Assembly (NCBI GenBank): GCA_038231615.1
Contig: JBBRLA010000002.1
Location: 1 to 38,665, forward strand
Length of the DNA stretch: 38,665 nt
Direction: 5' to 3'
Origin: Polyangia bacterium
GTDB lineage: Bacteria > Myxococcota_A > Polyangia > Palsa-1104 > JAEUJZ01
Shown here: piece by piece, positions 1-38,665 of the stretch
How the letters are laid out: each line of letters begins with the position of its first letter
How positions within the stretch are numbered: position 1 is the stretch's first letter
Notes under the pieces: generated by a model
Databases searched by the model: none
Told to the model about the DNA's origin: nothing
What the model saw: only the letters and a program-made list of their open reading frames with translations
Program-made: the position numbers and the translations under genes

Positions 1-618
1 GAGGTCGTAGGTTTCCAGCTCCCCCGGTCCGATTGGAATCTGGATGCCGGTGGCGTCCAGGCCCTCCACGGCAATGGGAACGTGGACGCCGTACTTGTTG
101 GCGTGGGCGGCAAGGCAAGCCGAGATGACCTGCTGCTCGACCAGGGTCGCCGGGGCCCCCCCAGACCATCCAGGAGCGAGGCCGAGGTCTCCAGGCCAGC
201 TGTGGCTCGCACCGGTGGATGGATTCTGCCACGAGAGCTGGCCGCCCGAAGGCAGCGCGCACTTCACTAGGTAACGCATCACCATCGGGGAATGGGCCAG
301 GTTTTGGTTGAACCAGGTGGAGAAGCTGGTCGTGCTCAGGCCGTTGATCGACAGGCCGTTGATCGACAGGCCGTTAATCGACAGCCCGTTGATCGACAGC
401 CCGTTGATCGACAAGCCATTCTGCGAGTTCAGGGCCTCCTGTTGCTGCGCGATGGATGCCGGCTCTGCCTCAGCGCAGCCACCAAGCACCGCGGCGAGCG
501 CAACGGCTATCGCGGAGGAGCCGCAGAACCATGTAAGCGCCGTCTGGCGATCCGGATCGGCAGCGTCAAGATCGGAGGAAGGGCGGGGCGAAGTCGCGGA
601 CGTGGGATGGGGGTACAT
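1..618 (-). CDS. Myxobacterial-type lipoprotein with NGLSI pentapeptide repeats (3' end runs off the window)
   Basis: Missing from the ORF track because there is no stop in the window. Manual translation: ...AIAVALAAVLGGCAEAEP...(NGLSI)x5 NGLSTTSFSTWF...MRYLVKCALP...WPGDLGLAPGW...QQVISACLAAHANKYGVHVPI. Lipobox LGGC. ATG at 618 has GGGAG 6 nt upstream; in-frame ATGs also at 624, 663, 675. Confidence 0.8.
   Translation of the reverse strand, partial: MYPHPTSATSPRPSSDLDAADPDRQTALTWFCGSSAIAVALAAVLGGCAEAEPASIAQQQEALNSQNGLSINGLSINGLSINGLSINGLSINGLSTTSFSTWFNQNLAHSPMVMRYLVKCALPSGGQLSWQNPSTGASHSWPGDLGLAPGWSGGAPATLVEQQVISACLAAHANKYGVHVPIAVEGLDATGIQIPIGPGELETYDL
334..420 (-). repeat. 15-bp coding tandem repeat (NGLSI x5 + NGLS)
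   Basis: Near-identical CCGTTGATCGACAG(G/C) units on the + strand; variation is synonymous in the minus-strand frame. Confidence 0.95.
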
Positions 619-902
619 GTACATCTCCCAGGTTTCAGGTTGGTGGGCAACTGCCTTGAGCATGGGGCGTGCCATCTTCGCGTGCCTTGCTCTCTGCGGA
701 CTTCGGGGTTCATCCAGTCGCTGACCGGAGCGCAAGGCGCCAGGAGGAAGAAGCGATTCCGACCCGGAGGGCACCAAAGTTTGCGCAAATCAGGGGGATC
801 GGGCCCTTCTCGGAAGATGGCGGCTAGACGTCGGGGGCTGGCTGGCTACGCGTTGCCGTGGATCGGAGGAACCAGCCGGGCGATAAAATGATATGATGGG
901 GG

Positions 903-3218
903 GTGGCTGATAATGTGCCTCTGATTGGCCGGATACTCCAGAAGTACAATCTCGTCACTCGCCAGCAGTTCAATGCAGTCGTGCATGCCCACGACGAGCT
1001 GGCGGGGCGTATCTCCCTGAGTGAACTCCTTCAGGATCGAGGCCACCTGACGCCGGAGCAGGTGGCCTGGCTGGCCCAGGCGGTCAGCCACTACGAGCAG
1101 CGAAGTCAGCGCGCCAAGATGCACAAGGTGCCGCGGGTCGAACCGGAGCACGTCGCGGCACCTGCCGAGGTCACGGCACCCGCCGAGGTCACGGAGCTGA
1201 TCGTCGAACCGATCGTAGGATTGGGGTCGATGACAGAGGCGGGAGCCCCGAGCCAGGAGGCCCACTCGGTGGATCTGGCCGGTCCGACCCGGCCGGAGAT
1301 CCCACAGGTCGATGAGCAGCGCTCCGCTTCCCTGCGCGAGGCGGCAATCGATGCAGACGAAGGCGGCAAGGGGCCTGGCGAGGCGACGACTTCTGCCGTG
1401 GGCGCGAAAGGCGCCGGAGGCACCGAGAGCGCCGGGGGCGGCGAGAGCGCCGGGGGCGGCGAGAGCGCCGGAGGCACCGAGAGCGCCGGGGGCGGCGAGG
1501 AGCCATTGTCCCTTGGCCTTGAGGTGCTGACCCTCGGCCCCTCTATCACGGATGGCTCCCAGGGCTGCCCCAGCATCGAAGGTCCAGAGGCTCCCCACGG
1601 CTTGCAGCCGGAGTTCATCATCGGGGACGAAGAAGTGGGGCCCATTTGGATCGAGCCGGCCGCCGAATTCGAGGGCGTGCCCACGCACACCGCCACCCTC
1701 ACGCCGCTGCAGCCGGTCCTCCCAGCCTCAGAGGACCTCCCGGGTCTTCGCAGCGCGCCTCTCGACGTGCCTCTGGACGTGCCCCTGGACGCAATCGATC
1801 CCGCCGAGTTCGCCCACGATCCCCCAGGGTTCCTCGATCGCTCGCCCGTAAGCGCCGCGCCCCCCGCGGCCGAGGCCAACCCGGAGTTGCCCGACCTCGA
1901 CTTCCCGGCCCCTTTGCCCGATGCCCGACCCCGGCCAGGCGCGGCGCCCAGGGACGAGCCCCCTCCTGCGCGCCCCGCCCCCGTCCGCGCGGCCCTTGGG
2001 GCAAGCCTTGGCGGCGGGCGCGTCGCCATCGGGGCGCTGCGCCCCCTGGACAACGGGCGCGACGGGCGCCGCAGGGAAGCGACGCGCCGGGCCCGCGAAC
2101 CAGCCCTCGCCGAGCCGCCGCGGCACAAGCCCGAGCAGGAACCGCGTCCGAAGAACGTCCCTTGCGATCTCCCGGGTCTCCTGCGCGAGGCGCTGCGCCT
2201 TGAAGCCAGCGACGCCCGCCTGCATGTCGGCCTGCCGCCCCACGTGCGGGTCTTTGGGGAACTTCACCCGCTGCTTGAATTCGGCCTCGGCACGGCACAG
2301 GGCCACGAGGAAATCCTGGTGCAGGCGCTGACGCTGGATGAACGGCGCCTCCTGCGCGATCAGCGCGATCTCACCTTCATTTACACCAGCCCCATCGGCC
2401 GGTTTCGCGCCACCGTCATCCGTCACGATCGAGGCTGCGACCTGATCTTCCGGGCGATCCCGCCCCGCGTCCCCCGGCTGGAGGAACTCGGCCTTTCATC
2501 GCTGGCCGGCGCACTTTCCGGCGTGCACAGCGGCCTCATCGTATGCACCGGCCCCTCGGGGTGCGGCAAGACCACCACCCAGGCGGCGCTGGTCGATCAT
2601 TTCCACCGCCACCTGCACCGCTGCCATCGGGTGCTCCTCATCGAGGACCCCATCGAGTTCGTGCACCCCGCCAAGCCCGGGGTGATCCACCAGCGGCAGG
2701 TGGGCACGCACACCCAGAGCGTCGAACGGGCGCTGGAGGCGGCGCTCCCGGGGAACTACGACCTCATCGGGGTCGGTGAACTTCGGACCTCCGCCACGGC
2801 GGCCCTGGCCCTTCACCTGGCCGGCGCCGGCAGCCTGGTCATCGTCACCGCCCCGGCGGGCAACGCCGCCCACGCCATCGAGTGGTGGCTCGATCTGTTC
2901 CCCAGGGAACACCACACCGCCGCGCGCATCGCCTTGTCCCAGGGCCTCGCCGCCGTCGTAGCCCAGCGCCTGGTGCCCCGGGCGGACGGGGCCGGTCGCG
3001 TCGCGCTTACCGAGACCCTCCTTAACACCCCGGGGATCGCCTCCCTGATCCAGGAAGGCCGCCTGTCCGAACTGCGCGCCCGCATGCGGGAAGAACGCGG
3101 TCTGGGCATGACCCTTTTTGACGAGTCGCTCATCGGATGCGTCCGCAACGGCATCGTCAGCGCCGAGGAAGCCCGCACCCAGTGGCAGATCCCCGGCATC
3201 TTCCCAGGACCTGGTTGA
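903..3218 (+). CDS. PilT/PilU-family ATPase with MshEN-like N-terminus and long acidic/Pro-rich linker
   Basis: Walker A GPSGCGKTTT, Asp box IEDPIEFVH, QRQVG, Walker B GVGELR, AQRLVPRADG, GMTLFDESL. N-terminal LIGRILQKYNLVTRQQF...LSELLQDRGHLTPEQV. GTG start. Confidence 0.85.
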   Translation: MADNVPLIGRILQKYNLVTRQQFNAVVHAHDELAGRISLSELLQDRGHLTPEQVAWLAQAVSHYEQRSQRAKMHKVPRVEPEHVAAPAEVTAPAEVTELIVEPIVGLGSMTEAGAPSQEAHSVDLAGPTRPEIPQVDEQRSASLREAAIDADEGGKGPGEATTSAVGAKGAGGTESAGGGESAGGGESAGGTESAGGGEEPLSLGLEVLTLGPSITDGSQGCPSIEGPEAPHGLQPEFIIGDEEVGPIWIEPAAEFEGVPTHTATLTPLQPVLPASEDLPGLRSAPLDVPLDVPLDAIDPAEFAHDPPGFLDRSPVSAAPPAAEANPELPDLDFPAPLPDARPRPGAAPRDEPPPARPAPVRAALGASLGGGRVAIGALRPLDNGRDGRRREATRRAREPALAEPPRHKPEQEPRPKNVPCDLPGLLREALRLEASDARLHVGLPPHVRVFGELHPLLEFGLGTAQGHEEILVQALTLDERRLLRDQRDLTFIYTSPIGRFRATVIRHDRGCDLIFRAIPPRVPRLEELGLSSLAGALSGVHSGLIVCTGPSGCGKTTTQAALVDHFHRHLHRCHRVLLIEDPIEFVHPAKPGVIHQRQVGTHTQSVERALEAALPGNYDLIGVGELRTSATAALALHLAGAGSLVIVTAPAGNAAHAIEWWLDLFPREHHTAARIALSQGLAAVVAQRLVPRADGAGRVALTETLLNTPGIASLIQEGRLSELRARMREERGLGMTLFDESLIGCVRNGIVSAEEARTQWQIPGIFPGPG
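1411..1499 (+). repeat. 18-bp coding tandem repeat (~5 units, ESAGG[G/T])
   Basis: GAGAGCGCCGG(G/A)GGC(GG/AC)C units encoding GGTESAGGGESAGGGESAGGTESAGGGE in the PilT linker. Confidence 0.9.
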
Positions 3219-3228
3219 GGAGAAGCCC

Positions 3229-4359
3229 GTGCCCCGCATCGAACAGTGGCTCCGCCTGATGAAAGAGCTTTCGGCCAGCGTGCTGCACCTCTCGGCGGGC
3301 GCCGTGCCCGCCGTCGAGGTTTTCGGGGCCCTTGTGCCCCTTCCGGATTGCGAGGCCCACGCCGACGACGATCTGCGCCGCCTGCTCAAGGAGATCGTCC
3401 CCGATGGCGAGTGGGGCGATTTCGAGCGCGGCCACGATGCGACCTTTACCTACCAACCTGGCGGGACCCCCCGCATCCACGGCTCGCTTTACGAGCACCA
3501 CCGGGGCATCGGCGCGGTCCTCCGCCTGCTCCCCGACAGAGCGCCCACGCTGCTGGAACTGAAGGTCCCGCCGGCCATCCTGGGCCTGTGCCACGCGCGT
3601 GGGGGAATTGTCCTTGTGACCGGCCCGGCAGGCGCCGGAAAGTCCACCTTGCTGGCCGCCCTGCTCGACGGCATCAACCAGGCCCACTGCCGTTCCATCC
3701 TGACCCTGGAGGAGCGCCTGACCCTGCCCCAGAAGAGCAAGAAGTCGATCCTGGTCCAGCGGCAGGTGGGCACCAGCGCCTGGGCCATCGAGGAGGCCCT
3801 GCGTGCCGCCCCCCGAAGGGACGTGGACGTGGTCCTGGTCGATCCCCTGCCGGCCCCGGCGCACCGGGACGATGCCGCCGCCCGGGTGGTCTCGGCCCTG
3901 CTCATGGCCGCCGAGGCGGGCGTCCTGTGCCTGGTGGCCCTCCGGGCCCGCGACAGCCTTCATGGAATCGAATCCATCATCGCTCAATGTTTTGCGGATC
4001 AGCAGGGCCAGGTCCGGCGCCAGCTCGGGCGGTCCCTGCGGGCGGTGATCTCCCAGCGGCTGTGCCAGGCCGCGGACGGCAAGGGAGTGATCGCCGCCCA
4101 CGAGATTCTGCTGGGAGGGCCCGGCCTGGCCGCCGCGGTAGACGCCGGCAGCACCGCGGCGCTCCTGTCCCTGGTCTTCACCGGCCGCGCCCTGGGGATG
4201 CAGTCTCTGGACCGGGAACTCGCGCTGCTGCGCGACGGCGGCGCGATCACGCAGCGGGAAGCCGACCGGCACCTGAGCCAGCGCCCCTGCCCCCTGGGAT
4301 TTCCCGACGCCCTGGCCGATGCATCTGCCGATTCGTCTACCCGTGTCAGCGTCCGCTGA
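3229..4359 (+). CDS. Second, highly degenerate PilT-family ATPase
   Basis: LHLSAG, Walker A GPAGAGKST, QRQVG, AVISQRL, AHEIL, GMQSLDREL. Start moved from 3118 to the in-frame GTG at 3229 (GAGGAG upstream, just after the stop at 3218). Confidence 0.8.
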   Translation: MPRIEQWLRLMKELSASVLHLSAGAVPAVEVFGALVPLPDCEAHADDDLRRLLKEIVPDGEWGDFERGHDATFTYQPGGTPRIHGSLYEHHRGIGAVLRLLPDRAPTLLELKVPPAILGLCHARGGIVLVTGPAGAGKSTLLAALLDGINQAHCRSILTLEERLTLPQKSKKSILVQRQVGTSAWAIEEALRAAPRRDVDVVLVDPLPAPAHRDDAAARVVSALLMAAEAGVLCLVALRARDSLHGIESIIAQCFADQQGQVRRQLGRSLRAVISQRLCQAADGKGVIAAHEILLGGPGLAAAVDAGSTAALLSLVFTGRALGMQSLDRELALLRDGGAITQREADRHLSQRPCPLGFPDALADASADSSTRVSVR

Positions 4360-5146
4360 CCGCCGAGGCAATCAGCCGGATCAGGTCCGGCTCATCCAGG
4401 TCCCCGGCGATGGCGTAGCCCAGCCCCTGATCCCGGAAGAGCGCCACGTGATACCCCTTCTCTCCCTGAAGATAGACCTCGTGGCTGTGGATCATTTGCC
4501 GCCGCCCGGTCACCATGGCCACCTCGTCCGGGTCGAAGATGAACACCGAGATCTTGCCGCTCTGCCCGTCCCCATGGCTGTCCCCATGGCTGTCATAGAT
4601 CAGGTACGCCGCCTCCCGGTTCCCGATGCTGGAGATGCGCCCCCCGCGCAACGACGCCATCGGTTCCAGCCGCAGGGCCCGCACCGCAAAGGGGACCTTG
4701 CCATCGAACCAGCGCAGCACCACCCGGGGATCGCCGCTGACCTCCGCCGGCAGGTTGCGCTGGTGCCGGACGATCGAGTCGGCGATCGCCGGCGGCGACA
4801 GCGGCCGATGCGACAGAAACAGGTACAGCGGCAACGCCAGGAAAAGGACCGGCAACGCCCACCGGGAGGGAAACCGCTTCGGCAGCACCGGCACCGACAC
4901 CGGCTTGTGCGCCGCCCCCTGGTCCTCCTCTTCCAATACCCGCTCGATGCGCTGCCGCAGCGCCATCGAGGCCGACGGGCGCGGCGCGGCCACCCGCAGG
5001 CTGGTCTTTTCCGCCGACCGTTCCTGCACCAGGCGACGGCAGGGGGGGCACGACAGAAGATGCGCCTCCACCTCCAGCCGCTCGGGTTCCGCGAACTCGA
5101 AGTCGATGAAGGTGTCGACGTAGCGCTCGACCTCCCGGCACTCCAT
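4346..5146 (-). CDS. Zinc-binding (ZAS, HxxxCxxC) transmembrane anti-sigma factor
   Basis: MECREVERYVDTFIDFEF...EAHLLSCPPC, one TM helix (WALPVLFLALPLYLFL), extracytoplasmic domain. Start moved to ATG 5146 (GGAG upstream) directly after the sigma gene stop. Confidence 0.88.
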   Translation of the reverse strand: MECREVERYVDTFIDFEFAEPERLEVEAHLLSCPPCRRLVQERSAEKTSLRVAAPRPSASMALRQRIERVLEEEDQGAAHKPVSVPVLPKRFPSRWALPVLFLALPLYLFLSHRPLSPPAIADSIVRHQRNLPAEVSGDPRVVLRWFDGKVPFAVRALRLEPMASLRGGRISSIGNREAAYLIYDSHGDSHGDGQSGKISVFIFDPDEVAMVTGRRQMIHSHEVYLQGEKGYHVALFRDQGLGYAIAGDLDEPDLIRLIASAVSGR

Positions 5147-5148
5147 CG

Positions 5149-5778
5149 TCACTCCGGGGCCCTTTTGCGCAGCGGGATCACATCCGCCATCGCCCTGACG
5201 ATCCCCTCCCGCTCCGCGTGTCCGCGCAGCGTCCCTTGCAGCAGCCGCCGGCCCCGGGACACCCGGCTCATCACCGTCCCCACCGGGCAATCCATGATGT
5301 CCGCTATCTCGCGATATGAGAACTCGTCGATGTCGCAGAGCATCACCGCCAGCCGGAATTCTTCCGGCAGCGCCTGGAGCGCCCGCTGCACGTCGTCGGA
5401 AAGCAGCGCCGCTTGCAGTGCCTGTTCCGGGTCCTTGGTGGTGCGCAAAAGGTCCGCCGAGAGCACGCCCTCCCCGCCCTCCTGCTCCAGCGTCTCGGCG
5501 ACCGACCGCTCCAGCACCCGGCGGCGGTATCGGCTGATGAAGGTGTTGGTGAGGATCTTGAAGAGCCAGGCCTTGCACCGCTGCTCCCCGGCGAACTGCT
5601 CGAAGGACTGATAGGCCCGCAGCACTGTGTCCTGCACCAGGTCCTCGGCGTCCCGCTCATTGCGGGTCAACCGCAGCGCGGCACCGTAAAGCGCGTCCAG
5701 ATGCACCAGGGCCGTCGCCTCGAAGCGAGCGCGGCTCTCATGGGTCTCGGGTCGCCTTTTCTCGGTGCTCTGCGCCAT
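5149..5778 (-). CDS. ECF sigma-70 factor (SigH/SigR-like)
   Basis: Region 2 [22 protein letters not shown]...[11 protein letters not shown]; region 4 [41 protein letters not shown]; adjacent ZAS anti-sigma. Confidence 0.93.
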
Positions 5779-5787
5779 TTACCTTAA

Positions 5788-5813
5788 AACGCACCAGAGG
5801 CGGGGTTTATTCC
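5788..5813 (-). promoter_or_regulatory. Putative autoregulatory ECF promoter GGAAT-N18-GTT
   Basis: Minus strand GGAAT AAACCCCGCCTCTGGTGC GTT, ending 9 nt before the sigma ATG; matches the SigR/SigH-type consensus. Confidence 0.7.
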
Positions 5814-5858
5814 CCGATTTCAGGGATGTCAGGCGATCTCAGGCGGTAACAAGCGATC

Positions 5859-8966
<3,108 letters not shown>

Positions 8967-8991
8967 ATTGATGTCTTGCTTTCGCCTGTGA

Positions 8992-9013
8992 GCCCGGGGA
9001 CGTCTCCCCGGGC
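8992..9013. other. GC-rich hairpin upstream of secA
   Basis: GCCCGGGGA-cgtc-TCCCCGGGC (9-bp stem). No U-tract in the secA direction, so not called a terminator. Confidence 0.4.
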
Positions 9014-9082
9014 CTGATTTTGATGGGCCTTTATTAGTAATCTAGGGTCTGGTCGGAGGCAAGCTTGTCGTCGCTGAGCCCA

Positions 9083-10057
9083 TCAGAAGGTAGTCCAACG
9101 CAGGCCCACGCCCGCGCGCAGGAAGCCCCACGGGACCTGCGGCAGGTGGGGCTCGGTCCCGGGCATCTCCATCGGGTCCGTCTTGCGATCCGGCAAGTAG
9201 AGGTTGACATCGCCGCTCCCCAGAAATACCCCTGAAAGCGAGAGCGACAGATCCAGGGCCAAACCCCGAAAAAGCGCCAGGCTGGCGACCCCATGCACAT
9301 CCAGCCGCAGCCCCCCATCGCCCACCGTGCCCGCATTCCCGTCGTCCGTCACCACCGCCGTCCGCAGCCAGCCGATGCCCGCACCGACCCCCGGCGAGAA
9401 GGTCACCCGACCCACGCCCAGGGGCACGTCCACCGTGGCCAGAAGGTCGGTGAAAAAGCGCAGCGCCGCCAGGTCGCCATTTTTCGCCGGGGTCACGTCT
9501 CCGCCGAGGCGCAGGCGCATCCCCAGGCAGGCCCGGCCCGCGCGGATGCAGGCGCCCAGGGAGGCCCCCAGCCACGCCACGCCGGTCGTGCCGATGGATA
9601 CCTCGGGCCGCGCGAAGACCTGAAAGTCCGGGAAGCGCGACACCGTCACGACCGGCGACGTCCCTTGGCCTCGGCCTTGGCCCTGCTCCACGCCGTGCCC
9701 GAAGAGCAGCGGCTGGCTGATGTCGCTGCGCGCCCAGGATTCGATGAGGGTCGCCGCCGTGCTCGGGTCTTCCACCAGCCGCTCGCAGCGACGGACCTCC
9801 TGCAAAAGGATGATCACGTCCAGCTTCGACCCCCGCCGCGTCACCTGCGCCCGCACCGCCGGACAGTCGCTCTCATCCGCGAAGGTGGCGATCCCCCGCT
9901 GCCGCAGCATGCGGGACACGTCGCTGACCACCGCCGCCTGGCCATCCAGCACGACCGTGGGTCGGCACTCCGCGGCCCAGGCAGGGGAAAAGACCAGGCA
10001 GGGGCAAAGGATGCACAACAAAATGCATCGCGTGGCGTCACCGGCGCCGCGGTTCAT
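9083..10057 (-). CDS. Exported hypothetical protein with beta-strand-rich C-terminal half
   Basis: Signal peptide (CILLCILCPCLVFSPAWA-AEC); alternating hydrophobic strands ending FLRAGVGLRWTTF (beta-signal-like). Start uncertain because the ATG lies within a repeat. Confidence 0.7.
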   Translation of the reverse strand: MNRGAGDATRCILLCILCPCLVFSPAWAAECRPTVVLDGQAAVVSDVSRMLRQRGIATFADESDCPAVRAQVTRRGSKLDVIILLQEVRRCERLVEDPSTAATLIESWARSDISQPLLFGHGVEQGQGRGQGTSPVVTVSRFPDFQVFARPEVSIGTTGVAWLGASLGACIRAGRACLGMRLRLGGDVTPAKNGDLAALRFFTDLLATVDVPLGVGRVTFSPGVGAGIGWLRTAVVTDDGNAGTVGDGGLRLDVHGVASLALFRGLALDLSLSLSGVFLGSGDVNLYLPDRKTDPMEMPGTEPHLPQVPWGFLRAGVGLRWTTF

Positions 10058-10088
10058 GGATCGCGTGGCGTCACCGACATGGCGTCAC
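10027..10088. repeat. 33-bp-period hairpin repeat, divergent copy A
   Basis: ATCGCGTGGCGTCACCG at 10027 and 10060 around GGCGCCGCGGTTCAT; third partial TGGCGTCAC at 10080. Confidence 0.7.
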
Positions 10089-10124
10089 TTTAGCAGGGAC
10101 ACCGCGTGATGCACGCCGCCCGCG

Positions 10125-10649
10125 TCAATTCAGGTTGATTCTTCCGCCGGGCGCCGCCCCTCCGGGCTGGTGGCAGGTGGCGCAGGAGGTGATCGTCTGG
10201 AGCGCGGCCATCTCCCGGACGACGTTGCCTTGGGTAATCCGCGCCCGGATCGGCGTCGTCAGCGTCTCGGAAGTAAAGAAGTTGCCCGAGCGGTTGGTGA
10301 TCAGGGTGATGAGCGTGTGGCCCGCGGCGTCCAGGATCTCGACCTTGACCGCGTCGACCCCGCTGGTGTCACAGGTCGACTTCCCCGTGGGATAGACCGT
10401 GCCCGAGGCGGTCCAGATCAGTCTCCCGGCCTCCCCGTTCTGTGTGTGGCACGTCTGGCACACCCGCCCCGGGAGCATCCGCGCCTCGGGGATCAGGTTG
10501 GCCTCGGTGGGCGTCTCGCAGCCGGCCTTGTCTTCGGTGAAGTCTTGTACCGGCCGGACGCACCCCGGGGCAAAAAGGCCCGCCAGGCAGAGCAGCCAGA
10601 CGAAGAGGCCGCGATCCCCATGCGGCGCGTGAGGAAAAAAGCGTCTCAT
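10125..10649 (-). CDS. Diheme c-type cytochrome lipoprotein
   Basis: Lipobox-like FAPG-C; CQTCH and CATCH heme motifs; MLPG before the first motif; beta-sandwich segment (SGTVY...TNRSGNFF) between them. Confidence 0.8.
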   Translation of the reverse strand: MRRFFPHAPHGDRGLFVWLLCLAGLFAPGCVRPVQDFTEDKAGCETPTEANLIPEARMLPGRVCQTCHTQNGEAGRLIWTASGTVYPTGKSTCDTSGVDAVKVEILDAAGHTLITLITNRSGNFFTSETLTTPIRARITQGNVVREMAALQTITSCATCHQPGGAAPGGRINLN

Positions 10650-10655
10650 CTCGGG

Positions 10656-11234
10656 TCACCCCTTGAACACCAGGCTGACGTCGATCACCAGCGTGTCGTC
10701 AACCTTGACGAACATCAGGCTCGGGCGCTCGATCTTGAACTCGTCCAGGCTGATGTTGAAGTGCGCGCTGGCCGACACCTTGCCCGGGGCCTCGAAGGTG
10801 ACCTTCACCGGCACCTGCAAGATTTTTTTTACCCCGTGGAAGCTCAGCTCGCCCTGGAACGTCTTGTCCACCGTCGTCGGGAATTGGGTCGGCGGGGTCA
10901 GCCCGGCCCCGGCCGCCTTTAGCTCGATGGTGGGGTACTTGGCGGCGTCGGTGACCTCTTTCATGTGGGCGTCCCGGTTCGCGTTCCCCGAGTCGAAGGA
11001 CTCGATTGGCGCGCGCACGCCGACCTGTGCCTGCCCGTCTGGCAGGATGCGGGCCTTGCCCTCGACCTTCTTCGAGACGCCGTCGAACTTGTGGAACTTG
11101 TGCACCAGATGATAGGTCAGCTTGCTCTGGCCAGCGTCCACCGAGAGGAGGGTGGCCGCAGGCGCCGGATCGGCAAATGCCGGGGTCGAGACCGAGGCCA
11201 AGAACAGGGCGAAAAGGAAAGCGGAACCTCGCAT
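10656..11234 (-). CDS. YceI-family periplasmic lipid/polyisoprenoid-binding protein
   Basis: Signal peptide; SFDSGNANRDAHMKE, KYPTI, GELSFHGVKK, ISLDEFKIERP. Confidence 0.9.
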   Translation of the reverse strand: MRGSAFLFALFLASVSTPAFADPAPAATLLSVDAGQSKLTYHLVHKFHKFDGVSKKVEGKARILPDGQAQVGVRAPIESFDSGNANRDAHMKEVTDAAKYPTIELKAAGAGLTPPTQFPTTVDKTFQGELSFHGVKKILQVPVKVTFEAPGKVSASAHFNISLDEFKIERPSLMFVKVDDTLVIDVSLVFKG

Positions 11235-11259
11235 GGTAACTCCAGTTGCAGGTTGTATG

Positions 11260-12036
11260 TTAGAAGAGGAGTGACAAAGTCCCGACGGTCATGAAGCCCA
11301 GGGTCGCGTACCCGGTGACCACGTGGGCCAGGGCCAGGGTCGGCTGATCCAGCTTGCCCACCTGGGTGGTGGCAGTGAGCGAGCCGAGGATGATCTGCGT
11401 GACCATCCCCGCGGTGGCCATGGCCATCGCGACCCGGTGCACCATCACGGTGTCGAACTTCAGCGGCTTGGGATAGGGATTGGGGGCCAGCAACGCCAAA
11501 AGCCCCGTCGTGGTGAAAAGCACCGAGGTGGTGGCCGACAGGTACAGGTGCGCGTCCTGGTAGCGCCCCGTGAAGTCGCCGCTCTGGTACTTGTCGTAAT
11601 AGTTCAGCTGGCCCACCACGCAGGTCGCCAAAAGCCCGGCCAGCGTGGCGAAGCCCAGGGTCTGGTGCGCCAGCAGCATGTTGCGCCGCCGCTTCGACTG
11701 CCGCTCGATCTTCAGGCTTTTCTGAAGCTGCGCCTGCGCTTGTGCCGCATCCGGTTTTGGCTTGTCGCTGTCCCCGAACGCGTCAAAGTCCAGGTTGGCC
11801 TTGGGCGCTTCGCGATCCTGTACCGCCGGGGCCGCCGCCGATGGGCCTGCCGGGACCTCCGCCGCTTTGGCCGGGGCCGGCGTGACTTCCGCGGGCGTCG
11901 ATTCCGGGCCGCGGAAGGGCGGCGTGGCGGCAGTGGGCCCCGCTGGGGTGCGAAAGGGTGGAATGGGGGCCTGCTTGGCCCACACCGGGCCGGCGACGAA
12001 CCAGACACACAGTAGCGTGATAACCGCTGCTCTCAT
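11260..12036 (-). CDS. Membrane protein with four His-bearing TM helices (possible b-type cytochrome)
   Basis: Signal peptide, Pro/Ala linker, then four hydrophobic segments starting LAHQTLG, DAHLYLS, MVHRVAM, LAHVVTG. CDS is solid; the cytochrome call is inference. Confidence 0.7.
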   Translation of the reverse strand: MRAAVITLLCVWFVAGPVWAKQAPIPPFRTPAGPTAATPPFRGPESTPAEVTPAPAKAAEVPAGPSAAAPAVQDREAPKANLDFDAFGDSDKPKPDAAQAQAQLQKSLKIERQSKRRRNMLLAHQTLGFATLAGLLATCVVGQLNYYDKYQSGDFTGRYQDAHLYLSATTSVLFTTTGLLALLAPNPYPKPLKFDTVMVHRVAMAMATAGMVTQIILGSLTATTQVGKLDQPTLALAHVVTGYATLGFMTVGTLSLLF

Positions 12037-12262
12037 CGTTGTTCCTGTTGGGTGCCTGGCGACCGGGAATCCTTAGCAGCCGAGAGGAGATTCTGGCGGC
12101 CCCTCTGCGTGTCCGTATGGATGAGACGGGCGATTCCATGAATAGTCTTCGAGCCGGCACCATCGATCGTACCACACATTACGACAACCGGCCCAAAAGA
12201 ACCGACCTACCTCGGCAGTTCCGGTGCCGAGTGCGTCATGGTAAGATAGCACCCTGACTTTC

Positions 12263-13153
12263 GTGAGCGACATGGCGAGCAATCCGAAGTGGGTCCGACT
12301 GCCGGATCGCGGGCGCCTTCTGTGCGCCGCGGACCTGCGGGGCAACCTACGGGACTTTTTGGCCATGGCGACCCGCTTCGAGGCCGACCCTAAAGCCTGC
12401 CTGCTCTTCCTGGGCAACGTCATTCACGGGCCCTACCTGCTGGCCTCCGAGTGGAAACCCGAACTCGGCAGCTACTACCGGGACGACTCCCCGGCGATCC
12501 TGCTCAAACTTTCCCTGCTCCGCGAGAAGTACCCCGGGCGGGTCTTCACCCTTCTGGGCAACCATGAATACGCCCACCTGGGCGGGCCCCATACCAGCAA
12601 GTTCGCCGACGATGAGACCGCCGCCCTGGAGGCGCGCCTGGGGACCGAGGCGGCGGCCTACGTGGCCGACTTCGTGCGCACCTGGCCCCTGTGGGCCCTG
12701 AGCGACGCTGGACTGCTCTTCAGCCACGCGGCCCCGGCGGCGGACCTGCCGGACCTCGACGCGCTCTCGGCCCTGTCCTACGGCGACCCCGGGGATGACG
12801 ACCTTCCCCCCGGTGATGATGACGAGGAATCCGAGGCACGGATGCGGCTGCTCGGGCAGCTCCTGTGGTCGGCGGCGCTGCCCCCGGCGCGGGCACGGCG
12901 GGCGGCGGCGATGGCCGGGGCGCGGGTGCTGGTCTACGGGCACGACGTGGTCTCGGGCCACGAAACCATTGGCAGTGAGCAGCTCATCCTGGGCACCAGC
13001 TTCGGTCTTCCGGACGAGGAGAAGCGCTACCTGTCGATCGACCTGGGCGCCCGCTATGAATCAGCCGCCGACCTGAAAGACGGCAGCGAAATCCTACCTC
13101 TTTACCCATTCCCAGGCCCCCCTGGACCCGCCGGGCCGATCAGCGGCTCTTGA
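12263..13153 (+). CDS. Calcineurin-like metallophosphoesterase with degenerate metal ligands
   Basis: Motif order ADLRGN / FLGNVIHGP / LLGNHE / FSHAA / VYGHD. Start may be ATG 12272. Confidence 0.8.
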   Translation: MSDMASNPKWVRLPDRGRLLCAADLRGNLRDFLAMATRFEADPKACLLFLGNVIHGPYLLASEWKPELGSYYRDDSPAILLKLSLLREKYPGRVFTLLGNHEYAHLGGPHTSKFADDETAALEARLGTEAAAYVADFVRTWPLWALSDAGLLFSHAAPAADLPDLDALSALSYGDPGDDDLPPGDDDEESEARMRLLGQLLWSAALPPARARRAAAMAGARVLVYGHDVVSGHETIGSEQLILGTSFGLPDEEKRYLSIDLGARYESAADLKDGSEILPLYPFPGPPGPAGPISGS

Positions 13154-13182
13154 TCTTGATCTTGATCTTGATCTTGATCTTG
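13148..13182 (+). repeat. (TCTTGA)n microsatellite, ~5.8 units, overlapping the stop codon
   Basis: TCTTGATCTTGATCTTGATCTTGATCTTGATCTTG. Confidence 0.95.
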
Positions 13183-13198
13183 CCAGGAGGGGTAGCCA

Positions 13199-13317
13199 AG
13201 AAGCACATGGCCGGAGCAGATTTTGGCGCACCCCCACAGCGACCGAGGGAGCGTACTACTGTACGTGACCGAAGGGAGTGAGGAGGTACGCCAAAAGATG
13301 CCCGGCCATGTGCTTCT
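13199..13317. mobile_element. ~120-bp palindromic REP/MITE-like element, copy 1
   Basis: Imperfect terminal inverted repeats AGAAGCAC.TGGCCGG..CAGATTTTGGCG; near-identical inverted copy at 18879-18998; lies between convergent genes. Confidence 0.8.
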
Positions 13318-13320
13318 GTT

Positions 13321-14805
13321 TTAGAGATCGTAGGGGGTACCTGGATGAGGCCGTATCGTCTCCCCACCCGCGCTGTCGTTGTGGTACAGGTCCGAGAGCG
13401 CCAGCGAGGACGTCGGGTCTCCGTGTACCAGCACGGTCTTTTTCGGCTGCGTCCGCGAAAGCAGCCCGAGCAGCTCCTTCCGGGTCGAGTGGGCACTGAA
13501 GTAGAAGCGTTCGACCTGGCAGCGCCGCTCGACCTTGGGTTTCCCATCCTGTAGGTCGATCTCGGCCCCCACCTGGGAGTGCATGATCTTGGCCCCGGGG
13601 GTGTCCGGGTCGTTATAGCCCACCACCGCGATGGCGCATTTCTCGTCGGGCAGCACCCGCCGGGAGAGCAGGTTCGAAAGGGTGTGCGGCAGCACCATCC
13701 CGCTCGACGCGATGACGATGGCCGGGGCCGGCGGCCCGCCGGAGACCACCGTGTCCATCTCCAGCGGCAGCGCCCCCAGCCCGGAAAGAAGCAGCTCCGG
13801 GTCGCGCCGCGGCGTCTTCCAGCGGGTCTGGTCATAAAGCTGGCTGAAGGCCCGCGCCAGCCCCGTCAGGTATACCGGCACCCCCGCGGGGATGCGCCCC
13901 TTGCGGATGAGCCGGGTGATGGCCACCAGGATCTCCTGCGCCCGCCCCAGGGCGAAGCACGGGATCAGCACGATGCCCCCCTCCGTCGTGACCCTGGCGA
14001 CCAGTTGCCCGAGCCGGGCGATCTGATCCTCCAGACGAACCGCGTCAGCGTGGGGGTTGCCGCCGTAGGTCGACTCGCAGAGCACCACATCGGCCTGCGG
14101 GGGGTACTCCGCCGCGGGAATGAGCAACTGACTGTGCCCGCAGGTGTCCCCGGTATAGTAGAACGACTTCGCCCCATCCCGCACCATCAGCCCGGCCGCC
14201 CCAGGGATGTGCCCGGCGCTGCCGAACATCGCTTCCACCCCGCGCCCCAGGGGGATCGGCTCCAGCAGGGCGTGCCCCTCGATCAGGTCGTCCAGCCGCT
14301 CCACCGCGTCGAAGTTGTAGAGCATCACGGCGCCGGCGTCGGCCCCCGGCGGCGCTTCCTCGCTGCGCCGACGCATCACGTTCACCGTGTTGCGCAGCAT
14401 GCGCAGGGCAAAGCGCCGCGCCACCTCGGTCATGTGGATGCGCGCCCGGGGGAAGCGCTTCGAGATGTAGGGCAGCGAACCCACGTGATCCAGGTGCGCG
14501 TGGGTCACCAGGATGTGGTCCGGCTCCGCCGGCAGCGCCGAGAGCAGGGGCAGGGAGGCCAGCCCCTCCTTCTTCGGATGCAGCCCGCAGTCCAGGAGCA
14601 GTGCCTGTCCGGCGGCCTCCAGCAGGTACGAGTTGGCGCCGATCTCCCCGGCGCCCCCCAGGCAGGTCAACCGCAAAGGAAGCCTCCCATCCAGGGAAGA
14701 CTGCCGGGGGCTGCCAGGTGAACGGATCGGCGACGAATCATATTGGGCTTCAGTCTGCTGCGAGAGCGTCTCGGTGGCCAGCCAAATCCTGCGGGATGCC
14801 CCCAT
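13321..14805 (-). CDS. MBL-fold beta-CASP ribonuclease
   Basis: LGGAGEIGANSY, LLDCG, THAHLDHVG, AGHIPG, YTGD, ESTYG, PCFALGRAQE, FSAH, LVHGD. True start may be later (e.g. TTG 14676). Confidence 0.9.
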   Translation of the reverse strand: MGASRRIWLATETLSQQTEAQYDSSPIRSPGSPRQSSLDGRLPLRLTCLGGAGEIGANSYLLEAAGQALLLDCGLHPKKEGLASLPLLSALPAEPDHILVTHAHLDHVGSLPYISKRFPRARIHMTEVARRFALRMLRNTVNVMRRRSEEAPPGADAGAVMLYNFDAVERLDDLIEGHALLEPIPLGRGVEAMFGSAGHIPGAAGLMVRDGAKSFYYTGDTCGHSQLLIPAAEYPPQADVVLCESTYGGNPHADAVRLEDQIARLGQLVARVTTEGGIVLIPCFALGRAQEILVAITRLIRKGRIPAGVPVYLTGLARAFSQLYDQTRWKTPRRDPELLLSGLGALPLEMDTVVSGGPPAPAIVIASSGMVLPHTLSNLLSRRVLPDEKCAIAVVGYNDPDTPGAKIMHSQVGAEIDLQDGKPKVERRCQVERFYFSAHSTRKELLGLLSRTQPKKTVLVHGDPTSSLALSDLYHNDSAGGETIRPHPGTPYDL

Positions 14806-16582
14806 TTTCCCCCGCCAAGTCGGCCCGATCCGCCAGTCCCCCCGGACCGATGCGCCCCACCACCGTCACGGAAAGCAGCGGCGGCAGCTCGCTGAAGGCC
14901 AGCACTGGCAGCGTCCGCTCTCGTTCCAGCAGCAGACGCGCTACGTGACGGCGCACGTCCCGATGGCACAGGAGCACCGCCCCGGGTTCTAGCCCCCGCG
15001 CCCGCGCCGCCGCCTCGTGCAGCTCCGAGAGCAGTGCCGGCTCGATGGCCAGGGACTCCCCGCCCCCTGGCCCCTCGCGCAGCGCCTCGCGGAGGGCGTC
15101 CTCGAGGTCCAGGTCCAGGGTGAAGGCCAAAAGCCCCCCGTCTTCGCTCAGGTAGTTTTGCAGCAAATGTCTGCCCAGAAGACCGCGGACCTGCTCGGTC
15201 AGAAGCAGCGCATCCGTCTCGGGCTGCGAAAGGGCCGCGATAGCGTCCAGCACCGGCTGCAGCGGCAGCGGCAGCACCCGCTCGGCGAGCAGCCGGCGCA
15301 ACACCTGCAAGAGCAGCGGCAGCTCGATCTTGCGTGGCACCGTCTCCCGCAGGAGCGTCGGCTCGCGCAGGAGCAACTCGTCGAGCAGCCGCTGGGTCTC
15401 CGCCACCCCGAGCAGCTCCGGCGCGGCCTCGCAAAGGGCCTCTTCTATCCGTGCCAGGGCCAGCGGTGCCTCTTCCGGCGCGACCCGCAGCGATAGCAGC
15501 CGCGCCCCGCGCAGGCTCACCTGAAGCAGCCGATCGCCGTCCGAGCTTGGCGAGAACGCCGGACGCGAAAGCGGGATGCCCAGGCGCTCCCGCAGCCGGT
15601 CTGCCATCGCCGCCACCGCACCTTCGGACAGGCCCAGCCCCGGCCCGGCGACGATGAGCAAATCTTTCGGGGGCGGCGGCAGCGGCTCGGCCTGGGTCGC
15701 GCTCGCCTCGGGCGCCCGCTGCACCCCCCGGGTCAGAAGGAGGCCCGCGGCCACCGCCGTCAGCAACACCGGAAGCTGGGTGCACAGGCCCAGCCCGGTG
15801 GTGAGCAACGCATATCGGCCGAGCGCCTCCCCGGGGGAGAGCCCCTCCGAGAGCAGCCCGTGTCCCACGCCCCCGAGCAAGGCGATGGCTAGCACCAGAA
15901 GGCCGGTGATCACGTCGCCCTTGACGAAGCGCAGCGCCCCGTCCATGGCCCCGTAGATCTGCGCCTCGTGCAAGAGCGCTGCCCGCTGCCCCTGGGCCTG
16001 CGACGGGCTGATCGCGCCGGATCGCAGGTCCGCGTCGATCGCTGCTTGCTGCCCGGGAAGGGCGTCCAGCGAAAACCGCGCCGCCACCTCGGCCACGCGC
16101 TCGCCGCCGCGGGCGATCACCAGGTACTGGGTCAGGGCCAGCACCAGCAGCAGCACCACGCCGATCACCGCATCGCCCCCGGCCACGACCCGCCCGAACA
16201 GGTCGATCAGCATCCCGGCCTCGCCTTGCAGAAGCAGCAGGCGCAGGGCCGCCACCGATAGGCCCAGGCGCAGCAGCACCAGCAGCACCAGCAGCGCGGG
16301 GAAAAAGGGCAGCCGCCGCGGGTCGCTGGCCCGCGCCGCGAGAAAGAGCAGCGAAAACCCCAGCAGCAGGTTGCCGCCGAGCAATAGATCAAGCAGCAGC
16401 GCCGGCACCGGCAAGATCAGGAACACCGCAGAGACCCCGGTCACGACCAGCACCAGCGCCGGGAACGAACGATCAAACCCGCTGCCCACCCAGCTGGCAA
16501 ACCGGCTGGCAAACGCCCCCAGGCCCTTTTCGAACGAAGCCCTTATCGGCCCTGCGTCTACCTGTCCATCCTCAATGGGCAT
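14750..16582 (-). CDS. FHIPEP-family export gate protein (SctV/FlhA-like), orphan
   Basis: Multi-TM N-terminus; RVAEVAARFSLDALPGQQAAIDADL and YGAMDGALRFVKGD; cytoplasmic VLRRLLAERV, LTEQVR, LPVLAFSEL. Confidence 0.9.
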   Translation of the reverse strand: MPIEDGQVDAGPIRASFEKGLGAFASRFASWVGSGFDRSFPALVLVVTGVSAVFLILPVPALLLDLLLGGNLLLGFSLLFLAARASDPRRLPFFPALLVLLVLLRLGLSVAALRLLLLQGEAGMLIDLFGRVVAGGDAVIGVVLLLVLALTQYLVIARGGERVAEVAARFSLDALPGQQAAIDADLRSGAISPSQAQGQRAALLHEAQIYGAMDGALRFVKGDVITGLLVLAIALLGGVGHGLLSEGLSPGEALGRYALLTTGLGLCTQLPVLLTAVAAGLLLTRGVQRAPEASATQAEPLPPPPKDLLIVAGPGLGLSEGAVAAMADRLRERLGIPLSRPAFSPSSDGDRLLQVSLRGARLLSLRVAPEEAPLALARIEEALCEAAPELLGVAETQRLLDELLLREPTLLRETVPRKIELPLLLQVLRRLLAERVLPLPLQPVLDAIAALSQPETDALLLTEQVRGLLGRHLLQNYLSEDGGLLAFTLDLDLEDALREALREGPGGGESLAIEPALLSELHEAAARARGLEPGAVLLCHRDVRRHVARLLLERERTLPVLAFSELPPLLSVTVVGRIGPGGLADRADLAGENGGIPQDLAGHRDALAAD

Positions 16583-16590
16583 ACCCGGAG

Positions 16591-16619
16591 ATCATCAGCG
16601 CCGACCCCCGCCCTGTCAA
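16591..16619 (-). promoter_or_regulatory. Putative sigma70-type promoter TTGACA-N17-GATGAT for the SctV-like gene
   Basis: Perfect -35, 17-nt spacer, imperfect -10 ending 8 nt before ATG 16582. Confidence 0.5.
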
Positions 16620-16681
16620 CTGCGGGCCGGTCACTGTCCACGGAGCACACCACCTGAAGAAATCCATTATACTTGGGCGCG

Positions 16682-18874
16682 ATGCGAGAATTTCTTGCGG
16701 TGGGTAGTTGCTGTCTGTGGCTGACCATTCCGACCCTCGGTGTCTGCCTGCCCGGCGCGGTTCGCGCTGGGACAGCGGAAAAGGTCGCACCTCGGACCAC
16801 CACGGTCAAGCAGGGCGAGGACTGCCAGGCCATCGTGCGCCGGGTCTACGGCGATGCCCCCGGTGCCATGGCTCGCTTCCACTCGGCCAACCCCCAGTTG
16901 GGCGGCCTGCCCCATGTCCTGCACAAGGACGACATCATCAACATCCCCGGGCTTCGCCTTCGTCGCCCCGACCCTGGCAAGTCAGCCACGCGAGACCATG
17001 AACGCCAGCCCGGCCAGGGCGATCGTCCCCCGGAAGCCGAGCCCGCCCGACTGTCCTTCGTCGGCCCCGAAGTCCGCACCCGGGAGCGGCGCGAGGGCTG
17101 GACCGAGGCACTACCCGACCAGCCCGTCGGCAGGCGCATGCGCATCAAGACCAGCGCCGCCGGCGGCGCCGAGGTTACCCTCCAGGGGCGGGGCCACCTG
17201 CAGATGGACCCCAACGCCACCCTGGTCATCGACAACCTTCCGAAGCGCCGGACCGCCGGTGAAGTCGATCTGGTCGAGGGCTCCGTCCGCGCCGACGTCA
17301 CGCCCAATCCACCCATCGGCCAACCCAAGAGCCGTTTGGGCAGCCAGCCGGCCTCGGCCCCTCTGACGGTTCACACCCCCTCTGCGGACCTTAAGGTGCG
17401 GGGCGGCGCCCGCATCGAGGCCGAGGGGCAGAATCGATCCCTGGTCGCGGTCTACGAGGGCGCCGTCGCCGTGCGCGCCCATGGCTCCGAAGTCAAGGTC
17501 CCGGCGGGACAGGGCACCCTGGTGGTCGCCGGCAGCCGCCCCAGGGCGCCCCAGCCCCTCCTGCCCGCCCCTTCCCTGGGCAGCGAAGACGGCCCCCTGC
17601 TGGTGGTGGCCCTGGGCACCCTCGGTGACCGCCGCGACAGGAAGGGCGAGGCCACCCTGTCCTTCGAACCCGTCGGCGGCGCCGAGCAGTACCTGGTCGA
17701 GGTGGCCCGCGACGAACGCTTCAACGACCGCCGCGCCGGTGGCGAGATCGTCTCGCCGCCCTTCCGCATCGCCCTGTCCCCCGGTCAGTACCAGGCCCGG
17801 GTCAGCGCCATCGACGGAGACCGCCTGGTCGGTCCGCCTTCGGCGCCGCGGCAGGTCCGGGTGATCTCCCTGCGCACCGACGCGACCCTCAGCTCGGCGT
17901 CGCCTCCCGGGGCGCCCACCCGGCTGCTCTTCTCGCGACCGCTGCGCACCACGCTGGTGGCTTCCGGCGGCGGCTTCCTCCTGGCCGCCCGGGTCAACGA
18001 CGGCCCCGAGGTGGACTGCACCCACGGACGCACCTTCGTGCTGGGCCCGGGGGAGCACCTGGTTACCCTGAGCAGCACGGGGACCCACGGCGAGGTGCTG
18101 ATCTCGGTGTCCCCGCCGCCCCCGCCGCCGCCACCGTCCATGGTGGCCCAGAAGACCGTGGAGCCGCTGGACTTGCCGGTGCCGCTCTCGTCGCCGGGGT
18201 TCCCGGGGCGGGCCCTCTCGCCGCGCACCAGGGCCTACGCGCTTCTGGGCATCGGCGCCTCCCAGGGGGATCGCAGCGCTGACGTGTACCGGGTGGACCT
18301 CGGGGGCGAGGTGGCCTTCTTCAACAAGCAATTCTCGCTGGACCTGAACCTGCCCTTGCTCTATCACGACAACGGGCCTTATCTGTCCGGCCCTGCGGTG
18401 GGGGACGTGTCCGTGGGGTTCCGCGCGGTGGCGCTGACCTCGGCGTCGGGGCGGGCGGCCCTGGGCCCCCTCCTGCGCCTCCAGCTCCCCAGCGGCACCT
18501 TCGATCGCGGCACTCCCGATGTCCACCCGGTGGTCATCGACCCGGCCATCGCCGGGAGCCTGGTGCTCGGCCCGGTGGGGCTCTTGACCTCGCAGGGCCC
18601 CACCGCGGTGGTGGCCATCGCCACACCGCAGCTCCGCTGGTCGATGAGCTACGCCGCCGAGTACCGCCTGTCCTGGCTCTCGCTTCTGGCGCAGCTCGAC
18701 GGGGCCATCGGGCTGGCTGGCGGTGCCCCCTCTGGGGCCGCGCTGGGGGGCGGGGCGCGCATCGGGATCTCCCAGTGGCATTTGCTCTTTGGCGTCCGTG
18801 GTGGACTGGGCGACGGAGGCCAGCAGGTCTTTGGCCGGTACTACGCCAGCCTCGGCGCCGAGTGGGTCCGCTAA
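16682..18874 (+). CDS. Exported LysM + FecR-like + FN3-like protein with putative C-terminal outer-membrane beta-barrel
   Basis: Signal peptide; LysM-like TVKQGEDCQAIVRRVYG...ANP...DIINIP; FecR-like IKTSAAGGAEV...LVEGSV...VHTPSA...VAVYEGAVAV; YLVEVARDERF...GQYQARVSAID; poly-Pro linker; amphipathic strands ending YYASLGAEWVR. Confidence 0.8.
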   Translation: MREFLAVGSCCLWLTIPTLGVCLPGAVRAGTAEKVAPRTTTVKQGEDCQAIVRRVYGDAPGAMARFHSANPQLGGLPHVLHKDDIINIPGLRLRRPDPGKSATRDHERQPGQGDRPPEAEPARLSFVGPEVRTRERREGWTEALPDQPVGRRMRIKTSAAGGAEVTLQGRGHLQMDPNATLVIDNLPKRRTAGEVDLVEGSVRADVTPNPPIGQPKSRLGSQPASAPLTVHTPSADLKVRGGARIEAEGQNRSLVAVYEGAVAVRAHGSEVKVPAGQGTLVVAGSRPRAPQPLLPAPSLGSEDGPLLVVALGTLGDRRDRKGEATLSFEPVGGAEQYLVEVARDERFNDRRAGGEIVSPPFRIALSPGQYQARVSAIDGDRLVGPPSAPRQVRVISLRTDATLSSASPPGAPTRLLFSRPLRTTLVASGGGFLLAARVNDGPEVDCTHGRTFVLGPGEHLVTLSSTGTHGEVLISVSPPPPPPPPSMVAQKTVEPLDLPVPLSSPGFPGRALSPRTRAYALLGIGASQGDRSADVYRVDLGGEVAFFNKQFSLDLNLPLLYHDNGPYLSGPAVGDVSVGFRAVALTSASGRAALGPLLRLQLPSGTFDRGTPDVHPVVIDPAIAGSLVLGPVGLLTSQGPTAVVAIATPQLRWSMSYAAEYRLSWLSLLAQLDGAIGLAGGAPSGAALGGGARIGISQWHLLFGVRGGLGDGGQQVFGRYYASLGAEWVR

Positions 18875-18878
18875 CCAC

Positions 18879-18998
18879 AGAAGCACCTGGACCGGGCAGA
18901 TTTTGGCGTACCTCCTCACTCCCTTCGGTCACGTACAGTAGTACGCTCCCTCGGTCGCTGCGGGGGTGCGCCAAAATCTGCTCCGGCCAGGTGCTTCT
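18879..18998. mobile_element. ~120-bp palindromic REP/MITE-like element, copy 2 (inverted relative to copy 1)
   Basis: By manual alignment, its reverse complement matches 13199-13317 with 5 substitutions and 1 indel. Flanked by CTAACCA (18871) and TGGTTAG (19029-19035). Confidence 0.8.
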
Positions 18999-19122
18999 TG
19001 CTGAAATGACTTTTCATCAAGGAGACTCTGGTTAGGCCCACGCTAAAATAAGCTGATCGCCAGCGGCCGTTGAGAACACGGCCACAACAGATTGACTTGT
19101 TTTGTGGCGGGCGCTTGGCGAT

Positions 19123-19353
19123 CTACTTGATCTGGTAGCTTTTCACGTGCAGCACTGGGGTGCCGAAGCCGATGCCGAAGCCGGCCTCGTCAAGCATCCC
19201 CTCGACCTCGGCGTGGGCGCCTGGCGCGCGCAGGTCGGCGCCGCCTCCGTCCAGCTTGTAAATCTCGCCGCCGCTGGTGGTCAGGGTGTAGTACCCGCCC
19301 TCCAGGTCGACATGGCCGATCTTGCCCGACAGCTTCTTGCTCTTCTGCTTCAC
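19123..19353 (-). CDS. Small beta-rich (OB-fold-like) hypothetical protein
   Basis: LSGKIGHVDLEGGYYTL...YKLDGG...VEG...PVLHVKSY; GAGG RBS; follows slt by 15 bp; GC-rich third positions. Confidence 0.75.
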   Translation of the reverse strand: MKQKSKKLSGKIGHVDLEGGYYTLTTSGGEIYKLDGGGADLRAPGAHAEVEGMLDEAGFGIGFGTPVLHVKSYQIK

Positions 19354-19368
19354 GCCGTCCTCACCGTG

Positions 19369-21789
19369 TTAGTAGTCAATGCCATCGTCGGTCGCATGGT
19401 CCTTGTCGATGTGCATCTGGGGCAGATATTCTTCCTTATCCCAGAGGTATACGTAATGGGCGTAGATGTCGAGCGCCTTCTTCATGTACTCGCGGGTCTG
19501 CGTGTAGGCGCACAGCTCGATGAACTCGTCGAGCTGCCGATCGCCGTGCTGCCCGAGCCAGCGCAGCATGGCCTTGGGCCCGGCGTTGAAGCTGCCAGCC
19601 CCGAGCGCGATCTGTCCCTTGAACTTGCGCAAAAGGTGCCCGATGTACCACGCCCCGAACTGGATGTTCCCCTCGGGATCGTAAAGGACGTCGTCGGTGT
19701 AGGCACGGCCGATGTTGGGCGCCACCTTCTGGCTGGTCGGCGGAATCATCTGCAAGAGCCCGATGGCGTCGGCGTAGGAGACGTCGTGGGGGTTGTACGC
19801 CGACTCCTTCTGCATGATGGTGTACAGGTACCGGGGCGGGTTCTGCCCGGTGGGGGCGTATTTTTCGACGTATTCCTGATAGGCCAGCGGGTAGGCCAGC
19901 TCCCAGTAGCGGCGGGCGGCGGCGGACTTGTGGGGATCCTGGCGCAGGGCGCCCTCGCCGTACTCCTCCGCCAGGAGGTGCGGGCGCTGGAAGTTCTGCC
20001 CCCGCTGGTAGCGGTCGAAGAGCACCGGCAAGGCATGGGACGACCCATACCGGCCGATCAGGGCCCCCTCGACCCGGTGCAGTTCATAGCCGGCCTCGAC
20101 CGGCAGGTCCGCCGAGAGCAACTCCTCGACGCGCAGCACGTCGGCGTCCCGGGCGACCCGGGGGTCCGCCTCCAGCGGCGGGACGGGCGAAGGACTTGAG
20201 GAGGGCACGTCGCCAAAGGGGCCGATGTCGATTTTCGCTTCGGGCTTCGTTTCGATTTTCGTTTCGGGCTTGGCCTCGCGCAGGCGCACCCGGGCCAGCA
20301 GGGCATAGTACGACAAGGGTCGGATGCCGACGAGCTTGCGCCACACGACCTGGGCCTCGGCGCCCTTGCCCAGGTGGACCAGGGCCTGCCCCGCCCAGTA
20401 GCGCCCTTTATCGCCGAGGGTCCCCGGGCGTGCAGAAAGCGTCTGGAAATCGTCCAGCGCCCCAGGGTAGTCCCCCAGCAGGTAGCGCGAGAACCCCTGG
20501 TACCAGCGGGCATCCTCGGCGAAGGGGCCGGGGTAGCGGCGGAGGGTCCCCTGCAAAAGGGGGATGGCTTCCTTGTAGCGCCCGCGGTTGTACTCCAGCC
20601 AACCGGTCAAAAAGGAGGCCTCCGCGGCGTAGCGCGAGCCGGGGTGCGCCTTGACCAGCGCCTGGTACCCGGCGATCGCCTGCTGATCTTTGTCCGCCCG
20701 GGAGAGCGCCCGCGCCCCGTGGAACATCGCTTCGGCCTGGCGCTCGCCCTTCATTCGCGCCGCCACCGATAGCAGCTTGTCGGCGGCCTGCTCATAGCCG
20801 TGGCGCATCTTGTAGTAGGTGGTGCCGGCCCAATAGTCGACCTCGTCCTGCACCGCCTGGCCGACGTCCTTGGGCACCTGCTGAAGTTCGGCCAGTGCCT
20901 CGGGCCACTTGCGGCTGAGCGTCATGTTCCTGGCTCGCTGGATGTGTTCGCCTGCCTCGATCCGGGTCTCGCTGTCGAGGGCACGCAGGTCGACAAGGGC
21001 CTGCTCGGCGAAGGGGTGCAGGGGGTGATCGACGTAGACCTTGCGCAGGCCGGCGCGGGCCTCGACCCGGTGCCCGGCGCGGGCCTCGATCTGGGCCAGG
21101 CGGAAGCGCAGGACGGCGGGGTCAATCTCGGCACCGACGCTCTTCAAGGCCGCCTGGAAGGCCACCCGGGCCTTGTCGTCCTCCTTGGGGCCCAGTTCCC
21201 ACAGGCAGTCCGCCGCCCGGGCCCGGGCCAGGGCCAGAAAGCGCGTCCCCGGCAGGGCGGCCAGGGTCTGGAAGTGCGCTAGGGCGGCGCGCAGCAGCTT
21301 CTCGGCGTTCTTGGTTTCGGGCGGGTTCTGGTTCTGGTTCTTGGTTTCGGGCGGGTTCGCGGAGGGCTCGGTGCCCAGCAGCGCCTCGCTCTCGGCCAGA
21401 AAGTAAAGGGCGTAGTCGCGGTTGCGCAGGGCCTCGGCGGAGGTGTCCATGGCCACCGGCAGGAGCGCCTTGCGGGCATCGGCGTAGTCTCCCGCGAGGA
21501 AGGCGCGGCCCCCGTCTCGGAGGCGGGCGACGCTGGCCGAGGGCGGGGAGGCCTTCGCGATCCGAGGGGGGGCCTTCGCGACCCGAGGGGGGGCCTTCGC
21601 GACCCGAGGGGGGGCCTTCACGACCGGGGCCTTGCCGCGCTGCCGCGAGGGGGCCGCCGCCGCCGGGACGGCGAGCCCCGACGACATCCCCGAGAGGATC
21701 AACAGGGCAAGAAGGCGCAATCCTTCGCCGTGCGGGCGGCGCCGTTTTCCTTGCAGAGGCGGCAGCGGGCCAGGTAAGGCATGTGGCAC
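19369..21789 (-). CDS. TPR-containing soluble lytic murein transglycosylase (Slt family)
   Basis: IMQKESAYNP (catalytic Glu), AIGLLQMIP, LYDPEGNIQFGAWY, SFNAGP, TREYMKK; TPR repeats; signal-like N-terminus. Start uncertain. Confidence 0.9.
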   Translation of the reverse strand: MPHALPGPLPPLQGKRRRPHGEGLRLLALLILSGMSSGLAVPAAAAPSRQRGKAPVVKAPPRVAKAPPRVAKAPPRIAKASPPSASVARLRDGGRAFLAGDYADARKALLPVAMDTSAEALRNRDYALYFLAESEALLGTEPSANPPETKNQNQNPPETKNAEKLLRAALAHFQTLAALPGTRFLALARARAADCLWELGPKEDDKARVAFQAALKSVGAEIDPAVLRFRLAQIEARAGHRVEARAGLRKVYVDHPLHPFAEQALVDLRALDSETRIEAGEHIQRARNMTLSRKWPEALAELQQVPKDVGQAVQDEVDYWAGTTYYKMRHGYEQAADKLLSVAARMKGERQAEAMFHGARALSRADKDQQAIAGYQALVKAHPGSRYAAEASFLTGWLEYNRGRYKEAIPLLQGTLRRYPGPFAEDARWYQGFSRYLLGDYPGALDDFQTLSARPGTLGDKGRYWAGQALVHLGKGAEAQVVWRKLVGIRPLSYYALLARVRLREAKPETKIETKPEAKIDIGPFGDVPSSSPSPVPPLEADPRVARDADVLRVEELLSADLPVEAGYELHRVEGALIGRYGSSHALPVLFDRYQRGQNFQRPHLLAEEYGEGALRQDPHKSAAARRYWELAYPLAYQEYVEKYAPTGQNPPRYLYTIMQKESAYNPHDVSYADAIGLLQMIPPTSQKVAPNIGRAYTDDVLYDPEGNIQFGAWYIGHLLRKFKGQIALGAGSFNAGPKAMLRWLGQHGDRQLDEFIELCAYTQTREYMKKALDIYAHYVYLWDKEEYLPQMHIDKDHATDDGIDY
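21545..21632 (-). repeat. 21-bp coding tandem repeat (KAPPR[V/I]A) in the Slt N-terminus
   Basis: VKAPPRVAKAPPRVAKAPPRIAKASPP. Other short duplications in this gene encode PPETKN x2 and KPETKIETKPEAKI. Confidence 0.85.
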
Positions 21790-21866
21790 GCTTCCAGTAT
21801 ACCGGCTGCGCGGGAGAGGGCCAGAAACCGCCGCCGCTCAAGATCGCCACGACATCGGCCGATATC

Positions 21867-22637
21867 ATGGACATGGAGATCTCATCGCACCCCGACCCCG
21901 AGGAAGTGGCCGCCCTGGTCCACGCCCTGCGCAGCGCCGCCGAGAAAACCAATGACGAGGAGGACGCGGTCCTGCGACAGCTCGGCGCCGCCCTGTGCCG
22001 GGTCGCCGAGCACCTGGAGTGGCACCGGTTCGCCGGGGCGGGTGCCGCCGGGGCCCCCGAGGTCAGCCCGATCAGCGAGGCGACCTTGCATGAACAGCTT
22101 CTGGTGCTGAGCGAGCGTGCCCAGCGGCTTCGCCTGGTCCTGTCGGCGGAGGCCTGCCTGGTCCACGCCGATCCGCCACGGGCGCGGGCGGCCTCGCACT
22201 TGCTCCTGCGCCTGCCTCCGCTGGAGAACCTGGCCGGCGAACAGGCCACCCTGGTGGGCCAGACCCCGGTGTCCGCGGGGACGGCCATGTCCACCCTCTC
22301 GGCCACCCGGGAGATGCTGGCCGCGGCGGCACCCGAGCGGGCCACCCTGGAGCAACTGGGACTTCTGCCGCTGATCGAGGAGATCGACCGGTCCTTGAAG
22401 CAGCTTACCGTGGCGGCGTCCCGGCTCCTTGCGCAGCCCGCCGGAGGGGCCGTCCCAGCCGCCGGCCTGGGGGTGCTCTTCGCCGAGGCGGCGGAACGCT
22501 GCGCCGAGTTCCGTGCCTACGTGCAGGTCGCAACCGGTCACCTTTCCCGACAGGGGGACGATCCCCTCAGGCGGCAACGGCTGCTGGCGCCCCTGTCGCG
22601 CCTTGCCGGGGTCAGCCCGTTTTTCGTGGCCCGCTGA
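21867..22637 (+). CDS. Hypothetical alpha-helical protein
   Basis: Long Leu/Ala/Glu-rich ORF with GC-rich third positions. Start moved from 21783 to ATG 21867 (or 21873) to avoid a head-to-head overlap with slt. Confidence 0.65.
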   Translation: MDMEISSHPDPEEVAALVHALRSAAEKTNDEEDAVLRQLGAALCRVAEHLEWHRFAGAGAAGAPEVSPISEATLHEQLLVLSERAQRLRLVLSAEACLVHADPPRARAASHLLLRLPPLENLAGEQATLVGQTPVSAGTAMSTLSATREMLAAAAPERATLEQLGLLPLIEEIDRSLKQLTVAASRLLAQPAGGAVPAAGLGVLFAEAAERCAEFRAYVQVATGHLSRQGDDPLRRQRLLAPLSRLAGVSPFFVAR

Positions 22638-22693
22638 AGGCCCGACTCTCACCCGGACGAACAGGAAGCAGCCCCGCCATCCGGCCCCCGCCA

Positions 22694-22721
22694 TTGACGC
22701 CCGCCCTGTGGTGCTGATAAT
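22694..22721 (+). promoter_or_regulatory. Putative sigma70-type promoter of the deo operon (TTGACG-N16-GATAAT)
   Basis: -10 ends 12 nt before the deoC ATG; no clear SD. Confidence 0.5.
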
Positions 22722-22733
22722 CCCGTCGTACCC

Positions 22734-23696
22734 ATGGCAGCATCACCCGCTCAAGGAAACCCCGGAGCATCCTTTGGCCCCGGCCCCGAAATAGATCGTC
22801 TGGTCGAGGAGATCGCCAGCCGCGTCCGCGCCCGTCTGGGCCTCTCCGCCGCCGCCAACCTGCCCCTGCGCGACCAGCCGTGTCACGAGGGCCCCTCGGA
22901 GAACTGCGGCGCCTGCGGCCTGTGCACCGTCCGCCGCCCGGACGCCGTCCGCGCCGTCGTCGGTGCCGGCGCCGAACGTGTCGGCTCCGGCCCCGGGACA
23001 CTGGGCGCCCCCGACGACATCGCCGGCCTCATCGACCACACCCTCCTCAAGGCCGATGCCACCGCCGCCGACGTCACCAAGCTCTGCGAAGAGGCCCGCC
23101 AGTACCACTTCGCCTCCGTCTGCGTCAACACCGGCCACGTCCCCCGGGCCAAGGCCCTCCTCTACGGCTCCGGCGTCATGGTCTGCGCCGTCGTCGGTTT
23201 TCCCCTGGGCGCCATGGCCACCGCCGCCAAGGCTTACGAGGCACGCGAGGCCGTCCGTGCAGGCGCCGACGAGATCGACATGGTCATCAACCAGGGCGCC
23301 CTCAAGTCCCGCGACTATGCCACCGTGCAGGAGGACATCCGCAAGGTCGTCGAGGCCGCCCGCCCCGCCCGCGTCAAGGTGATCCTCGAGACCGGGGCCC
23401 TCGACCAGGAGCAGAAGATCATCGCCATCACCCTCTCGAAGATCGCCGGCGCCCACTTTGTCAAGACCTCCACCGGCTTCGGCCCCGGCGGCGCCACCGC
23501 CGAGGACATCGCCCTCATGCGCAAACTCGTCGGCAGCGAGATGGGCGTCAAGGCCTCCGGCGGCGTCCGCACCTGCGAGGACGCCCGCAAGATGCAGGAG
23601 GCCGGCGCCAGCCGCATCGGCGCCTCGGCCTCCGTGTCCATCGTCAACGGCTGCAGGACCGGCAAGCCCCAGAAGGCCGCCGGATCGGGGTATTGA
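22734..23696 (+). CDS. deoC: Deoxyribose-phosphate aldolase with ~95-aa N-terminal extension
   Basis: [40 protein letters not shown] (Schiff-base Lys), [16 protein letters not shown]. Confidence 0.97.
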
Positions 23697-23697
23697 C

Positions 23698-24927
23698 ATG
23701 ACAAACCCGCGGTTCATCGATCGCGAAGCGCCGCAGGCGCCGCGGTTCATCGATCGTGCCCTGCTCTTGGTCATGGATTCCTGCGGCTGCGGCGCGGCCC
23801 CCGATGCCGACCGCTACGGCGACGTCGGCGCGAACACCCTGGGCAACCTGAGCCGCCGCGTCGGCGGCCTCTCCCTGCCCCACCTGCAGGAGCTGGGTCT
23901 GGGCAACCTCACTTCCATCCAGGGCGTGCCCCCAACCCAGGGCCACGCTGGTGCCCGCGGTCGCATGCGCGAGAAGAGCGCCGGCAAGGACACCACCACC
24001 GGTCACTGGGAAATCTGCGGCTTGGAGGTATCCCGCCCCTTCCCCACCTTCCCGGATGGCTTCCCGAAAGAAATGCTCGACCGCTTCACCGCCGCCGCCG
24101 GCCACGGCGTTTTAGGCAACTGCACCGCCTCGGGCACCGAGATCATCGAGCAGCTCGGCCCCCAGCATATGAGCAGCGGAGATCTGATCGTCTACACCTC
24201 GGCGGACAGTGTGTTCCAGATCGCCGCCCACGAACAGGTCGTGCCCCTGCCCGAACTGTACCGCATCTGCCAGGCTGCCCGGCGCCTCTGCGACGAGTAC
24301 AGCATCGGGCGCGTCATCGCCCGTCCCTTCGTCGGCCAGCCAGGCTCCTTCAAGCGCACCTACAACCGCCGCGACTTCTCGGTGCTGCCGCCTTCGCCCA
24401 CGGTGCTCGATCGCCTGGCCGGCGCCGGGCTGCCGGTGATCGGCGTGGGCAAGATCTCCGACATCTTCGCCGGGCAGGGGGTCACCGAGAACATCCACAC
24501 CGAGGGCAACGACGACGGGATGGAACACACCCTCAAAGCCTTCGCCAGGATGCAGTGCGGCCTGGTTTTCTGCAACCTGGTCGACTTCGACATGCTCTAC
24601 GGCCACCGCCGCGATGCGGTGGGCTACCAGCGGGCGCTGGTCGCCTTCGACGCCGCCCTGCCGCGCCTCCGAGCGATGATGGGGCCGCGGGACCTGGTGC
24701 TCCTGACCGCGGACCACGGCAACGACCCGACCTTCCCCGGCACCGACCACACCCGGGAGGAGGTGCCGATCCTGGCCTTCTCCAGCGGCCCGGCGCCATC
24801 GCCGGACCTGGGGGTGCGGCAGGGGTTTTACGACATCGCCCAGACGCTGTGCGACGCCTTCGGCCTGCCCCGATGGGCCCGGGGCCAGAGCTTCCTCTCG
24901 CAGGTGCTGACACAAGGAGCCGCATGA
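23698..24927 (+). CDS. deoB: Phosphopentomutase
   Basis: LVMDSCGCG, GKDTTTGHWE, YTSADSVFQIAAHE, GRVIARPF, NRRDFS, NLVDFDMLYGHRRD, TADHGNDPT, TDHTREEVP. Start moved to ATG 23698. Confidence 0.97.
   Translation: MTNPRFIDREAPQAPRFIDRALLLVMDSCGCGAAPDADRYGDVGANTLGNLSRRVGGLSLPHLQELGLGNLTSIQGVPPTQGHAGARGRMREKSAGKDTTTGHWEICGLEVSRPFPTFPDGFPKEMLDRFTAAAGHGVLGNCTASGTEIIEQLGPQHMSSGDLIVYTSADSVFQIAAHEQVVPLPELYRICQAARRLCDEYSIGRVIARPFVGQPGSFKRTYNRRDFSVLPPSPTVLDRLAGAGLPVIGVGKISDIFAGQGVTENIHTEGNDDGMEHTLKAFARMQCGLVFCNLVDFDMLYGHRRDAVGYQRALVAFDAALPRLRAMMGPRDLVLLTADHGNDPTFPGTDHTREEVPILAFSSGPAPSPDLGVRQGFYDIAQTLCDAFGLPRWARGQSFLSQVLTQGAA
23707..23756 (+). repeat. 33-bp-period hairpin repeat, copy B, in frame in the deoB N-terminus
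   Basis: CCGCGGTTCATCGATCG at 23707 and 23740; encodes PRFIDREAPQAPRFIDR. Confidence 0.85.
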
Positions 24928-24958
24928 GCCTCGGCAAGAAGCGCCTGGTAGAATCTGT

Positions 24959-26296
24959 ATGAGCGCCGCACTGAACATGGTCGATGTCATCCGCAAGAAG
25001 CGCGACGGCGGCGTCTTGTCCAACGACGAGATCGAGCGCTTCGTGCAGTCCTATACCCATGGCGCGGTGCCGGACTACCAGGCGGCGGCGCTCTTGATGG
25101 CGATCTTCTGGCGCGGCCTCACCGGGCCGGAGCTTTTGGCGCTGACCGACGCGATGCTGCGCTCGGGCGAGGTCATCGACCTGTCTGGGATACCGGGGAA
25201 GAAGGTGGACAAGCACTCGACGGGGGGCGTGGGCGACAAGATCTCCCTGCACCTGGCGCCCAGCGTCGCCGCGTGCGGGGTGCTGGTGCCGATGATCTCC
25301 GGTCGCGGCCTGGGCCACAGCGGCGGGACGCTGGACAAGCTGGAATCGATCCCGGGGTTCTGCACGGGCCTGGACCCCGACGAATTTCGCACCGTGCTTT
25401 CGCGGGCCGGGCTCTCGCTGATCGGGCAGACCGAGCACCTGGTGCCGGCGGACAAAAAGCTCTACGCCCTGCGCGACGTGACGGGCACGGTCGAGTCGAT
25501 CCCGCTGATCGCGGCGTCGATCATGTCGAAGAAGCTGGCCGAGGGGATCGACGCGCTGGTGCTGGACGTGAAGGTGGGCAGCGGGGCGTTTATGAAGACG
25601 CTCCCGGACGCGCGGCGGCTGGCGGCGACGCTCATCGACATCGGGCAGCGGGCGGGCAAGCGGGTGACGGCGTTCCTGACCGACATGGACCAGCCCCTGG
25701 GGCGTTGGGTGGGCAACGCCGCCGAGGTCAACGAATCGCTGGAAGTGCTGCGCGGGCACGGCGAGCCGGACCTGCTAGAACTGAACCTGCTTCTGGGGGC
25801 CGAGATGCTTTGTCTCTCAGGGGCGGCGACCGACGAGGCAGACGGGCGGGCGCGCATCGCCGCGGCGCTCTCCTCGGGAGAGGCGTTGCGCCGCTTCCAG
25901 CTCTGCGCTTTGATGCAGGGGGCGCAGATCGATCTCTCCGACCCCGATGAGGAGTGGACGACGATCAACCTGCACCGAGAGGCGCAGGCGGTCACCCATT
26001 CAGGCAGCGCCGGTCACGTGGTGTCCATCGACGCCGAGGCGGTGGGCCGGGCCGGGGTACACCTGCGCGCGGGGCGCAAACAGAAAGAGGACGCCATCGA
26101 CCCGGCGGCCTACATCTACCTGGACCGGAAGCGGGGCGAGCGGGTGGAGGCGGGGGCGCCACTCTGCCACTTCGCCGCGGCAGCGGACCTCCCTGCCGAG
26201 GAGCGGGAAGCGGCGGCGCGGCTTCTGCGCGGGGCCTACGAGATTGGCGCGGCGCCCCCGGATCCGCGCCCCCTGGTACTGGATGTGATGCGATGA
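24959..26296 (+). CDS. pdp: Pyrimidine-nucleoside (thymidine) phosphorylase
   Basis: IRKKRDG, PDYQAAALLMAI, DKHSTGGVGDK, SGRGLGHSGGTLDKLESIPG, PADKKLYALRDVT, SIMSKKLAEG, LDVKVGSGAFMK. Confidence 0.96.
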   Translation: MSAALNMVDVIRKKRDGGVLSNDEIERFVQSYTHGAVPDYQAAALLMAIFWRGLTGPELLALTDAMLRSGEVIDLSGIPGKKVDKHSTGGVGDKISLHLAPSVAACGVLVPMISGRGLGHSGGTLDKLESIPGFCTGLDPDEFRTVLSRAGLSLIGQTEHLVPADKKLYALRDVTGTVESIPLIAASIMSKKLAEGIDALVLDVKVGSGAFMKTLPDARRLAATLIDIGQRAGKRVTAFLTDMDQPLGRWVGNAAEVNESLEVLRGHGEPDLLELNLLLGAEMLCLSGAATDEADGRARIAAALSSGEALRRFQLCALMQGAQIDLSDPDEEWTTINLHREAQAVTHSGSAGHVVSIDAEAVGRAGVHLRAGRKQKEDAIDPAAYIYLDRKRGERVEAGAPLCHFAAAADLPAEEREAAARLLRGAYEIGAAPPDPRPLVLDVMR

Positions 26297-27168
26297 TCAC
26301 GATTTCTGAGCAGATCGCCGCGATGGCCGGCGTGGTACGTGGACGGCTGCCGCACGGTGCGGCGCCACGGGTCGGCCTGGTGCTGGGCTCGGGGCTGGGG
26401 GACTACGCGGATACCCTAGCTGGCGCGGTCAAGGTCCCCTACGGCGAGCTGCCGGGCTTCCCGGTCTCCCGGGTGGTGGGCCACGCCGGGAACCTGGTGT
26501 ATGGGCGAGGGCCGGCGAGTTCAGCGCATGGGGCGGGGCAGGTCGAGGTGCTGGCGATGCAGGGGCGGGTACACTCCTACGAGGGCCACAGTCTGGAGAC
26601 AGTGGTGCTGCCGATCCGGGCGCTCATCGCCTGCGGCTGCGACACCCTGGTGCTGACCAACGCCGCGGGAGGCATCGGCGCGGGGCTTTCCCCGGGGCAA
26701 CTGGTCCTCCTTTGCGATCACCTGAACCTCATGGGCGGCTCGCCGCTACGGGGCGAGAACGACGGGCGGCTCGGTCCGCGCTTCCCCGACATGAGCGCGG
26801 TCTACGACCCGCTGCTGCGGACGCTGGCCCGGGAGGCGGGCCGGGCGATGGGCATGCAGCTTCACGAAGGTGTGTACGCTGGCTGCGCCGGCCCGCAGTA
26901 CGAGACCCCGGCGGAAGTGCGGATGCTGCGCACCCTGGGCGCCGACCTGGTGGGGATGTCGACGGTGCCGGAGGCGATCGCCGCGCGTCACATGGGCGCG
27001 CGGGTGCTGGGCATCTCGTGCGTCACCAATCTGGCCGCGGGGCTTGGCGGCGCCACCCTGACCCACGACGAGGTCACCGATACGGCGGCGCGGGTGCGCG
27101 GCGACTTCATCCGCCTGCTGGATGGAATCCTCGCCGGCCTGGCGCGCGGGACCCCGTCCCATGCGTGA
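26293..27168 (+). CDS. punA: Purine-nucleoside phosphorylase (trimeric type)
   Basis: VLGSGLG, GHAG, MQGRVHSYEG, LTNAAGG, GPRFPDMS, GPQYETPAE, VGMSTVPE, SCVTN. Start moved to ATG 26293 (ATGA overlap with the pdp stop). Confidence 0.95.
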   Translation: MITISEQIAAMAGVVRGRLPHGAAPRVGLVLGSGLGDYADTLAGAVKVPYGELPGFPVSRVVGHAGNLVYGRGPASSAHGAGQVEVLAMQGRVHSYEGHSLETVVLPIRALIACGCDTLVLTNAAGGIGAGLSPGQLVLLCDHLNLMGGSPLRGENDGRLGPRFPDMSAVYDPLLRTLAREAGRAMGMQLHEGVYAGCAGPQYETPAEVRMLRTLGADLVGMSTVPEAIAARHMGARVLGISCVTNLAAGLGGATLTHDEVTDTAARVRGDFIRLLDGILAGLARGTPSHA

Positions 27169-27634
27169 CCCGAAGCCGGAAACCGCCCCCCTGTCCGTCA
27201 TCCCCCCCGAGCAGTGGAACGAGCTGGCGGCGGCGGCGGTGGCGGCGCGGGCGCGAGCGTATGCGCCGTACTCCGGGTTCTTCGTCGGCGCGGCGGTGCG
27301 TACCCGGGATGGGCGGATCTTCAGCGGGGCGAACGTGGAGAACGCCTCGTATGGGCTGACCCTTTGCGCCGAGCGCAGCGCAATCGTCCAGGCGGTGCTG
27401 GCCGGGGGGCGGGAGATCGTGGCGGTGGCGGTGTCCAGCGGGATCTCCCCACCGGCCACCCCGTGTGGGATGTGCCGGCAAACGATGGCGGAGTTCGCCG
27501 AGGACTGTGAGGTGCTGCTCCTGGGCGGCCCCAAAGGTGACGAGGAGCGTCGGGTGGTGACGCTCTCGCAGCTTTTGCCGCAGGCGTTCCGCCCGGCTTC
27601 GCTGTCCCGGGGCAAAGGACCGGTCGGTGGCTGA
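27161..27634 (+). CDS. cdd: Cytidine deaminase (homotetrameric type)
   Basis: AYAPYSGFFVGAA, GANVENASYGLTLCAERSA, PCGMCRQ, LLPQAF. Start moved to ATG 27161. Confidence 0.95.
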   Translation: MRDPKPETAPLSVIPPEQWNELAAAAVAARARAYAPYSGFFVGAAVRTRDGRIFSGANVENASYGLTLCAERSAIVQAVLAGGREIVAVAVSSGISPPATPCGMCRQTMAEFAEDCEVLLLGGPKGDEERRVVTLSQLLPQAFRPASLSRGKGPVGG

Positions 27635-28973
27635 CGCCCTGCTTTTGCGCGGGGGGACGCTGGTCACCATGGACCCGGCCCGCGAGATCGTGGCCGGGGA
27701 CCTGCTGATCGAGAAGGGCCGCATCACCGCGCTGGGCGCCATCCCCGAGGTCCCCGTCGGCACCGAAGTGCTGGATGCCACCGGGTGCCTGGTGATGCCG
27801 GGACTGGTGCAGGCCCATGTGCACCTGTGCCAAACCCTCTGCCGGGGGCAGGCAGAGGACCTGCCGCTGCTCTCCTGGCTGCGCGAGCGGGTCTGGCCCT
27901 ATGAGGCGGCGCTCTCGGAGGAAGCGACGGCGGTGTCGGCGCAGCTCGGGTGCGCGGAGCTTCTGCTCTCGGGGACCACTGCGATCCTCGACATGGGCAC
28001 GGTGCACCACGAGGAGGCGCTGATCGAGGCCGTGGCCCGGATCGGCATCCGCGCCACGATGGGCAAGGCGATGATGGACCTGCACGGGGAGGCGCCGGCA
28101 GGACTTCACGAGACCACCCGGGACTCGCTGGCCGAGTCTGACGAGCTGTGCCGACGCTGGCACGGCAAGCGGGAGGGGCGCATCCGCTATGCATACGCAC
28201 CGCGCTTCGTGCTCTCGTGCAGCGATGAACTCATGCGCGGGGTGGCGGAGCGGGTGGCGGCGGGGGGGGCGGATGGGCCGCGGGTACACACCCACGCGGC
28301 GGAGCAGCAGGCGGAGCTGGCGCTGGTGCGGCAGCGGCTGGGGCGGGACAACGTCGCGGCGCTGGCCCACCTGGGGATCGCCGGGGATCGCACGGTGCTG
28401 GCCCACTGCGTCCACGTGGACCAGGCGGAGCGCCACACGCTCTCGTCGTGGGGCACCCACGTGGTACACTGCCCGTCGTCGAACCTGAAGCTGGGTTCAG
28501 GGCTGGCCCCGGTGGTCGAACTCCTTGCGCTGGGGATCAACGTGGCCCTGGGGGCCGACGGAGCGCCGTGCAACAACCGGCTGGACGGGTTCGAGGAGCT
28601 GCGGCTGTGTTCCTTGCTGCAACGAGGTCGCCTGGGGCCGACGGCAATCACCGCCCGGCAGGCCCTTTCGTGCGCCACTCTTGGCGGAGCGCGGGCGCTG
28701 GGGCTTTCGCGGGAGATCGGATCGCTTGAGGTGGGCAAGCGGGCCGACGTGGTGGTGGTGGATGTACAGAAGGTGCACCTGACCCCGGATTACGATCCGC
28801 TCTCGGCGCTGTGCCACGGGGTCCGCGGCAGCGATGTGCGGGACGTGCTGGTGGATGGCCAGCTGCTGGTGCGAGGGGGACGGCTGACGGAGCACACCGG
28901 CCTGGACCTTTCGACCCTGCGTGAGCAGGCGAATGAACAGGCGCGACTTACCTTGCGACGGGCTGGGCGTTAG
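27627..28973 (+). CDS. Amidohydrolase-family nucleoside deaminase (5'-deoxyadenosine/MTA/SAH deaminase-like)
   Basis: PGLVQAHVHLCQT, YAPRF, HTHAAE, LAHCVH, HCPSSNLKL, GADGAPCNN, IGSLEVGKRAD. Substrate inferred from family resemblance and operon context. Confidence 0.88.
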   Translation: MADALLLRGGTLVTMDPAREIVAGDLLIEKGRITALGAIPEVPVGTEVLDATGCLVMPGLVQAHVHLCQTLCRGQAEDLPLLSWLRERVWPYEAALSEEATAVSAQLGCAELLLSGTTAILDMGTVHHEEALIEAVARIGIRATMGKAMMDLHGEAPAGLHETTRDSLAESDELCRRWHGKREGRIRYAYAPRFVLSCSDELMRGVAERVAAGGADGPRVHTHAAEQQAELALVRQRLGRDNVAALAHLGIAGDRTVLAHCVHVDQAERHTLSSWGTHVVHCPSSNLKLGSGLAPVVELLALGINVALGADGAPCNNRLDGFEELRLCSLLQRGRLGPTAITARQALSCATLGGARALGLSREIGSLEVGKRADVVVVDVQKVHLTPDYDPLSALCHGVRGSDVRDVLVDGQLLVRGGRLTEHTGLDLSTLREQANEQARLTLRRAGR

Positions 28974-29472
28974 CGCCGGCGGCCTCTTCAGCGGCCCCGC
29001 GGCGCACTTTGCGCTCGCCGCGGATCTCGTTGCGCTCCCCGCGACGCTCCTGGCGTTCGCCCCGGACCTCCTTGACCTCGCCCCGGCGCACCTCTGCGGC
29101 GCCGTGCGCTTCCTTGGCGGCGCCCCGCGCCTCCAGGCGCTCTCCCTTGGCCTCGACCCGTGCCGCAGCGACCGGGTGGCCGGTGGCATCCAGGACGGCG
29201 GCGCGCTGTTCCAGCCGCTCCCCGCGGCGCTCCAGGCGCTCGCCGCGGACCTCCTTGCGCTCCCCGCGCTGCTCCAGACGCTCGCCCCGGACTTCCTTGC
29301 GCTCCCCGCGACGCTCCTGGACAGCGCCCCGGACCTCCTGCCGCTGGCCGCGGTTCACCTGGGCGGCGCCCGCGGCCTCTACGGCGACGTTGTCGGCATG
29401 GGCCAGGACAGGCGCCAGGCAGAAAGTGCTCACCAGGGCCAGGCGGGAAACGATGGTTTTCACGGTCAGCAT
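28948..29472 (-). CDS. Secreted Arg/Glu/Gly-rich repeat protein
   Basis: AAGGAGG RBS, signal peptide ending AHA-D, 7-aa periodic GERxxxR repeats. Confidence 0.8.
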   Translation of the reverse strand: MLTVKTIVSRLALVSTFCLAPVLAHADNVAVEAAGAAQVNRGQRQEVRGAVQERRGERKEVRGERLEQRGERKEVRGERLERRGERLEQRAAVLDATGHPVAAARVEAKGERLEARGAAKEAHGAAEVRRGEVKEVRGERQERRGERNEIRGERKVRRGAAEEAAGANAQPVAR

Positions 29473-29583
29473 TGAAGTCCTCCTTGGTTGCCAGTTCAGA
29501 CGGACCCACGGCCCGCTTATTCAAGCAACCCCTGACCGATCTCCTCGGACGACATGGGCTATGCTAGCCTACCCAGGTCAACG

Positions 29584-31047
29584 ATGAACGCCAAGATCCT
29601 TCATGTGAATCTGCAGGGTGGGCAGAACACGGAGTTTCCCCTTTTGCCGCAGGGCGTGATTCTCGGCAGGGCCCCGGCGTCCGACGTCCGCCTCGACGAT
29701 CCCTCCATGTCCAGCGTCCATGCCCAGGTCTTCTTTCAGGGCGGGGCCTGGTGGGTCGAGGACCGAAAGTCCCTCAACGGCACCTATGTGAACGGCATCC
29801 GTGTCAGCGGTCGAGTCCAGCTTTCCCACATGGCCCACCTGCGCTGCGGGTCGGTCCAGCTATGGTTCCTGCTGATCGTCGGCGTGGACAGCCCCACCCT
29901 CTTGCCAGGATCAGGGCCAGGGCCAGGGCCAGGGATGATCAGTCCCCGAGAGCTTTCTTCCCTGAAACAGGATCGCGACCGCCTGCGCGAGCAGGTCGAG
30001 GACATCAGGCGCCACGCGGAGGCCGATCTCTTGCCCGTGGTCACCGAGCGGGACTCCCTGCGCGACGAGCTGTGGAAGATCCGCCGGACCTGCACCGCCG
30101 CAGAGCAGGAAACCAAGGGGCTGCGTGAGGATCTTTTTCGCACCACGCAAAAGAACGGGGAACAGGAACTCAAGTTGCAGGCGCTGCTTTTGGAATCGCA
30201 GAACGATCACCGCCTGGCCGAGCAACGGCGCATCGAGGTCGAGCGGCTGAAGTCCGAGGGACAGAAGAAGGAGCAGGCAGCGGACGAGAAGCGGCTGGCC
30301 CTTGAGGGACGGGTCCGCGATCTGGAGGCAAAGGGGACGCTCCTTCTGGCCGAGAACAGCGAGCTGCGGGGGGCGGTGAAGCAGTCCCGGCAGAAGGCCG
30401 ATGAGCAGGAGGTCGCCAATCAGAACCAGAAACAAGAGAAAGAAAAAGCGACCCAGGCCCTGGACCAAAGAAACCGGGAGATGCGCGAGCTGAGGGGGCA
30501 CCTCACCGAGCTGGAGGTCAAGGTCAGCGCCGCCGAGAAGAAGGCCGAGCTTTCGACCGGAAAGCTCGACGCCATCATCGGCGAGAGAGACACCCTGAAG
30601 AAGCGCTACGATGAGCGCGTGGTCGCGCACACCGGGGTAAACGCGGAGAACCGCCTCCTGCGGGACGAACTTTTGCGATTAAAAGATGTGACCGCCCGGG
30701 AGGTAGGCCACCTCCGTCGGGAGAACCGTCGGCTCACCGAGGCGCTCGAAGAGCGGCGTGACGCGACACCCGCGAAAACTGCGGGAACGGGGCAGGCACC
30801 GGAAGAAGCCGCGACCTCGGCGACCCGGCAGATAGCCGCCCTGGTCTACCGCGGGGCCAGCAAGACCCTCGCCGCCTTGCAGGTCGATCTCCTTACCGCG
30901 CTGGACGGCTGCGCGGCACAGAAGGGCCCCCAATCTACCGATCAAGAGGCGCTGCGGGTGAGCTTGCAGAAGATGCTTGGACTGACCGAAGAGGCCACCA
31001 CCTGTATCGGCAGCCTCCAGCACGTCATTGATCGTGAAGCGCCGTAG
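29584..31047 (+). CDS. FHA-domain protein with long coiled coil
   Basis: LGR, SSVHA, DRKSLNGTYVNG; GPGPGPG linker; ~300 aa of E/K/R/L heptads. Start moved to ATG 29584. Confidence 0.88.
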   Translation: MNAKILHVNLQGGQNTEFPLLPQGVILGRAPASDVRLDDPSMSSVHAQVFFQGGAWWVEDRKSLNGTYVNGIRVSGRVQLSHMAHLRCGSVQLWFLLIVGVDSPTLLPGSGPGPGPGMISPRELSSLKQDRDRLREQVEDIRRHAEADLLPVVTERDSLRDELWKIRRTCTAAEQETKGLREDLFRTTQKNGEQELKLQALLLESQNDHRLAEQRRIEVERLKSEGQKKEQAADEKRLALEGRVRDLEAKGTLLLAENSELRGAVKQSRQKADEQEVANQNQKQEKEKATQALDQRNREMRELRGHLTELEVKVSAAEKKAELSTGKLDAIIGERDTLKKRYDERVVAHTGVNAENRLLRDELLRLKDVTAREVGHLRRENRRLTEALEERRDATPAKTAGTGQAPEEAATSATRQIAALVYRGASKTLAALQVDLLTALDGCAAQKGPQSTDQEALRVSLQKMLGLTEEATTCIGSLQHVIDREAP

Positions 31048-31059
31048 GCGCCGCGGTTC
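31025..31059 (+). repeat. 33-bp hairpin repeat, copy C, spanning the FHA gene stop
   Basis: TCATTGATCGTGAAGCGCCGTAGGCGCCGCGGTTC; 32/35 identical to 23714-23748. Confidence 0.85.
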
Positions 31060-31077
31060 TGGTCCGGCGAGGCCAGC

Positions 31078-31269
31078 CTATTCCGTCTCGGGCTCCAGCA
31101 CGTCCTCGACCGAGGAGGCCTTGCGCGCCCGATCGAGCCAGTGCTGAAGGCCAGCCGGATCGTGGCACCCGGAGATGAGGCGGCGCGTCCCCTCGCTGAT
31201 GGGGATGTCTCGCTCGGACAGGACGTTCAACACCTGTTCGGCCACGGATTCTGTTTTTTCGCCCGACAT
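31078..31269 (-). CDS. 63-aa protein resembling the C-terminal module of Rpn/PD-(D/E)XK putative transposases
   Basis: AGGAG RBS then MSGEKTESVAEQVLNVLSERDIPISEGTRRLISGCHDPAGLQHWLDRARKASSVEDVL. Confidence 0.7.
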   Translation of the reverse strand: MSGEKTESVAEQVLNVLSERDIPISEGTRRLISGCHDPAGLQHWLDRARKASSVEDVLEPETE

Positions 31270-31567
31270 GATGTACTCCTGATCTGGGTGTCGGCCGCCC
31301 GGCGTGAACAGAGAAGAGATGCCGGACGAGTTCATTTTTCCAGTGTCAGCCCGCCCTGCCCGACGGCCAGAGGCCATTAGCCAATGGATCGATCAGAGCA
31401 GGCGATCCAGACCGCCGGAACCTGCCCTTCCTAGATCAAGCTTTACCACGATCTCACGCCCGCGTCGGAAAAAAGCGTCACGCGAAAAAGGTTCAACGGT
31501 TGGGTCTGCTGAAAGGCGGCAGGCCAGAAGGGACACGCCAGGCTCGGCAAGGAACCGCTGGCGGGCG

Positions 31568-31606
31568 GATGCAATGTCGCTGGAACTGCAACTCCGGGGC
31601 CTGGTA
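31568..31606. repeat. 39-bp intergenic copy of coding sequence 32445-32483
   Basis: 37/39 identical with a perfect 32-bp core TGTCGCTGGAACTGCAACTCCGGGGCCTGGTA. Confidence 0.9.
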
Positions 31607-31760
31607 CAGTATAGGCGCCCATCACCTGCAGTTGAGGTATACAGGCCCATGAAGACGAAGCTCGGATCGTGCACTCGGGCCGAGGCAGCGTGGTGGGTGA
31701 AACCGAGGCACGAAGTTGGAAATCGGAATCAAAACCCTTCCGCCGGTTTCACCCTCCCGG

Positions 31761-34700
31761 TCAGCGGCCCTTCGTCTTAGCGCCGTGGGGCTTGCCCTTG
31801 GGGTCGGGGGGCGGCGTCGCGCCGAAGACAATCTCCTGGGGTTGGCTCAGCACCTTCTGCACCGCCTGGCGGAAAACGGCGTACTCGCTGAGGGCCAGGC
31901 TGCTGCAGGTGCGCCGGTAGTCGAAGCGTAGTGTGACCCGCCGGTCTTCGGCGGTGGTGGTGCGCCCGGCTTCGAAGCACGGCCCGCTGACGTGGAACTC
32001 CGCGGGGGTATAACTCTGCTGGTAGCCCGGCGGCAGCTCCGCCGAAAACTCCAGCGATACGGTGTCGGTGGCGCCAAACCACAGCGGATGGTGCCGCTCG
32101 CCCAGCGTGACCGCGCCGCCCAGCGGGAAAAAGGACGGCACCTTCAGCCGCCAGTTCTTGCCCTCGGCCTGAAGCGATGCGCTCACGTCGGCGTCCAGTT
32201 CGACCGACACCGGCTGCCACACATCCTCGGCGTGGGCCGCCTTCATTTCCTTCATCGTCGAGCCGGCGAAGAGGCTGGCGGTGCTCTGCTGCAACGCCCG
32301 CTGCGCCTCCTCCGGGTTGCGCAGAAGACGCCGCAAGATGGAGGCCAGCGTGCCGCGCAGGGTGGTCTCGATGTGCGCGCTGGCCTTTGGCGCCGGGTCG
32401 CCGTTGCCGGCAGGATCGCCGCCGGGCGCCTGCACCTTCACCACGATGCGGTGTCGCTGGAACTGCAACTCCGGGGCCTGGTAGGGGATGGCGATAAACT
32501 CATAGGCCCCGGTCTCGGGATCGATCACCAGGCTCAGGGCCCCCTGATCGTCGGCGCGCAGGTTCCCCATGTCCAGGCCGTCCACAGTCGGGTCCAGAAA
32601 GAACCCCTCGGCGAAGCCGGTCTGCTTGGGGATGTAGGCGATGGCGTGATTGAACTGCTGGTTGGGCACCTCCCGCTCGACTTGCCCCACATCGGTGGTG
32701 CGCAGGATGGCGAAACGCACGGCGATGCCCACCTGCTTGGCCAGTTGAATCAGCAGCAGCGACTTGTCCTTGCAGTCGCCATAGCCGCGCTCCAGCACCA
32801 CCGGGCAAGCATGCGGTCGCACCCCGGCGATGGTGTTCTCATAGTCCATCTGGTAGCGGATCTCCTGGGAGACAAAGTGGAAGAGCTTCTCCAGGCATTC
32901 CCGGGGCTTCTCGCGAACGCCCTTGCACAGACGCTGCGCCAGCGCCACCACCTGGGGACTGCTGCGGTACACCCCCGACAGGAGCGCCCGCTCCCAGCGC
33001 ACATAATCCTCCCAGCTCGGCACGCTGCTGACGCTCACCGAGCGCCGCACGTCGCCGATCGGCGGCATCTGCGGCTCCCGGAAAAGCGGTGCCACGCCGT
33101 GCACGCTGAAGTGGTGGACCTGGCGCCCATCGACCACGCTGCGATTGTGCGCCACCTGGCCGTGGATGGCCAGGTGCAATGCACGATCCGCCGGCCACCC
33201 GGGAGGCAGCACCAGCCACCATGATTGATCTTCAATCTGCTCATTAATCCCCTGGAATGGCACCGTGCCGACGTACTGATTGGGCAGAAACCCCTGGGTC
33301 CCCTGCGGCTCGACGTACTGGAGCACGGTGAGCGAACTGGCGCTCAACTTGCGGAAGCGCACCTCGCCGCCGCGGATCGACGCCGCCTGCTGGCGCTCGC
33401 CGCCGCGATCGATGGCGTAGGCCTTGCGGATGCGCTGTCGTCCGCCTCCCAGACGGATGAGGGTCAGGGCGTCCCGGCCGCGCTCGTTCAGCGCCATCGC
33501 CACCCGGGTCACCGTCCGCTCGCTGCTGCCGTCGGCATGCACCTCGGACACCAGACTTTGAAGCAGCACTGCCACATCGGCGCCAGGGTGGCCCACCAGG
33601 CGTCCGGCGCGGGCGATGACCTCCTCGATGGCGTCGTCCGTGGGTACGAATCGCTTGCTGAATCCCTGGTCGTTGGGCTGCAAAAACTCCAGCCGCTCAG
33701 CCAGCGCGGCGCTCCCCGGGGCGCGTTCCAGGGCCAGGCGCAGGCACCGCAGCGACTCGGCGGCCTGGCCACGATCGTCTGCCAGGATGGCCAGGTGCTC
33801 CCATGGGGATGAGGCGTCGGGATCGATGTCGAGCGCTTGCTTGTAGCAGCGCTCCGCCCCGGGGCCGTCCCCGGCCTTCCGGCGTAGGTCGCCTTCCTCC
33901 ATGTAGAGCAGCGGATGATAGGGGCGCAGGCGCTCCCGTTCCTGTGCGTAGGCGATGGCGCGGCGCAGGTCGAAGCGGCGCGCGGCGATCGAGAGCAGGG
34001 CGCGCAGCGGTGCGTCGGCATTGGGGGCCAGCGCCTGGGCGCGGCGGTACGCGACCGTGGCCTCGTCGATGAAGCCTTGCTTGGCCAGGCACTCGCCGTG
34101 CTCCAGGTGGGCGGCGGCGTTGTCGGGCCAGCGTTCGAGGATGCGCTGAAGCTCCCTGCAGCGGTCGACCTGCCAGTCCCGCTGGTCGAAGAGCCGGGCC
34201 AGCTCCAGTTGCGCCTCGCGTGCCTGGGGTGCGCCGGACAGGGCCTGGGTCAGGTCCTGATAGGCCTTGTCGAGCTGCTGCTTGCCCCGATAGAAGCGGG
34301 CCCGCTCCAGCAGGAAGGCCGGCACCTTGGCTGCGTCGCCCCGCAAGGCGCGGTCGAGCAGGTCGATGAATTTTCCCGCTTCCTCGTTGAACTTGTAGGC
34401 CAGGCCGGCGTGGTACTGCGCTAGCAGGTTGCTGGGGGCGGCGGCCAAAAACTCGCCGAACGGCGCCAGGGCCTTCTCTGTCAGACCGGCCTGCTGATAC
34501 AGGTTGCCGAGCAGGAAGCGCCGCCGGTTGTTGGGAAAGATGTGCGCAATGCTCGCCGAGTTGCCGATGCGATCGGCGACGGCCGGCTCGGGGCCTTTTT
34601 TATAGGGCATTTTCGCGGTGCTGTACTGCAGGTCCGGCAGCGCGACACCGTCATCGTCGGTGATGCGGGCGGCCAGGGTGAACCGGCCGCGCTTGTTGGC

Positions 34701-35693
34701 GGCCTTGATGAGCAGCTTGTTCCAGCCCTTTTGCAGGTCTACCTGGGCCACCAGGTTGTCGGCGTCGCCGGCATGGACGTTCTCCTCCGAGAGCACCACC
34801 CCGTCGTTCCACAGGACCCGGGCGGCGCTGGCGGTGGTCAGGCGAAGCTGCGCCGGCCGTTCGCTGGCGGAATACACGAAGGAAAGCAGATAGGTGACGG
34901 CGAACTGGTCGGGAGACAGAAGGTCCGAGAGCGGTACGGCGCCGTCCTCGGTCAGGCGTTTCACCGTGCGCCAGCGGACCGGGACCAGCGCGCCGGGCAG
35001 CGATCGCTGAAGGTCTGCTCCAGCCTCCGCATCGACCTCGGGAGGATAAGCGGTGAGGAACCCCTTGCCCTGCTCATTATCAAACGCGCCGATGAGCAAA
35101 AAACGGTCCATATATCCCAATGCCTTCAGATAGGGGGCCGCCTCCCGCGGGTCGCGATCGTAGAGCAGGCCGACCAGGTGCTGCGCCGCCAGGGCGCGCA
35201 TGATCTTGCGCGGGTGCTCCCGGTAGATCTCCCGAAGCAGGGCGATGGTGGCACTGTCCTCTGAGGCGGTGTGTTCCTGGCGGTCGATTTCCCACAGGTA
35301 GAGTTCGGGGGCCTCCGCACTGACATCGGCGGCGGCCTTCATGAAGTGGAGCCAGGCCAGGTGTGGATCGCCCTGAAGGACCGCCAGGTGGGCGGCGACC
35401 TCGTGCAGGGCGGGGTGATCGGGGTAGCTGGACAGGGCGGCGTCGAGGTCCCGTTGCAGGTCCGCCGGGGTAAAGCGCCCTTGATAGAAGGCCGAGAGAA
35501 TGGGGGCCACGACGGTGTTGACGTCCGGGCCCTCGGGGGAACGGGTCAGGCGCCAGCCGGCATGTCCGCCGCCGCCAGCGTCGGGCGAAGCGGCGGGAAA
35601 GTCCCGGTAGGTCGCGGGCCTGCCGGCGCAGTGGGTGAAGGACAGAAGGACCAGGGGCCCCAGCAGGGAGCTGAGGGAAAGGCGCGTCGGCAT
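31761..35693 (-). CDS. Large TPR + DUF3857-like + transglutaminase-like exported protein (probable lipoprotein)
   Basis: Signal with Cys (LLSFTHC); beta-sandwich (VDLQKGWNKLLIK); TPRs; GYGDCKDKS, FNHAIAY and FFLDPT give a Cys-His-Asp triad. Confidence 0.88.
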   Translation of the reverse strand: MPTRLSLSSLLGPLVLLSFTHCAGRPATYRDFPAASPDAGGGGHAGWRLTRSPEGPDVNTVVAPILSAFYQGRFTPADLQRDLDAALSSYPDHPALHEVAAHLAVLQGDPHLAWLHFMKAAADVSAEAPELYLWEIDRQEHTASEDSATIALLREIYREHPRKIMRALAAQHLVGLLYDRDPREAAPYLKALGYMDRFLLIGAFDNEQGKGFLTAYPPEVDAEAGADLQRSLPGALVPVRWRTVKRLTEDGAVPLSDLLSPDQFAVTYLLSFVYSASERPAQLRLTTASAARVLWNDGVVLSEENVHAGDADNLVAQVDLQKGWNKLLIKAANKRGRFTLAARITDDDGVALPDLQYSTAKMPYKKGPEPAVADRIGNSASIAHIFPNNRRRFLLGNLYQQAGLTEKALAPFGEFLAAAPSNLLAQYHAGLAYKFNEEAGKFIDLLDRALRGDAAKVPAFLLERARFYRGKQQLDKAYQDLTQALSGAPQAREAQLELARLFDQRDWQVDRCRELQRILERWPDNAAAHLEHGECLAKQGFIDEATVAYRRAQALAPNADAPLRALLSIAARRFDLRRAIAYAQERERLRPYHPLLYMEEGDLRRKAGDGPGAERCYKQALDIDPDASSPWEHLAILADDRGQAAESLRCLRLALERAPGSAALAERLEFLQPNDQGFSKRFVPTDDAIEEVIARAGRLVGHPGADVAVLLQSLVSEVHADGSSERTVTRVAMALNERGRDALTLIRLGGGRQRIRKAYAIDRGGERQQAASIRGGEVRFRKLSASSLTVLQYVEPQGTQGFLPNQYVGTVPFQGINEQIEDQSWWLVLPPGWPADRALHLAIHGQVAHNRSVVDGRQVHHFSVHGVAPLFREPQMPPIGDVRRSVSVSSVPSWEDYVRWERALLSGVYRSSPQVVALAQRLCKGVREKPRECLEKLFHFVSQEIRYQMDYENTIAGVRPHACPVVLERGYGDCKDKSLLLIQLAKQVGIAVRFAILRTTDVGQVEREVPNQQFNHAIAYIPKQTGFAEGFFLDPTVDGLDMGNLRADDQGALSLVIDPETGAYEFIAIPYQAPELQFQRHRIVVKVQAPGGDPAGNGDPAPKASAHIETTLRGTLASILRRLLRNPEEAQRALQQSTASLFAGSTMKEMKAAHAEDVWQPVSVELDADVSASLQAEGKNWRLKVPSFFPLGGAVTLGERHHPLWFGATDTVSLEFSAELPPGYQQSYTPAEFHVSGPCFEAGRTTTAEDRRVTLRFDYRRTCSSLALSEYAVFRQAVQKVLSQPQEIVFGATPPPDPKGKPHGAKTKGR

Positions 35694-35784
35694 GGGTATG
35701 GAATCCGCGGCGTGTCGTCCCGCCGTTCATGAACGGTAGCACGCCACGGTTGACTTTGGGCCCTGGTCAAGACAGGGTCTCCTC

Positions 35785-37242
35785 ATGATGCTCTTCGAGC
35801 CGATCCGGGTCGGTCCGGTGACGCTGCAAAACCGCGTGGTCCTCCCCGCCATGGTCACTCGCCTGTCCACCGAGGACGGCCAGGTCAATCAGGACATCGA
35901 AGACCGCTACGTCCGTTTCGCCCGCGGCGAACCCGGCCTCATCGTCGTCGAGGCCATGGGTATCAGCCAGGCCAAGTCGGGGCCGCTCCTGCGCATCGGC
36001 AGCGACGACTTCCTCCCCGGCCTCACCCGCCTGTCCCGGCGCATCCACGAGACCGCCCCGGTCAAGACGGTGCCGCAGATCATCCACTTCCTCAAGATCT
36101 CCCGCAACGGCTGGCGCCAGACCATCCACGACCTGACCGCTGCGGAGATCCGCTCGATCGTCACCGAGTTCGGCCTGGCCGCCATGCGCGCCCAAAAGGC
36201 CGGCTTCGACGGCGTCGAGTTGCACATGGCCCACGCCTATACCCTCTCGTCGTTCCTCTCGCGGATGAATCGGCGCAAGGACGAGTACGGTGGCTCCCTG
36301 GAAAACCGGCTGTACGTCCCCACCCTGGTGCTGCGCGAGGTCCGCGCCCGGACCGGCGCGGACTTCCTTGTCGGCGTGCGCTTCGACGGCGAGGAGTGCA
36401 TCAAGGACGGCTACTCGGTGCCCGACGCACAGCAGATCGCCCTGCGCCTCGGCCGGGAGGGCGCCGACTACCTGTCGATCTCCGCGGGGGGCAAGTTCGA
36501 GGATGCCCTGAAGAAGCCCGGCGTGCCGGTCTACCCCTACACCGGCTACTCCGGCGACCGCTGCATGCCGGACAAGCACTACCCCGACGGCTTCAACCTG
36601 TACCTGGCCGAAGGGGTCAAGCAGGCGCTTTTGGGCCATGGAATGCCCCATATCCGGGTGGTGGCATCGGGCAAGATCTGGGACCCGGACCACGCCGAGG
36701 GCATCGTGCGGGACAAGGCCGACATGGTGGCCATGGCCCGGCAGCTCCTGGCCGATCCCGACTGGCCCAAAAAGGTCCGCGCCGGCCGCCGCGACCGCGT
36801 GGTGTTCTGCGAATACGGCAACGTCTGCAAGGCCCTCGACGAAAACTTCCAACGGGTGCGGTGCACCCTGTGGCCCCGGGACGCGGCCCACGCCCCCCAG
36901 AGCCAGAAATCAGACGACGCGCCCCCGCCAAGCTGGCCCGGGGAGGGCCCGTCGTTGCGGGCGACGTGGGAACACGGTCGGCTGCGCCTGACCTGGGCGC
37001 GCGCGGCCAATGACGACGACGAGGCGATCTACGGCTATGAGGTGTTCCGCAGCGAGGGCGCGCTGACCGGGAGCACCGAGCTTCCGCACCACGCTTCGGT
37101 GCGGGCGGCCACTCCGACCTTCCTGGACACGGAGGTCCTCTCGGACCAGGACTACACCTACGCGGTACAGCCCTACGATCGCCGCGGTGTCCGCGGTCCC
37201 CGTTCGGAGCCGCTGGTCGTTTACCGAACTGGCCCTGCTTGA
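35785..37242 (+). CDS. NADH:flavin oxidoreductase (Old Yellow Enzyme family) with C-terminal FN3-like domain
   Basis: LFEPIRVG...NRVVLPAM, AGFDGVELHMAHAYTLSSFLS, NRRKDEYGGSLENR, ADMVAMARQLLADPDWP; C-terminal LTW...IYGYEVFRS...FLDTEV...YTYAVQPYD. Confidence 0.9.
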   Translation: MMLFEPIRVGPVTLQNRVVLPAMVTRLSTEDGQVNQDIEDRYVRFARGEPGLIVVEAMGISQAKSGPLLRIGSDDFLPGLTRLSRRIHETAPVKTVPQIIHFLKISRNGWRQTIHDLTAAEIRSIVTEFGLAAMRAQKAGFDGVELHMAHAYTLSSFLSRMNRRKDEYGGSLENRLYVPTLVLREVRARTGADFLVGVRFDGEECIKDGYSVPDAQQIALRLGREGADYLSISAGGKFEDALKKPGVPVYPYTGYSGDRCMPDKHYPDGFNLYLAEGVKQALLGHGMPHIRVVASGKIWDPDHAEGIVRDKADMVAMARQLLADPDWPKKVRAGRRDRVVFCEYGNVCKALDENFQRVRCTLWPRDAAHAPQSQKSDDAPPPSWPGEGPSLRATWEHGRLRLTWARAANDDDEAIYGYEVFRSEGALTGSTELPHHASVRAATPTFLDTEVLSDQDYTYAVQPYDRRGVRGPRSEPLVVYRTGPA

Positions 37243-37299
37243 TCGGGTCGAAACGCGAAAATTTGCCCCATTCGGAAAGGCCGCCTACGCTGAACGTCC

Positions 37300-37671
37300 A
37301 TGCTAAGCCAAGCCCGAAACAAAGCCCGCTCGATTCAGGATGTCCTGGCATTCCTCACCCTGGCCCTGTTCTCTTCCTGTGCCGGGAACCTTTATGGCCC
37401 GGTCCTCGCCAAGAACGGCGGCTTCGAGGTGGAGGTCTGTCTGGACGACGAGTCCATGAATGCAATGGGCAAACCGGTGCGGCTGGTCCGCGAGAGCTGC
37501 CGCCCGAGCACCTCACTGGAGAGCCCGGTGGTGCCCGGCCCGGCGAGCTTCTGCCAGAAGAACGACGTCGCTCGGGGCAAGATCGCCCAGCTACTCGGCA
37601 AGGGCCGCGCCATCGCGCACTTCCCCGCCGGCACCCCCATCGAGCCTGGAGACCGGGTGGAACAAGAGTAG
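37300..37671 (+). CDS. Small putative lipoprotein
   Basis: Hydrophobic stretch ending LFSS-C; beta-rich body with three further Cys. Confidence 0.6.
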   Translation: MLSQARNKARSIQDVLAFLTLALFSSCAGNLYGPVLAKNGGFEVEVCLDDESMNAMGKPVRLVRESCRPSTSLESPVVPGPASFCQKNDVARGKIAQLLGKGRAIAHFPAGTPIEPGDRVEQE

Positions 37672-37858
37672 GGACAGGAGCCCCCCGATGCCGCTCGCCG
37701 CGGCCAGGAAGAGGACGGCGAATCGACCCAACCCTCAGGTTGATGCCTGGGCCCCTCAGAGCCCACATCCCTGGGTGTGGCGTCGACTTCGTTCCTTCTG
37801 TTCCTCGTACCTCGCACTGACCGGGCTCCCTGACCGGCAATGTCTCGACGATCTGGCG

Positions 37859-38308
37859 CTACTTTTTCTTTCCGTGATGGCTTCTGGAAAAATCCACGAA
37901 CTCCTTCATGGGCGTCGCGGCGACGACCTTGCCGATGACTGCCAGCGGCAGGTCTTGCAGCTTCTTGAAGCGCACGCAGCTCTTCCCGATGTCCAGCTTC
38001 TTGCCGGCGGCCTTGAAGCCCTTCGCCAGTTCCTCGGTCAAGGACGGGAGGCCGTTGGCGTTGCACAGGTAGACTGCCATGTGGTTCTTCTGGCTGGCCA
38101 GTGCCGCGTACATCAGCGGGCGCTTGTTGTACGTGTCCGGATACACCGCCAGCGGGACCTGATAGACGATCATTCCGTAGTCCATCGCCTCCTCGTACCC
38201 CTGCGGCAGGTGCGACAGGATGGTGGCGCGCACCGCCTCCAGTGCCTGGCGCCGGTCGGGCGGCAGGCTGTCCAGATAGGCCAAGGGTGTCGTCGCAGTC
38301 AAGATCAT
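37859..38308 (-). CDS. DUF1801 (YdhG-like) domain protein
   Basis: YLDSLPPDRR, LPQGYEEAMDYGMI, YPDTYN, ALASQKNHMAVYL, KLDIGKSCVRFKK. Start moved to ATG 38308. Confidence 0.85.
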   Translation of the reverse strand: MILTATTPLAYLDSLPPDRRQALEAVRATILSHLPQGYEEAMDYGMIVYQVPLAVYPDTYNKRPLMYAALASQKNHMAVYLCNANGLPSLTEELAKGFKAAGKKLDIGKSCVRFKKLQDLPLAVIGKVVAATPMKEFVDFSRSHHGKKK

Positions 38309-38503
38309 GGGCCTTTTTGCCCCATATGCAGCCCCGGCGCAAGTCCGATTCTCACTCTCCACGCGCCGAGCGCACGATCAAGCCCACATATCGCCCCGTC
38401 CGCATTCGCGGCGGGGAAGCCCCTTCTCAACTGGCGCAAGCGGGAGAGGGTACGGCCGTCTATCGGTGCCAAAGCGTTTGATCCAGGCTCAAAGAGACTC
38501 TGG

Positions 38504-38665
38504 TTAGCGCCTCCTGAACAGGTAGAAGAGCCGCGGATACGAGAGCCGCGGATCATCCCCGTAGCGCCAGCCGTCGACGGGGTCCCAGCCAAGCTGCTTC
38601 AGACACTTGATGAGCTTCAGCGCGTCGTACCGCTTGAAACGGAACACCGAGAATTCGCGCTCGCC
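38504..38665 (-). CDS. 3' end of an unidentified CDS entering from beyond the window
   Basis: Manual translation GEREFSVFRFKRYDALKLIKCLKQLGWDPVDGWRYGDDPRLSYPRLFYLFRRR*; GC-rich third positions. Confidence 0.7.
   Translation of the reverse strand, partial: GEREFSVFRFKRYDALKLIKCLKQLGWDPVDGWRYGDDPRLSYPRLFYLFRRR

Follow-up and report, generated by a model that had tools for sequence, protein, structure and literature searches.

The classical deo operons, such as deoCABD of E. coli and dra-nupC-pdp of Bacillus, encode cytosolic pathways, and deoC also adjoins cdd and pdp in Streptococcus and other named loci. Deoxyribose-phosphate aldolase (DERA), the product of deoC, has in addition been proposed as a microcompartment (BMC) enzyme. 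In the SPU BMC, as presented by Dwyer, Sutter & Kerfeld (2024, Commun Biol 7:1562), the DERA gene lies in the shell locus, usually together with an RpiB-like gene, all SPU DERAs carry an N-terminal extension whose removal renders the enzyme soluble, and the proposed substrate is deoxyribose-5-phosphate from DNA breakdown, with the acetaldehyde passing to an encapsulated aldehyde dehydrogenase (AldDh). The HO-type BMC, as characterised by Sutter et al. (2021, Nat Commun 12:3809), has a main locus with BMC-H, BMC-P, AldDh and BMC-T genes, a BMC-P triplet of which two genes lie in a satellite locus and, optionally, an EUT module. The same work notes a distal pfam01791 enzyme bearing an encapsulation peptide (EP) in HO-BMC genomes and has already proposed a microcompartment link for them, although its main text mentions this enzyme in a single sentence that leaves its gene neighbourhood undescribed.

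Here we describe a locus from a Polyangia bacterium (GCA_038231615.1, contig JBBRLA010000002.1, positions 1-38,665 of the forward strand). The window, the whole 38,665-nt stretch that we analysed, is the entire contig (C2 of the genome). Between 22694 and 28973, a promoter-like site is followed by six closely packed plus-strand genes, all scoring above NCBIfam cut-offs. The first, deoC (22734-23696), encodes a DERA of 320 amino acids (TIGR00126, 262 bits against a cut-off of 117, residues 96-304) and represents the genome's sole deoC match. Starting 1 nt downstream of its stop codon, deoB (23698-24927) encodes a phosphopentomutase that interconverts dR1P and dR5P (NF003766, 526 bits, cut-off 256), followed by pdp (24959-26296) for a thymidine/pyrimidine-nucleoside phosphorylase (NF004490, 526 bits, cut-off 269; TIGR02644, 517 bits) and punA (26293-27168), whose start overlaps the pdp stop (ATGA), for a purine-nucleoside phosphorylase of the inosine/guanosine type (NF006054, 344 bits, cut-off 218). 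The cdd gene (27161-27634, alternative start 27122) overlaps punA by 8 nt and encodes a homotetramer-type cytidine deaminase (NF004064, 148 bits, cut-off 74; TIGR01354, 146 bits), and the last gene (27627-28973), with a GTG start overlapping the cdd stop by 8 nt, encodes an amidohydrolase of the 5'-deoxyadenosine/MTA/adenosine deaminase family (NF005557, 539 bits, cut-off 522). Genes for a DERA, a phosphopentomutase and nucleoside phosphorylases are therefore co-directional and closely spaced, as in a deo operon, with intergenic distances of +1, +31, -4, -8 (or -47) and -8 nt in order from deoC to the amidohydrolase.

The sigma-70-like promoter candidate (22694-22721, plus strand), TTGACG-16 nt-GATAAT, agrees with 10/12 consensus positions, a consensus match only, and is the sole such site within 21500-30000, where shuffled sequences give a mean of 0.3. 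With 13 nt between the end of its -10 element and the deoC ATG, a transcript from this site would be nearly leaderless; the sequencing runs listed are DNA runs from a single study, none of RNA. We found no plus-strand terminator-like site within the operon, and an Rfam scan of the whole window returned no family at gathering score and hence no riboswitch. The first-pass annotation had described six packed or overlapping genes behind one putative promoter, and the coordinates, spacings and promoter site agree with it. Its statement that the window holds no shell, AldDh, transporter or regulator gene also stands: PF00936 and PF03319 had no match on the contig, and none of the window ORFs scanned encodes an aldehyde dehydrogenase, a transporter or a DeoR/CytR-type regulator. 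An ECF sigma factor (5149-5778), a FecR-like protein (16673-18874) and an FHA protein (29554-31047) are encoded on the contig, none adjacent to the operon. Of 20 DeoC loci from relatives, three (G135, G395 and G325) have the same six-gene order and four more (G250, G150, G292 and G004) a partial deo cluster; since the order recurs while the flanking genes do not, we regard the cluster as a conserved unit and not a chance arrangement.

By family membership, a complete catabolic route can be assigned to these genes, in which Cdd would convert (d)cytidine to (d)uridine and the DadD-like amidohydrolase (d)adenosine to (d)inosine, Pdp and PunA would release deoxyribose-1-phosphate from pyrimidine and purine deoxynucleosides by phosphorolysis, DeoB would yield deoxyribose-5-phosphate, and DERA would split this to give glyceraldehyde-3-phosphate (G3P) plus acetaldehyde. 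The amidohydrolase is probably a (deoxy)adenosine deaminase feeding PunA, its substrate being suggested by operon logic. The DeoC catalytic domain is intact, with residues 94-307 aligning with solved DERAs (E 8.5e-70) and the D-K-K active-site positions judged by eye from motifs. Enzyme families and the path from deoxynucleosides to G3P and acetaldehyde are those of the classical deo operons, from which the locus differs by the addition of cdd and an amidohydrolase-type adenosine deaminase, by having no transporter and no DeoR/CytR regulator, and by an extension of ~95 residues on DeoC, which the classical enzymes do not have.

This extension, which precedes the family match at residue 96 and consists of an amphipathic helix and then a Cys-rich knuckle, sets DeoC apart within the operon: the other five enzymes begin ~4-18 residues from their model starts, in keeping with the earlier claim that DeoC alone has a targeting-like helix. 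The DeoB N-terminus (hydrophobic moment 0.81) was considered as a targeting helix and rejected, as it contains prolines and a repeated short motif and its first ~19 residues show no conservation beyond the family. The ATG at 22734 is the sole in-frame ATG/GTG/TTG within the first 109 deoC codons, and 57 codons of the extension compared with G135, a member of the same family, contain 24 synonymous and 14 non-synonymous differences; this codon evidence shows that purifying selection acts on the extension and that it is translated. It is present in eleven homologues. The helix, residues 18-37 (22785-22844, plus strand), is a candidate encapsulation peptide, modelled as helical by AF2 (pLDDT ~53-77) and conserved as D-x-L-V-x-x-I-x-x-x-V-x-x-x-L, with a hydrophobic moment of 0.54 that is only moderate and is attained by 6% of shuffles. 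The knuckle, residues 50-69 (22881-22940, plus strand; C50, C58, C61 and C64, then V-R-R-P), is modelled with low confidence (pLDDT below 50) and followed by a short helix at residues 69-77. Its four cysteines are invariant in 12/12 close homologues, and a Cys cluster, differing in number and spacing between lineages, occurs in 11/12 distant matches fetched, including flavoprotein-DERA and RpiB-DERA fusions.

A profile search with the extension gave 104 proteins at E<=0.001 among 1.84 billion, with profile A2 made from sequences chosen by a Cys-motif pattern and hence favouring that subtype; the matches include both kinds of fusion, in which the Cys element separates the two domains. RpiB-DERA (SPU3; Dwyer 2024) and flavoprotein-DERA (Hodarchaeales AMC preprint, 10.1101/2025.11.08.687404) fusions resemble our DeoC in having a Cys-rich element and helix before the barrel; in the fusions, however, another domain precedes the Cys element and the gene lies in a shell locus (as in relatives G275 and G165), whereas here the amphipathic helix is free. 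The extension is missing from all solved DERAs and from 62 of the 63 named loci with a match beginning at or beyond residue 84. Of 80 named loci, 9/17 with an aligned extension have shell genes no more than 10 kb away, versus 1/63 without. As in the SPU BMC enzymes described by Dwyer 2024, the extension (~70-95 residues) comprises a helix plus a second element and is absent from non-BMC DERAs. Judged by these comparisons, it is of the type typical of microcompartment (SPU-type) DERAs, and the Cys knuckle is the second element of this type.

The same features have to be weighed against the reading that this is an ordinary cytosolic deo operon, whose extension serves metal or redox regulation, oligomerisation or a soluble partner and co-occurs with shell genes through shared ancestry. 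The Cys-rich element does resemble a small metal site, the nearest PDB entries to the extension profile being ferredoxin-type and zinc-ribbon proteins, although these are weak and non-significant (E 0.1-7, best 0.1); an ESM Atlas search with DeoC residues 1-98 gave a best score of 0.75, within the chance range. DERAs encoded within BMC loci of several other phyla, however, carry the same helix, and the Cys element is found in the RpiB-DERA fusions of BMC loci, which together with the lack of an extension on non-BMC DERAs speaks against the cytosolic reading.

We then turned to the rest of the genome, a bin of 962 contigs (96.6% complete, 5.57% contamination) in which PF00936 has 5 and PF03319 7 matches, with the operon and the shell genes on separate contigs. 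Contig C5 carries a main locus of the HO type, with BMC-Tdp-like, BMC-H, BMC-P, AldDh and BMC-T genes and the AldDh gene between shell genes. C338 carries a satellite with two BMC-P genes, and C362 an EutBC module (EutB, EutC and a weak tandem BMC domain). A 281-aa ORF upstream of BMC-H ('unk281'), at first taken for an unknown protein, proved to be the wrong frame over a BMC-T-like gene with a weak PF00936 match. The genome thus encodes an HO-type BMC, with a BMC-H/BMC-P/AldDh/BMC-T main locus, a two-BMC-P satellite and an EUT module, and provides both a BMC shell and an acetaldehyde-type AldDh alongside its DERA. The first-pass annotation had tied DeoC to an organelle encoded elsewhere and made this depend on a BMC locus being present; the HO-type main locus, its satellites and the BMC-type extension support that proposal.

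The main locus, the separate pair of BMC-P genes, the EutBC satellite, the Myxococcota host and a DeoC-type aldolase encoded apart with an EP-like N-terminal extension all correspond to the HO-type account of Sutter 2021. Unlike in that account, the aldolase heads a complete six-gene operon, and the class II aldolase gene is found close to the main locus and not with the two BMC-P genes. The label of satellite locus, which the operon had been given, had to be dropped: by the definition of Sutter et al. (2021) a satellite holds at least one shell protein gene, and since C2 has none we call it a distal cargo or feeder operon. A likely dR5P substrate and the delivery of acetaldehyde to an AldDh are shared with the SPU BMC as proposed by Dwyer 2024, but a DERA gene inside a shell locus, the mark of SPU BMC loci, is found in relatives G275 and G165 and not here, where the DERA lies on a shell-less contig and no gene in the genome matches PF02502 (RpiB-like). 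In G275 and G165 deoC sits beside BMC-H, as an RpiB-DERA fusion in an SPU3-like shell locus; a scenario in which deoC was relocated out of a shell locus was dropped, as these fusions stand apart from our DeoC in a quick tree. The coupling to a deo operon and the Cys knuckle appear to be new to the literature.

Searches for a shared loading or control signal were negative within their scope. When all 55,624 ORFs of the genome that reach 80 aa were scanned with an HMM of the DeoC helix built from 9 sequences, only DeoC was significant (35.5 bits, the next at 12 bits), and the AldDh N-terminus fell outside the top 25, a result that suits the cytosolic reading; the DeoC and AldDh helices resemble each other by eye only. 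The sole PduL/PTAC match was a 110-aa half-domain ORF on C211 beside an MgtE-like gene, in which nothing resembled an encapsulation peptide, and no upstream word of at least 9 nt linked deoC to the shell, Eut or BMC-P loci, in stretches that may include coding DNA.

Co-occurrence with BMC genes across the Myxococcota, proposed at the outset as a check, was scored in 401 genomes by PF00936. Shell genes were present in 97 of 101 genomes with the extension compared with 80 of 300 without it, counts that overstate the case because related genomes are not independent. Four genomes have the extension and no PF00936 match (G126, whose extension match is strong and which is 92% complete, G042, G012 and G024). 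Two members of one genus, G250 and G290, combine the extension with shell genes, whereas in G115, of the same genus, DeoC is short (229-aa open frame) and shell genes are missing, a joint absence that speaks against a BMC-unrelated extension. The cytosolic reading gains from the 11 of 20 relatives' loci in which extended deoC stands alone amid unrelated genes, but taking both sides together we consider it unlikely.

We therefore favour, with a probability of about 0.7, a conserved operon of six genes for deoxynucleoside catabolism, headed by the gene for a microcompartment-type DERA that is taken up into the HO-type BMC. The Cdd, amidohydrolase, Pdp, PunA and DeoB steps would take place in the cytosol, and DERA, which alone among the six bears an amphipathic helix and a Cys knuckle at its N-terminus, would enter the BMC encoded on other contigs; its encapsulation is predicted from these sequence features. 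Acetaldehyde would be released beside the shell-locus AldDh, which has an N-terminal helix of its own, and be oxidised to acetyl-CoA, while G3P would leave the shell. The same shell probably also takes acetaldehyde from the EutBC satellite module. Since the genome yielded only one deoC, the organelle would handle the whole of deoxyribose catabolism.

A further alternative is that the extension drives a shell-independent assembly of DERA and aldehyde dehydrogenase, a core or condensate in which acetaldehyde is channelled and DERA is not enclosed. According to Dwyer 2024, encapsulation peptides mediate contacts of cargo both with other cargo and with the shell, and SPU6 DERA is insoluble when the full-length protein is expressed alone, both of which suit such an assembly, but with the extension almost confined to genomes with shell genes in the phylum sample, and with AldDh encoded between shell genes, we give it a low probability, below that of the cytosolic reading. 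That the deo and BMC contigs were binned from different organisms of the metagenome, as the 962 contigs, the contamination and the separate locations might suggest, is hardly credible, given that the six-gene operon and shell genes also occur together in G135 (1% contamination) and that extended deoC and BMC-H share one contig or chromosome in G106, G116 and G176.

Returning to a DERA loaded into the HO-type BMC, a broader and more speculative version, which we advance tentatively as rather doubtful, is that this shell is a general acetaldehyde organelle whose cargo is set by shell-less, substrate-specific operons (the deoxynucleoside operon and the ethanolamine module), with the Cys knuckle as a Zn or Fe-S site that makes loading or activity dependent on metal or redox state. 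As the only DERA found in the genome has a microcompartment tag and is operon-linked to the enzymes that make its substrate, in one Myxococcota clade, the locus supports deoxyribose-5-phosphate from DNA breakdown as a natural substrate. It also indicates that searches confined to the neighbours of shell genes miss part of a microcompartment pathway.

The nucleoside catabolism genes occupy 22694-28973 on the + strand, where a promoter-like site (TTGACG-16-GATAAT, 22694-22721), the single match in 21500-30000 with 0.3 expected from shuffles, is followed by deoC (22734-23696), deoB (23698-24927), pdp (24959-26296), punA (26293-27168), cdd (27161-27634, or with its start at 27122) and a gene for an amidohydrolase of the 5'-deoxyadenosine-deaminase family (27627-28973). 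Gene identities were assigned with curated NCBIfam family cut-offs, which all six products exceeded, and Pfam was also run. Spacings from deoC to the amidohydrolase gene are +1, +31, -4, -8 and -8 nt, no + strand terminator-like site was found inside the cluster and a convergent gene closes it off, in keeping with the first-pass annotation of six packed genes behind one putative promoter. Its statement that the window lacks a shell, aldehyde dehydrogenase (AldDh), transporter or regulator gene also held: contig C2, which is the entire window, contains no bacterial microcompartment (BMC) shell genes (PF00936, PF03319), and no AldDh, transporter or DeoR/CytR-type regulator was found among its ORFs scanned; no Rfam family matched in the window. 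By family function, it is established that the six-enzyme set handles all four deoxynucleosides: Pdp acts on dT and dU, dC reaches Pdp via Cdd, PunA acts on dG and dI, and the amidohydrolase is likely, from its context, a (deoxy)adenosine deaminase supplying PunA.

Directly upstream of the promoter-like site lies a 284-aa ORF (21783-22637, + strand) with coding-like codon-position GC (GC3 0.86); neither Pfam nor NCBIfam matched it, and none of 20 relatives has a counterpart close to deoC. The convergent 174-aa ORF (28948-29472, - strand) overlaps the 3' end of the deaminase gene by 26 nt and has a signal-peptide-like start, numerous short Arg/Glu-rich repeats and no Pfam match. Residues 1-25 of DeoB (23698-23772) carry R-F-I-D-R twice around a Pro-rich stretch, a pair not conserved outside the family.

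As had been proposed, DeoC is the only one of the six enzymes with a targeting-like extension: its deoxyribose-phosphate aldolase (DERA) family match begins at residue 96 (NCBIfam) and solved DERAs align to residues 94-307 only, whereas the other five begin within about 4-18 residues of their family models. The frame is open from 22698, with the ATG at 22734 as the sole in-frame ATG/GTG/TTG in the first 109 codons; therefore, DeoC cannot be made without the extension. A query of residues 1-98 alone matched 12 of 1376 candidates at E<=0.001, DeoC itself and 11 others, which are all DeoC-family proteins of 310-355 aa. In the alignment of these homologues, D-x-L-V-E-E-I-x-x-R-V-x-x-x-L and C50, C58, C61 and C64, then V-R-R-P, are invariant or nearly so, and the linker joining helix pattern and cysteines differs in length by whole codons; compared with a genome of the same family (G135), the extension shows 24 synonymous and 14 non-synonymous differences over 57 aligned codons. 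An AlphaFold2 model built on a 12-row alignment predicts a helix at residues 18-37 (pLDDT about 53-77), of moderate amphipathicity, followed by a low-confidence stretch (39-68), a short helix (69-77) and a confident barrel from residue 96.

The Cys-rich second element of the extension spans residues 50-69 (22881-22940) and reads C-x7-C-x2-C-x2-C in the clade of this DeoC. All 20 loci of relatives carry 3-4 cysteines, with spacings that differ in other Myxococcota families, and some BMC-locus DERAs lack the element; since it varies in this way among lineages it is accessory, our guess being that it could serve as a small structural metal site. It also occurs in profile matches P0055, P0063, P0069, P0084 and P0095 and in loci L031-L050. 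Nearest matches of the extension profile in the PDB were not significant, and an Atlas search, a check for RNA runs and an upstream-motif search yielded nothing of use.

The profile (A2) was built from nine sequences from loci of relatives, chosen by a pattern requiring CxxCxxC that excluded 3 of 12 loci, so that Cys invariance in the nine-sequence alignment is by construction. Against 1.84 billion representatives it matched 104 proteins at E<=0.001 and 37 at E<=1e-10, many of them fragments. Twelve of the 104, picked by length, were fetched, and all except P0112, which has no cysteines, show a Cys cluster and then an A-V-R-x-I-x-x-A-G-A-x-R-I-G-like helix immediately ahead of the DERA barrel; in the two matches scanned with Pfam, the domain is fused to a flavoprotein (P0055) or to RpiB (P0095). 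Among 80 named loci found with full-length DeoC (tblastn), 17 have a match that extends past the catalytic domain into the extension (start before residue 80), and of these nine have shell genes within 10 kb and two, from Arthrobacter, lack the helix; the remaining 63 include one locus with shell genes (L067, with a long open frame upstream). A helix of the DeoC kind is present on BMC-locus DERAs of Acidobacteriota, Spirochaetota, Elusimicrobiota and Vulcanimicrobiota, some of which lack any Cys element.

The extension agrees with that described in the text of Dwyer et al. 2024 for DERAs of sugar-phosphate-utilising (SPU) BMCs, all of which have an N-terminal amphipathic helix of 25-30 residues plus two low-confidence strands, missing from other DERAs, frequently overlooked by gene callers and whose removal renders DERA soluble. 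In the main text of that paper cysteine comes up only in connection with RPI and among the mass-spectrometry settings, the word is absent from two text supplements, and the main texts searched make no mention of a Cys-rich element of the DERA extension.

In a sample of 401 genomes from the phylum, the own genome among them, DeoC was matched in 305, PF00936 in 177, the extension as a single-sequence query in 74 and profile A2 in 101. The extension co-occurs with shell genes, with PF00936 in 97/101 profile-positive and 80/300 profile-negative genomes, counts that describe a pattern rather than test it, since relatives are not independent. Profile-positive genomes without PF00936 are G126 (E 1e-25; 92% complete, 390 contigs), G042, G012 and G024; of the 80 profile-negative genomes with PF00936, the three examined (G120, G014, G007) have a helix-only extension overlooked by the Cys-biased profile. 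The single-sequence query gave 69/74, its five exceptions being G126, a strong match, and four at E>1e-4. Within one genus, extension and shell genes are both present in G250 and G290 and both absent from G115, whose DeoC lies in an open frame of 229 aa. The own genome is a bin of 962 contigs (8.41 Mb, 96.6% complete, 5.6% contamination); extended deoC and BMC-H share a contig or chromosome in G106, G116 and G176, which argues against the link being a binning artefact.

We examined ±8 kb around DeoC in 20 hand-picked relatives; G176, G275 and G165 were included deliberately, and the others were chosen for high DeoC scores and sufficient flanking sequence. The six-gene order recurs in three (G135, G395, G325), partial deo clusters occur in four (G250, G150, G292, G004) and deoC stands alone amid unrelated genes in 11; the window's genes flanking the operon have no counterpart in the 20 loci, which leaves the six genes as the conserved unit. 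In G275 (L049, contig C1) and G165 (L050, contig C8), of the same class, deoC lies beside BMC-H, BMC-P, AldDh and BMC-T as an RpiB-DERA fusion inside the BMC locus, with shell and AldDh proteins 54-75% identical to those of the own genome. This arrangement is SPU3-like, and the Dwyer et al. 2024 dataset places a Myxococcales species under SPU3. In a quick maximum-likelihood tree built from 98 catalytic domains, with the careful search unfinished and a crude grouping rule for 'extended', the DeoCs of deo operons form a clade of 8 rows (SH-aLRT 97), one of them a named Myxococcales MAG, nested in a 21-row Myxococcota group. The barrels of the two fusion DERAs fall elsewhere, grouping with Arthrobacter DeoC, which hints that extension and barrel differ in history.

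The BMC expected elsewhere in the genome is there. Contig C5 encodes a BMC-T-like tandem gene (weak PF00936 match), BMC-H, BMC-P, AldDh and BMC-T, with a class II aldolase 3 kb away; C338 has two further BMC-P; and C362 (L017 1067-4694, - strand) has EutB and EutC adjoined by two weak BMC-domain matches sharing one open frame, an ethanolamine 'EUT module' satellite such as the text of Sutter et al. 2021 describes for Haliangium ochraceum type (HO) loci. Only one deoC copy and no RpiB-family gene were found, and the BMC content is HO-type rather than that of an SPU locus. The C5 AldDh (499 aa, domain from residue 72) has an N-terminal helix resembling that of DeoC by eye only; a DeoC-helix HMM run over the genome does not pick it out. 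Four tandem EutN/CcmL genes lie at C219:6744-8133 (L016), with no BMC-H nearby and flanking proteins without Pfam match, giving with C5 and C338 an unusually high seven PF03319 matches. At C211:1599-1931 (1477-1809 in L131), beside an MgtE-like gene, a 110-aa ORF matching the first half only of the PduL/PTAC family is a remnant or else a half-domain standing alone.

The observation on the operon and DeoC is confirmed, and comparative evidence supports the interpretation that the operon feeds an organelle encoded elsewhere. Sutter et al. 2021 call HO BMC function 'enigmatic' and, in the passage concerned, note that some HO-locus genomes have a pfam01791 enzyme at a separate location, some with an N-terminal extension like an encapsulation peptide, which could be encapsulated and would fit nucleic-acid catabolism in myxobacteria; as a hypothesis, the idea of the first-pass annotation had thus been published before. 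The terms 'phosphopentomutase', 'thymidine phosphorylase' and 'deoxyribose' are absent from four text supplements of that paper, whose PDF locus diagrams may show more, and full-text literature searches found no paper describing deo-operon/BMC coupling.

Building on the observed enzyme identities, operon, extension, shell and AldDh genes and co-occurrence, we propose that the five enzymes upstream of the DERA step would act in the cytosol, deoxyribose-5-P would enter the shell and be cleaved within by tagged DERA, AldDh would convert acetaldehyde to acetyl-CoA, and G3P would exit. The Eut module on C362 would likewise supply this AldDh, giving the shell a second source of acetaldehyde.

Follow-up and report, generated by a model that had tools for sequence, protein, structure and literature searches.

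The deoC gene at positions 22734-23696 (+) of the window, by which we mean the whole stretch of 38,665 nucleotides that was analysed, encodes a class I aldolase of the DeoC/DERA type (PF01791) that most likely is cargo of a bacterial microcompartment (BMC) of the HO type, the shell genes of which are located on other contigs of the same genome. The protein is the sole DERA-type match in the genome and is encoded in a deo operon. We consider it likely that a helix near its N-terminus would direct the enzyme to the compartment, and that the segment between this helix and the barrel forms a putative adaptor, in which a copy of the alpha7-beta8 unit of the barrel would be pinned by a candidate metal centre. 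The original prediction, made from the letters of the window, had described a DeoC with ca. 95 extra N-terminal residues carrying an amphipathic helix, a four-cysteine module and an echo of the enzyme's own C-terminus, and had read it as BMC cargo with a Zn or Fe-S site. The features of the gene and its neighbours are the following.

22734-23696, + strand: deoC/DERA gene, 320 codons plus stop (open reading frame list; Pfam PF01791, E 3e-15; solved DERAs)
22734-22784, + strand: Pro/Gly-rich, variable leader, residues 1-17 (unconserved among homologues; pLDDT 46-56)
22785-22859, + strand: encapsulation-peptide-like amphipathic helix, residues 18-42, core E19-L35 at 22788-22838 (AF2; conservation)
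22860-22880, + strand: linker, residues 43-49 (alignment of 24 orthologues)
22881-22925, + strand: Cys knuckle C50-x7-C58-x2-C61-G62-x-C64, then V-R-R-P to 22940 (conservation; ligand compensation)
22929-23000, + strand: copy of the barrel alpha7-beta8 unit, residues 66-89, V-R-R-P...G-A-x-R-V-G (hhalign against residues 278-301)
23013-23669, + strand: DERA (beta/alpha)8 barrel, residues 94-312 (Pfam; sequence and fold matches to solved DERAs)
23670-23693, + strand: C-terminal tail, variable, with a conserved Tyr at its end (homologue alignments)
23698-24927, + strand: deoB-like phosphopentomutase, starting 1 nt past the deoC stop (Pfam Metalloenzyme, E 7.6e-34)
24959-26296, + strand: deoA-like pyrimidine-nucleoside phosphorylase (PF00591, PF02885, PF07831)
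26368-27168, + strand: PNP_UDP_1 nucleoside phosphorylase, Pfam part to stop, start not fixed (PF01048, E 4.4e-55)

Anatomy of the DeoC protein

The PF01791 domain spans residues 99-297 of the 320-residue product (56.9 bits, against a cut-off of 23.8), and solved DERAs match residues 94-309 by sequence with a best E of 8.5e-70. The AF2 model superimposes on 6d33_A with a Z-score of 37.3 and an rmsd of 1.1 A over 220 residues of 57% identity, covering residues 89-312; the barrel alone was matched in this fold comparison. Residues D182, K244 and K273 are invariant in 60 DeoC homologues, and judging from their motifs they would correspond to the catalytic Asp, the Schiff-base Lys and the second Lys of E. 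coli DERA. The final residue, Y320, does not vary in 25 sequences, and in the set of 60 its conservation is 90% or higher.

Pfam and the solved DERAs cover only the barrel part of the protein, and the ca. 90 N-terminal residues are therefore additional. They exceed the extent of the solved DERAs by ca. 90-93 residues, which agrees with the length that had been predicted, with Pfam starting at residue 99 and the solved enzymes at residue 89 or 94. No Pfam family was matched by the first 95 amino acids at E<=1. The extension consists, in this order, of the leader, the amphipathic helix, the linker, the cluster C50-x7-C58-x2-C61-x2-C64 and a segment echoing the C-terminus of the enzyme, and these elements lie where they had been placed beforehand (E19-L35 at 22788-22838, C50 at 22881-22883, C64 at 22923-22925). 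C50, C58, G79 and R82 show no variation among the 60 homologues, which have a mean column identity of 50%; conservation reaches 90% or more at L23, V24, V31, C61, G62, C64, R67, R68, P69 and A80. The query is covered to 89-97% by more than 120 homologues with lengths of 300-360 amino acids; exceptions are a 259-residue fragment (81%) and one other sequence (84%). Judged from this conservation as protein, the extension is coding and does not arise by chance. A wrongly assigned start codon of deoC was considered separately and dismissed, since homologues with as little as ca. 50% identity still conserve the extension at the protein level.

The module is specific in that all 30 proteins found with a profile of the extension are PF01791 proteins. 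A search of 1.84 billion representatives with the 97-residue extension gave 40 uninformative matches, mainly short fragments, a word-based search with residues 17-97 alone recovered only 10 close relatives, and a search of the ESM Atlas gave no usable match.

The helix was predicted by AF2 to span residues 18-36 (pLDDT ca. 86) with an alignment of 25 rows and residues 18-42 with one of 60 rows; it includes the conserved L23, V24 and V31. Its best hydrophobic moment over 18 residues is 0.54, and since 3.8% of shuffles of the same residues reach this value, the helix is only modestly amphipathic. The linker varies among orthologues from almost nothing to ca. 70 residues and is His-rich in some lineages. 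According to Dwyer et al. (PMC11585597), an encapsulation peptide is a short amphipathic helix that a flexible linker of low conservation connects with the enzyme. The DeoC helix, terminal and followed by a linker of variable length, fits this definition as do the canonical peptides of metabolosomes. An N-terminal amphipathic helix with a similar hydrophobic pattern is also present in the aldehyde dehydrogenase (AldDh) encoded beside the shell genes of the same genome, where a companion enzyme with a similar peptide had been expected. Unlike canonical encapsulation peptides, the DeoC extension has a conserved module of 45 residues, composed of the Cys knuckle and the alpha7-beta8 copy, inserted between linker and enzyme. 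This module falls outside the usual definition; the Cys cluster and the V-R-R-P...G-A-x-R-V-G element behave like an appendage that is fixed to the barrel.

The last part of the extension is a profile-level copy of the alpha7-beta8(-alpha8) unit of the barrel. In an hhalign comparison of the profile of residues 64-97 with that of the barrel, the best match was to profile positions 181-204 (residues 278-301), with a probability of 93%, an E of 2.7e-7 and a score of 38.4. Shuffling the columns 200 times gave a mean score of 10.8 (sd 2.3, maximum 20.2) and the reversed profile scored 12.2, so that the echo of the enzyme's own C-terminus noticed in the original prediction is well above chance. Four disjoint subsets of orthologues all returned the same target in the barrel, in two of them with the match extending into alpha8, and the extension profile independently matched the C-terminal 25-30 residues of seven solved DERAs. 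The V-R-R-P...G-A-x-R-V-G element is found at constant spacing ahead of strand beta1. The simplest origin of the copy would be a partial tandem duplication or fusion that placed the 3' end of one deoC ahead of another.

The cysteine module

At least four Cys were found in 131 of 140 extension-bearing homologues and three in the other nine, counted over the 50 residues before the last element; these homologues were retrieved by likeness to the query and form a biased sample. Loss of a ligand is accompanied by a new one close by. An extra upstream Cys is present in all three homologues that lack the last Cys and in all four that lack the middle Cys, and a His occurs at most five residues before the first Cys in eight out of eight three-Cys forms. 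In other phyla the module is rearranged with three to five Cys/His ligands kept. Because ligand loss comes with a nearby new ligand, the Cys cluster appears to behave like a four-ligand metal site, which supports that part of the earlier claim; the site itself is still a prediction, and zinc and a small Fe-S cluster have roughly the same likelihood as its occupant. For zinc would speak the wandering ligand positions, the participation of His, the paired C-x2-C knuckles of some lineages, the tiny size of the module and a DERA chemistry in which no electrons are transferred. In a zinc ribbon or knuckle, one Zn is enclosed by two C-x2-C (or C/H) knuckles. The L058, L086 and L092 orthologues, for example, have C-x2-C pairs plus further Cys or His, whereas the window protein has one C-x2-C-G knuckle and two single Cys. 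For an Fe-S cluster would speak the ferredoxin-like run C-x2-C-G-x-C-V...P and weak 4Fe-4S profile matches at the same place.

Residues 41-90 of the AF2 model have pLDDT values of 63-76 with the 60-row alignment and below 52 with the 25-row alignment (below 50 for the Cys region), and no strands were predicted there. Prediction of a complex of the barrel (residues 98-320), Zn and the module (residues 44-97) gave a score of 0.00 and a mark of 0.32, which is no answer either way. None of the Pfam metal-binding families matched the extension above threshold.

It is possible, though on the unlikely side, that the knuckle of a DERA that is still compartment cargo holds a redox-active cluster ([4Fe-4S], [3Fe-4S] or [2Fe-2S]) acting as oxygen or redox sensor or as electron relay. 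Ferredoxin-type 4Fe-4S clusters are bound by the motif C-x2-C-x2-C-x3-C-P, and in some natural 4Fe-4S ferredoxins the middle Cys is replaced by Asp. The DeoC sequence C-x2-C-G-x-C-V-x-x-x-P-x-x-V shares with the motif of the Fer4 clan the spacing C-x2-C-G-x-C, the Val that follows and the Pro five residues after the third Cys. It differs in having Arg in place of the Cys before this Pro and a fourth ligand seven residues upstream, and the module has no second half-domain. One orthologue (L024) has Asp at the position of the middle Cys. Comparison of the extension profile with the PDB gave 15 matches, of which six were 4Fe-4S proteins aligned at the knuckle (E 0.009-3), the best being FwdG (E 0.0092) and a protein annotated as '4Fe-4S binding protein' (E 0.0095), but the single-domain i-Evalues of these matches are 1 to 14 and each is insignificant alone. 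Likewise, Pfam Fer4 was touched by two of 23 orthologues at a sub-threshold E of 0.055, whereas the extension of the window protein itself matched no family at all, Fer4 included, at E<=10. Fe-S relays are described for related compartments in a preprint (PMC12747264), but DERA chemistry has no need of electrons, and the drifting ligands and the His found in several lineages fit a mononuclear zinc at least as well. Furthermore, the module is absent from some helix-bearing orthologues.

These latter orthologues (L054-L057 and L060) are encoded in shell-bearing genomes and have the helix without the cysteines. Because such proteins exist, the Cys module is judged not to be needed for targeting; by this comparison it is dispensable for a microcompartment DERA and no part of the targeting signal.

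We regard it as doubtful that the cysteines are metal-free, either engaged in disulfides or left as a decaying remnant of the partial duplication that lies behind the alpha7-beta8 copy. At least five losses of the module on a tree of 41 rows and the middling AF2 confidence for this region would suit such a reading. On the other hand, C50 and C58 do not vary in 60 sequences of 50% mean identity, the count of four ligands is kept by compensation, and the module occurs in DERAs of several phyla; invariance, compensation and persistence across phyla are unexpected for a remnant, and this origin is therefore disfavoured. The preferred reading is still a putative four-ligand metal centre.

Shell genes, operon and co-occurrence

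The genome is an 8.4-Mb draft of 962 contigs (96.6% complete, 5.6% contaminated) in which PF00936 has five matches and PF03319 seven, on contigs C5, C362, C338 and C219. Shell genes, for which the original prediction had advised a search, are thus present. On contig C5 (locus L013), genes for BMC-T, AldDh, BMC-P and BMC-H follow one another, and a class II aldolase is encoded ca. 3 kb off; on contig C338 (locus L014), a second class II aldolase gene comes after two BMC-P genes. Compared by gene layout alone, the T-AldDh-P-H main locus and the P-P-aldolase satellite correspond to the type I HO arrangement described by Sutter et al. 2021 (PMC8217296). They do not correspond to an SPU locus, in which DERA and RpiB are encoded with AldDh among the shell genes, as deoC is on another contig. 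The window contains no shell genes. Since deoC and the shell genes are on separate contigs of a draft, a binning error that links them is possible; better-assembled relatives of five contigs (G275) and a single contig (G176) keep the pairing of extension and shell genes.

In the window, deoC is part of an ordinary deo-type nucleoside catabolic operon with deoB, deoA and a further phosphorylase gene, the PF01048 match of which corresponds to residues 139-393 of the open reading frame at 25954-27168; an amidohydrolase gene is found farther along. The genome encodes one other PF01791 protein (contig C41), which is a different member of the family (with a far stronger match to the family model, 107.3 bits against 57.9 for DeoC). 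RpiB (PF02502) was sought and not found in this 96.6%-complete genome, and a search of the genome for PTAC gave a partial match only.

Some relatives of this DERA are encoded next to shell genes. In four of 16 related loci (L029, L030, L038, L041) the extension-bearing DERA adjoins BMC-H, BMC-P and AldDh genes, and two loci show the deoC-deoB-deoA order of the window. Three more in-locus cases were found (L061-L063). In three of the in-locus genes RpiB is fused to DERA, and the helix and the Cys module lie in between (based on Pfam for L041); the relatives G275, G269 and G349 have an RpiB domain, helix plus Cys module and DERA barrel in one frame. Outside the phylum, 25 loci were examined out of 80 named records. 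Shell genes were located within 3 kb in 11 of them, including loci of Elusimicrobia, Armatimonadetes, Vulcanimicrobiota, Holophagaceae and Spirochaetaceae MAGs, and all 11 DERAs have an extension, Cys-rich in eight and helix only in three. None of the nine extension-less DERAs among the 25, which include those of Arthrobacter, Pseudarthrobacter and of Chloroflexia, Bdellovibrio, Caldisericaceae, Peptostreptococcaceae and Actinomycetota MAGs, has a shell gene nearby.

Co-occurrence was evaluated across 401 sampled genomes of the phylum with the 97-residue extension, PF00936 and the DERA barrel as queries. The extension was matched in 75 genomes and PF00936 in 178, with both in 71. The remaining four extension matches, among 223 shell-less genomes, are all weak (E 1.3e-4 to 9.8e-4); a wide occurrence of the extension in BMC-free genomes, named beforehand as an outcome that would speak against cargo status, was thus not observed. 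Conversely, 107 of the shell-bearing genomes gave no match to the extension query; some of these encode a DERA with the helix and without the cysteines. The pairing is preserved at the family level: five of the six genomes of family f8 and one of the 23 of family f3 have the extension, and these are also the ones with shell genes. The DERA barrel is far commoner than the extension, with matches in 295 of the 401 genomes. Among the best 150 barrel matches, the open frames have a median length of 257 amino acids in shell-less genomes (11 cases) and 334 in the other 139. Direct reading of shell-less DERAs revealed short N-termini without a helix (L048-L053, L065, L068, L069), with one ambiguous case (L067) and one that was unreadable (L066). 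The extension is thus found on locus-encoded homologues and absent from those of shell-less genomes; the exception is L059, a DERA without any extension in a shell-bearing genome.

A midpoint-rooted tree of 41 barrel domains, without outgroup, placed six in-locus DERAs (SH-aLRT 96) apart from the 35 satellite DERAs; the Cys module occurs in both groups. Genes without the extension from shell-less genomes are nested within those that have it. Shell state changes three times on this tree, with one independent pair when supported branches are counted and three when all are, and therefore a test of the association corrected for relatedness has no power.

These comparisons, on which the support for the cargo prediction depends (co-occurrence, in-locus orthologues and the extension-less DERAs of shell-less genomes), also bear on a reading in which the extension is unrelated to microcompartments and a cytosolic DERA uses its N-terminal piece for oligomerisation, regulation or stability. 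Amphipathic helices are common, and the gene belongs to an ordinary deo operon that is remote from any shell genes. Nevertheless, we consider this reading improbable in view of shell genes in 71 of 75 extension-bearing genomes, orthologues inside the shell loci of several phyla and close DERAs that lack the extension where shells are lacking. Moreover, Dwyer et al. 2024 (PMC11585597) reported the extension on all DERAs of SPU loci and on no other DERA.

For the DERA as HO cargo, the following scheme can be proposed. Cytosolic phosphorylases and phosphopentomutase would produce deoxyribose 5-phosphate, which would enter the shell and be cleaved by the encapsulated DERA, giving glyceraldehyde 3-phosphate along with acetaldehyde, the latter being trapped by a co-encapsulated acylating aldehyde dehydrogenase. 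Residues 18-42 and the variable linker would serve as encapsulation peptide. Residues 50-64 would form a single four-ligand metal centre that pins residues 66-89, the degenerate alpha7-beta8 copy, as a small adaptor before strand beta1. This adaptor is probably structural, with packing or cargo-core contacts as a guess at its role, and would be neither catalytic nor needed for targeting. A more active role is a long shot: the metal or redox state of the knuckle might act as a switch that decides whether the copy rivals the native C-terminal unit or exchanges with it between neighbouring protomers. If so, DERA activity could be gated until the enzyme is encapsulated, or strand-swapped polymerisation could nucleate the cargo core, and either would represent a new principle of assembly or regulation for microcompartment cargo.

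Relation to known compartments and their DERAs

DeoC enzymes have also been associated with compartments of another type. In Pyrococcus and Thermococcus, genes for DeoC form pairs with those of A-domain (Family 4B) encapsulins (PMC8346489). These cases come from archaea, and in them the A-domain gene is preceded by DeoC; here the downstream gene is deoB, and every association found, in searches directed at BMC shell genes, was with these, which makes an encapsulin-type compartment for the window DERA highly improbable. As a hypothesis, the cargo idea preferred here has already been put forward in print for genomes of this kind (Sutter et al. 2021; Dwyer et al. 2024). The former noted that some HO genomes encode a PF01791 enzyme elsewhere, with an N-terminal extension like an encapsulation peptide, as possible HO cargo (PMC8217296), and the same situation is found here in a genome of HO type I.

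Work on the structure and engineering of microcompartments has HO shells as its main model, and their native function was called enigmatic by Sutter et al. (PMC8217296). The locus described here adds support for HO compartments that process deoxyribose 5-phosphate from nucleoside breakdown, because a deo-operon DERA with an SPU-type extension is found in an HO type I genome and has relatives encoded in shell loci.

Similar to the DERAs of SPU loci, the window protein is a PF01791 enzyme with a long N-terminal extension led by a helix, and DERAs encoded in SPU-like loci of other phyla share with it the helix, the Cys cluster and the G-A-x-R-V-G element. Dwyer et al. described the SPU extension as ca. 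70 or more residues that start with an amphipathic helix followed by two low-confidence beta strands, and found full-length SPU DERA to be insoluble in E. coli and soluble after deletion of the extension (PMC11585597). A missing cofactor could be one reason for this insolubility. The signature enzyme of one of the most widespread types of compartment seems to have a conserved four-ligand metal site and to contain an internal duplication. The main texts of three papers (PMC11585597, PMC8217296, PMC12747264) make no mention of DERA cysteines, metal or duplication, although a supplementary logo may well show the cysteines, and library searches returned no other paper on a DERA cysteine module or duplication. 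Both the behaviour of the cysteines as a metal site and the internal duplication are new details with respect to the literature searched.

Unlike SPU systems, the window deoC is placed in a deo operon instead of a shell locus, in a genome where no RpiB was detected. Fusions of DERA to other domains are known from Flav+DERA proteins in compartments of Hodarchaeales (PMC12747264, preprint) and from the RPI-DERA chimera of SPU3 loci (Dwyer et al. 2024, PMC11585597); it has been remarked that what looks like a linker there belongs to the structure of DERA. The RpiB-DERA frames of the three relatives mentioned above match this remark, whereas the window protein has no fused domain. The possible HO cargo takes up a single sentence, without anatomy, in the main text of Sutter et al. 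2021, to which the present analysis adds co-occurrence counts, in-locus orthologues and the loss of the extension in shell-less genomes.

DERA variants with and without the helix

The cysteine module of the deoxyribose-phosphate aldolase (DERA) encoded by deoC varies among its relatives. Four loci from shell-less genomes of family f54 (L048, L049, L050 and L053) encode DERAs that are close to the protein studied here (ca. 64% identity) and lack the encapsulation peptide (EP)-like helix. Each begins instead with a short stretch rich in Cys, M-S-C-x-C-(H)-C-P-N-G, which lies some 40 residues ahead of the barrel and may be either a remnant of the Cys module or a small site in its own right. Another variation is found in locus L035 (5944-6372, genome G034) and in family f23, where repeats rich in His and Gln (units of G-Q-T-E-Q-S-x-G) lengthen the linker that joins the helix to the Cys cluster, and another residue stands in place of the cluster's last Cys.

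The C-terminal tail of the protein (window 23670-23693) and of its homologues is variable in length, roughly 10-75 residues, and the final residue is always Tyr in the homologues aligned; this terminal Tyr is absent from two DERAs encoded beside shell genes (L029 and L038). In the E. coli enzyme the C-terminal Tyr has a catalytic role.

Genes flanking deoC

One open reading frame lies directly upstream of deoC:
21783-22637, + strand: ORF of 284 amino acids.
A Pfam search with this ORF gave no match, and in a genome of 66.5% G+C its status as a real gene is uncertain. Downstream of deoC, the deoB-like gene has a near-perfect direct repeat within its first 20 codons (window 23701-23760), such that P-R-F-I-D-R is encoded twice, with the copies 9 codons apart. 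Because the alignment of homologues begins only at residue 20 of the deoB-like protein, the repeat looks like a small duplication of recent date at the gene's 5' end.

Shell genes and fused DERAs

Four tandem BMC-P (PF03319) genes are present on contig C219 of the same draft genome (locus L015, 6744-8133), in addition to the three BMC-P genes expected for an HO system. They could represent another type of compartment, or they could stem from the 5.6% contamination of the bin.

In other genomes DERA is found fused to further domains beside shell genes. RpiB-DERA fusions adjoin HO/SPU-like shell operons in loci L041 (5499-6932, genome G275), L061 and L062, with the helix and the Cys module placed between the RpiB and DERA domains; in the L062 protein the Cys cluster has shrunk to C-x2-C-H. 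In locus L030 (7311-8369, genome G212) a single frame, which adjoins a BMC-H gene and is interrupted by the contig end, encodes an EP-like helix and an unassigned domain of ca. 200 amino acids, followed by the Cys module and then the barrel of DERA. A Pfam search with the 200-residue domain returned no family at E<=0.01. This fusion may be a counterpart of the flavoprotein-DERA fusion of Hodarchaeales.
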